Source: Armatimonadota bacterium
Lineage (GTDB): Bacteria; Sysuimicrobiota; Sysuimicrobiia; Sysuimicrobiales; Humicultoraceae
Direction of reading: 5' to 3'
Length of the DNA: 31,583 nucleotides
Assembly: GCA_037446215.1 (NCBI GenBank)
Contig: JBBIJB010000019.1
Coordinates: 1-31,583 of the forward strand
The position numbers and the translations under genes were made by a program. Shown here one piece after another: positions 1-31,583 of this stretch. The notes under the pieces are model-generated. The model saw nothing but the letters and a program-made list of their open reading frames with translations, did not search any database and had not been told where the DNA came from. Position 1 is the first letter of the stretch. Every line of letters starts with the position of its first letter.

Positions 1-1294
1 GCACGTCGCGCCTGACCACCGAGCCCGCCCCGGTCACCGCGTCGCTTCCCACGCGCACGGGCGCTATGAGCATCGTGTCGCTGCCTATGAATGCGCGGTC
101 CTCTATCACGGTGTGGTGCTTGGCCCGACCGTCGAAGTTGCAGGTGACGGTGCCGGCGCCGATGTTGACCCTCTCCCCGACGGTGGCGTCCCCCAGGTAG
201 GAGACGTGATGGACCTTCGTGCGGTCGCCCACGGTGACGTTCTTCATCTCGGCGAAGTTGCCCACCTCCACGAACCTGCCGAGACGCACGCCGGGCCTCA
301 GGTGGCTGTAGGGGCCGATGCGGCTGTCGTCGCCGACGGTGCTGGAGGTCACCGTCGAGGCGACGATCGTGACGCGATCGCCTATCTCGGCGTCGACGAG
401 GCGGGCCGAGGGGCCGATCGTGCAGCCCTCGCCTATCGAGGTGTCGCCCTCCAGGATCGTGCCGGGGTGGAGCGTGGTGTCCGGGCCTACCCTTACGCCC
501 GCGTGTACGTACGTCGCGCCGGGATCGACGATCGTCACGCCGGCCTCCATCAGGGCGTCCAGCAGGCGCGCCCTCACGGCGGCCTCCGCGCGCGCCAGCT
601 CACCGCGGCTGTTGATGCCGGTCGTCTCCTGGCTCGACGCCGCCACGACGGCGGCCACTGTGTGGCCGGCGCCCAGCAGCACTCCGATTGCGTCGGTCAG
701 GTAGTACTCGCCCTGGGCATTGCCGGGCTGGATCGCTGCCACGGCCTCTCGCAGGGCGCCGCACTCGATCGCGTACATCCCCGCGTTGACCTCCCTGACC
801 TCGCGCTCCTCGGGCGTCGCGTCCGGCTCCTCGACTATGCGGCTGACGTTGCCGCGTGCGTCCCGCAGCACCCGCCCGTAGCCGGCGGGGTCGTCGCGGA
901 GGTCGGTGAGGATCGTGGCCGCCGCGCCCTGCGCCCGGTGGTGGGCCACGAGCGTTTCAACGGTCGCCGGCCGCAGGAGAGGGACGTCTCCGTAGACTAT
1001 CAGGACAGTGCCGGCGTAGCCCTCGAGGAGGGGAAGCGCCTGGGCCACCGCGTGTCCGGTACCGAGCTGCTCCTCCTGGACGGCATACCTCACGCCCTCG
1101 CCCAGCGTCGCGCGCACACGGTCGGCGCCGTGCCCGACCACGATCACGGGCGACGCCATGCCCACTGCCGAGAGGGTCTCCAGCACGTAGGAGATGATTG
1201 GCCTTCCGCAGATCGGGTGAAGCACCTTGGGAAGGGCAGAGACCATCCGCTTGCCCTTGCCCGCGGCCAGGACGACCGCCTCGATCTCTCTCAT
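1..1294 (-). CDS. glmU: Bifunctional UDP-N-acetylglucosamine pyrophosphorylase/glucosamine-1-phosphate N-acetyltransferase; 3' end runs off the window
   Basis: Absent from the ORF track (no stop in window). Manual translation from ATG 1294 gives MREIEAVVLAAGKGKRMVSALPKVLHPICGRP; the distal part has hexapeptide repeats and VNIGAGTVTCNFDG. AGGAG RBS upstream. Confidence 0.96.
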   Translation of the reverse strand, partial: MREIEAVVLAAGKGKRMVSALPKVLHPICGRPIISYVLETLSAVGMASPVIVVGHGADRVRATLGEGVRYAVQEEQLGTGHAVAQALPLLEGYAGTVLIVYGDVPLLRPATVETLVAHHRAQGAAATILTDLRDDPAGYGRVLRDARGNVSRIVEEPDATPEEREVREVNAGMYAIECGALREAVAAIQPGNAQGEYYLTDAIGVLLGAGHTVAAVVAASSQETTGINSRGELARAEAAVRARLLDALMEAGVTIVDPGATYVHAGVRVGPDTTLHPGTILEGDTSIGEGCTIGPSARLVDAEIGDRVTIVASTVTSSTVGDDSRIGPYSHLRPGVRLGRFVEVGNFAEMKNVTVGDRTKVHHVSYLGDATVGERVNIGAGTVTCNFDGRAKHHTVIEDRAFIGSDTMLIAPVRVGSDAVTGAGSVVRRDV

Positions 1295-1332
1295 CCCTGC
1301 TGCTCCTGTGAAGACGCGTACTTCCTCATGGA

Positions 1333-1357
1333 GTTCTGTCGCGGCGCAGGTATTCCT
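1333..1357 (-). promoter_or_regulatory. Putative AGGA-N17-GAAC (Bacillus sigma-H-like) promoter upstream of glmU
   Basis: Minus strand GAAGGAATACCTGCGCCGCGACAGAAC; the same motif recurs at five other upstream regions. Confidence 0.45.
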
Positions 1358-1385
1358 TCGGGACGATCTGGCCGATGAGGTGCGC

Positions 1386-1459
1386 TGGCTGGGGGGCCAG
1401 GATTCGAACCTGGACTAGGGGATCCAAAGTCCCCCGGCCTACCATTAGCCGACCCCCCA
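1386..1459 (-). tRNA. tRNA-Gln(UUG)
   Basis: TGGGGGGTCGGCTAATGGTAGGCCGGGGGACTTTGGATCCCCTAGTCCAGGTTCGAATCCTGGCCCCCCAGCCA forms a cloverleaf with anticodon TTG, T-loop GTTCGAATC, encoded CCA and a U1-A72 pair. Confidence 0.97.
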
Positions 1460-1495
1460 GAGGCCTCCCCGAAGATTATCCCACCCGGCCGGCGC

Positions 1496-1876
1496 CTAGG
1501 CCAGGGCTATCAGATCTATCTCCACCAGCACGTCGCGAGGGAGCCGGGCGGCCTGCACCGTGGTGCGCGCCGGCGGAAGCTCGCGGAAATAGCCGGCGTA
1601 CACCTCGTTCATCGCTCCGAAGTCGTTCATGTCCTTCAGGAAGACCGTCGCCTTGACGACCCTGTCCATTGAGGAGCCCGCGGCGTCCAGGACCGCGGCC
1701 AGATTCTGCAGCACCCGGTGGGTCTGTGTCTTGATGTCTGTGCCGTGAACCTGCCCGGTGTCGGGATCCAGCGGCGTCTGACCGGAGAGGAAGAGCAACC
1801 CGCCGGCACGGATCGCGTGTGAGTACGGGCCGATGGGCAAGGGCGCGCCTTCGCTACGAACCACCTCTTTGGACAT
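1496..1876 (-). CDS. ridA: RidA/YjgF reactive enamine/imine deaminase
   Basis: Motifs [35 protein letters not shown] (catalytic Arg) and [17 protein letters not shown]. Confidence 0.95.
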
Positions 1877-1918
1877 CTCTACCTCCTGCTTGCGGGGATT
1901 GCCGGCCGTGGCGCCGCG

Positions 1919-2158
1919 TCACTGCTGCGGCTTGTCCAGCAGGCGCATCAGAGCGGTTCGGAGCTCCGTCGGCGCCCGCTCGCCCAGGCACTTCTGACGG
2001 AGCACCTCCCGCAGCCTGCGCTCGAAGCCCGCATGGTCGCGGCAGTCGAGGCAGTGCTCGATGTGCTCCTCGAGCTCGCCGGCCGCCGCCTCGTCGACCT
2101 CGCCGTCGAGGTAGCTCCACAGTTGCTCCAAGACCTTGTCACAGTCTATGTGGCTCAT
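1919..2158 (-). CDS. Zinc-binding anti-sigma factor (RsrA/RshA-like, zf-HC2)
   Basis: N-terminal Cys, YLDGE, HxxxCxxC (HIEHCLDC) and C-terminal C...AP.LR; coupled to the sigma gene by a TGATG overlap. Confidence 0.9.
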   Translation of the reverse strand: MSHIDCDKVLEQLWSYLDGEVDEAAAGELEEHIEHCLDCRDHAGFERRLREVLRQKCLGERAPTELRTALMRLLDKPQQ

Positions 2159-2802
2159 CAGGTTCTCGGCTGTGCGGACGGTCGTTCCCCGTCCGTGTAG
2201 CCCGCCCTCCTGGCATAATCCCAGAGTAGCCGCTGAAGATGGCGACGCCCCCGGTAGAGGCGCGACATCACCGTGCCGATAGGGATGTCCAAGATCTCCG
2301 CGATCTCCTTGTAGGAGAACTCCTCGAGGTCGGCCAGGATGACCGCGGCCCGAAACGGCTCGGGCACTTGCTCCAGCGCTGTCTTCACGTCCGCGTCCAT
2401 GATCTGGGAGAGCAATATCTCCTCAGGATCCCCCTGGCGCCTGTAGTCGTCGCTCTCGCGGACCTTGGCGTAGAGGTAGAACTCGCCGACGTCATCGTCC
2501 TCCACCGTCTCCGGCTCCCGCTTCGAGCGGCGGTAGGTATCTATGTACGCGTTCATGAGGATCCTGTACAGCCAGGCGCGCGCGTTCGTCCCATCCTGGA
2601 AGGTGTGGAACGACCGCCAAGCCCTCATGAACGCCTCCTGGACCAGATCCTCGGCCGAGGTACGGTTGCGCGTGAGCCGCAGCGCCGCACCGTACATGCG
2701 GTCGATGTGCTCTGTGACGAGGGCCTCGAACCGCTCGCGGTCCTCCCCGGTTGCTGCGACTTGTGGATGCTCACGGCTCAAGACCGCACCGCCTGCCCGC
2801 AT
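2158..2802 (-). CDS. ECF RNA polymerase sigma factor, SigR/SigH-like
   Basis: AEDLVQEAF, FQDGTNARAWLYRILMN and FSYKEIAEILDIPIGTVMSRLYRGR; adjacent ZAS anti-sigma gene. Confidence 0.93.
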   Translation of the reverse strand: MRAGGAVLSREHPQVAATGEDRERFEALVTEHIDRMYGAALRLTRNRTSAEDLVQEAFMRAWRSFHTFQDGTNARAWLYRILMNAYIDTYRRSKREPETVEDDDVGEFYLYAKVRESDDYRRQGDPEEILLSQIMDADVKTALEQVPEPFRAAVILADLEEFSYKEIAEILDIPIGTVMSRLYRGRRHLQRLLWDYARRAGYTDGERPSAQPRT

Positions 2803-2811
2803 GTCCAGTAC

Positions 2812-2837
2812 AACCGCGCGGCTGCCCTAGACATTCC
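2812..2837 (-). promoter_or_regulatory. SigR/SigH-type autoregulatory promoter GGAAT-N18-GTT
   Basis: Minus strand GGAAT-GTCTAGGGCAGCCGCGCG-GTT, ending 9 nt before the sigma ATG at 2802. Confidence 0.8.
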
Positions 2838-3309
2838 GGATTCGCCGCCGATCTCCCTTTCGGGTCCGGGCCTTCGCCCGGGCGGAGGAGTCGGCGGCCT
2901 GCTCGGTGCCGGCCCCGAGATCCGCCAGGGTCAGCATGTCCAGGGCGCCCCTTGCCGCCGCCTCTATCGCCCTCCAGACAGGGCGAACCCCGCACTCCGA
3001 AGCGTAGTCGCACTGGGGGGCCTCTCCTCCCGCGCACCACCAGGGCGCTATCCCCCCCTCCAGGGCCTCGAACGCCTCCCGCAGGGTTATCTCGGCCGGG
3101 GGCCGGGCCAGGGCGTGACCGCCCGAGGGCCCACGCTTGCTGATCACTATGCCGGCCCGGCGCAACACTGCCAGGAGGCGCTTGAGGTAGGGCTCGGGAA
3201 TCCCCTGCCGATCCGCGATCCCGCCGCTGTGCGCCATCCCTCTCCCGTGCCTTGCGGCGAGATCAAGCAGCGCGCGGAAACCGTACTCGGCGCGGGATGA
3301 TACCTTCAT
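2827..3309 (-). CDS. Rrf2-family transcriptional regulator with three Cys (probable Fe-S cluster)
   Basis: True start is MKVSSRAEYG (ATG 3309, ATGA overlap with the upstream gene). Motifs SKRGPSGGHALARPPAEITL and C-x7-C-x5-C. Confidence 0.92.
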   Translation of the reverse strand: MKVSSRAEYGFRALLDLAARHGRGMAHSGGIADRQGIPEPYLKRLLAVLRRAGIVISKRGPSGGHALARPPAEITLREAFEALEGGIAPWWCAGGEAPQCDYASECGVRPVWRAIEAAARGALDMLTLADLGAGTEQAADSSARAKARTRKGDRRRIRNV

Positions 3310-3716
3310 CGAGTGATGAGCTCCTCCTCGCGAATCGCGCCGTCCCGGATCCAGAAGGCCCGGACCACGGCGTCCTCGGCGGCGCCGGAGCCGGGCAGCG
3401 AGACGATGACGTGCACCGCGTCCGGGTAGTACGCCTGCTCGACATCCCTGCGCGAGGGATAGGCCTGCGACCGCGTATGGGAGTGGAAGATGGCCAGCAT
3501 CTCCCACCCCAGTGCCGCGATACCGTTGAATATGCGAAGTTGGTCCTCCGGATCGAGCAGGAACGTGTAGGGCGAGGGCTCGGCGTTGGCGCCGCGAAAC
3601 AGCCCTTCGACGCGCCCCTCCCTACCCGCCAGAATGCCGCAGCACTCGTTGGGGAAGGCGTCGTGGGCGAGCTCGACCATTAGGGAGCGCAGACCTGTCG
3701 AGAGAACAAGGGCCAC
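3306..3716 (-). CDS. M67/JAMM (Mov34/MPN+) metallopeptidase, Mec/CysO-cysteine peptidase-like
   Basis: PNECCGILAG and the JAMM motif FHSHTRSQAYPSRRD; length and motifs match the Mec-like subfamily. Confidence 0.9.
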   Translation of the reverse strand: MALVLSTGLRSLMVELAHDAFPNECCGILAGREGRVEGLFRGANAEPSPYTFLLDPEDQLRIFNGIAALGWEMLAIFHSHTRSQAYPSRRDVEQAYYPDAVHVIVSLPGSGAAEDAVVRAFWIRDGAIREEELITR

Positions 3717-3723
3717 ATGCGCA

Positions 3724-3729
3724 ATTATA
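3724..3729 (-). promoter_or_regulatory. -10 element TATAAT 7 nt before the GTG start; probable leaderless transcript
   Basis: Minus strand GTG-TATAAT-TGCGCAT-GTG; no SD sequence. Confidence 0.6.
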
Positions 3730-3775
3730 CACGACCGTGCCTCGGGCCCGTCCGGGGCGCCCGGTGTGCCCTCGC

Positions 3776-4624
3776 CTACTCGTCGTAGAGGACAGTGGCC
3801 TCCGGGTACCGGCGCACCCGGTTGTCACGCAGCCGGGCGCGAACCAGCTCGTCCAGCCTGGCCTGCTTGGCCTCCTGGGACTCCGTCGAGCGCAGGACGG
3901 CCAGGTCTATGTTGACGCGCAGGGCCCGCTGGGGAATCAGGTGGCGGCTGATCCCTGTCGGCAGCTTCAAGGGCAACAGGGACGCCGCCCGGATGTCGTT
4001 CTTGGTGAACTCAGGGAAGCGCACAACAGCCGCGGCCCGCTCGTAGGCGGCCAGGAGCGGCGCGAGGTCGCCGGGCGGAACCCGGTAGATGGCGGTCCGG
4101 CCTCTGTACGCGGCGACGACTCGCACCACCGCCTCGATCTTCTCCGCCAGGCCGCCGGGCGAGGCGATGCCGAGCGCGCCCTCGGCCGTCACCAGGCCGC
4201 AGGCCGTCTCGCCCGAGGCTAGGCCCTCGTCCAGCGCCTCTTCGGAGAGGGGTGTCCAGGGGAGATCGCCGTGGCTCGTGAGCAGCAGCTTGAGGCCGTC
4301 TTCGAGCAGCAGATGCGCCCATACGTCGAGCCTCAGGGCGGGATCGTCGTAGTCTACGACCTGCGCGAGCTGGTGGGGAGCTCCCGAGAGGCCGAGGGCT
4401 GTCACCCTATTGGCTCCGTCGAGCACCACGTGGTTGAGCGAGTCCACGGGCGCGACGATCGGCGGGTTGCGCAGGATCCCGTCGGCCCTCATCGACTGGG
4501 CGAGCCGCCCCGTGCGGACGGGGTCGCACTCCTCATGAAGCAGCAGTGAGGAGGTCGGCACTATCCGCAGGTCTGGAAGCTTGAGATCGGAAGAGCCTGC
4601 TGATGCCTCGGTCAATTCCATCAC
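3776..4624 (-). CDS. ParB/Srx-fold protein, SbnI/SerK-like putative free L-serine kinase
   Basis: N-domain LLLHEECDPVR...LRNPPIV...VLDGANR. C-terminal LPTGISRHLIPQRALRVNIDLAVL...VRRYPEATVLYDE resembles the SbnI C-terminus as I recall it. No HTH. Start overlaps the lipB stop. Confidence 0.7.
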   Translation of the reverse strand: MMELTEASAGSSDLKLPDLRIVPTSSLLLHEECDPVRTGRLAQSMRADGILRNPPIVAPVDSLNHVVLDGANRVTALGLSGAPHQLAQVVDYDDPALRLDVWAHLLLEDGLKLLLTSHGDLPWTPLSEEALDEGLASGETACGLVTAEGALGIASPGGLAEKIEAVVRVVAAYRGRTAIYRVPPGDLAPLLAAYERAAAVVRFPEFTKNDIRAASLLPLKLPTGISRHLIPQRALRVNIDLAVLRSTESQEAKQARLDELVRARLRDNRVRRYPEATVLYDE

Positions 4625-5370
4625 CTCGTGCCCGCGGGCTCCCCGTCGGAGCCGCGCAGGAGTGCCTCCACCCGCTCCAGGGAGACTCGCTCCATCTCGA
4701 CTCGGAAGAGGCGGCCGAACTGCTTCGGGTACTCCACCCTCACAGGCCGCATCTCCACCCGTCTGCCAAGCACCTCGGACATCGATGTGACGGGGCGCCC
4801 GAGCCCGCAGGGGTCTATGAGGGAGAAGCCGCTGGTGTCAGGATGCACGTTGAGCGCGAAGCCGTGCATCGTGACCTTCCGCTTTATCGCCACCCCCACA
4901 GCGCAGATCTTCGCCCCGTCCACCCAGACTCCCGGGTAGCCCTTGGCGCGCGTGCCCCGGATCCCGAAGACCAGGAGGGTGCGGATTACCGACTCCTCCA
5001 GGGCGTGCATGTATGCCGCCACGTCTTCCCTAAGCGGCGCGAGGCCGACGACCGGGTAGCCGACCAGTTGGCCCGGAGCGTGGTAGGTGGCGCTCCCGCC
5101 CCGCTCGACCTCGAACACCTCCACCCCAAGCGAGGCCAGCTTCTGCTGGGTCGCGATCACGTGCAGCGGGCTGCCGCTGCGCCCGATCGTGATCACCGGG
5201 GGGTGCTCAAGCAGCATCAGCAGATCGGGCACACTACCCTCCTGCCGGGCCCGGAGGAGCTCTCGCTGAAACGCCCAGGCGCGCGCGTAGGGAACCGGCG
5301 CCTCGTCGAGGTCCAGCAGCCAGCCCTTTGAAGCCGTCCCCTTCCGGCCCTCCGGGCCAAACGGTTCCAT
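4621..5370 (-). CDS. lipB: Lipoyl(octanoyl) transferase
   Basis: LLEHPPVITIG, ERGGSATYHAPGQLVGYP, GAKICAVG, HGFALNV and IDPCG. Start taken at ATG 5370. Confidence 0.95.
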   Translation of the reverse strand: MEPFGPEGRKGTASKGWLLDLDEAPVPYARAWAFQRELLRARQEGSVPDLLMLLEHPPVITIGRSGSPLHVIATQQKLASLGVEVFEVERGGSATYHAPGQLVGYPVVGLAPLREDVAAYMHALEESVIRTLLVFGIRGTRAKGYPGVWVDGAKICAVGVAIKRKVTMHGFALNVHPDTSGFSLIDPCGLGRPVTSMSEVLGRRVEMRPVRVEYPKQFGRLFRVEMERVSLERVEALLRGSDGEPAGTR

Positions 5371-5376
5371 ACGGGC

Positions 5377-5385
5377 AGAGTACCA
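5377..5385 (-). promoter_or_regulatory. Extended -10 (TGG-TACTCT) 6 nt before the lipB ATG; probable leaderless transcript
   Basis: Minus strand TGGTACTCT-GCCCGT-ATG; no SD sequence. Confidence 0.55.
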
Positions 5386-5496
5386 AAGCGCGCCCGGCCC
5401 AACAACCCGCGGGGGCAGAGGGCTTTGGGAGGGGCACGGTCGAACTCTACAGGCGGCGGCAGGTACAATCGACGGCATCTGTCCGGAGCCGGCACG

Positions 5497-6168
5497 ATGA
5501 GCATCCACGACATCTACAGGGCCGAGCGCACCGAGATGTACCTGAAGGCGGTGTACACGATAGCCCTCACCGACCCCCCTGTGACGAACGCCAAGGTCGC
5601 GGAGTACATGTGCGTCGCCGCCCCCTCGTCTCACGAGAAGTTGAGGAGGCTCGAGGCGCAGGGGCTGCTGGCCTCCGGCGCGACCGACGGCTACCGGCTG
5701 ACGCCGGAGGGCCTCGCGACCGCGGTGAAGGTCGTCCGCCGCCTGCGCCTCGCCGAGCGGCTGCTCACCGACATACTGCGGATGGAGATCGCGCACGCGC
5801 ACAGCGAGGCGTGCAAGCTGGAGCACGTGATCAGCCGGGAGGTCGAGTCACGGCTGTGGGAGGTACTGGGGCACCCAGCCACCTGCCCGCACGGCCTGCC
5901 GATACCCGGGGACAGGCCGATCTCGGTGGAGCTCCTGCCCACGCTGGACCAGATCGGCGTGGGCGCGCGGGCCGAGGTCGCCAGCATTCCCGAGCGGGAT
6001 GAGGAGGTCGTAGCCCTGCTGGCGGGGATCGGTCTCCTTCCCGGCACATCCGTCTCTGTCAGGGAGGTCGCTCCGCTTGGCGGACCGATAACGGTCCGAA
6101 CGGGCGGCCAGGGCAGGGCGCTCAGCCGCGAGGTCGCCCGGCGCCTCAGGGTCAGACCCCGCGGCTAG
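5497..6168 (+). CDS. DtxR/IdeR/MntR-family metal-dependent repressor with C-terminal FeoA domain
   Basis: TEMYLKAVY, RLAERLL, AHSEACKLEH, PATCPHGLPIPG and a FeoA-like tail. GGAG RBS and TACAAT at 5464-5469. Confidence 0.92.
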   Translation: MSIHDIYRAERTEMYLKAVYTIALTDPPVTNAKVAEYMCVAAPSSHEKLRRLEAQGLLASGATDGYRLTPEGLATAVKVVRRLRLAERLLTDILRMEIAHAHSEACKLEHVISREVESRLWEVLGHPATCPHGLPIPGDRPISVELLPTLDQIGVGARAEVASIPERDEEVVALLAGIGLLPGTSVSVREVAPLGGPITVRTGGQGRALSREVARRLRVRPRG

Positions 6169-6357
6169 CCCTTTGTGAGAGCGGGGAGAGAGCGGCCTGC
6201 CAGAGTGGCCGGGCGGTCCGGGAGGGGGAACGGCGGGGCGTTGCCGCGGCGCCTGCTGTCCGCCGCTCCCTCGGGGAATCGAGGAAGCCGCGTCACCTCA
6301 TCTCTTGACCGGAGGCAGCCCCGTGCAGCAGAGTGGTGGGGTCTGGCAGAGGGGAGT

Positions 6358-6963
6358 GTGAAGCGCGTGCGTATTCTGGCGGCGTTGTCGTTCGTGCTCG
6401 TGGCCGCTGCGGCCGGGCTGCCCGCGGGGGCAGGCCCAGCCGTCCAGGGTGACCCGCAGGCCGTGGCCGAGGTCACCGCGGCCTTCCAGCGCTTCGGATC
6501 GGTACGCACCTGGCGGGCCCGCATCTCCACGGGTAGGGCCGGGGTCGTGCAGATCATGGAGTTCGTGGCGCCCGACAGGTTCCGCACCCAGATCTCGGAG
6601 GGCGGTACGACCATAGAGACCTTCGCGATCGGACGGGAGTTCTGGATGCGCGCGGGAGGCACCTGCCAGAAGCTGCCGGCGCCGATGCCGGGCATGGCCA
6701 ACCCACGCGACTTCGAGCCCGGATCCGGACAGAGCACGATGATCGTGGCTAGGGGCGGGGCCGAGACGATCGAGGGGGTCGCCACGCAGACCTACACGAT
6801 GACGATCGAGATGCGCGGGAGCAGGGTGAACCAGAAGCTGTTCGTGGCCACCGGGACCGGGCTGCCGCGGCGAATAGAGATCCCGTCGACCGAGGGTCCT
6901 CCACTGATCATCGACTACTACGACTTCGACGCTCCGATCACGATAAGCAACCCTCCATGTTGA
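6358..6963 (+). CDS. Secreted hypothetical protein, possibly LolA/LppX-like beta fold
   Basis: GTG start after a purine-rich SD-like tract. Signal peptide KRVRILAALSFVLVAAAA; patterns EFVAPDRFR, GAETIEG, GLPRRIE and YYDFDAPITI; one Cys pair. Confidence 0.6.
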   Translation: MKRVRILAALSFVLVAAAAGLPAGAGPAVQGDPQAVAEVTAAFQRFGSVRTWRARISTGRAGVVQIMEFVAPDRFRTQISEGGTTIETFAIGREFWMRAGGTCQKLPAPMPGMANPRDFEPGSGQSTMIVARGGAETIEGVATQTYTMTIEMRGSRVNQKLFVATGTGLPRRIEIPSTEGPPLIIDYYDFDAPITISNPPC

Positions 6964-7024
6964 GGCGGTGCCCGGCTCCCAGGAGGGCCGCCTCCGTGAA
7001 GACGGCGGGAGCGCGTCCGCTATC

Positions 7025-7053
7025 TTGCATTGTTGCCCCGGGAGGCCCAAAAT
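7025..7053 (+). promoter_or_regulatory. Sigma70-type promoter TTGCAT-N17-CAAAAT for the NEW3/ABC operon
   Basis: Canonical spacing in an intergenic region, followed by a 5' hairpin (7062-7096) and a GGAGGT RBS. Confidence 0.5.
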
Positions 7054-7117
7054 GAATACCCGGAACCCATTCGACCGGCACATGGGTCGGGGTTCCAGAA
7101 TGCTCGGAGGTGTTTGG

Positions 7118-8302
7118 ATGCCAAGAGTGATCGCACTGCTCGTCGTCGCGGCTCTCGCCGCGCCGCTGACCGCGTTCGGACCGGCGGCGGCGCAGCCCTC
7201 CGCGGTGCAGACGCCAGGCTTCAAGGGGCTGTCGTTCATCACCCCGTTCCCGGCGCAGACCGTCCGTATGGGGGAGTCGGTGACGCTCTCGCTGACCATC
7301 AAGAACTACGGCCTGCCGCCCCAGGTGGTGACGCTGGGGGTCGCGCAGGGCCAGCCCGGATGGAAGGTCAGCTTCCAGGGCGCCGGCCGCCCCATCGGGG
7401 CGGTGGCGGTCGGCACCGACCAGGAGGCAGGCCTCACGGTGAAGCTGGACCCGCCCCAGCGGCTGCGCACCGCTACGTACAGGTTCGTCCTGTCCGCCAA
7501 GGGCACGACCGCCTCGGCGGAGCTTCCGCTGGCGCTGACGATCGGTGAGGTCCTCCCGCCCAGGCTGGACCTCCAGTCCGAGCTCCCGGTCCTGAAGGGT
7601 ACCGGAGCGACAAGCTTCCGCTTCCGGCTGATCCTCAAGAACGAGAGCGACAAGGACCTCCTGGTTAACCTGGAGGCTCAGACCCCGAAGGGGCTGCAGG
7701 TGACGTTCACCCCCGCGTTCGCCAGCCAGCAGGTGACCAGTCTCCCAATCAAGGCGGGGGAGTCGCGCGACCTCGACGCCGAGGTGGGCCTGCCGCCCGA
7801 TGTGGCCGCCGGAACCTACTCCATCGTCGTCAAGGCCACCAGTGGTGAGGCGCGGGCCGAAACCAAGCTCACCGTGGAGGTCGCCGGCAGGGCGGATCTC
7901 TCGATCTCGACGCCGGACAACCGGCTCTCGGGAAGGGCCTACGCCGGCAGGGACGGGCCGATCAAGCTCAAGATAAAGAACCGCGGTGGAGCCCCGGCCC
8001 GCAACGTCGAGGTCTCCTCCTACGAGCCGTCCGGATGGCAGGTGAAGTTCGAGCCCCAGCGGATCGAGGAGATAGCTGCCAGGGGCGAGGCCGATGTCAC
8101 CGCGACGGTGAAGCCGCCGTCCAAGGCGATAGCCGGCGACTACATGCTCACGCTCCGGGCCACCGCGGGAGACGCGTCGGCGTCCACGGACTATCGCGTG
8201 ACGGTGCTGACCTCCACGCTGTGGGGCATCGTCGGAGTCGTGGTGATCGCGGTGGCGCTCGGCCTGGTCAGCCTGGTGGTCTCCCGCTACGGACGGCGAT
8301 GA
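7118..8302 (+). CDS. Membrane-anchored NEW3 (NPCBM-associated Ig-like) repeat protein, ABC-2 accessory component
   Basis: Signal peptide, three beta-sandwich repeats (e.g. [10 protein letters not shown]...AIAGDYML) and a C-terminal TM helix ending YGRR. GGAGG RBS. Confidence 0.8.
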
Positions 8303-9234
8303 GCACGGTAGTCGAGACCGAGGGCCTGACTAAGCACTACGGGCCGGTCGTAGCCGTCGAGTCGCTCAACCTGCGCCTGCAGGCCGGAGAGGTCTTCGGC
8401 CTGCTGGGCCCCAACGGATCGGGCAAGACCACCACGATCCTCATGCTGCTGGGCTTGACTGAGCCCACGGGCGGTTGGGCCCGCGTCCTGGGAGAGGACC
8501 CGCTTCGCAACCCCCTGGCGGTGAAGCGGGGGGTGGGCTACCTCCCGGACTCGGTCGGCTTCTACGACGAGATGACGGCCCGCGAGAACCTGTGGTACAC
8601 CGCCCGGCTCAACTCGATCTCGCGCGCGGAGGCCGAGGTGCGAATCGACGAGGTGGTGGAGAACGCGGGGCTGAGCGAGGTGGTAGACCGGGCGGTCGGC
8701 ACCTACTCCCGCGGCATGCGGCAGCGCCTGGGCCTCGCCGAGGTCATGATGAAGAGGCCCCAGGTGGCCATACTGGACGAGCCCACGATGGGGCTCGACC
8801 CGGAGGCAGCGATCGAGTTCCTCGGCCAGATCAGGGGGCTCAGGTCGGCCGGGATAACGGTCCTGCTGTCCTCACACCACCTGCAGCAGGTCCAGGCGGT
8901 CTGCGACCGGGTCGGCCTCTTCCACAAGGGCAGGATGGTGTTGGAGGGCAGTGTCTCCTCGCTCAGCGATAAGGTGCTGGGCGGATCGTACAGGATCGAG
9001 GTCGAGGCAACCGGGGTCGACCTCGAGAAGGCGGTAGGTGGGGTGAAGGGCGTCGTCAGGGTCTCGCAGGTGCGGCTGGGAAGCTGGCTGGTCGAGTCCC
9101 AGCATGACTGCCGCGGAGAGGTGGCGCGTCAGGTCGTAGCCCACGGAGGAAGCCTGCTGGGGCTGACTCTGGAGCGAGCGAGCCTAGATGACGTGTACGC
9201 GCGCTACTTCCAGGAGGCCCGCTATGAGGCGTGA
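8299..9234 (+). CDS. ABC-2 type transporter ATP-binding protein
   Basis: Walker [10 protein letters not shown], signature YSRGMRQR, Walker B ILDEP and H-loop SSH. ATGA overlap with the upstream gene. Confidence 0.95.
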
Positions 9235-10186
9235 AGGATCTCCCTGGACCGGACTGGGCGTGGTGATGCTCAAGGAGCTCGCAGACCACCTGTCGAGCGT
9301 CCGCATGAGGCTGCTCGAGGGCCTGATGCTGCTCACCGCCATCGGAACGGTCTTCGCGGCAACGCAGACACTCCGGCAGACCATTGGCGAGGATCCGTTC
9401 ATCTACCTTCGGATCTTCACTGTAGACAGGGATCCGCTCCCATCGTTCGTCGCCTTCATGGGATTCCTGATTCCGCTTGCGGCGATAGCCCTCGCGTTCG
9501 ACTCCATCAACGGCGAGCACATGCGCAGGACGATGAGCCGCGTGCTCGCCCAGCCGATCTACCGCGATGCGGTGCTGCTTGGGAAGTTCCTCGGAGGGAT
9601 AGCGACGCTGGGGACCACGCTGCTCTCCCTCTGGCTGCTGGTCACGGGCCTGGGAATCCTCCGCCTGGGGGTGATACCGGAGGGCTCCGAGGTAGCGCGC
9701 GGGCTGCTCTACCTGCTCACCACCCTGGCGTACGGAGGGGTGTGGCTGGCGCTCGCGCTCACCTTCTCCGTGGTGTTCAGGCAGCCCGCGACCTCCGCGC
9801 TGGCGGCGCTGGCGGTGTGGCTGTTCTTCGCGGTCTTCTGGGAGATCCTGGCGGACCTGGTCTTCAGCATCTCAGGCAGCCTGGTGGCGGGCGGCGGCGA
9901 TCCGATGGCGCCCGCCGAGTACCGGCTGTTCCTGTCGCGGCTATCGCCGAACACGCTCTACTCGGAAACGGTGCTGGCCCTGCTGAAGCCCGAGATGCGG
10001 ACCCTGGGCCCGCTGCGGGTCGCGATCCAGTCTCTCGAGGAGGCAGGCGCGATCCCGAGAACGATGCTGCCGCTCTCGCAGAGCCTCCTGCTGGCCTGGC
10101 CGCAGTTCACGGGGCTGCTGGCGGTCGTGATCGTCCTGTTCGCCGCCGCCTACCTATTGTTCCAGCGGCAGGAGGTCAGGGCCTAG
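9224..10186 (+). CDS. ABC-2 type transporter permease
   Basis: FDSINGE...[20 protein letters not shown] and about 6 TM segments; ends FQRQEVRA. Confidence 0.92.
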
Positions 10187-10225
10187 CCGCGAGGCCTCGG
10201 CCCCTATCCTGGGGGGCGAGAACTG

Positions 10226-10256
10226 ACAGGGCCGGCGGATGATCCGCCGGCCCTGT
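10226..10256. terminator. Perfect inverted repeat between convergent genes (likely bidirectional terminator)
   Basis: ACAGGGCCGGCGGAT-G-ATCCGCCGGCCCTGT. Confidence 0.7.
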
Positions 10257-10280
10257 GCTCGTGGCTGCCCCGCCGGGCCG

Positions 10281-11645
10281 CTAGCCCCTGGGCTGGAAGG
10301 CGGCCAGCCGCTCCATGGAGCGCTCGACCTCCTCCTGCGGATAGGCGAAGTCCTGCAGCCTGCCCGTGAGGTAGGCGTCGTACGCGGAGAGATCGAAGTG
10401 ACCGTGGCCGGAGAGCCCGAAGAGGATCGTGCGCGGCTTCCCCTCGGCCTTGGCCTCCAGCGCCTCGTCCACGGCCTTGCGTATCGCATGCGCGGCCTCG
10501 GGCGCGGGGATTATCCCCTCGGTGCGCGCGAACTGCATGGCGGCCTCGAAGACCGCGCGCTGGCCGTAGGCCGCGGCATCTATGTAGCCGTGGTGGGCGA
10601 GCAGGCACACGAGCGGCGCGCCGCCGTGGTAGCGAAGCCCGCCCGCGTGTATCCCCGGCGGCACGAAGTCGTGCCCCAGCGTGTGCATCTTGATCAGCGG
10701 AGTGGTCGCGGCCGTGTCGCCGAAGTCGTAGAGGTACTGGCCGCGGGTGAGCGTCGGGCAGGCCTCTGGCTCGACTGCGGCGAACCGAACCTGCTTCCCG
10801 CCGAACTTGTCGGGCATGAACGGAAACGCGAGCCCGGCGAAGTTGCTGCCGCCGCCGACGCACCCTATGACGACGTCGGGGTAGTCACCCGAGAGCTCCA
10901 TCTGCTTGTGTGCCTCGAGACCGATCACGGTCTGATGCAGCAGGACGTGGTTCAGGACGCTGCCGAGCGAGTACTTGGTCTCGCCGCTCCCCGCGGCGTC
11001 CTCCACCGCTTCGCTGATGGCTATCCCGAGGCTGCCCGGCGACTCGGGCGATGCTTCGAGGATCGCCTTGCCCGCTCTTGTGCGGTCGGTCGGGCTCGGG
11101 AGGACGTCGGCGCCCCAGGTCTGCATCATCAGCTTGCGATAGGGCTTCTGATCGTAGGAGACCCGGACCATGTACACCGTGCACTCCAGGCCGAACAACC
11201 TGCAGGCGAATGAGAGCGCGCTGCCCCACTGGCCGGCGCCCGTTTCCGTGGATAGCCGACGAACGCCCTCCTGCTTGTTGTAGAAGGCCTGCGCCACTGC
11301 GGTGTTCGGCTTGTGGCTGCCGGCAGGGCTCGTCCCCTCGTACTTATAGTAGATGCGCGCCGGCGTATCCAGGGCCGCCTCCAGCCTCCTGGCGCGGTAG
11401 AGCGGGGTAGGCCTCCACAGCCGGTAGACGTCGCGGACGGGCGCGGGAATCTCGACCTCGCGCTCGGCGCTCACCTCCTGGGCGATGAGCTCCGCCGGGA
11501 AGAGGGGCTCCAGGTCGGCAGGGCCTATCGGCTGCCCTGTACCGGGATGGATCACCGGCGCGGGCGGAACCGGAAGGTCCGCCGCTATGTTGTACCAGGC
11601 CTTCGGGAGATCGCTTTCGCCCAACACTATCTTGGTAGAGTCCAC
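10281..11645 (-). CDS. trpB2: Tryptophan synthase beta chain, TrpB2 type (stand-alone)
   Basis: [35 protein letters not shown] (PLP Lys), [24 protein letters not shown] and LSGHGHFD. Start chosen at GTG 11645 from GGAGG spacing. Confidence 0.95.
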
Positions 11646-11707
11646 TGCCAGCACCTCCCCTGATCTGGGGGCATGCGCGCGGGTGGTGCGCCCCGCGCTC
11701 CCCGGAT

Positions 11708-11997
11708 ATAAGAGTACCGGCCTCCGTGTTGGGACGGAGGCCGGTTCCGTGGTGCCACCCAGTTTCCGCCGGGGCAGGCCTTACGTCGGCACCATACCTC
11801 GACGCTGCCTGATCCTGCGGCGCTTGGGCCCGGTATCGGCGGGCAGCCGGTACGGCTAGTTGCTCGCCGGGCCAGCGAGCTGCCCGGCTCGTGTTCGCCG
11901 CACCCCTCCTGGGGCCATTCCGCGCCGCGCAGCGGCTGCCTTCCACCTGAGCAGCTCTCTGTGCGCCCGCCTGGCGCGTACTAGTCCCGATCATCGG
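11708..11997 (-). ncRNA. T-box riboswitch with Trp (UGG) specifier
   Basis: Stem I carries the GA motif (CGATGA), AGTA, AGAGAG box, GGTGGAA loop and specifier GAA-TGG-C (11915-11917). T-box AACTGGGTGGCACCACGG with CCGTCCC partner. Terminator stem 11716-11745. Confidence 0.92.
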
Positions 11998-12010
11998 GCG
12001 ATTTCGCGCT

Positions 12011-13858
12011 CTATTCGCCCCAGGGATCCGAATCCCTTCTCGGCGCGGGCAACATCTTGAGTTCGGTAGGCTCTTCAGGAGCGGCCTGAGGCCCTGGGGC
12101 GGGCTCGCCCGGCTCCTCCTTGTCGGGATGGGCCGTGGCCGGCCGCCTCTGGCGGGCCTGAAGCGCGCGCAGCCGGTTCAGGACCGCGGCCACCTCATGC
12201 TTGCGTGGCATCGCGTAGTCGGAGGCCGCCGCCTGCGCGGAGGCGAGCACGCCCAACCCTGAGGCGTCGATGTCGGCGAAGACGCGGTCCACGATCTCGG
12301 AGATCGAGGCGTTGCCGTCCACGTAACCCCTGTCGAGCGCGTGCAGTACGGCGTCTCCCGCGGCGCGTGCCTGGCCGGGATCTACGAGGTGGCGGAGACC
12401 GGAGAGGTCGACGGACTCGCGGCCGATGCCGGCAGCGGATCGCCCGCGCAACTCGGTGCGCGCGCCGCGGCTCTTGAAGCCCGCGAACCCACGCGGCAGG
12501 GGCACTCGGGGGACCGGGAGCGAGACCGGTCGGCCCCCGCGCGTCCGCCACCCGGGGAAGCCGCCGAAGATGGCGCGCGCCCGCTCCGTGGCGGCCTGAG
12601 GCCTGAAGCCCTCCATCAGGATCACCGTGTCGGCGACCGCTAGGTAGTCACCCAGCCCGCCCGTGGCTACAACGACGGAGACCCCGTGCTCCTCCCAGAG
12701 CGACCTCACCTGATCGACCAGCGCCGCGAGCGGCTCCCCCTCGCTGCCTACTAGCTGCCGCATGGCGGCGTCCCCGGCAAGGTAGGGAGTCGCGCCCTCG
12801 TCCTCGTCGAAGATAAGCAGGCCTGTGCCCATCTCGAGCGCCTCGGCAACGGCCGCGGCCATGGAGACGACCCCCGGCGCCCTCTCATAGGAGACGGAGG
12901 CCGCGCTGGGGCGGTTCGGGATCTCTCGGAATGCGGCCTGGAGATCCACCCGCTCGACGCGCCTGCCCGGCTCGGAGAGCACCACGACGGCATCGGGGCG
13001 CGCGGCAACCAACTCCCTGCCGTCCCCGGGCACGTGCGGGAAGACCCCCGAGGCCAGCGCTGAGATCAGCGTAGACTTCCCGGAGAACGCGCCGCCTGCG
13101 ACGACCGTCACGCCGAGCGGAAAGCCCAGGCCGCGCACGCGACCGCCGTTGGGCAGCTCCACCGTGACCGCGAGCTCCTCGGGCGCGGTGAGCGGCACCA
13201 CGCGCCCTCCGTGAAGCGGCCTGTCTGCGAAAGCGGACTCGCGGGGCAGCACAGAGCCGTCGGCGACGAAGGCGGCCAGCCCGAGCGAAGGCAGGGCGTC
13301 GCGCAGGTGGAGGTAGTCCTGAACGACCCGGACATGGCTCTGTGCCGCCTCTGCGTCGAGGTCCGGCCACGTGAGTCCTGAGGCCACAACCGCGGGGAGA
13401 TCCTCGGAGAAGAACGCCTGTGCCGGCTTGGTCGCGGCCTTTCGGCCTTCGGCCGGCAGCGCCAGGACACCCCTGACCTCCACGTAGTCCTCGTGCAGGG
13501 CCACGCAGTTGCGGGCCAGGATCTCCTGCCCTCCCGCCTCAACCGTGAGCGGCGCGACCCTACCGGGCCAGCGTGTCCGCACGTGCTTGTGGGCGGCGTC
13601 TCTCATGCTGCGTGCGAGGAAGTCCTCCACCGCCAGCCGGCCGCTGGGCTCCGACCACAGCGCCCGCGGCACCCGGGCCTCGGCCTGGTCCACCCGGATC
13701 CTGAAGCGGGCGCTCGGGACGGCCGCCTCGGCCTGAACGCCTTCGATGTGGAGCTCGAAGCGATCGAAGCGGTAGGCCCCCGCCACCTCCCGGTAGACCT
13801 GCAGCCCCTTGCCGTTTGCGACGATCAGCTTGTCGCGAAGTCGCTCTGAGGGAAACAT
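12011..13858 (-). CDS. COG3044-type 'ATPase of the ABC class' (ABC_ATPase domain), divergent
   Basis: AFVADGSVLPRES, Walker A GGAFSGKST, HVPGDGRELV and EALEMG..LLIFDED. Start taken at ATG 13858. Confidence 0.8.
   Translation of the reverse strand: MFPSERLRDKLIVANGKGLQVYREVAGAYRFDRFELHIEGVQAEAAVPSARFRIRVDQAEARVPRALWSEPSGRLAVEDFLARSMRDAAHKHVRTRWPGRVAPLTVEAGGQEILARNCVALHEDYVEVRGVLALPAEGRKAATKPAQAFFSEDLPAVVASGLTWPDLDAEAAQSHVRVVQDYLHLRDALPSLGLAAFVADGSVLPRESAFADRPLHGGRVVPLTAPEELAVTVELPNGGRVRGLGFPLGVTVVAGGAFSGKSTLISALASGVFPHVPGDGRELVAARPDAVVVLSEPGRRVERVDLQAAFREIPNRPSAASVSYERAPGVVSMAAAVAEALEMGTGLLIFDEDEGATPYLAGDAAMRQLVGSEGEPLAALVDQVRSLWEEHGVSVVVATGGLGDYLAVADTVILMEGFRPQAATERARAIFGGFPGWRTRGGRPVSLPVPRVPLPRGFAGFKSRGARTELRGRSAAGIGRESVDLSGLRHLVDPGQARAAGDAVLHALDRGYVDGNASISEIVDRVFADIDASGLGVLASAQAAASDYAMPRKHEVAAVLNRLRALQARQRRPATAHPDKEEPGEPAPGPQAAPEEPTELKMLPAPRRDSDPWGE
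12013..12037 (-). promoter_or_regulatory. Putative AGGG-N17-GAAT promoter immediately upstream of the T-box
   Basis: Minus strand GAAGGGATTCGGATCCCTGGGGCGAAT; would place the TSS just before stem I. Confidence 0.5.
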
Positions 13859-13880
13859 CTTATGGACGCGCTCCCTGTGG

Positions 13881-15272
13881 TTATCGCCGTACCGCGGCGG
13901 CGGGCGGCTGGGCCCTGGAGAGGCCAAGCCGCTGACGTGCGAGGGCTACCGCCTGCACTAGCTGGCTGTCGCGCCCGCCGTCCAGATCGGCCAGCGAGAG
14001 CGCGACCGCCACATCGGGCGAGACGCCGACCCCCTCCAGCCGCCTTCCAAGCCCGGACGCGAGGCGAAGCACCGTGACGCTGAGGGCCGATCCGTCCGAG
14101 AGATCCTGGAAGATGCCCGCCTCTACCGCGCCGCTGGTCTTGGCCCCGACCAGGGTGGCCCTACCGTGCTCCTGAAGCGCGGCCGCCAGCAGCTCGGCGG
14201 CCGAGGCCGAGCTCTCGTCAATCAGGACCACCAGGGGCACGTGGGAGGGCAGGATCGGCACACCCGAGGTGCGCACTGTCCTGGTGACTCCTCCGCGGCT
14301 CGTCTCCTGGTAGATGGCACGGCCGGACGGTAGCAGCAGGTTCAGGACCGCGGCAAGCTCGTGCAGATAGCCTCCCGAGTTGGCGCGGAGGTCGAGCACC
14401 ACCGCCCGGGCACCGCCGCCCAGTACCCGCTCGAGGGCCTGCCGGAACTCCGCGCCTGTGCGGCTTATGAACTGGTAGAGGTGAAGGTGGCCGACCCCGC
14501 CCTCCATGACTCTCGCCTGGAAGATGGCCGGCACGTGAATGGGCGCCCTCACCAGCGTGACCGCCACCGTCCCCGCCGAGCCGGGCCTCTCCAGCGTCAG
14601 TGTCACCGGGGTACCGGAAGGGCCGCGAATGGTCCCGGCGACCTGCGAGATCTGGAGTCCGGCCGTCGAGGTCCCATCTATCCTCACTATCCTGTCGAGT
14701 GCCCGCATGCCGGCGGCCTCAGCCGGGCCGCCCGGTATTACATCCCGCACGTAGAATTTGCCCTCGCGGGACATCAGGACGATGCCCGTGCCCGAGAAGG
14801 CCGCCTGCTGACGTTGCCTAAGGATCCTCTCGCGGTTCTCCTCGGGCGTGACGAAGCCGGTGTGCGAGTCGTCGAAGACGGCCGTCATGGCCCTGATGGC
14901 GGCATAGGCGAGCGCGGCCTGGCTCAGCCGTCCGCCCGATGCGCCCGAGGCGGCGTCGAAGCGCAGGCGGAACTGCGCCTCAGCCGCGGCGAGCGCAGCG
15001 CCCTGTGGGAGATCCCCGAGATCAGCATGGATACCGGACGCCGACAGCGCGCTCCTCAACCCCCCGATGGCGGCGTTGAGCAGCGCCGCCGAGTCGACGG
15101 GGTCGACATAGCGCTCGCGCAACACACCGAGGGCTTCCAGGACCAGCCCGGCGCCCGAGGCCTGCGTACGAGGCATCGCGGGGGGAGCGAGCAGGAGCGA
15201 GACGGCAAGCAGCAGGACGAGTACCCGGCCCGTGACCCCGAGCGGACGCGTGCGCCTCAAGGCGGTGCTCAT
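13881..15272 (-). CDS. S41-family (CtpA-like) PDZ-containing C-terminal processing peptidase
   Basis: Signal peptide, DSHTGF, PDZ domain (GGPAEAAG..D.I..IDG), VLDLRANSGG, SASAAE and GVSPDV. Start overlaps the ccdA stop (TGATG). Confidence 0.9.
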   Translation of the reverse strand: MSTALRRTRPLGVTGRVLVLLLAVSLLLAPPAMPRTQASGAGLVLEALGVLRERYVDPVDSAALLNAAIGGLRSALSASGIHADLGDLPQGAALAAAEAQFRLRFDAASGASGGRLSQAALAYAAIRAMTAVFDDSHTGFVTPEENRERILRQRQQAAFSGTGIVLMSREGKFYVRDVIPGGPAEAAGMRALDRIVRIDGTSTAGLQISQVAGTIRGPSGTPVTLTLERPGSAGTVAVTLVRAPIHVPAIFQARVMEGGVGHLHLYQFISRTGAEFRQALERVLGGGARAVVLDLRANSGGYLHELAAVLNLLLPSGRAIYQETSRGGVTRTVRTSGVPILPSHVPLVVLIDESSASAAELLAAALQEHGRATLVGAKTSGAVEAGIFQDLSDGSALSVTVLRLASGLGRRLEGVGVSPDVAVALSLADLDGGRDSQLVQAVALARQRLGLSRAQPPAAAVRR

Positions 15273-16000
15273 CAGAGCGCGGGCCGGTACGGAAGCAATC
15301 TGAAGAGCCATGTATTCACCAGGAAGAGAAGATCCGCGATCATGGCGGCGCCCATCAGCACCAGAAACAGCCCGCTCGCGGTCGTGATCACCCGCGCGTT
15401 CCGGCGCAGCCGACCCATCGTTTCGAACGCGGCCGTCAGGAGCATCGCGGTCGCCAGGAAGGGCAGGCCCAATCCCAGCGAGTAGACGAAGAGCAGCGAG
15501 GCGCCGCTCCCCGCGGTCTGTGAGGTCGCCGCCAGCGTGAGAACCGCGGTCAGGACCGGTCCGACGCAGGGTGTCCAGGCGAAGCCGAACGCCATCCCCA
15601 CCGGAAACGCCCCGAGGAGACCGAAGGGCCGACGGCGCACCTCCAGCCTTCGCTCGCGGTAGAGGGCCGGCACCTTGATCACGCCGAGCACAGACAGCCC
15701 GAGCAGGACGACGACCACGCCCCCGATCCGGGTCAGCAGGAGCCGGTGCTCGATCACCACGCCGCCCAGCAGCGAGGCGGAGGCCCCCATGGCGGTGAAG
15801 ATGGACGCAAACCCCAGGACGAAGAAGGCGGTGGAGGCCAGAACCCTGCCGAGGTGCCTCCTCCTCTCTTCGACCGACATCTCGGCAAGCGACAACCCCG
15901 ACACGAACGACAGGTAGCCGGGTATGAGGGGGACGACACACGGGCTCAGGAAGCCCATGGTGCCGGCAGCGAACGCCAGGATGTAGTTGACCTCGGGCAT
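15272..16000 (-). CDS. ccdA: CcdA/DsbD-type transmembrane thiol-disulfide electron transporter
   Basis: [23 protein letters not shown] and [10 protein letters not shown]; about 6 TM segments. Confidence 0.94.
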
Positions 16001-16098
16001 CGCCGTCTCCCTCGGGACTACTGCCGTTGAGTATTATGCCACAACCCCGCCCAACGTTCGACGCCGCGGGCGTGCCGGTCTATTCCTCGGCGCTGTGT

Positions 16099-16128
16099 TT
16101 GACACCCCGAGAGGCGGCATGCTATGGT
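16099..16128 (+). promoter_or_regulatory. Sigma70 promoter TTGACA-N18-TATGGT (extended -10) for csp
   Basis: Perfect -35 and TGc-TATGGT. A divergent TGg-CATAAT for ccdA lies at 16033-16041 on the minus strand. Confidence 0.7.
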
Positions 16129-16203
16129 CTTCCCTGCGGCCTCGCCGCTCCGGCGGTGGAGGCCGTACATCATGCGGGTGCAGCGAAAGGAAGAGTGGTA
16201 GGA

Positions 16204-16404
16204 ATGGCAAAGGGCAAGGTCAAGTGGTTCAGCGCCGAGAAGGGCTACGGCTTCATCTCGGTCGAGGGTGGAAACGACGTCTTCGTGCACTACTCGGAGA
16301 TCCAAAGCGAGGGCTTCCGCAGCCTGCAGGAAGGGCAGCAGGTGGAGTTCGAGATCGTGGAGGGGCGCAAGGGCCCGCAGGCCTCCAACGTGGTGCTCTC
16401 CTAG
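16204..16404 (+). CDS. Cold-shock protein (CspA family), 66 aa
   Basis: [25 protein letters not shown] and KGPQASNV (RNP1/RNP2 motifs). Confidence 0.97.
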
Positions 16405-16417
16405 CGCGGTCAGTTCG

Positions 16418-16455
16418 AGCGGCCCCGGGCATCTGCCCGGGGCCGCTTCTCTTCT
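16418..16455 (+). terminator. Intrinsic terminator after csp
   Basis: AGCGGCCCCGGGCA-TC-TGCCCGGGGCCGCT followed by TCTCTTCT. Confidence 0.75.
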
Positions 16456-16530
16456 CCGGATCGTTGCCGGGCGCCGCCCGGGGTTGCTACAATCAGGACG
16501 CCCGGGAAGACGCCACTCCCTGCAGCGGAG

Positions 16531-16806
16531 ATGATCATGGTGGAGTTGATCTACCTCGTTGACCTCCTGTACAGGGTCGCGGCCATGCTCATCCTCGCCC
16601 GGGTGATAGTCTCGTGGATCCCCGGCATGGGCATGGGACACCCGGCCGTACAGGTCCTGCACCAGATCACCTCGCCGATCCTCGACCCGATCCGCCGCCT
16701 GCTCCCGCCGGTGGGCGGGCTCGATCTCTCGCCGATCGTGGCGATCCTGCTGCTGTCGCTCGTCCGCACCCTGCTCGTGGAACTGGCGATGACGATGCGG
16801 CTCTAG
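16531..16806 (+). CDS. yggT: YggT/YlmG family membrane protein
   Basis: ARVIVSW...ITSPILDPIRRLLPPVGGLDLSPIV. Promoter-like TTGCCG-N18-TACAAT at 16464-16493. Confidence 0.92.
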   Translation: MIMVELIYLVDLLYRVAAMLILARVIVSWIPGMGMGHPAVQVLHQITSPILDPIRRLLPPVGGLDLSPIVAILLLSLVRTLLVELAMTMRL

Positions 16807-16825
16807 CCGCGGGAGGAGGGAAGAG

Positions 16826-17068
16826 ATGGTCCAGGCCTACGTATTGATCCGCATCCTGCCGGGCAAGCTCTCCGATGCACTGGCCCAGATACTACGGACG
16901 CCGGGCGTCAAGATGGCCCACGCCGTGACCGGGCCTACCGACATCGTGGCGTTCGTGGAGACCGAGAGCATGGACACGCTCGGCCGGCTGATCGTCTCGC
17001 GCTTCCAGGAGGTCCCGGGCGTGACAAGGACGACCACCTGCGTGGTGACGCCCGTCAGCGAGGGCTAG
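16826..17068 (+). CDS. Stand-alone Lrp/AsnC ligand-binding (RAM) domain protein
   Basis: VQAYVLI, AHAVTGPTDIVA and PGVTRTTTC; no HTH. GGAGG RBS. Confidence 0.88.
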   Translation: MVQAYVLIRILPGKLSDALAQILRTPGVKMAHAVTGPTDIVAFVETESMDTLGRLIVSRFQEVPGVTRTTTCVVTPVSEG

Positions 17069-18239
17069 TCTGGCTCCGTAGGGGCGTCTTCGGCAGGAAC
17101 CAGATCGCGGCCATGCCGGGGATCGAGAGCACCAGCGTGGCCACCAGCGTCGTCGACAGCCCTATCCGGTCGGCCAGCGCCCCAACGATGGTGAGCGTGA
17201 GCCCGGCCGAGCCCCAGGCCACCCCGGTGACCAGGCTGCTGGCGAAGCTGGCCCGCGCCGGCAGCATCTCCTGGGCCATGACGATGCTGACAGGGGCCGC
17301 GAGGTAGAGCACGACTCCGCCAAGCGCGAGCGGCACCAGCCCCCAGATGCTCTGGATCAGGTCGAACGCGAGCAGCAGCGGAACGCTCAGCCCGAGCGAG
17401 ATAGCCATCACCGCGCGCCTGCCTATCATGTCCGAGAGGGTGCCTCCCACCAGGCCGCCTATCGCCCCGATCCCGCCGAAGAGGAATACCGCCGCGCCCC
17501 CGACGATCAGCGAGTGGCCGCGGCCGCTCAGCAGCAGCGGCAGGAACAGAATATGCGACAGGATGATGACGCTGCGGATGACGACCACCGTCCAGATCAG
17601 CAGGAGCGACCTCGCGTTGCGCCAGAGATCGGCCCGCAGCCGCTCGGCAGGCCGCTCCGTGGTGATCTCCCAGCCGGAGGTCAGCCTCCAGAGGACGAGG
17701 CAGGCCAGCAGCCCGGGGGCTGCTGCCACGGCGGTCCCCGCAAGCCCCACCGCCCCCACCACGACGGCGGCGTACAGGGGGCCGAGCGCGTAGCCGAACT
17801 CCCCTCCCGCCACGAATATCGACATGCCCGTGCCCAGCCGGGTCCCGCTCGCGGAGCCCACGACCGCGAACGACTGCGGGTGGAACGATCCCGTCCCCAA
17901 ACCCGCGACAACGAGTAGCACCACCAGGAGCGAGTAGGTCGGCGCCAGCCCCAGCATCCCCATCGCCGTCGCCGTAACCGTGGCTCCGAGCACGGTGAAG
18001 CCGGGCCTCGAGATACGGTCGGCCGCGAGGCCGAAGAACGGCTGGGAGAAGGCCGAGGCGGTGTTGAACACCGTGCCCAGCAGCCCGGCAAGTGTCAGCG
18101 ACAGGTCGAACCTGCCGACCAGCAGGGGCAGCAGCGGGGCAAGAAAGGCCGCGTAGAGGTCGTTGGTGAAGTGGGCCAGGGCCATCACCCGCAGCCTGGA
18201 CCAGTTCGGCATCAGACTCTTGGCACCAGCCCCGCTCAC
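17055..18239 (-). CDS. MFS transporter, Fsr-like
   Basis: AHFTNDLY, QPFFGLAADR, FHPQ and GTLSDMIGRR; about 12 TM segments. Start may be ATG 18212. Confidence 0.9.
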   Translation of the reverse strand: MSGAGAKSLMPNWSRLRVMALAHFTNDLYAAFLAPLLPLLVGRFDLSLTLAGLLGTVFNTASAFSQPFFGLAADRISRPGFTVLGATVTATAMGMLGLAPTYSLLVVLLVVAGLGTGSFHPQSFAVVGSASGTRLGTGMSIFVAGGEFGYALGPLYAAVVVGAVGLAGTAVAAAPGLLACLVLWRLTSGWEITTERPAERLRADLWRNARSLLLIWTVVVIRSVIILSHILFLPLLLSGRGHSLIVGGAAVFLFGGIGAIGGLVGGTLSDMIGRRAVMAISLGLSVPLLLAFDLIQSIWGLVPLALGGVVLYLAAPVSIVMAQEMLPARASFASSLVTGVAWGSAGLTLTIVGALADRIGLSTTLVATLVLSIPGMAAIWFLPKTPLRSQTSPR

Positions 18240-18243
18240 GACC

Positions 18244-19155
18244 TCACCTCACGAGAAGCAGCACGAGGGAGACGGACGCGAAGCTGGCAACCGTCGTGGA
18301 GAAGACCGCGCTCGCCACGAACTCCGGGGCCGCGTCAAACCTCGAGGCAATTATGAACGAGTTGATCATCGTGGGCATCGCGGCAAGCACCACCGCGACG
18401 CTCGCGGCCAGACCCGTCACTCCAAACAGCGGCAGGAGCAGCGCCGCAGTCAGGGGTGAGATCCCGAGCCTGAGGGCGACGGCTGTCCCCAGAGGAAGCG
18501 TCATGCTCGACGGCCTGGCCTTTGCCAGCTGCACGCCGAGGGTGACTATGAGGAGGGGGATCGCCCCCTGTCCCAGCATCTGCAGCGGCGTCCAGATGGC
18601 CCCTGGGATCGTCCAGCCGGTGTGGGCAAACAGCAGCCCCAATACCGCTGCGTAGATCAAGGGTATCCTGAAGACGTCGCCGACCGCCCGCAGCGGCGCA
18701 TTCCGCCCTGCCGAGGCCAGGTAGATCCCCAGCGAGTGCAGCGCGATCGCGCTAACTACGAAGACGATCGTGGCGAGCCGGAAACCCTCCTCCCCGAACG
18801 CCAGAAGGCTCACCGGCAGGCCGTAGTTGCCGGAGTTGTAGAACACCGTGGAGAGAGACATCCCGCTGCGCTCCACGGCTCCCAGGCGGAGCATCCGTGA
18901 CGCGAGCAGCGTCAGCCAGAGCATCAGCACCAGATGGGCGACGACGAATCCGACGAGCCTGAACCCGGTCTCGGCGCTGAGGTCCGCCCTGACCAGCGCC
19001 GTGAACACGAGACACGGCGTGAGCAGGTAGATGACGAGGAACGACAGCGTCCGAAGATCGATCGGGGCGTACCGTGCCAGGAAGTAGCCCGCGCCGACGA
19101 GGAGCACGATGGGGAGGATCACCCCAACAAGGCCCACCGCGCCGGTGGATGCCAT
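18244..19155 (-). CDS. AEC (auxin efflux carrier) family transporter
   Basis: PCLVF, NSGNYGLPV..AFG and AMPT; about 10 TM segments. Coupled to speD by a TGATG overlap. Confidence 0.9.
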   Translation of the reverse strand: MASTGAVGLVGVILPIVLLVGAGYFLARYAPIDLRTLSFLVIYLLTPCLVFTALVRADLSAETGFRLVGFVVAHLVLMLWLTLLASRMLRLGAVERSGMSLSTVFYNSGNYGLPVSLLAFGEEGFRLATIVFVVSAIALHSLGIYLASAGRNAPLRAVGDVFRIPLIYAAVLGLLFAHTGWTIPGAIWTPLQMLGQGAIPLLIVTLGVQLAKARPSSMTLPLGTAVALRLGISPLTAALLLPLFGVTGLAASVAVVLAAMPTMINSFIIASRFDAAPEFVASAVFSTTVASFASVSLVLLLVR

Positions 19156-19631
19156 CAGCGGGCGCGCGTCTTGCGCTGGCGCGGCTTCTTGGAGCGCCGC
19201 GGAGCCTGCTCCTTCTTCTTGCCGCTCTGGCTGGGAAGGGTCTCCTCCCAGGTGACGATGCTATGGTAGAACTGGCGGTCGCCCTCTTCCAGGCCCCGGG
19301 TCACCTCGGTGATGTGCATCGAGTTGGCGCCGAACTCCTTCATCGCGTATTCCACCGCCGCCTCGGGCTTGGCGTCGCTCCCGCAGGTGAAGATGTCGAG
19401 GGCCACGTAGCCGAACTCCGGCCACGTGTGCACGGAGAGGTGCGACTCCGAGATGACGACCACGCCCGACACGCCGTAGGGGTTGAACCGGTGGAACGAT
19501 ATCGACCAGACCGTGACGCCGGCGACCTCGGCGGCACGAACGAGTATCCGCTCAACGGTCTCCACCCTGCCAATGATCTCGGGGTTGCACCCCGAGGCCT
19601 CCGCGATATAGTGATGCCCGACCGGTTCCAT
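19155..19631 (-). CDS. speD: Pyruvoyl-dependent S-adenosylmethionine decarboxylase proenzyme (class 1B)
   Basis: GVSGVVVISE|SHLSVHTWPEFGYVALDIFTCG; basic C-terminal tail. Confidence 0.9.
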   Translation of the reverse strand: MEPVGHHYIAEASGCNPEIIGRVETVERILVRAAEVAGVTVWSISFHRFNPYGVSGVVVISESHLSVHTWPEFGYVALDIFTCGSDAKPEAAVEYAMKEFGANSMHITEVTRGLEEGDRQFYHSIVTWEETLPSQSGKKKEQAPRRSKKPRQRKTRAR

Positions 19632-19758
19632 CTCACACCCCCCTCCGCACGCCTCTTCCGGTCACGGTCGCACCTGCTCTCCGGCCGTCCGCCGGCCCCC
19701 TCACAGTTCGTGCCCGAGCCCCCCTTTGCAGACCGCCCGCATGGACACACGAGATCCA

Positions 19759-19787
19759 ATGGTAGGCCCTGCGGGAGGGGGTGTCAA
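19759..19787 (-). promoter_or_regulatory. Sigma70 promoter TTGACA-N17-TACCAT for the speD operon
   Basis: Perfect -35 and 17-nt spacer, about 120 nt upstream of the speD ATG. Confidence 0.75.
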
Positions 19788-19799
19788 CGCCGCGCGATC

Positions 19800-20687
19800 C
19801 TACAGGCGCATCTTTGGATCGAGCGCGTCCCTTATCCCGTCCCCGAGGAGGTTGAACCCCAGCACGGTCATCATTATCGCTAGCCCTGGGAACGTCACCG
19901 CGTGCGGCGCCAGCCGCAGGTACTGCCGGGCCCCGCTCAACATCGCGCCCCACTCGGCCGTGGGCGGCTGTGCGCCCAGCCCAAGGAATCCGAGGGCGGC
20001 TGCTGTCAGGATGGCGGAGGCCACCTGGAGGGTGGACTGCACGATCACTACGGCGAGCGTGTTGGGGAGGATGTGCTTGAAGATGATCCGGCCCACGCTG
20101 GCACCCATCGCCCGCGCGGCCTCGACGAACTCCTGCGTCCGCAGCGAGAGGGTCTGACCCCGGACCAGCCGGGCGTAAACAGGGATCGACACGACGCCGA
20201 TGGCGATCATCGCCTGCGGGAGCCCCACGCCCAGCACCGCGACTATCACTATGGCGAGCAGCACACCTGGAAACGCCAGCATCACGTCGACGCCGCGCTG
20301 CGTCAGGAGGTCGGGCCAGCCTCCGTAGTAGCCGGAGAGCGCCCCCAGAGGCACCCCCAGCCCCACGCCTATCACCACCGCGATCACGCCGATCACAAGG
20401 GAGATCCTCGCCCCGTAGATCACGCGGCTCAACATGTCGCGCCCGAGCTCGTCCCTTCCGAACGGGCTGCCCCTGGTCGGCTTCTCCAGGCTCTTGTCGA
20501 AGTCGACGTCGTAGGGGTCGAAAGGCGCGATTACGGGCGCCAGCATGCCCATCAGGAGGAAGCCGGCTATTATCCCCAGGCCGAGCAGCCCCACCCTGTT
20601 CCGCCGGAACTGCAGCCAGGCAAGTCTCGCGCGGCTCGCCCGCACCGCCTGAGGGCGGCGCCCCACGCCTAGTGGTCTCTCGCTCAA
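19800..20687 (-). CDS. Peptide/nickel ABC transporter permease (DppC/GsiD-like)
   Basis: FGRDELGRDMLSRVIYGARISL, FVEAARAMG and LGFLGLGAQPPTAEWG. Confidence 0.95.
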   Translation of the reverse strand: MSERPLGVGRRPQAVRASRARLAWLQFRRNRVGLLGLGIIAGFLLMGMLAPVIAPFDPYDVDFDKSLEKPTRGSPFGRDELGRDMLSRVIYGARISLVIGVIAVVIGVGLGVPLGALSGYYGGWPDLLTQRGVDVMLAFPGVLLAIVIVAVLGVGLPQAMIAIGVVSIPVYARLVRGQTLSLRTQEFVEAARAMGASVGRIIFKHILPNTLAVVIVQSTLQVASAILTAAALGFLGLGAQPPTAEWGAMLSGARQYLRLAPHAVTFPGLAIMMTVLGFNLLGDGIRDALDPKMRL

Positions 20688-20696
20688 CTCGGTCTC

Positions 20697-21617
20697 CTAC
20701 GTGTAGTGAATCCTCGGGTCGACGACGGCGTAGAATACGTCCACGGCGAGGTTCACGAATACGAATACGAGCGCGACGACGAGAACCGACCCCTGCACCA
20801 CAGGGTAGTCCCGCGTCAGTATGCCCTCCACGAGCAACCGCCCCACGCCCGGCCACGCGAAGACGCTCTCCGTGAGCACGGCGCCGCTGAGCAGCGTGCC
20901 GGTCTGCAGGCCGATCACGGTAATCACCGGGATCAGCGCGTTCCTGAAGGCGTGGCGGCCGATTATGATCCGCTCGACCTGTCCCTTGGCACGGGCTGTG
21001 CGGATGTAGTCCGTGCGCAGCACTTCCAGCATGCTGGAGCGCGTCATCCTGGCGATGATCGCGGCCGAGGCCATGCCCAGCGTCACCGAGGGCAGCACGA
21101 GGTGCGCGAGGGTCCCCGTTCCGACGGCGGGGAACCACCCAAGGATGACCGAGAAGACCAGGATCATCATCAGGCCCGACCAAAAGATCGGCATCGAGAG
21201 TCCTGTCAGTGCCGCCACCATCACCGCCGCGTCCAGCAGCGAGTAGGGCCGTATCGCGGACACGATCCCGGCGGTCACGCCCACCGTAACGGCAACCAGC
21301 ATGCTCGCCGATGCGAGCCGGAAGGTGTTGGGCAGCCGCGCCCAGAGCTCCTCTGTGACGGGCGCCTTCGAGCGTATCGACCTCCCGAGGTCTCCCATAG
21401 TCAGGTTCTTGAAGTAGACCGCGAACTGCACGACTATCGGACGATCCAGGCCCAGATCCTCGCGGATCGCCGCGATGTACTCGGGCGTGGCGGCCTGCCC
21501 CGCGATGACCATGGCAGGATCGCCGGGGATCAACCTTACCATCGCAAAGACGATAAACGCCACCCCGATTACCACGGGCACCGCCAGCAGCAGGCGCTTC
21601 GCTATGTAGGCCCACAT
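20697..21617 (-). CDS. Peptide/nickel ABC transporter permease (DppB/GsiC-like)
   Basis: IPGDPA, DYIRTARAKG, HAFRNALIP and ESVFAWPGVG. Confidence 0.95.
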   Translation of the reverse strand: MWAYIAKRLLLAVPVVIGVAFIVFAMVRLIPGDPAMVIAGQAATPEYIAAIREDLGLDRPIVVQFAVYFKNLTMGDLGRSIRSKAPVTEELWARLPNTFRLASASMLVAVTVGVTAGIVSAIRPYSLLDAAVMVAALTGLSMPIFWSGLMMILVFSVILGWFPAVGTGTLAHLVLPSVTLGMASAAIIARMTRSSMLEVLRTDYIRTARAKGQVERIIIGRHAFRNALIPVITVIGLQTGTLLSGAVLTESVFAWPGVGRLLVEGILTRDYPVVQGSVLVVALVFVFVNLAVDVFYAVVDPRIHYT

Positions 21618-21637
21618 GGCTGGCTCCGATCAGGCCG

Positions 21638-21704
21638 CAGCCGCCGGGAGTCCGGCGGGCTCGCGGACAGAGGTTGGGGGGAGAGCCCCAGAGGCTCTCC
21701 CCCC
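21638..21704 (-). terminator. Two intercistronic hairpins after the substrate-binding protein gene
   Basis: GGGGGGAGAGCC-N5-GGCTCTCCCCCC (21676-21704) and CCGCCGG-GAGT-CCGGCGG. Confidence 0.55.
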
Positions 21705-21746
21705 GAGTTCACAGTCGTCGATCTCATCCTGCGGAACTGCCTCCCG

Positions 21747-23315
21747 CTACCTGCGGATCCAGGCGCGATGAGCCACCATGCGCTCCGTCGGGTGAATGAT
21801 CAGGCCCTGCACGGTTGCGCGAATGCCGGTCACCTGCGACTCGCTGTGGAGGAACAGCCACGGCGCGTCGTCCATGATCGTCTTGATCGCGTCCCTGTAG
21901 ATCCGGTCGCGCGCGGCCTGGTCCATGGTGGTCCGGCCCTGGTCGAGCAGCGCGTCGACGCGCGGGTTCTTGTAGAACGCGGTGTTGAAGTTCGGCGGCC
22001 ACTGGGTGGAGTGGAAGAGCGCGTAGAGGCCGTAGTCGGCGTCACCCGTGATGCAGCCCCATCCCAGCATGCTCATCTGGATCTCGTCGATGGCCTTCGG
22101 TCCGCGGATGGTCGCCACGTAGGTGCCGAACTCCATGGTCACGAGCCTGGCCTCGACGCCCACGCGCCGGAGCAGTGCCTGGATGCCCGCGGAGATCTCG
22201 GCATCGCGAACGTAGCGCCCGCTCGGGTGGTGGAACGTGATGGACAGGCCGCGGCCGTGCCCGGCCTCGGCCAGTAGGGCCCTCGCCCTGTCCATGTCCC
22301 ACTCGTAGGTCATGGCGGGCGTGTACCCCTGGACGTTGGGTGCTATCGGAGCGTCTGAGACACGGGCGGTTCCGCCCAGTGCTCCCCTCACGATGGCGGA
22401 CTTGTTTACGGCGTAGTTGATCGCCTGGCGCACGCGCTTGTCGTTGAACGGCGGACGCTGGGTGTTGAACGCCACGAAGATCGTGCGGAGGGAGGACGAG
22501 TTGTCCACCCGGATCCCCGCGACCTTCTCAAGCCGCTCCATGTCCCGCGGCGGGACACGGACGGCGACGTGGATAGCGCCTCCCTCGAGGGCCAGCACGC
22601 GAGCGCCGTCCTCGGGGATCGCCCGGAAGGTGATCTCGTCAAGGTACGCCTTGTCGCCCCAGTAGTCGTCGTTGCGCGTCATGACGACGCGGTCGCCGCG
22701 GACCCACTCCTTGAACCTGAACATCCCGGTGCCGACGGGGCTGCGGGCGTAGTCCGCGCCCATGCGCCGGATCGCGGTCGGGCTTTGTATCCCGGTGCCG
22801 CTGTGGGCGAGGTGGGCGATCATCGGGGCGAACGGGGCGTTGGTGATTATCCGCACCGTCGTGTCATCGACGGCGGTGACCTCGGTCACGCGATCGATAA
22901 GGAAGCGAAACGCGGCCCGCGTGGCCGGATCCAGGATCCGGTCGAGGTTGAACTTGACGGCCTCAGCGTTGAAGGGCGTCCCGTCATGGAACCGCACTCC
23001 AGTGCGCAGCTTGAAGGTCCAGGTCCGACCATCGGCCGACGCCGTGTAGGAGGTCGCCAGCTTGGGGACGATCTTGCCGTCCGGCTCGAAGCTGAACAGC
23101 GTTTCGATCATGTGCTCCATGATGCTGGCGGTGGGCGAGTCGGTGTAGAGGTGACCGTCCAGGGTAGTGGCATCGGTCCCCTGCGCTATGACCAGGCTCC
23201 CGCCGCGCACCGGTGCGGGCGCCGCCGGACCGCCGCTCGCCGGGCCGAGCCCCCCGTAGAGAAGAGCAACCGCCGCGACCAGGGCAATCAACAACCGCGT
23301 CCTGCTGTTTGCCAT
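21747..23315 (-). CDS. Family 5 ABC substrate-binding protein (DppA/GsiB-like)
   Basis: Signal peptide, WTFKLRTGVRFHDGTPFNAEAVKF, PVGTGMF and RVRQAINYAVN. Confidence 0.95.
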   Translation of the reverse strand: MANSRTRLLIALVAAVALLYGGLGPASGGPAAPAPVRGGSLVIAQGTDATTLDGHLYTDSPTASIMEHMIETLFSFEPDGKIVPKLATSYTASADGRTWTFKLRTGVRFHDGTPFNAEAVKFNLDRILDPATRAAFRFLIDRVTEVTAVDDTTVRIITNAPFAPMIAHLAHSGTGIQSPTAIRRMGADYARSPVGTGMFRFKEWVRGDRVVMTRNDDYWGDKAYLDEITFRAIPEDGARVLALEGGAIHVAVRVPPRDMERLEKVAGIRVDNSSSLRTIFVAFNTQRPPFNDKRVRQAINYAVNKSAIVRGALGGTARVSDAPIAPNVQGYTPAMTYEWDMDRARALLAEAGHGRGLSITFHHPSGRYVRDAEISAGIQALLRRVGVEARLVTMEFGTYVATIRGPKAIDEIQMSMLGWGCITGDADYGLYALFHSTQWPPNFNTAFYKNPRVDALLDQGRTTMDQAARDRIYRDAIKTIMDDAPWLFLHSESQVTGIRATVQGLIIHPTERMVAHRAWIRR

Positions 23316-23454
23316 CTACATTCCCCCCTCTTGAGGTGATCCTTGTGGATACCCGCTGAACACCGGCCAAGCACGATCGAGCGAGCAGAATGGGATCGGC
23401 CTGGATGTGGTCACCCAGGCGCGGCCTGGGGCTCCTCTGCTCTGAAGGTACTTG

Positions 23455-23480
23455 ATTCTTCTCCTGTCCGGCGAACTCCT
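23455..23480 (-). promoter_or_regulatory. Putative AGGA-N18-GAAT promoter for the peptide ABC operon
   Basis: Minus strand GCAAGGAGTTCGCCGGACAGGAGAAGAATC. Confidence 0.55.
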
Positions 23481-23515
23481 TGCGAAGATCCGGGCCTTTC
23501 GGGTGCAGGACAAGT

Positions 23516-24001
23516 CTATATCAGCCACCTCACCGCCGCAACAACCCCGGAGGCGACGAGCGTCACCGCGATCCCGGCGGAGATGATCCCCGCGGCTATC
23601 GCCCACGCCGCCCTCGCGCGTCGCAGCCCCAGCAACCAGGCGAGCAGCGTGCCGGAGTAGGCACCGGTGCCGGGTAGCGGCACCGCGACGAAGAGGGCGA
23701 GCCCGATCAACTCGTACCTCTCGACCATCTTGACGCCGCTCTTGCGTACACGCCCGACGGCCCGCCTGATGAAGGGCACCCGTGAGAACCAGCGATCGTA
23801 GAAGAGGTCGAGCGCGTAGAAGCCCGGCAGCACTATCAGGCAGTTGGCCGCCACGCCGAGGGCGAAGGCGGCGATCGGGCTCCACCCCAGCGCTATCGCC
23901 AGCGGGATAGAGCCGCGGAGCTCTATCCACGGTATCATGGTGACCGCCACGATGCCGGCGGCCTGCTCCGACGCCGACAACCCCACAAGCCACTCCCGCA
24001 T
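23516..24001 (-). CDS. COG2426 / 'small multi-drug export' family membrane protein
   Basis: MIPWIELRGSIP and GLALFVAVPLPGTGAYSG. Confidence 0.9.
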   Translation of the reverse strand: MREWLVGLSASEQAAGIVAVTMIPWIELRGSIPLAIALGWSPIAAFALGVAANCLIVLPGFYALDLFYDRWFSRVPFIRRAVGRVRKSGVKMVERYELIGLALFVAVPLPGTGAYSGTLLAWLLGLRRARAAWAIAAGIISAGIAVTLVASGVVAAVRWLI

Positions 24002-24010
24002 CGTTCCCTC

Positions 24011-25255
24011 TTACTCGGGGAGGTTTCCCATCAGCTCCAACCCGCGCGACCGGTACATCGCTTGGTCGGCGGCGCTGACTAGCGCGTCGGCGTCCGCCCC
24101 CTGTTCGGGAGCCGTGGACGTCCCAGCGTCAACCTGCAGCGAGAGCCTCTTGGCGCCGGCGGAGAAGGTCGTCTCGGCCACGAGCCCGGCCAGCCGCCCC
24201 GCTACCACCTGCGCGCTCGCCTGATCGGTCCTGGGAAGGATGATCGCGAACTCGTCGCCGCCGTACCTGAACACAAGGTCTCCCGGGCGCACCGCCCCGT
24301 CCAGCAGCCGCGCGAACTGCTGCAGAACCACATCCCCCACGAGGTGGCCGTAGGCGTCGTTCACCGCCTTGAATCCCTTGAGATCGAGGAGCAGCAGGCT
24401 GAAGGGCGCCCCGTCGCGAGACTCCCTCCTGAACTCCTCCTCGAGCCTGATGCGGAAGTGCCTCCGGTTGTAGAGCCCGGTCAGAGGATCGGTTATCGAG
24501 AGGCGCTCCACGGCGATCAGCGCGTCCTCGAGCCGGCGGTTGGCCTCGCCGAGGCGATCACCGGCGGCCTGAGCCTCGTAGTTGCCCTTGAGGGCGGCGC
24601 TGACCAGCAGCCACGAGGCGAAGCCGATGACGACCCCGGTGTTGCCGTGGTCCTCGTACAGCAGAGCGATTATCATCGCGGCCGGGGCGAGGCTGGCGGC
24701 GAGCAGGAAGCTCCTCGCGACGGTGGGGCGCCCGAGGAACGACCAGTCGCCTGTCTGCACCGACCGGCCCGACAGCGTCAATATGGTGTTGGCCGCGGCA
24801 AATGCGACCCCGGCGGCCAGTAGCCTCACGAACAGGTCGGCCTCCCCGGGCATCCGAACGAAAGGCATCACGGCGGCCGCCACCGACAGGCTGAGGAGGG
24901 TGTTCCCGAGGTCGTAGGCGGCCCTCCAGGCCGGCCTGCGCACCCTCAGCCAATAGGAGACGAGGCTGACCACGACGAGGATCGTCGCCGCCTGCCACCC
25001 GACCAGGAACAGGGCCGCGAGGGAGACGCCGCTCTGCGGGTTGTAGTGGATCTCGTGCGGAAGCTGGAACGCGACTAGAGCCGAGAGCACGGACATCGTG
25101 CCGAACAGCAGCCAGACGCCGGCATCCACCTTGGGCATGGTGAGCAGGGCCGCAAGCACGACGGCGCCCCCTACGCCGCCGGTGATGCCGGCCAGCCGCC
25201 GGTAGGCGATCGGGTACGTTATCGAGCGCAAGACCCCAGATCCGCTCTGAGCCAT
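24011..25255 (-). CDS. Membrane-bound diguanylate cyclase (GGDEF)
   Basis: Multi-TM N-terminus, coiled linker, TDPLTGLYNRR, VNDAYGHLVGD, I-site RPGD and YGGDEF. Confidence 0.93.
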   Translation of the reverse strand: MAQSGSGVLRSITYPIAYRRLAGITGGVGGAVVLAALLTMPKVDAGVWLLFGTMSVLSALVAFQLPHEIHYNPQSGVSLAALFLVGWQAATILVVVSLVSYWLRVRRPAWRAAYDLGNTLLSLSVAAAVMPFVRMPGEADLFVRLLAAGVAFAAANTILTLSGRSVQTGDWSFLGRPTVARSFLLAASLAPAAMIIALLYEDHGNTGVVIGFASWLLVSAALKGNYEAQAAGDRLGEANRRLEDALIAVERLSITDPLTGLYNRRHFRIRLEEEFRRESRDGAPFSLLLLDLKGFKAVNDAYGHLVGDVVLQQFARLLDGAVRPGDLVFRYGGDEFAIILPRTDQASAQVVAGRLAGLVAETTFSAGAKRLSLQVDAGTSTAPEQGADADALVSAADQAMYRSRGLELMGNLPE

Positions 25256-25270
25256 CGCATGCCTCCCTGG

Positions 25271-26625
25271 CTAGGCCGCGAACTCATACAGAAACCGGAC
25301 GACGGCCTCTATCCCGCCGTGGAAGTTGCCCAGCGAGAACTTCTCGTTCGGGGCGTGCAGGTTGTCGTCGGGCAACCCGAACCCCATGAGCACGGTGGGC
25401 ACCCCGAGCAGGGAGGAGAAGCCGGCCACTATGGGGATGCTACCGCCGCTGCGCGTGTAGACGGGCGGCCTTCCGAAGGCTCCTTCCAGCGCCCTCGCAG
25501 CGGCCTGCACGGCAGGTGTCTCTGTGGAGACCACAACCGGGGGCGTTGATGCAACGTGGCGCACCACGACACCGACGCCGGGGGGAGCTATCCGCCGGAC
25601 GAACCGCGAGAACTGCAGGAAGACGCGCTCGGGACGCTGATCGGGCACCAGGCGCATGCTTATCTTGGCCGTAGCGGCTCCGGGGATGACCGTCTTCATG
25701 CCCGCCTCGGTGAACCCACCGCTCATGCCGTGGACATCCAGCGTCGGTCTCGCCCATGCGCGCTCGAAGAACGAGAACCCCTCCTCCCCCCCCAGGGCTT
25801 CGATGCCTATCTCTGCATCCAGCGCCGCCTCGTCGAACCGCAGTTGATCCCACGCCTGAAGCTCTGCGCCGTCCGGGGGCCGCACCCGGGCGTAGTACCC
25901 GGGGATCCTAACCCGGCCCCGCCTGCTCTTCAGGCCGGCCACGATCTCCGCGAGCGCCCCCAGGGCGTTGGGAGCTACGCCGCCGTACTGCCCTGAGTGC
26001 AGGTCGAACTTGGCCCCGGTGACCTCTATCTCCGTGTAGAGCAGGCCGCGGAGTCCCGTCGTGATCGTGGGGACGCCGGGCGCGAAGAACGCCCCATCGC
26101 TCACGAGCGCGGCATCCGCCGCAAGCGCCTTTCGCTTCTTCCTGAGATAGGATGCGAGCGAGGGGCTGCCGATCTCTTCCTCGCCCTCGAGGACGAACTT
26201 GACATTGACGGGAAGCTCTTTCTTCGTGCGGAGGATTGCCTCCACCGCCTTGATCTGGGCAAACAGCTGCCCCTTGTCGTCGGAGGCGCCCCTGGCATAG
26301 ACCGACTCCCCATCCACTCGAAGGGAGGGTGGTGCCAGAGTGCCAGCGGATCAGGGGGCTGGACATCGTAGTGACCGTAGAAGAGGATGGTCGGCCTCTG
26401 GGGAGCCCCGAGCCAGTCGGCACGCACGATCGGGTGCCGGTCTGTGACCTCTACCCGGCTCTGCAGGCCCAGCGCGCCGAGGTGGTCCGCAAGCCACCTC
26501 GCGGCCCGCGTCACATCCGAGGCGTACTCCTGGGAGGTGCTGACGCTGGGAATCCGCAGCAACTCCATGAGCTCTCCTAGGAAGCGAGGCCTCTGCTCGC
26601 GCGCATAGCCTATCGCCTGGTCCAT
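25271..26625 (-). pseudogene. M20 dipeptidase (ArgE/DapE/CNDP-like), split by a frameshift near 26318
   Basis: One frame (from 26625) has LRIPSVS and YGHYDVQPPDPL..W..PPFE; the other continues DGESVYARGASDDKG, EGEEE, DLHSG and HAPNE. Confidence 0.85.
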
Positions 26626-26657
26626 TGTCGCGTCCTCTCCCTGGGGTGGTGAGTTGA

Positions 26658-26683
26658 CTTCGCCGCCGGGCGATGCCTTCCCT
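26658..26683 (-). promoter_or_regulatory. Putative AGGG-N18-GAAG promoter upstream of the M20 dipeptidase
   Basis: Minus strand CAGGGAAGGCATCGCCCGGCGGCGAAG. Confidence 0.4.
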
Positions 26684-26734
26684 GGTCGGGAAGGGCGGAG
26701 TGGCCCCTGCCGAGAGAACGGCGGGATGCGCGCA

Positions 26735-27913
26735 TCAGCGCCCGAGCAGCCTCACCGCGGCCGCGGCGAGCACCCGCGCTCCCACAACCATGGCCTCCTC
26801 GTCGAAGTCAAATCGCGGGTTGTGGTGGGCGCCGGTCAGGCCCCGCTCTTCGTTGCGCGAGCCGACCACGAAGTAGCAGCCGGGGGCGCGCTGGAGGAAG
26901 TAGGCCATGTCGTCGCTACCCATGGTGGGGTCCGACTCGAAGACGGCCTCGGGACCGACCGCCTCGACCGCCGCCTGACGCACGGTCTCGGTCACGCCGG
27001 CATCGTTGACCACCGGTGGGCAGCCGAACCGCGAGTTGATCGTGGCCTGGGCGCGCAGCGCGGCCGCCGTTTGGGAAACTATCTCCCGCATCCTGCGCAG
27101 GGTGTGCTCGCGAACCTCCTCCTTGAAAGCCCTCACCGTGCCGCGCATCTCCACGCGCTCGGGGATTATGTTGAAGGCGGTGCCCGCGTGTATGCTCCCG
27201 ATCGTGACGACCGCCGAGTCCAGCGGCGCCGTCTCCCTGCTGACCAGTGTCTGCAGCCCGGTGATCGCGTACGCGGCCGCCGCGATAGGGTCAATCGCCC
27301 TATGGGGTACCGCGCCGTGCCCTCCCCTACCGGTGATCTCGATCGTTATCTCGTCCGCCGAGGCGAAGAGCGGGCCCGCGCGGACTCCCACCCTGCCCAC
27401 CGGCGCCTCGTTCCAAAGGTGAAGCCCTATGACGCAGTCCACCCGAGGGTCGTCCATCGTGCCCGCCTCGATCATCGGCAGCGCCCCGGAGACCGCCTCC
27501 TCGGCCGGCTGGAACGCGAACACGACCGATCCCCCGATCTCGGAACGGTGGGCCGCGAACAGCCCTGCGAGCACCGCGGCGATCGCGGTGTGGCCGTCGT
27601 GCCCGCAGGCGTGCATGACGCCGGGGGTCTGGCTCCGATAGGGAACCTCGTTGGCCTCGTCGACCGCGATCGCATCGATGTCGGCACGCACCATCACCGC
27701 AGGCCCAGGGCGCGCCCCACGGAGGACACCTACGACCCCTGTGCCCGCCACGCCGGTGCGGACATCGAGCCCGGCCGACTCCAGCATCGAGGCAACCCTG
27801 GCGGCGGTTCGGCTCTCCTTGAAGGCCAGCTCCGGATGGGCGTGAAGCTCGCGCCGGAGGGCAATCATCTCGTCGCGGCGGTCTTCTATCCCTGAGAAAA
27901 GGCTGTTCAGCAT
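26735..27913 (-). CDS. M20D amidohydrolase (HipO/YxeP-like)
   Basis: RRELHAHPEL, RADIDA, MHACGHDGH, FQPAEE, GGHGA.PH and HHNPRF. Start uncertain (27913 or 27952). Confidence 0.93.
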   Translation of the reverse strand: MLNSLFSGIEDRRDEMIALRRELHAHPELAFKESRTAARVASMLESAGLDVRTGVAGTGVVGVLRGARPGPAVMVRADIDAIAVDEANEVPYRSQTPGVMHACGHDGHTAIAAVLAGLFAAHRSEIGGSVVFAFQPAEEAVSGALPMIEAGTMDDPRVDCVIGLHLWNEAPVGRVGVRAGPLFASADEITIEITGRGGHGAVPHRAIDPIAAAAYAITGLQTLVSRETAPLDSAVVTIGSIHAGTAFNIIPERVEMRGTVRAFKEEVREHTLRRMREIVSQTAAALRAQATINSRFGCPPVVNDAGVTETVRQAAVEAVGPEAVFESDPTMGSDDMAYFLQRAPGCYFVVGSRNEERGLTGAHHNPRFDFDEEAMVVGARVLAAAAVRLLGR

Positions 27914-27976
27914 CGGAACCCCCACGCAGTCGTCTTCGGCCGCGAGGCCCAAGACGGCAGACCTCGACCGTATCTA

Positions 27977-28065
27977 GTTCATCGTCCCGGGCGCGGACCC
28001 TGCCGCGCGCCCGCGGAGCCTACCCTAGGCTTACCCTGGAGGAAGCCCTTGCGCCGCCGGGGAAT
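27977..28065. promoter_or_regulatory. Divergent pair of AGGR-N17/18-GAA putative promoters
   Basis: Minus strand AGGG-N17-GAAC (27977-28001); plus strand AGGA-N18-GAAT (28040-28065). Confidence 0.45.
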
Positions 28066-28148
28066 AGATACCTCCAACCGCCGGCGGACAGGTGCAGGAG
28101 ATCCTGCGCGGTACGCTGCGCCGGTGGGCGAACCCCGCCGATACAGTC

Positions 28149-29138
28149 ATGGCACTCCTGCTCACGGAAGCCGAGGTAGCAGAGCTGCTCTCCATGGGCG
28201 AGCTGGTGGAGGCAGTGGAGAGGGGGTTCCGCTGTCTCGGGGAGGGAACGGCCCGCAACACCCCCCGCAGCCGCTCGACGGTCCCCGAAGCCACCCTCCA
28301 CGTCATGCATGCCTCGGTACCCGCGCTGGGGGTGGCGGGCGTTAAGTCGTACGCCTCCACACCGAAGGGTGCGCGTTTCGTGGCGATCATGTTCAGCCTG
28401 GCGGACGGCGAGCCGCTGCTCATCGCCGAGGCCGACCGGCTCGGCCAGATGAGAACCGGTGCAGCAAGCGGTGTGGCCACGCGCTACCTCTCCCGAGAGG
28501 AGTCGTCGACCGTCGCACTGATCGGAACGGGGTGGCAGGCGCGCAGCCAGGCCGAGGCGATCGCGTGCGTTCGCCCGATCTCGCTCTTCAAGGTCTTCGG
28601 CCTGTCCGCGGAGCGCAGGGAGGCCTTCGCCGTGGAGATGAGCGCGAAGCTCAAGGTCAGGGTGGAGGCGGCCGGTAGCGCCGAGGAGGCCGTCGAAGGA
28701 TCGGATGTGGTTGTCACCGCCACGAACTCGCGTGAGCCTGTCCTGCGAGGAGCGTGGCTGCGACCCGGAGTGCACATAAACGCCATAGGCTCCAACGCGG
28801 CCTCCCGCAGGGAGCTTGATGCAGAGGCAGTCCGGCGGAGCGATTTGATAGTGGCTGACTCGGTTGAGCAGGCAAGGATCGAGTGCGGTGACCTGCTCGC
28901 TTCGGAGCTGGCGAACGAGTCGATCTGGGATCGCGTCGGGGAGATGGGTGCGATCGTGGCAGGAAGGGCTCCGGGAAGAAGACGGGACGCCGAGATCACC
29001 CTGTTCGAGTCACAGGGCATCGCCACCGAGGACGTGATGGCCCTCGAGCTCCTCTACAGGAGGGCCAAGAGCGCGGGCACGGGCCGACAGATCCCCCTGT
29101 CGGCAGGTCTCGCAGCAGCGCGCCGAGACAGGCAGTAA
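28149..29138 (+). CDS. Ornithine cyclodeaminase/mu-crystallin family protein (possibly an alanine dehydrogenase or imine reductase)
   Basis: GVKSY, RTGAASG, IGTGWQA, HINAIGS, RRELD and FESQGIATED. Start uncertain (28149 or 28092). Confidence 0.92.
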   Translation: MALLLTEAEVAELLSMGELVEAVERGFRCLGEGTARNTPRSRSTVPEATLHVMHASVPALGVAGVKSYASTPKGARFVAIMFSLADGEPLLIAEADRLGQMRTGAASGVATRYLSREESSTVALIGTGWQARSQAEAIACVRPISLFKVFGLSAERREAFAVEMSAKLKVRVEAAGSAEEAVEGSDVVVTATNSREPVLRGAWLRPGVHINAIGSNAASRRELDAEAVRRSDLIVADSVEQARIECGDLLASELANESIWDRVGEMGAIVAGRAPGRRRDAEITLFESQGIATEDVMALELLYRRAKSAGTGRQIPLSAGLAAARRDRQ

Positions 29139-29152
29139 AAGGAGGGTAGACC

Positions 29153-30643
29153 GTGACCGTACGAGTGGCAGTCGCCGATCCGACCGCCTACCGCTGTGAC
29201 GCAATGGTCGTTGGTGTGTTCAGCGACCAGCCCCACCTGGACGGAACCGCCGCCAGGATAGACCATGCCCTGGGCGGGCAGCTGACCCGCGCCATGGAGG
29301 AGGAACGGTTCACAGGCGATGCGGGCAAGGTCCTGGTGATCCACGCCCACGGCCGCCTGCAGGCAGGCCGGATCGTCGCGGTGGGCCTGGGAGAGCGGAC
29401 CTCTCTCAGCCTCGACCGGGTGCGCCTGTCCTCAGGGGCTGCCGCCCGCGAGGCCCAGAGCCGGCATGTGGCACGCCTCGCGATCCCGCCGGTGCAGCAC
29501 GGAGAGCTCGAGCCCGCGGGCGTAGCGTCGGCCAGCACCGAAGGTGCGCTGCTCGCAACGTACTCCTTCTCCCGGTATCGGAAGGAGAAGCAGGCGATCC
29601 CGGACATCGACCTGCTGGCGGCCAACAGGGCGGAGGCCACGGCGCTCGAGGCGGGGCGGCGGAGAGGGCAGACGATCGCCGACGGCGTCAACTACGCGCG
29701 CGACTTGGTCAGCGAGCCGGCGAACGTGATGACGCCGGCGGCGCTGGCGACGGAGGCCCGGCGCCTCAGCCGGAACTCCAGGTTGAAGGTTCGTGTGCTC
29801 GGCCCGAAGGAGCTGAAGGCCCAGGGGATGCAGCTGATCATGGCGGTGGGGGGAGCCAGCGCCCATACCCCCAGGCTGATCCTGATCGACTACACGCCGG
29901 CCCGTGCGAAGCGCACGGTGGCCCTCGCCGGCAAGGGTGTGACCTTCGACAGCGGCGGCCTCGACATCAAGCCCGCGGATGCAATGGCGACCATGAAGGG
30001 CGACATGGCCGGTGCGGCAGCGGTGCTGGCGACGATGCGGGCGCTGCCCCTGATCGGCCCGCCCGTGCGGGTGACGGCCGCCATCGCGGCGGTCGAGAAC
30101 GCCGTGGGAAGCCGGTCGATGAGGCCTGGCGACATCTTCAAGGGGCTGAACGGAACGGTCGTCGAGATCACCAACACCGACGCCGAGGGCCGCCTGATCC
30201 TCGCGGACGCCGTGTCGCACCTGGCCCAGGGTAAGCCCGACGAGATCGTCGACGTTGCCACCCTGACGGGGGCGGCGCGGATCGCGCTGGGCCCGTACGC
30301 CGCCGCGGTCATGGGCAGCGACCAGGAGCTCGTCGAAGGGCTCGTGGGAGCGGCGATGCGCGCCGGCGAGAGGCTGGTGCCCCTGCCGCTCTTCGAGGAG
30401 TACCGCAGGGCGATGCGCAGCGACGTTGCCGACATCAAGAACTCCGGCACCCGCTGGGGCGGCGCACAGAAGGGAGCGATCTTCATAAGGGAGTTCACGG
30501 GGGGCATTCCGTGGGCGCACCTGGACATCGCTTCGGTAGCGGTCCTGGAGAGCGAGGAGGGAACCAACGCCTGCCAGCCCAAGGGCGCGTCGGGCTACGC
30601 CGTACGCACGCTGCTGGAGTACATAGCCGGGTCGAGCCGCTAG
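29153..30643 (+). CDS. pepA: Leucyl aminopeptidase (M17)
   Basis: GKGVTFDSGG, MKGDMAGAA, NTDAEGRL, ATLTGA and WAHLDIA. AGGAGG RBS. Confidence 0.96.
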   Translation: MTVRVAVADPTAYRCDAMVVGVFSDQPHLDGTAARIDHALGGQLTRAMEEERFTGDAGKVLVIHAHGRLQAGRIVAVGLGERTSLSLDRVRLSSGAAAREAQSRHVARLAIPPVQHGELEPAGVASASTEGALLATYSFSRYRKEKQAIPDIDLLAANRAEATALEAGRRRGQTIADGVNYARDLVSEPANVMTPAALATEARRLSRNSRLKVRVLGPKELKAQGMQLIMAVGGASAHTPRLILIDYTPARAKRTVALAGKGVTFDSGGLDIKPADAMATMKGDMAGAAAVLATMRALPLIGPPVRVTAAIAAVENAVGSRSMRPGDIFKGLNGTVVEITNTDAEGRLILADAVSHLAQGKPDEIVDVATLTGAARIALGPYAAAVMGSDQELVEGLVGAAMRAGERLVPLPLFEEYRRAMRSDVADIKNSGTRWGGAQKGAIFIREFTGGIPWAHLDIASVAVLESEEGTNACQPKGASGYAVRTLLEYIAGSSR

Positions 30644-30675
30644 AGCGAAGAGCCAAGAGGAACGTCATCGGATGG

Positions 30676-30710
30676 GCAGAGGGGGGAGCGGGCTCCGCTC
30701 CCCCCTCTGC
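30676..30710. terminator. Hairpin between convergent pepA and pntB
   Basis: GCAGAGGGGGGAGCGG-GCT-CCGCTCCCCCCTCTGC. Confidence 0.7.
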
Positions 30711-30735
30711 TCTCGCGTCGACCGATCTCCGTCGA

Positions 30736-31446
30736 CTACACGCGCTCGAGCTCCTGCATTATCTTGACCAGTCCGTCCCGACCGTCCGCGAACAGCATCC
30801 TGGTCCTGTCGAGGTAGAACAGCTCGTTGTCGACCCCCGCGAAGCCGGGGTTCAGGCTGCGCTTTATCACGATGACGTGGGCGGCCTTGTCGACGTCCAG
30901 GATCGGCATACCGTAGAGGGGGCTGGACTTGTCGTGGCGGGCCGCGGGGTTCACGACGTCGTTTGCCCCCAGCACCAGGGCGACGTCCGCCTTCGGGAAC
31001 TCGGGGTTGATCTCGTCCATGTCCAGCAGCTTCTCGTACGGCACGCTGGCCTCGGCGAGCAACACGTTCATGTGACCGGGCATGCGCCCCGCGACCGGGT
31101 GGATCGCGTACTTGACATCGACGCCGCGCCGCTCGAGCGCGTCCGCCAGGTCGCGCACCTCGTTCTGCGCCCTCGACGCCGCCAGGCCGTAGCCGGGCGC
31201 GATTATCACCGATTTCGCGTACCCGAGCAGGATCGCGGCCTCGTCGGGCGTTACCGACTTCACCGTCGGCCCGGCGGTCGTTCCCGCGGCCCCCACCACC
31301 GCCACCTCTGCTCCGAAGGCGCTGAAGAGGACGTTGGCGAGCGAGCGGTTCATCGCCCAGCACATGATCCGTGTGAGGATGACGCCCGAGGACCCAACCA
31401 GAGCGCCGCTGACGATGAGGACGTGGTTCTTCAGCACGAAGCCGGC
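30736..31446 (-). CDS. pntB: NAD(P) transhydrogenase beta subunit, C-terminal part only (last TM helices plus NADP(H)-binding domain III)
   Basis: GALVGSSG.IL..IMC.AMNRS, PGYGLA, IHPVAGRMPGHMNVLLAEA, GANDVVNPAA and KRSLNPGFAG. Similarity to PntB ends near 31446. Confidence 0.93.
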   Translation of the reverse strand, partial: AGFVLKNHVLIVSGALVGSSGVILTRIMCWAMNRSLANVLFSAFGAEVAVVGAAGTTAGPTVKSVTPDEAAILLGYAKSVIIAPGYGLAASRAQNEVRDLADALERRGVDVKYAIHPVAGRMPGHMNVLLAEASVPYEKLLDMDEINPEFPKADVALVLGANDVVNPAARHDKSSPLYGMPILDVDKAAHVIVIKRSLNPGFAGVDNELFYLDRTRMLFADGRDGLVKIMQELERV

Positions 31447-31583
31447 GAAGAACGTGAAGAAGCCCACGACACCACGCAGCAGACCCATCGCGGTTCCCGA
31501 CGCCAGGATCGAGGTGGAGTGCAGCTCCTTCTCCTCGAGCGGCGTCTCGAAGTCGTAGCGGTGCGCCTGGTAGAGGTCCACGT

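Follow-up and report, generated by a model that had tools for sequence, protein, structure and literature searches.

The window, i.e. the whole stretch of DNA that was analysed, is contig JBBIJB010000019.1 (31,583 nt) of assembly GCA_037446215.1, an Armatimonadota bacterium of the Humicultoraceae whose genome, here labelled G000, is 91 % complete. On the minus strand, seven consecutive genes in the same direction code for LipB, a ParB-fold protein, a JAMM metallopeptidase, an Rrf2 regulator, an ECF sigma factor, a ZAS anti-sigma factor and RidA (Table 1). All seven were confirmed as real genes. Three start/stop overlaps connect lipB with the ParB-fold gene (4621-4624, GTGA), the JAMM gene with rrf2 (3306-3309, ATGA) and the sigma with the anti-sigma gene (2158). 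Contigs of at least three of four public runs bridged the lipB-kinase and kinase-JAMM junctions without joints or indels, thus the compact arrangement is not a mis-assembly; the four runs belong to one study, possibly the source of the window itself. The 31,583 nt searched contained neither cysM nor cysO nor moeZ, as the preliminary description had stated, and the only other PALP gene in the window was that of TrpB2.

Table 1. Genes and promoter elements of the window discussed in the text
Feature	Position	Strand	Remarks
lipB (octanoyl/lipoyl transferase)	4621..5370	-	first of run; PF21948 159 bits; TIGR00214 146.2 vs cut-off 83.55; start MEPFG at 5370
ParB/Srx-fold protein, predicted free L-serine kinase (SbnI/SerK family)	3776..4624	-	282 aa; no Pfam match
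TATAAT, likely -10 element	3724..3729	-	before JAMM
JAMM/MPN+ metallopeptidase (Mec/QbsD-like)	3306..3716	-	136 aa; PF14464 72 bits
Rrf2-family regulator	2827..3309	-	160 aa; true start MKVSS at 3309; PF02082 118 bits
GGAAT-N18-GTT, SigR/SigH-type promoter	2812..2837	-	10 nt before sigma start
ECF sigma factor, SigR/SigH-like	2158..2802	-	Sigma70_r2, r4_2; TIGR02947 SigH_actino 205.7 bits, below cut-off 251.55
ZAS anti-sigma factor, RsrA-like	1919..2158	-	zf-HC2; TIGR03988 RsrA 74.5 vs 62.5; HIEHCLDC
RidA (enamine/imine deaminase)	1496..1876	-	PF01042 147.8 bits; TIGR00004 164.1 vs cut-off 106.25
TrpB2 (TrpB-like PLP enzyme)	10281..11654	-	PRK12391 737.3 vs 366; TIGR01415 648.9 vs 518.85

The ParB-fold protein proved to be a true full-length homologue of SbnI and SerK in profile, fold and catalytic Glu/Asp. 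A profile of 16 homologues matched the PDB entries of SbnI (5uje, E 6.3e-26; 6nr6, 1.3e-21) and SerK (5x0b, 8.7e-9) in alignments spanning nearly the entire protein. The nine PDB structures closest in fold to the AlphaFold model (pLDDT 90.3) were all SbnI or SerK (TMq 0.59-0.75, TMt up to 0.82). For the remaining ParB/Srx proteins the match covered just about 83 residues. Invariant in the kinase homologues are E31 and D69-G-A-N-R. E31 and D69 align with the Glu and Asp of SbnI, 38 residues apart, and PDB titles mention E30 mutants of SerK. Of 34 alignment columns with a conservation of 95 % or more across 79 homologues, the window protein has kept all 34. NCBIfam scores were far under the equivalog cut-offs (SbnI 56.1 bits vs 350, SerK 22.2 vs 380), and identity to the solved SbnI and SerK is about 20 %. 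Sequence and model indicate that the gene product is likely a free L-serine kinase forming O-phospho-L-serine (OPS) from serine; its substrate or phosphate donor may differ from those of SbnI and SerK.

The JAMM protein, the only real JAMM copy in the genome, carries E-x-CCG and HSHx7Sx2D with all metal ligands present, and its nearest solved relatives are 2kks and JAMM1. It retained 21 of 24 conserved columns; Y52F, Y77F and T90R were found in the window alone. The window has a single TATAAT (0.49 expected), 7 nt before the GTG of the JAMM gene, and TATAAT or TATACT also stands 7-8 nt before the JAMM start in the related loci L014, L015, L022, L024 and L025, while both are absent there in L016-L019 and L037. 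The motif is likely the -10 element of a leaderless transcript covering JAMM and rrf2, and with this recurrence in relatives the separate transcripts suggested by the preliminary description are likely. The three-Cys motif of Rrf2, C92-x7-C100-x5-C106, is of the Fe-S type and was found in the window and in 43/43 relatives; the rrf2_super model gave 112 vs 73.3, the CymR model just 70.8 vs 195. The sigma/anti-sigma pair, whose sigma factor had earlier been called a redox sigma, is indeed SigR/RsrA-like and has a predicted autoregulatory promoter: GGAAT-N18-GTT matches the window once (0.82 expected anywhere), and in 34 of the 42 loci having a sigma gene it stands no more than 150 nt before that gene. 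SigR-type promoters also precede the carrier gene in four related loci.

Conservation of the kinase neighbourhood, proposed earlier as a check, was evident in the relatives with clusters, i.e. Sysuimicrobiota/CSP1-3 and Chloroflexota, where JAMM, Rrf2, CysM/CBS, a CysO-like carrier and sometimes MoeZ adjoin the kinase. When the window proteins were searched by tblastn in the best 80 of 391 related loci, the kinase was accompanied by a CysK/CysM/CBS-type gene in 58, a ThiS-like (CysO-like) carrier in 46, JAMM in 49, Rrf2 in 45 and sigma in 42 loci. In the same 80 loci, lipB was upstream of the kinase in 35 and the cluster was followed by RidA in 24; 66 loci had one or more of carrier, PALP and JAMM, and 14 had no sulfur context. 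The complete cluster was annotated in L037; Chloroflexota loci L069, L077 and L083 include MoeZ (rhodanese+ThiF) in different gene orders. The carrier of the relatives has a C-terminal tail or forms a fusion with either CBS or the kinase. Among 47 ThiS matches, those bearing the AMAGG motif never end at GG, and nine matches continue in frame into CBS; ThiS-kinase fusions of 370-376 aa made up 8 of the best 120 homologues. When the CysM of the relatives was compared with solved chains, M. tuberculosis CysM ranked only about 19th (202 vs 233 bits). The relatives' CysM is not especially close to this OPS-specific enzyme, so its use of OPS is read from context only. CysE was found in 0/31 genomes of the order (control 12/14). 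Because of the clusters, the fusions and this absence of CysE, the proposed route from the kinase via OPS to sulfur-carrier cysteine synthesis is well supported for the family; for G000 itself this part of the preliminary description received no support. We found no description of such a route in the literature searched.

The ThiS-kinase fusions could also point to a non-metabolic ParB-fold protein that binds, phosphorylates or activates the ThiS carrier. Another non-metabolic role would be that of a DNA-binding regulator, resembling the reported second function of SbnI, which NCBIfam labels a bifunctional transcriptional regulator/OPS synthase; the ParB fold is reported to be versatile (PMC12704722). 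We consider such roles very improbable. The carrier is fused to CBS as well, in 9 loci, therefore the fusions look like tolerated read-through into the next gene. MoeZ and the kinase are found together in Chloroflexota clusters, thus an E1 is not being replaced. Moreover, the entire two-domain SbnI/SerK fold with its catalytic Glu/Asp is retained, the kinase persists in the genus of the window without a carrier, and the TrpB2 and SerA partners described below point toward OPS chemistry.

Phyletic patterns were compared in 31 genomes of the order, 8 in the genus of the window and 23 outside. A CysM orthologue was present in 22/23 genomes outside the genus and in 0/8 inside; the carrier was present in 23/23 outside, and inside the genus just as broken pieces in G004. 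The kinase was detected in 30/31 genomes, the exception G029 being also without a CysM orthologue, JAMM in 31/31 (8/8 in the genus) and MoeZ in 29/31. Carrier, CysM and CBS queries from L037 retrieved no orthologue in G000 (tblastn). Single absences in G000 alone are weak because this genome is only 91 % complete; the genus members G001, G002, G003 and G006 reach 95-97 %. A CysM/CysO-type partner, whose lack the preliminary description regarded as fatal to its reading, was found neither in G000 nor, apart from the broken carrier pieces in G004, in the other seven genus members. The sequences suggest that deletion removed the genes for carrier, CBS, gamma-lyase and CysM from the cluster in this genus, with no cluster orthologues turning up elsewhere in G000, and that kinase and JAMM stayed intact. 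That the kinase still feeds a CysO/CysM/Mec route here, with cysO, cysM and moeZ located elsewhere or unassembled, is very improbable. MoeZ (ThiF+rhodanese) is indeed encoded at C24, JAMM is intact, the genome is incomplete, and in two genus genomes CBS and another copy of the kinase remain at a second locus. However, the second kinase is interrupted by a stop in G004 and fragmentary in G005, CysM orthologues and intact carriers are missing throughout the genus including its more complete genomes, and the remaining ThiS-fold proteins of G000 adjoin AOR, MoeA and MoaE, with ThiS-MoeA and ThiS-MoaE fusions present.

The loss of the partner genes and the broken second kinase copies might suggest that in this genus kinase and JAMM have no function and are decaying relics of the lost cysteine genes, retained by synteny only. 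The three unique substitutions at conserved columns of the window JAMM and the long end branch of the window kinase (0.46 vs a median of 0.17 in a quick tree) would agree with decay, which is nevertheless very improbable: the kinase copy in the cluster is an open frame in 8/8 genus genomes (in G007 cut by the contig end), JAMM is kept in all eight, the conserved kinase columns and the JAMM metal ligands are complete, and the 4-nt overlaps of lipB/kinase and JAMM/Rrf2 are still in place.

The likely remaining phosphoserine users in the genus are, judged from gene content, the window TrpB2 and an Fn1055-like CysK-family enzyme. The latter (at least 70 % identity) was present in 7/8 genomes of the genus and in 0/23 outside; the loss of CysO/CysM and this gain count as a single co-inherited event, not as independent replicates. 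Fn1055 is reported as a cysteine-degrading enzyme, converting Cys and H2O to Ser and H2S (PMC9865163). TrpB2, reported to be OPS-dependent (Busch et al. 2014), is the sole TrpB-type enzyme of G000, in which canonical TrpB (TrpB1), TrpA and IGPS were not found. Its gene lies 5.7 kb from the kinase, across divergent genes and outside its operon. The two do not strictly occur together: TrpB2 is present but the kinase absent in G029, and the kinase-bearing genomes G003, G015, G018, G020 and G021 gave no match to TrpB2. In the Chloroflexota loci L073, L088 and L089, TrpB2 is encoded directly upstream of the kinase homologue; the literature searched yielded no link of TrpB2 to a free serine kinase gene.

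Alternatively, the kinase could serve serine assimilation or catabolism, from serine via OPS and 3-phosphohydroxypyruvate to 3-phosphoglycerate, with serine supplied by the reductive glycine pathway. This pathway is reported in the phylum (PMC11604079), and GapMind 2026 recalls the Thermococcus SerK serine route and proposes the same for Bacteroides DUF1015. In one homologue the kinase is joined to a phosphoglycerate dehydrogenase domain of SerA type (TIGR01327, 402 bits), and G000 encodes two aminotransferases resembling AGT/PhnW as well as four 2-hydroxyacid dehydrogenases whose scores are PGDH-like. We regard this function as unlikely: the dominant context in the best 80 of 391 loci is cysteine synthesis, not serA/serC, canonical SerC was not found in G000, and the SerA fusion is one 618-aa protein on 2 contigs.

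The best explanation, which we hold to be probable, is that the window kinase is an OPS-making enzyme of the SbnI/SerK type, a remnant of a carrier cysteine cluster that now feeds other OPS users. From homology and fold with the conserved catalytic residues, from gene context including the fusions, and from phyletic patterns and promoter motifs we infer the following activities and substrates. The ancestral cluster would have had the order lipB, cystathionine gamma-lyase/synthase, CysO-like ThiS carrier, CBS, kinase, CysM and JAMM, ending with Rrf2, the SigR-like sigma, the RsrA-like anti-sigma and RidA. In this ancestral system, OPS would be the activated serine for a CysM-type beta-replacement and the thiocarboxylated carrier the sulfur donor, charged by MoeZ encoded elsewhere or nearby. 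JAMM would trim the tailed or fused carrier, exposing Gly-Gly, and later release cysteine; the three-Cys Rrf2 and the thiol-oxidation-sensing sigma/anti-sigma pair would exert control. In the present genome, kinase-made OPS may flow to the window TrpB2 or to the genus-specific Fn1055-like CysK enzyme, which appears where CysM/CysO were lost; both users seem about equally probable and may act side by side. JAMM may here process MoaD-MoeA and MoaD-MoaE fusion proteins.

Among known systems, SbnI of staphyloferrin B synthesis (Staphylococcus aureus / S. pseudintermedius) is the best sequence and fold match over both domains and shares the spacing of the Glu/Asp pair. SbnI passes OPS to SbnA, a CysK-family PLP enzyme. 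In contrast, no siderophore genes are near the window kinase, and its family has CysM/CBS/CysO/JAMM or TrpB2 as partners. The ADP-dependent SerK of Thermococcus kodakarensis, involved in serine catabolism and reportedly via OPS in cysteine synthesis, has the same fold (TMt 0.76-0.77) and the conserved catalytic Glu. It is, however, archaeal, and the window kinase reaches only 22 bits vs its cut-off of 380. No sulfur-carrier protein is known to take part in the Thermococcus route. The clusters of the relatives share carrier, CysM, JAMM and sometimes MoeZ with the SigH-regulated Mec-CysO-CysM system (Rv1334-1336) and MoeZ of M. tuberculosis, and are likewise adjoined by a SigR/SigH-type sigma and an RsrA-like anti-sigma factor. 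Mycobacterial OPS is made by the SerA/SerC pathway. The relatives differ by the kinase, CBS and gamma-lyase within the cluster, the tailed or fused carrier and the three-Cys Rrf2 as local regulator, the window in addition by its lack of carrier and CysM. The operons of Iyer, Burroughs and Aravind (2006) combine the same core set (ThiS/MoaD, E1-rhodanese, JAB and cysteine synthase), with an example in Chloroflexus; the kinase is an addition, the main text of that work mentioning neither ParB nor a serine kinase. The window gene for TrpB2 passes both NCBIfam TrpB2 models, and OPS is the reported co-substrate of the stand-alone enzyme (Busch et al. 2014). DUF1015 'SerBK' is a further bacterial protein proposed to phosphorylate free serine, its fold remotely resembling that of SbnI; it belongs to another family, is encoded with serA/serC and is put forward as a SerB replacement, with no CysM/CysO link in that account (GapMind 2026). 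Compared with these systems, the added element is a gene for a predicted free serine kinase inside the carrier/CysM/JAMM-type cysteine clusters of relatives, of which the window represents a variant with the partners lost.

The ParB-fold protein of the cluster had no match in Pfam and stayed far below the NCBIfam equivalog cut-offs for SbnI (NF033589, 56.1 versus 350) and SerK (NF053625, 22.2 versus 380), thus it belongs to a distinct subfamily and is an orthologue of neither. A profile of 16 homologues recovered the SbnI structures in the PDB with E-values between 6e-26 and 4e-21, for instance 5uje (6.3e-26, profile 18-254 to chain 9-231) and 6nr6 (1.3e-21, 17-275 to 6-246), as well as SerK (5x0b, 8.7e-9); these matches span almost the full length. 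In a fold search of the PDB with the AlphaFold model (pLDDT 90.3), ranks 1 to 9 were all SbnI or SerK, with 235-259 aligned columns and TMt values of 0.67-0.82. Ordinary ParB, Noc and sulfiredoxin (Srx) aligned only over the N-domain of about 80 residues, thus the match extends to the two-domain SbnI/SerK fold and not just to a ParB N-domain. Glutamate E31 and the motif D69-G-A-N-R are invariant in the 16 homologues and align with the LHE and (I/L)DG motifs of SbnI, with Glu and Asp 38 residues apart. The SbnI residues are presumably Glu20 and Asp58, which we take to be catalytic and needed for activity. Mutants of SerK E30 are named in PDB titles. At the 34 alignment columns with a conservation of 95 % or more across 79 homologues, the window protein has the conserved residue throughout. 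Judged by sequence and predicted structure, it is a member of the SbnI/SerK superfamily in a separate subfamily, and phosphorylation of free L-serine to O-phosphoserine (OPS) is its best-supported predicted activity. Proteins of this kind are presently annotated as 'hypothetical' or 'ParB N-terminal domain-containing'.

Features of the window and of its genome discussed in the text. C numbers are contigs of this genome, L numbers fetched loci; scores are given against cut-offs where available.
Feature	Position	Strand	Model match
lipB	window 4621-5370	-	
ParB-fold protein (predicted kinase)	window 3776-4624	-	
JAMM peptidase	window 3306-3716	-	PF14464, 72 bits
Rrf2 regulator	window 2827-3309	-	PF02082, 118 bits
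ECF sigma factor	window 2158-2802	-	
zinc-binding (ZAS) anti-sigma factor	window 1919-2158	-	TIGR03988, 74.5 vs 62.5
RidA	window 1496-1876	-	
DtxR/MntR-family repressor with FeoA domain	window 5497-6168	+	
TrpB2	window 10281-11654	-	PRK12391, 737.3 vs 366; TIGR01415, 648.9 vs 518.85; canonical TrpB model TIGR00263, 137 vs 392
MoaD/ThiS-MoeA fusion	C11:40127-41662 (L003:1462-2997)		
MoaD/ThiS-MoaE fusion	C49 (L001:1501-2160)		
moeZ	C24:7149-8222		ThiF, 250 bits; Rhodanese, 65 bits
moeZ with lipA	C24:7149-9284 (L103)		
Fn1055-like enzyme	C51:13864-14973 (L101:5864-6973)	-	
carbamoyltransferase region	C17:295-6888 (L104)		

The arrangement in the preliminary description was confirmed: the seven genes at 1496-5370 are co-directional, and start and stop codons overlap at lipB/ParB-fold gene, JAMM/Rrf2 and sigma/anti-sigma factor. 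The hexamer TATAAT occurs once in the 31,583 bases, with 0.49 expected by chance, and sits 7 nt ahead of the start codon of JAMM. Both junctions of the ParB-fold gene were bridged, without joints or indels, by contigs from at least three public runs; the check covered four DNA runs of one study, which may include the source of the window itself. No RNA run was listed among those containing the stretch. The genome is a metagenome-assembled genome of 2.16 Mb in 149 contigs with a completeness of 91.3 %. Its relatives are named Candidatus Sysuimicrobiota, formerly CSP1-3, and are often filed under Armatimonadota. Divergent from lipB is a gene for a metal-dependent repressor of the DtxR/MntR family, likewise present in several relatives.

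A scan of prokaryotes with one genome per species gave 391 related loci, and a protein search more than 1,000 proteins. Neighbours were counted on the best 80 of the 391 loci by tblastn with the window proteins and a few others. Genes of the CysK/CysM/CBS type were near the kinase gene in 58 of these 80 loci, JAMM in 49, a ThiS-like sulfur carrier in 46, Rrf2 in 45, a sigma factor in 42, LipB in 35 and RidA in 24. At least one of carrier, PALP-family PLP enzyme and JAMM occurred in 66 of the 80. The fullest cluster annotated, L037, has all genes co-directional and mostly overlapping, in the order lipB, cystathionine gamma-synthase/lyase (567 versus 513 bits), ThiS/SAMP-like carrier, cystathionine beta-synthase (543 versus 510), kinase, CysM (352 bits, just below the cut-off of 394), JAMM, Rrf2, sigma factor, anti-sigma factor and RidA. 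Chloroflexota present the same partners in other orders: SufS-NifU-Rieske-kinase followed at some distance by ThiS-MoeZ(rhodanese+ThiF)-PALP in L069 and L083, and JAMM-CBS-kinase-ThiS with rhodanese-MoeZ in L077. The shuffled gene order across two phyla argues for a functional tie beyond inherited synteny alone. The likeness of the CysM of the relatives to solved structures was uninformative on its substrate: top matches were generic cysteine synthases and E. coli CysM, with M. tuberculosis CysM at about rank 19. Two kinase homologues stood in a context resembling NAD salvage without sulfur genes, one beside an isochorismatase-family (nicotinamidase-like) gene in an Ardenticatenaceae genome of the Chloroflexota (L063:6924-7673), the other beside such a gene and a phosphoribosyltransferase gene in Latescibacterota (L071:8905-11072).

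Several of the partners also occur as fusions. Among the 120 best protein homologues, eight are ThiS-kinase fusions of 370-376 residues, in which the ThiS domain is N-terminal, ends in AMAGG and is joined to the kinase by a linker. The loci gave 47 ThiS matches. Wherever these contain AMAGG, the reading frame continues past the motif: the carriers bear tails of 1-25 residues or, in nine loci (L029, L031, L034, L039, L047, L049, L053, L058, L066), run in frame for 458-497 residues into a CBS-like gene. The 'CBS' fused to a carrier may work with the carrier instead of homocysteine. As AMAGG never stands at the stop, the carrier always needs trimming to expose the Gly-Gly, which would provide a first task for the adjacent JAMM besides cysteine release of the Mec type. 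QbsD and QbsE are a precedent for the trimming of a carrier by a JAMM peptidase. Among longer proteins one match was found, a protein of 618 aa present on two contigs (P0121). It begins with a part resembling phosphoglycerate dehydrogenase (TIGR01327, 402 bits; the next family scores 247), and at the C-terminus the usual regulatory domains are replaced by a kinase homologue (33 % identity over 99 % of the query). As a single protein, this SerA-kinase fusion is no more than a hint. In Chloroflexota loci L073, L088 and L089, one well-supported clade of the kinase tree, a TrpB2 gene is directly upstream of the kinase gene on the same strand, with 63-65 % identity to TrpB2 of the window. Two unrelated classes of OPS-capable beta-replacement enzymes and the SerA fusion thus point to OPS as the kinase product.

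The preliminary description had the kinase supply OPS to a cysteine route of CysO-like carrier, CysM and Mec. For the family this tie is supported by the neighbourhoods in relatives; it does not hold for the window, where carrier and CysM are missing. Neither orthologue was found in the rest of its genome or, intact, in the seven other genomes of the genus. The sought moeZ was found in the genome outside the window. Phyletic patterns were obtained for 31 genomes of the order, eight of them in the genus of the window. The kinase occurred in 30, JAMM in all 31 and MoeZ in 29 genomes; CysE was found in none at E 1e-10, the genome of the window included, while a control detected CysE in 12 of 14 known genomes. 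Outside the genus, 22 of 23 genomes had a CysM orthologue (at least 63 % identity) and all 23 a carrier. Within the genus, the search yielded for CysM just a 108-residue piece at a contig edge and for the carrier two broken pieces, all in genome G004. With a completeness of 95-97 % in four genomes of the genus, the loss cannot be put down to a gap in the one assembly and is real. Two genomes of the genus have an additional locus containing CBS and another copy of the kinase gene, which is interrupted by one TAG in G004 and fragmented in G005. G029 (89 % complete), the one of the 31 genomes without kinase, likewise has no orthologue of CysM; retained there are a ThiS-like carrier, a divergent JAMM, TrpB2 and TrpB.

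The best CysM match in the genome of the window, with 37-39 % identity, was a CysK-family enzyme whose closest solved relative is Fn1055 of Fusobacterium (5B53, 392 bits). Copies 70-74 % identical to it occur in seven of the eight genomes of the genus and in none of the 23 outside (best 44 %). The gene is located downstream of genes for a 4Fe-4S dicluster domain protein and a zinc-ribbon protein, and its product ends in a Cys-rich stretch of about 50 residues. Fn1055 converts cysteine and water to serine and H2S, according to the part of the source consulted (PMC9865163). As related genomes are not independent, the loss of carrier and CysM and the gain of the Fn1055-like enzyme count as one historical event. 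In a quick IQ-TREE kinase tree, with provisional branch details and without L033 (match below 230 residues), the window kinase was placed inside a clade of 21 rows (SH-aLRT 99) whose other members mostly have carrier and CysM; the four other reduced loci formed a clade of their own (SH-aLRT 99). By this placement the reduced cluster form is derived. Judging from gene content, the module of the window is a reduced remnant without the carrier and the CysM on which the proposed route depends.

Which enzymes may consume OPS in this genome? SepRS was not found in this genome (sole hit 36.9 bits versus a cut-off of 380.65), and SepRS/SepCysS was rejected as consumer on this ground. A canonical SerC was not found either, and among the 2-hydroxyacid dehydrogenases present SerA was not assignable. 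The window holds TrpB2 at 5.7 kb from the kinase gene. Canonical TrpB, TrpA and IGPS were not found in the genome at its 91.3 % completeness, and TrpB likewise not in four other genomes of the genus. TrpB2 enzymes reportedly use O-phosphoserine. The window enzyme may thus form tryptophan from indole and OPS, with the kinase as OPS source. The Fn1055-like enzyme, in turn, may act as a sulfhydrylase on OPS (or serine); the two roles are compatible and both can hold. On contig C17, a carbamoyltransferase, a ThrC-like PALP protein that is Cys-rich at its N-terminus, a distant cysteine-synthase-like protein of 501 aa and an SsnA-like aminohydrolase are encoded together; this run of genes is unrelated to the kinase finding.

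The window JAMM is the sole true JAB-family gene of the genome. It retains all metal ligands, with HSHx7Sx2D and the Glu present, and at three columns that are conserved elsewhere it bears substitutions seen in no relative. This genome encodes MoeA and MoaE as in-frame fusions with MoaD/ThiS domains. In each of them the Gly-Gly is internal and would have to be exposed by proteolysis, and cleavage of these fusions is a plausible remaining task of the peptidase. The moeZ gene adjoins lipA (lipoyl synthase), and the first gene of the kinase cluster is lipB. A broader connection of lipoate with the carrier system was considered and rejected, since moeZ and lipA are neighbours in only 10 of 30 MoeZ loci, mostly of the genus of the window.

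The anti-sigma factor passes the RsrA model, with HxxxCxxC present as HIEHCLDC, and the best model of the sigma factor was actinobacterial SigH (TIGR02947, 205.7 bits, below the cut-off of 251.55). The promoter consensus of SigR/SigH is GGAAT-N18-GTT. The window contains it once, 10 nt ahead of the start of the sigma factor gene. In 34 of the 42 loci bearing such a gene, the motif occurred at most 150 nt upstream of it; it was also seen before the carrier gene in four loci and before lipB in two. Window Rrf2 reached the equivalog cut-off of neither CymR nor IscR. Its cysteines C92x7C100x5C106 form a three-Cys motif conserved in 43 of 43 relatives, which argues for an Rrf2 regulator of the Fe-S type rather than a CymR-like one. 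In five relatives outside the genus, a TATAAT or TATACT likewise stands 7-8 nt ahead of the start codon of JAMM, including cases with cysM as the gene in front. This recurrence makes the suspected separate transcript probable, JAMM-Rrf2 being likely transcribed leaderless. Scans of 1200-6200 for sigma-70 promoters and intrinsic terminators gave 0 and 0 sites, with no matching -35 element for the TATAAT.

The accessible text on Sysuimicrobiota (PMC11604079) reports the reductive glycine pathway, and its main text contains neither 'cysteine' nor 'serine'; this pathway would yield serine without passing through O-phosphoserine. We tentatively offer, with rather low confidence, a joint reading in which OPS from this family would be a general activated-serine currency of Sysuimicrobiota and part of the Chloroflexota. 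In these lineages without CysE, serine would come from the reductive glycine pathway, as reported for Sysuimicrobiota, and the OPS made by the kinase would go to CysM in concert with a CysO-like carrier, to CBS-like enzymes fused to ThiS, and to TrpB2. The neighbouring JAMM would have a broad protease role, exposing Gly-Gly in polyprotein-like carrier fusions, namely ThiS-CBS, ThiS-kinase, MoaD-MoaE and MoaD-MoeA. In the genus of the window, the carrier route would have been swapped for the Fn1055-like enzyme as OPS sulfhydrylase, the kinase being kept for TrpB2 and JAMM for the maturation of molybdopterin synthase.

The physiological role of TrpB2 has long been unclear. If the reading is true, an OPS source is named for TrpB2 and for carrier-using CysM, whose supply in such bacteria lacks explanation. 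It would also provide a testable pathway of cysteine synthesis for an uncultured phylum, with CysE in 0 of 31 genomes of the order, and a case of natural pathway turnover: the carrier half is lost, an unrelated CysK-type enzyme appears and the kinase stays. A connection between free serine kinases and the carrier route looks undescribed in print; it was not found in the main texts and abstracts searched (supplements and subscription papers lay outside), and the open literature searched held no paper with both 'TrpB2' and 'serine kinase'. The consulted text of Iyer et al. 2006 describes operons of ThiS, E1-rhodanese, JAB and cysteine synthase and never mentions ParB. A 2025 survey of the ParB-CTPase fold cites, in its consulted part, SerK and SbnI just as ATP-binding enzymes, and GapMind 2026, as far as consulted, assigns a proposed serine kinase function to another family, DUF1015. 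Characterised free serine kinases in the accessible literature come from two settings, SerK in archaea and SbnI in the siderophore synthesis of staphylococci; with 391 loci and more than 1,000 proteins, the present family would add a third of far greater breadth. The placing of the GGAAT-N18-GTT motif parallels the control of mec-cysO-cysM by SigH in M. tuberculosis, as the accessible part of the literature describes it.

Follow-up and report, generated by a model that had tools for sequence, protein, structure and literature searches.

A tryptophan-specific T-box before a stand-alone trpB2 gene and a putative serine kinase inherited from a cysteine operon in an Armatimonadota bacterium

The window, which is the whole stretch of 31,583 nt analyzed here, carries on its minus strand a trpB2 gene encoding a type-2 tryptophan synthase beta chain, with a T-box leader and an ATPase gene upstream of it, and, elsewhere on the same strand, a putative serine kinase gene together with genes for a JAB/Mec-type peptidase and an Rrf2-family regulator (Table 1). 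The genome which holds the window (68% GC, 91% complete) is labelled G000 and its relatives are given other G numbers; positions are those of the window unless a contig or locus is named.

Table 1. Features of the window with their positions, strand and the evidence for each
Feature	Position	Strand	Evidence or remark
Rrf2-family regulator (CymR/IscR-like), kinase operon	2827..3309	-	TIGR00738 over cut-off
JAB/Mec-type peptidase, orphaned cysteine-operon member	3306..3716	-	PF14464; behind cysM in relatives
SbnI/SerK-fold putative free L-serine kinase, 282 aa	3776-4624	-	Predicted fold and invariant residues
Inverted repeat between trpB2 and convergent ABC permease gene	10226..10256	.	Read from sequence
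trpB2, type-2 tryptophan synthase beta, 454 aa; PLP lysine K112; R338 in GGLRYHG	10281-11645	-	TIGR01415 and NF009057 over cut-off
Intrinsic terminator, 12-bp hairpin (11745-11716) and weak U-rich tail	11706..11745	-	-24.5 kcal/mol
Antiterminator with UGGC bulge (bulge from 11757)	11727..11760	-	-6.2 kcal/mol, weak
Trp-specific T-box leader (kink-turn, stem I, stem II and IIA/B, stem III, antiterminator)	11727..12003	-	RF00230 and covariation
Specifier loop GAA-UGG-C, 7 nt	11920-11914	-	UGG specifier codon 11915..11917
ABC-class ATPase (PF09818)	12011..13927	-	Profile match; upstream of T-box

The trpB2 gene and its T-box leader

The TrpB2 protein scored 649 bits against TIGR01415 (cut-off 518.85) and 137 against the TrpB1 model TIGR00263 (cut-off 392.45), and its best PDB matches were 6hul, 4qys and 6hte. 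The start of the gene was placed at the GTG at 11645, with a Shine-Dalgarno sequence at 11660-11652, and a start at 11654 was rejected. The inverted repeat which follows the gene is likely to be the end of its transcript, to judge from its sequence; it went unscored in the terminator scan, which requires a T tail.

A complete UGG T-box directly upstream of trpB2 had been proposed by the first-pass annotation, and the Rfam check bears this out. The leader matched the RF00230 covariance model over positions 1-219 of 219 with an E value of 1.8e-11, a full-length significant match containing the stem I motifs, the specifier loop and the T-box sequence, though its 55.6 bits lie under the curated gathering score of 93. 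At that threshold Rfam reports tRNA-Gln alone in the window. Scores below the gathering score were given by eight of the nine T-box matches in G000, where the other matches precede genes of the expected kind, namely ilvB, thrC, hisS, proS, the Ser operon, the thrS region, metG and ileS (gene names from translations; serS and thrS additionally from a second search). When 12 Trp leaders were aligned, both sides had changed in 10 of the 19 stem I pairs and 92.5% of the cells were paired; none of 500 shuffles was as high, and slid controls reached 40-48%, a comparison which is inflated by the stem I structure having been predicted from the same alignment. A covariance model built from these 12 leaders gives the window T-box 104 bits, being matched to it by construction.

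Specificity was read from the specifier and the bulge. The specifier is UGG in all 11 orthologous leaders, and the bulge is UGGC in 10 of them and UGGU in G005. The base after UGG varies between A, C and G among the orthologues while UGG itself is invariant, and the codon register is therefore fixed. All six tRNA-Trp genes from five relatives have the 3' end G-CCA (G73), complementary to the UGGC bulge, the discriminator being taken from the relatives and the tRNA-Trp of G000 itself being unassembled. The alternative registers AUG (Met) and GGC (Gly) fail the discriminator test, as the tRNA-Met of G000 ends in A-CCA and its tRNA-Gly in U-CCA. As a positive control, the identical loop and bulge signature stands before the trp operon at 7 of the 12 operon loci fetched; no T-box motif was seen in the other five, whose sequences appear to begin downstream of the leader. 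The same signature heads an aroF-tyrA-trpS remnant in G001 and G002. By its UGG specifier and its bulge matching the tRNA-Trp discriminator, the leader is assigned as a Trp-specific T-box. Two separate Trp T-boxes were seen in one trp region of G030 (locus L202, 1648-2029 and 4203-4567).

The antiterminator and the terminator overlap, which makes them mutually exclusive, and the terminator stands 56 nt upstream of the Shine-Dalgarno sequence of trpB2; this arrangement points to a control which is most likely transcriptional. A scan of 10150-12150 gave the leader terminator as the sole terminator-like site, and no sigma-70-like promoter was found in a scan of the trpB2 region. The ATPase gene ends with its stop codon 7 nt ahead of the T-box match, so read-through from this gene may be gated by the leader. 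The same ATPase gene directly precedes trpB2 in several relatives which have no T-box, and its place upstream of trpB2 is conserved in many members of the phylum. A Trp-codon leader ORF at 11627-11674 on the minus strand (15 codons, two of them Trp, overlapping the trpB2 start) was also considered and is likely due to chance, being present in G000 and G002 only, that is in 2 of the 12 leaders.

The trpB2 gene was found in 61 genomes of the phylum and its 5' end was fetched at 55 loci. The 12-leader model gave a T-box at 11 of these 55 loci, nine of the 11 being members of its training set, and the other 44 were without a stem I match, one locus having just 139 nt upstream; the 3' half of the T-box alone remains in G020. 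Inside the genus the T-box is conserved in all six genomes with an assembled trpB2 5' end. Five of the 11 T-box-trpB2 genomes (G004, G011, G025, G030 and G031) also have trpA and trpB1, therefore the switch is older than the loss of trp genes and is not tied to it. Across the phylum loci no pattern was seen by which T-box presence would track the loss of trpA or the presence of tryptophanase. Of 80 trpB2 loci taken from the GTDB collection, 71 lie outside this lineage, and four of the 71 match the leader model, two with T-boxes directly upstream of trpB2 and two in the order T-box-trpS-trpB2.

Published precedents exist for this pairing. T-boxes lie on trpE and on a 'trpB-like' gene in Dehalococcoides (Wels 2008, PMC2494555), and Table S2 of Sun 2013 (PMC3766115), where trpB2 is the table's own naming, has the gene under Trp T-boxes in eight Firmicutes, two of them without a trp-operon entry; C. 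bartlettii (trpP; trpS; trpB2) and C. phytofermentans (trpS; trpB2) have no trp-operon T-box in that source. COG1350 is given as riboswitch-regulated in 47 of 834 cases, with 32 of 77 in Bacillota and 13 of 15 in Chloroflexota (PMC12452182, Tables S16-S17, whose rows do not state the riboswitch class). These sources describe the regulation, therefore the T-box-trpB2 half of the present finding is already known and the pairing adds just a new phylum to the published pattern. The likeness to clostridia and Dehalococcoides is that of a Trp T-box before a stand-alone trpB2, whereas the window's organism belongs to another phylum and its trpS is without a T-box. With the TrpB2_o group (Merkl 2007, PMC1854888; PDB 4qys) the window protein shares the family, the PLP lysine, the GGLRYHG motif and a place outside the trp operon; TrpB2_o, however, mostly accompanies an operon trpB1 (PMC1854888), and the window genome has TrpB1 and TrpA deleted.

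Loss of the de novo trp genes around trpS

The absence of trpA and other trp genes near trpB2, which had been noted from the window, extends to the genome: none of trpA, trpB1, trpC, trpD, trpF and trpE was found in G000 at its 91% completeness. Relatives show the order aroF-tyrA-trpEGDC-trpS-trpFBA (names in this region come partly from reading translations). G000 has trpS, 85% identical to that of G004, between tyrA and the genes which follow trpA elsewhere, on one contig without any N. With the G004 genes as queries, trpD, trpC, trpF and trpA gave no match in G000, and trpE, trpG and trpB1 led to paralogues only. The same excision around trpS is contiguous and without N in G001, G002 and G006, so that contiguity from tyrA through trpS to the next genes rules out an assembly gap in all four genomes. 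Seven de novo genes (trpEGDC and trpFBA) have been deleted around trpS in G000. Inside the genus trpA was not found in five of eight genomes; trpS was not found in G005, where either excision or an assembly gap may account for the loss. Two candidate matches were discarded, a PF00591 match which is a pyrimidine-nucleoside phosphorylase and not TrpD, and a chorismate-binding match which heads men genes (gene order read by eye).

The trpS of G000 (contig C18:11887-14950) no longer has a T-box, which leaves the trpB2 leader as the sole Trp T-box found in this genome; aroF has moved to contig C51. By gene content TrpB2 is the only visible Trp-forming enzyme of G000, and with the seven de novo genes deleted it can only salvage. 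The first-pass annotation had taken the T-box as evidence that TrpB2 supplies Trp. This argument keeps its strength in so far as the leader is specific for Trp and no route other than TrpB2 is visible, and it is weakened by the same regulation being already published and being present in five relatives which have trpA and trpB1. In G023 an opposite-strand gene occupies the usual place of trpB2 behind the ATPase gene (locus L277:3200-3900), and by its motif it is a candidate tryptophan 2,3-dioxygenase.

Indole would have to be available for such salvage. Two TnaA/TPL-family genes are present in all eight genus genomes. One of the G000 pair passes the TPL cut-off (contig C21), and the other has Asp and His at the positions where TPL has Thr and Phe, residues which we presume to mark a tryptophanase. 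This second protein reaches neither of the TnaA equivalog cut-offs, and TPL structures are its best matches in the PDB. Its gene is a possible source of indole. It lies on contig C26 (L194:3499-4911) between a rapZ/yvcK-like pair and nuoA, in what looks by eye like a housekeeping run.

The kinase as a relic of a cysteine operon

The kinase matched the SbnI model with E 3.5e-15 and 56 bits (cut-off 350) and scored 22 against the SerK model (cut-off 380), so it lies outside both equivalogs. Its predicted structure (pLDDT 90) has a TM score of 0.76 to SbnI 6nr6 and 0.64 to SerK 5x0b, and the top nine Foldseek matches are all SbnI or SerK-type with E <= 1e-13. The residues E31, D69, W102 and R227-H228 are invariant in 36 homologues, and E31 aligns with SerK E30. 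The model has the two-domain ParB/Srx kinase fold with catalytic Glu and Asp by which the SbnI/SerK fold superfamily is recognized, and it suggests a protein which works like the SbnI/SerK equivalogs but is not a member of them. In all, 79 of the genomes outside the genus have both kinase and cysM, four have neither and three are discordant (n=86), counts which are not independent as neighbouring genes share assembly gaps.

The gene context is that of cysteine synthesis. Among the best 30 kinase loci, the 23 from outside the genus all have cysM as the next gene downstream of the kinase gene. Most of them also have CBS or a MoaD-like carrier gene before the kinase and JAB downstream of cysM, and the fullest order is CGL-moaD(cysO)-CBS-kinase-cysM-JAB-rrf2 (loci including L241, L242, L243, L245, L246 and L113). 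All seven genus loci have lipB-kinase-JAB-rrf2. Mycobacterium tuberculosis has an O-phosphoserine route to cysteine encoded by mec-cysO-cysM. The relatives share with it a JAB peptidase, a MoaD/ThiS-like carrier and a CysM-type synthase in one operon, but they embed the kinase gene in that operon, and only kinase, JAB and rrf2 are left in the genus. The stretch 2827-4624 of the window is a relic of the cysteine operon, with which the kinase was inherited, and in the genus the kinase has outlived its cysteine clients. The same two-domain fold is found in SerK of Thermococcus kodakarensis (PMC5120207; 5x0b) and in SbnI of Staphylococcus (5uje, 6nr6), with TM scores of 0.64-0.76, but the window kinase has about 20% identity to them and stays under both family cut-offs. 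The known role of SerK is to feed cysteine synthase, namely CysK in Thermococcus (PMC5120207), which agrees with the context of the window kinase outside the genus.

Second CGL-CBS-kinase clusters are present in G004 (L306) and G005 (L307). Their kinase genes are interrupted and share about 50-54% identity with the window kinase, and the clusters may reflect decay, transfer or bin contamination. On metagenome contigs (L247-L262), kinase homologues of about 40% identity adjoin genes for a HAD hydrolase and an ECF sigma factor, and trpB2 gave no match there.

The kinase gene, about 6 kb from trpB2, had been suggested to provide the O-phosphoserine of TrpB2, and as evidence for such a link the proximity fails. 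The two ORFs are 5,656 nt apart with five opposite-strand genes between them, so the kinase belongs to another transcription unit, beyond the reach of the T-box. Co-occurrence, which had been named beforehand as the test by which the link could be refuted, gave no signal: the kinase is present in 88 of 94 genomes, in 57 of 61 with trpB2 (presence assigned by hand from the match table) and in 31 of 33 without it (Fisher p = 1), and family f4 has the kinase in 21 of its 23 genomes and trpB2 in one. G003 was rejected as a case of kinase without trpB2, its upstream ATPase gene ending at a contig end. Neither co-occurrence nor co-transcription was thus found for a dedicated module. Many relatives have both genes in one syntenic block which also holds lipB, mntR, an ECF sigma gene and ctpA, and the spacing of 5.7 kb reflects this conserved block, not a dedicated partnership. 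No kinase was found beside trpB2 at the 71 loci outside the lineage with tblastn and a family HMM, methods which could overlook a kinase that is very short and diverged. Nor was a link between TrpB2 and a serine kinase found in the mostly non-subscription literature and the supplements of three papers.

Supply of O-phosphoserine and the proposed salvage route

The gene cysM is present in none of the eight genus genomes and in 81 of 86 outside the genus, and orthologues of cysM, CBS and the carrier were not found in G000. Full-length serA is found in none of the eight and in 47 of the 94 genomes of the phylum; it sits between the aminotransferase gene and serS in G014, G036 and G030 and is missing from that place in G000, where the aminotransferase gene is retained under a Ser (UCC) T-box. 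Five genus genomes were searched further: all five have glyA, and none has a cysE over the cut-off or DUF1015, which has been proposed as another serine kinase (PMC13759103). Since the Ser operon has lost serA and no further kinase family was found, the kinase would by elimination be the sole recognizable source of O-phosphoserine, and TrpB2 its sole recognizable biosynthetic client in the genus, and the kinase probably supplies the O-phosphoserine of TrpB2 here. The first-pass proposal of the kinase as O-phosphoserine provider is retained in this weaker form, based on a genus which lost serA and its cysteine genes and kept the kinase; the idea of a dedicated partner is given up. The kinase is under purifying selection (dN/dS 0.13-0.36 over 21 genus pairs), and the orphaned JAB, lipB and rrf2 genes show similar values (0.11-0.58), so the fact that the kinase is retained does not by itself point to a role with TrpB2.

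Other possible sources and consumers were surveyed. A CysK-like protein is present in seven of the eight genus genomes, where cysM is absent (G000 contig C51, L003:1303-2517; L270-L274), and is closest to Fn1055 of Fusobacterium (5b53, E 1.7e-115), which converts Cys to Ser and H2S (PMC9865163). Because of this match it is likelier a source of serine than a sink of O-phosphoserine, and it is disfavoured as a replacement client. Two adjacent PALP proteins on contig C17 of G000 (L008, L009) have no NCBIfam match at 1e-28 and could consume O-phosphoserine. Five short D-2-hydroxyacid dehydrogenases are encoded in G000, none adjoining the aminotransferase gene; one of them could act as SerA, and of the four scanned none reaches a PGDH cut-off, while for two the glyoxylate reductase score is the higher one.

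The route which we propose would work as follows. When Trp is low, uncharged tRNA-Trp would pair at both the UGG specifier and the UGGC bulge and block the terminator, and trpB2 would be transcribed; the leader anatomy is observed, and the switching step follows the known T-box mechanism. TrpB2 would then join an activated serine to free indole and so form Trp, as characterized TrpB2 enzymes do. The indole may come from neighbours or from the organism's own tryptophanase-like enzyme, and the O-phosphoserine would most likely be made from free serine by the SbnI/SerK-fold kinase. As a whole, salvage by a T-box-gated TrpB2 with O-phosphoserine supplied by a kinase of cysteine-operon inheritance is the best explanation we have, and we hold it with modest confidence. 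A more extended version is put forward tentatively and is rated somewhat short of probable: gene loss (trpEGDCFBA in part of the genus; serA, cysO, cysM and CBS) would have re-purposed the kinase, so that serine to O-phosphoserine, plus indole, to Trp is the sole Trp route, with the loop closed by the cell's own tryptophanase, which would cleave Trp in times of plenty, and Trp being made again once tRNA-Trp is uncharged.

It is also conceivable that TrpB2 uses plain L-serine, provided by GlyA, peptides or the Fn1055-type lyase, and that the kinase serves some other purpose and has no part in Trp synthesis. The absent association of kinase and trpB2 would fit this, as would the presence of glyA and the Fn1055-type lyase as serine sources, and some TrpB2 enzymes were first assayed with serine. 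Against it, the R338 column has Arg in seven of seven TrpB2 and Asp in two of two TrpB1 proteins, this Arg being what we take to be the O-phosphoserine determinant, and a search for other clients of the kinase gave no clear one. Use of O-phosphoserine by TrpB2 is moreover credited to Busch 2014 in PMC11917138. We consider the plain-serine explanation unlikely, and give slightly less weight again to O-phosphoserine made from 3-phosphoglycerate by a short, ACT-less SerA and the aminotransferase under the Ser T-box, with a kinase that is secondary or runs serine assimilation. SerK-type serine assimilation is described (PMC5120207, PMC13759103), and the five dehydrogenases and the retained aminotransferase would supply the parts, but serA has been removed from the operon, no dehydrogenase gene stands beside that of the aminotransferase, and the profile scores given above speak against a PGDH.

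Two further explanations are given very little credence. If trpB2 and the kinase were a co-selected two-gene module and their proximity reflected this, the one syntenic block of many relatives would be explained, but the block conserves genes as unrelated as lipB, mntR, the ECF sigma gene and ctpA, the kinase tracks cysM outside the genus and has it as direct neighbour at all 23 outside loci among the best 30, and neither the co-occurrence counts nor the 71 outside loci give any sign of it; for the phylum this module is largely refuted. Just as improbable is a decaying T-box, with trpB2 simply expressed or silent and the regulation uninformative on current function. The score below gathering, the weak U tail, the 44 loci without stem I match and the half leader of G020 could be taken in that sense, but all motifs of the leader are intact and covarying, conservation holds in six of six genus genomes with an assembled 5' end, and TrpB2 has a dN/dS of 0.06-0.18.

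The kinase-supplied salvage route offers, for one lineage, an answer to where the O-phosphoserine of TrpB2 comes from when the phosphorylated serine pathway is missing, and it gives a small testable set of enzymes. It also marks these uncultured bacteria as Trp auxotrophs which indole and serine might rescue, a hint for cultivation. Among the remaining features, the window ends with a pntB fragment (30736-31583), with a scaffold gap just past its end, and G000 also encodes a tRNA-Sec.
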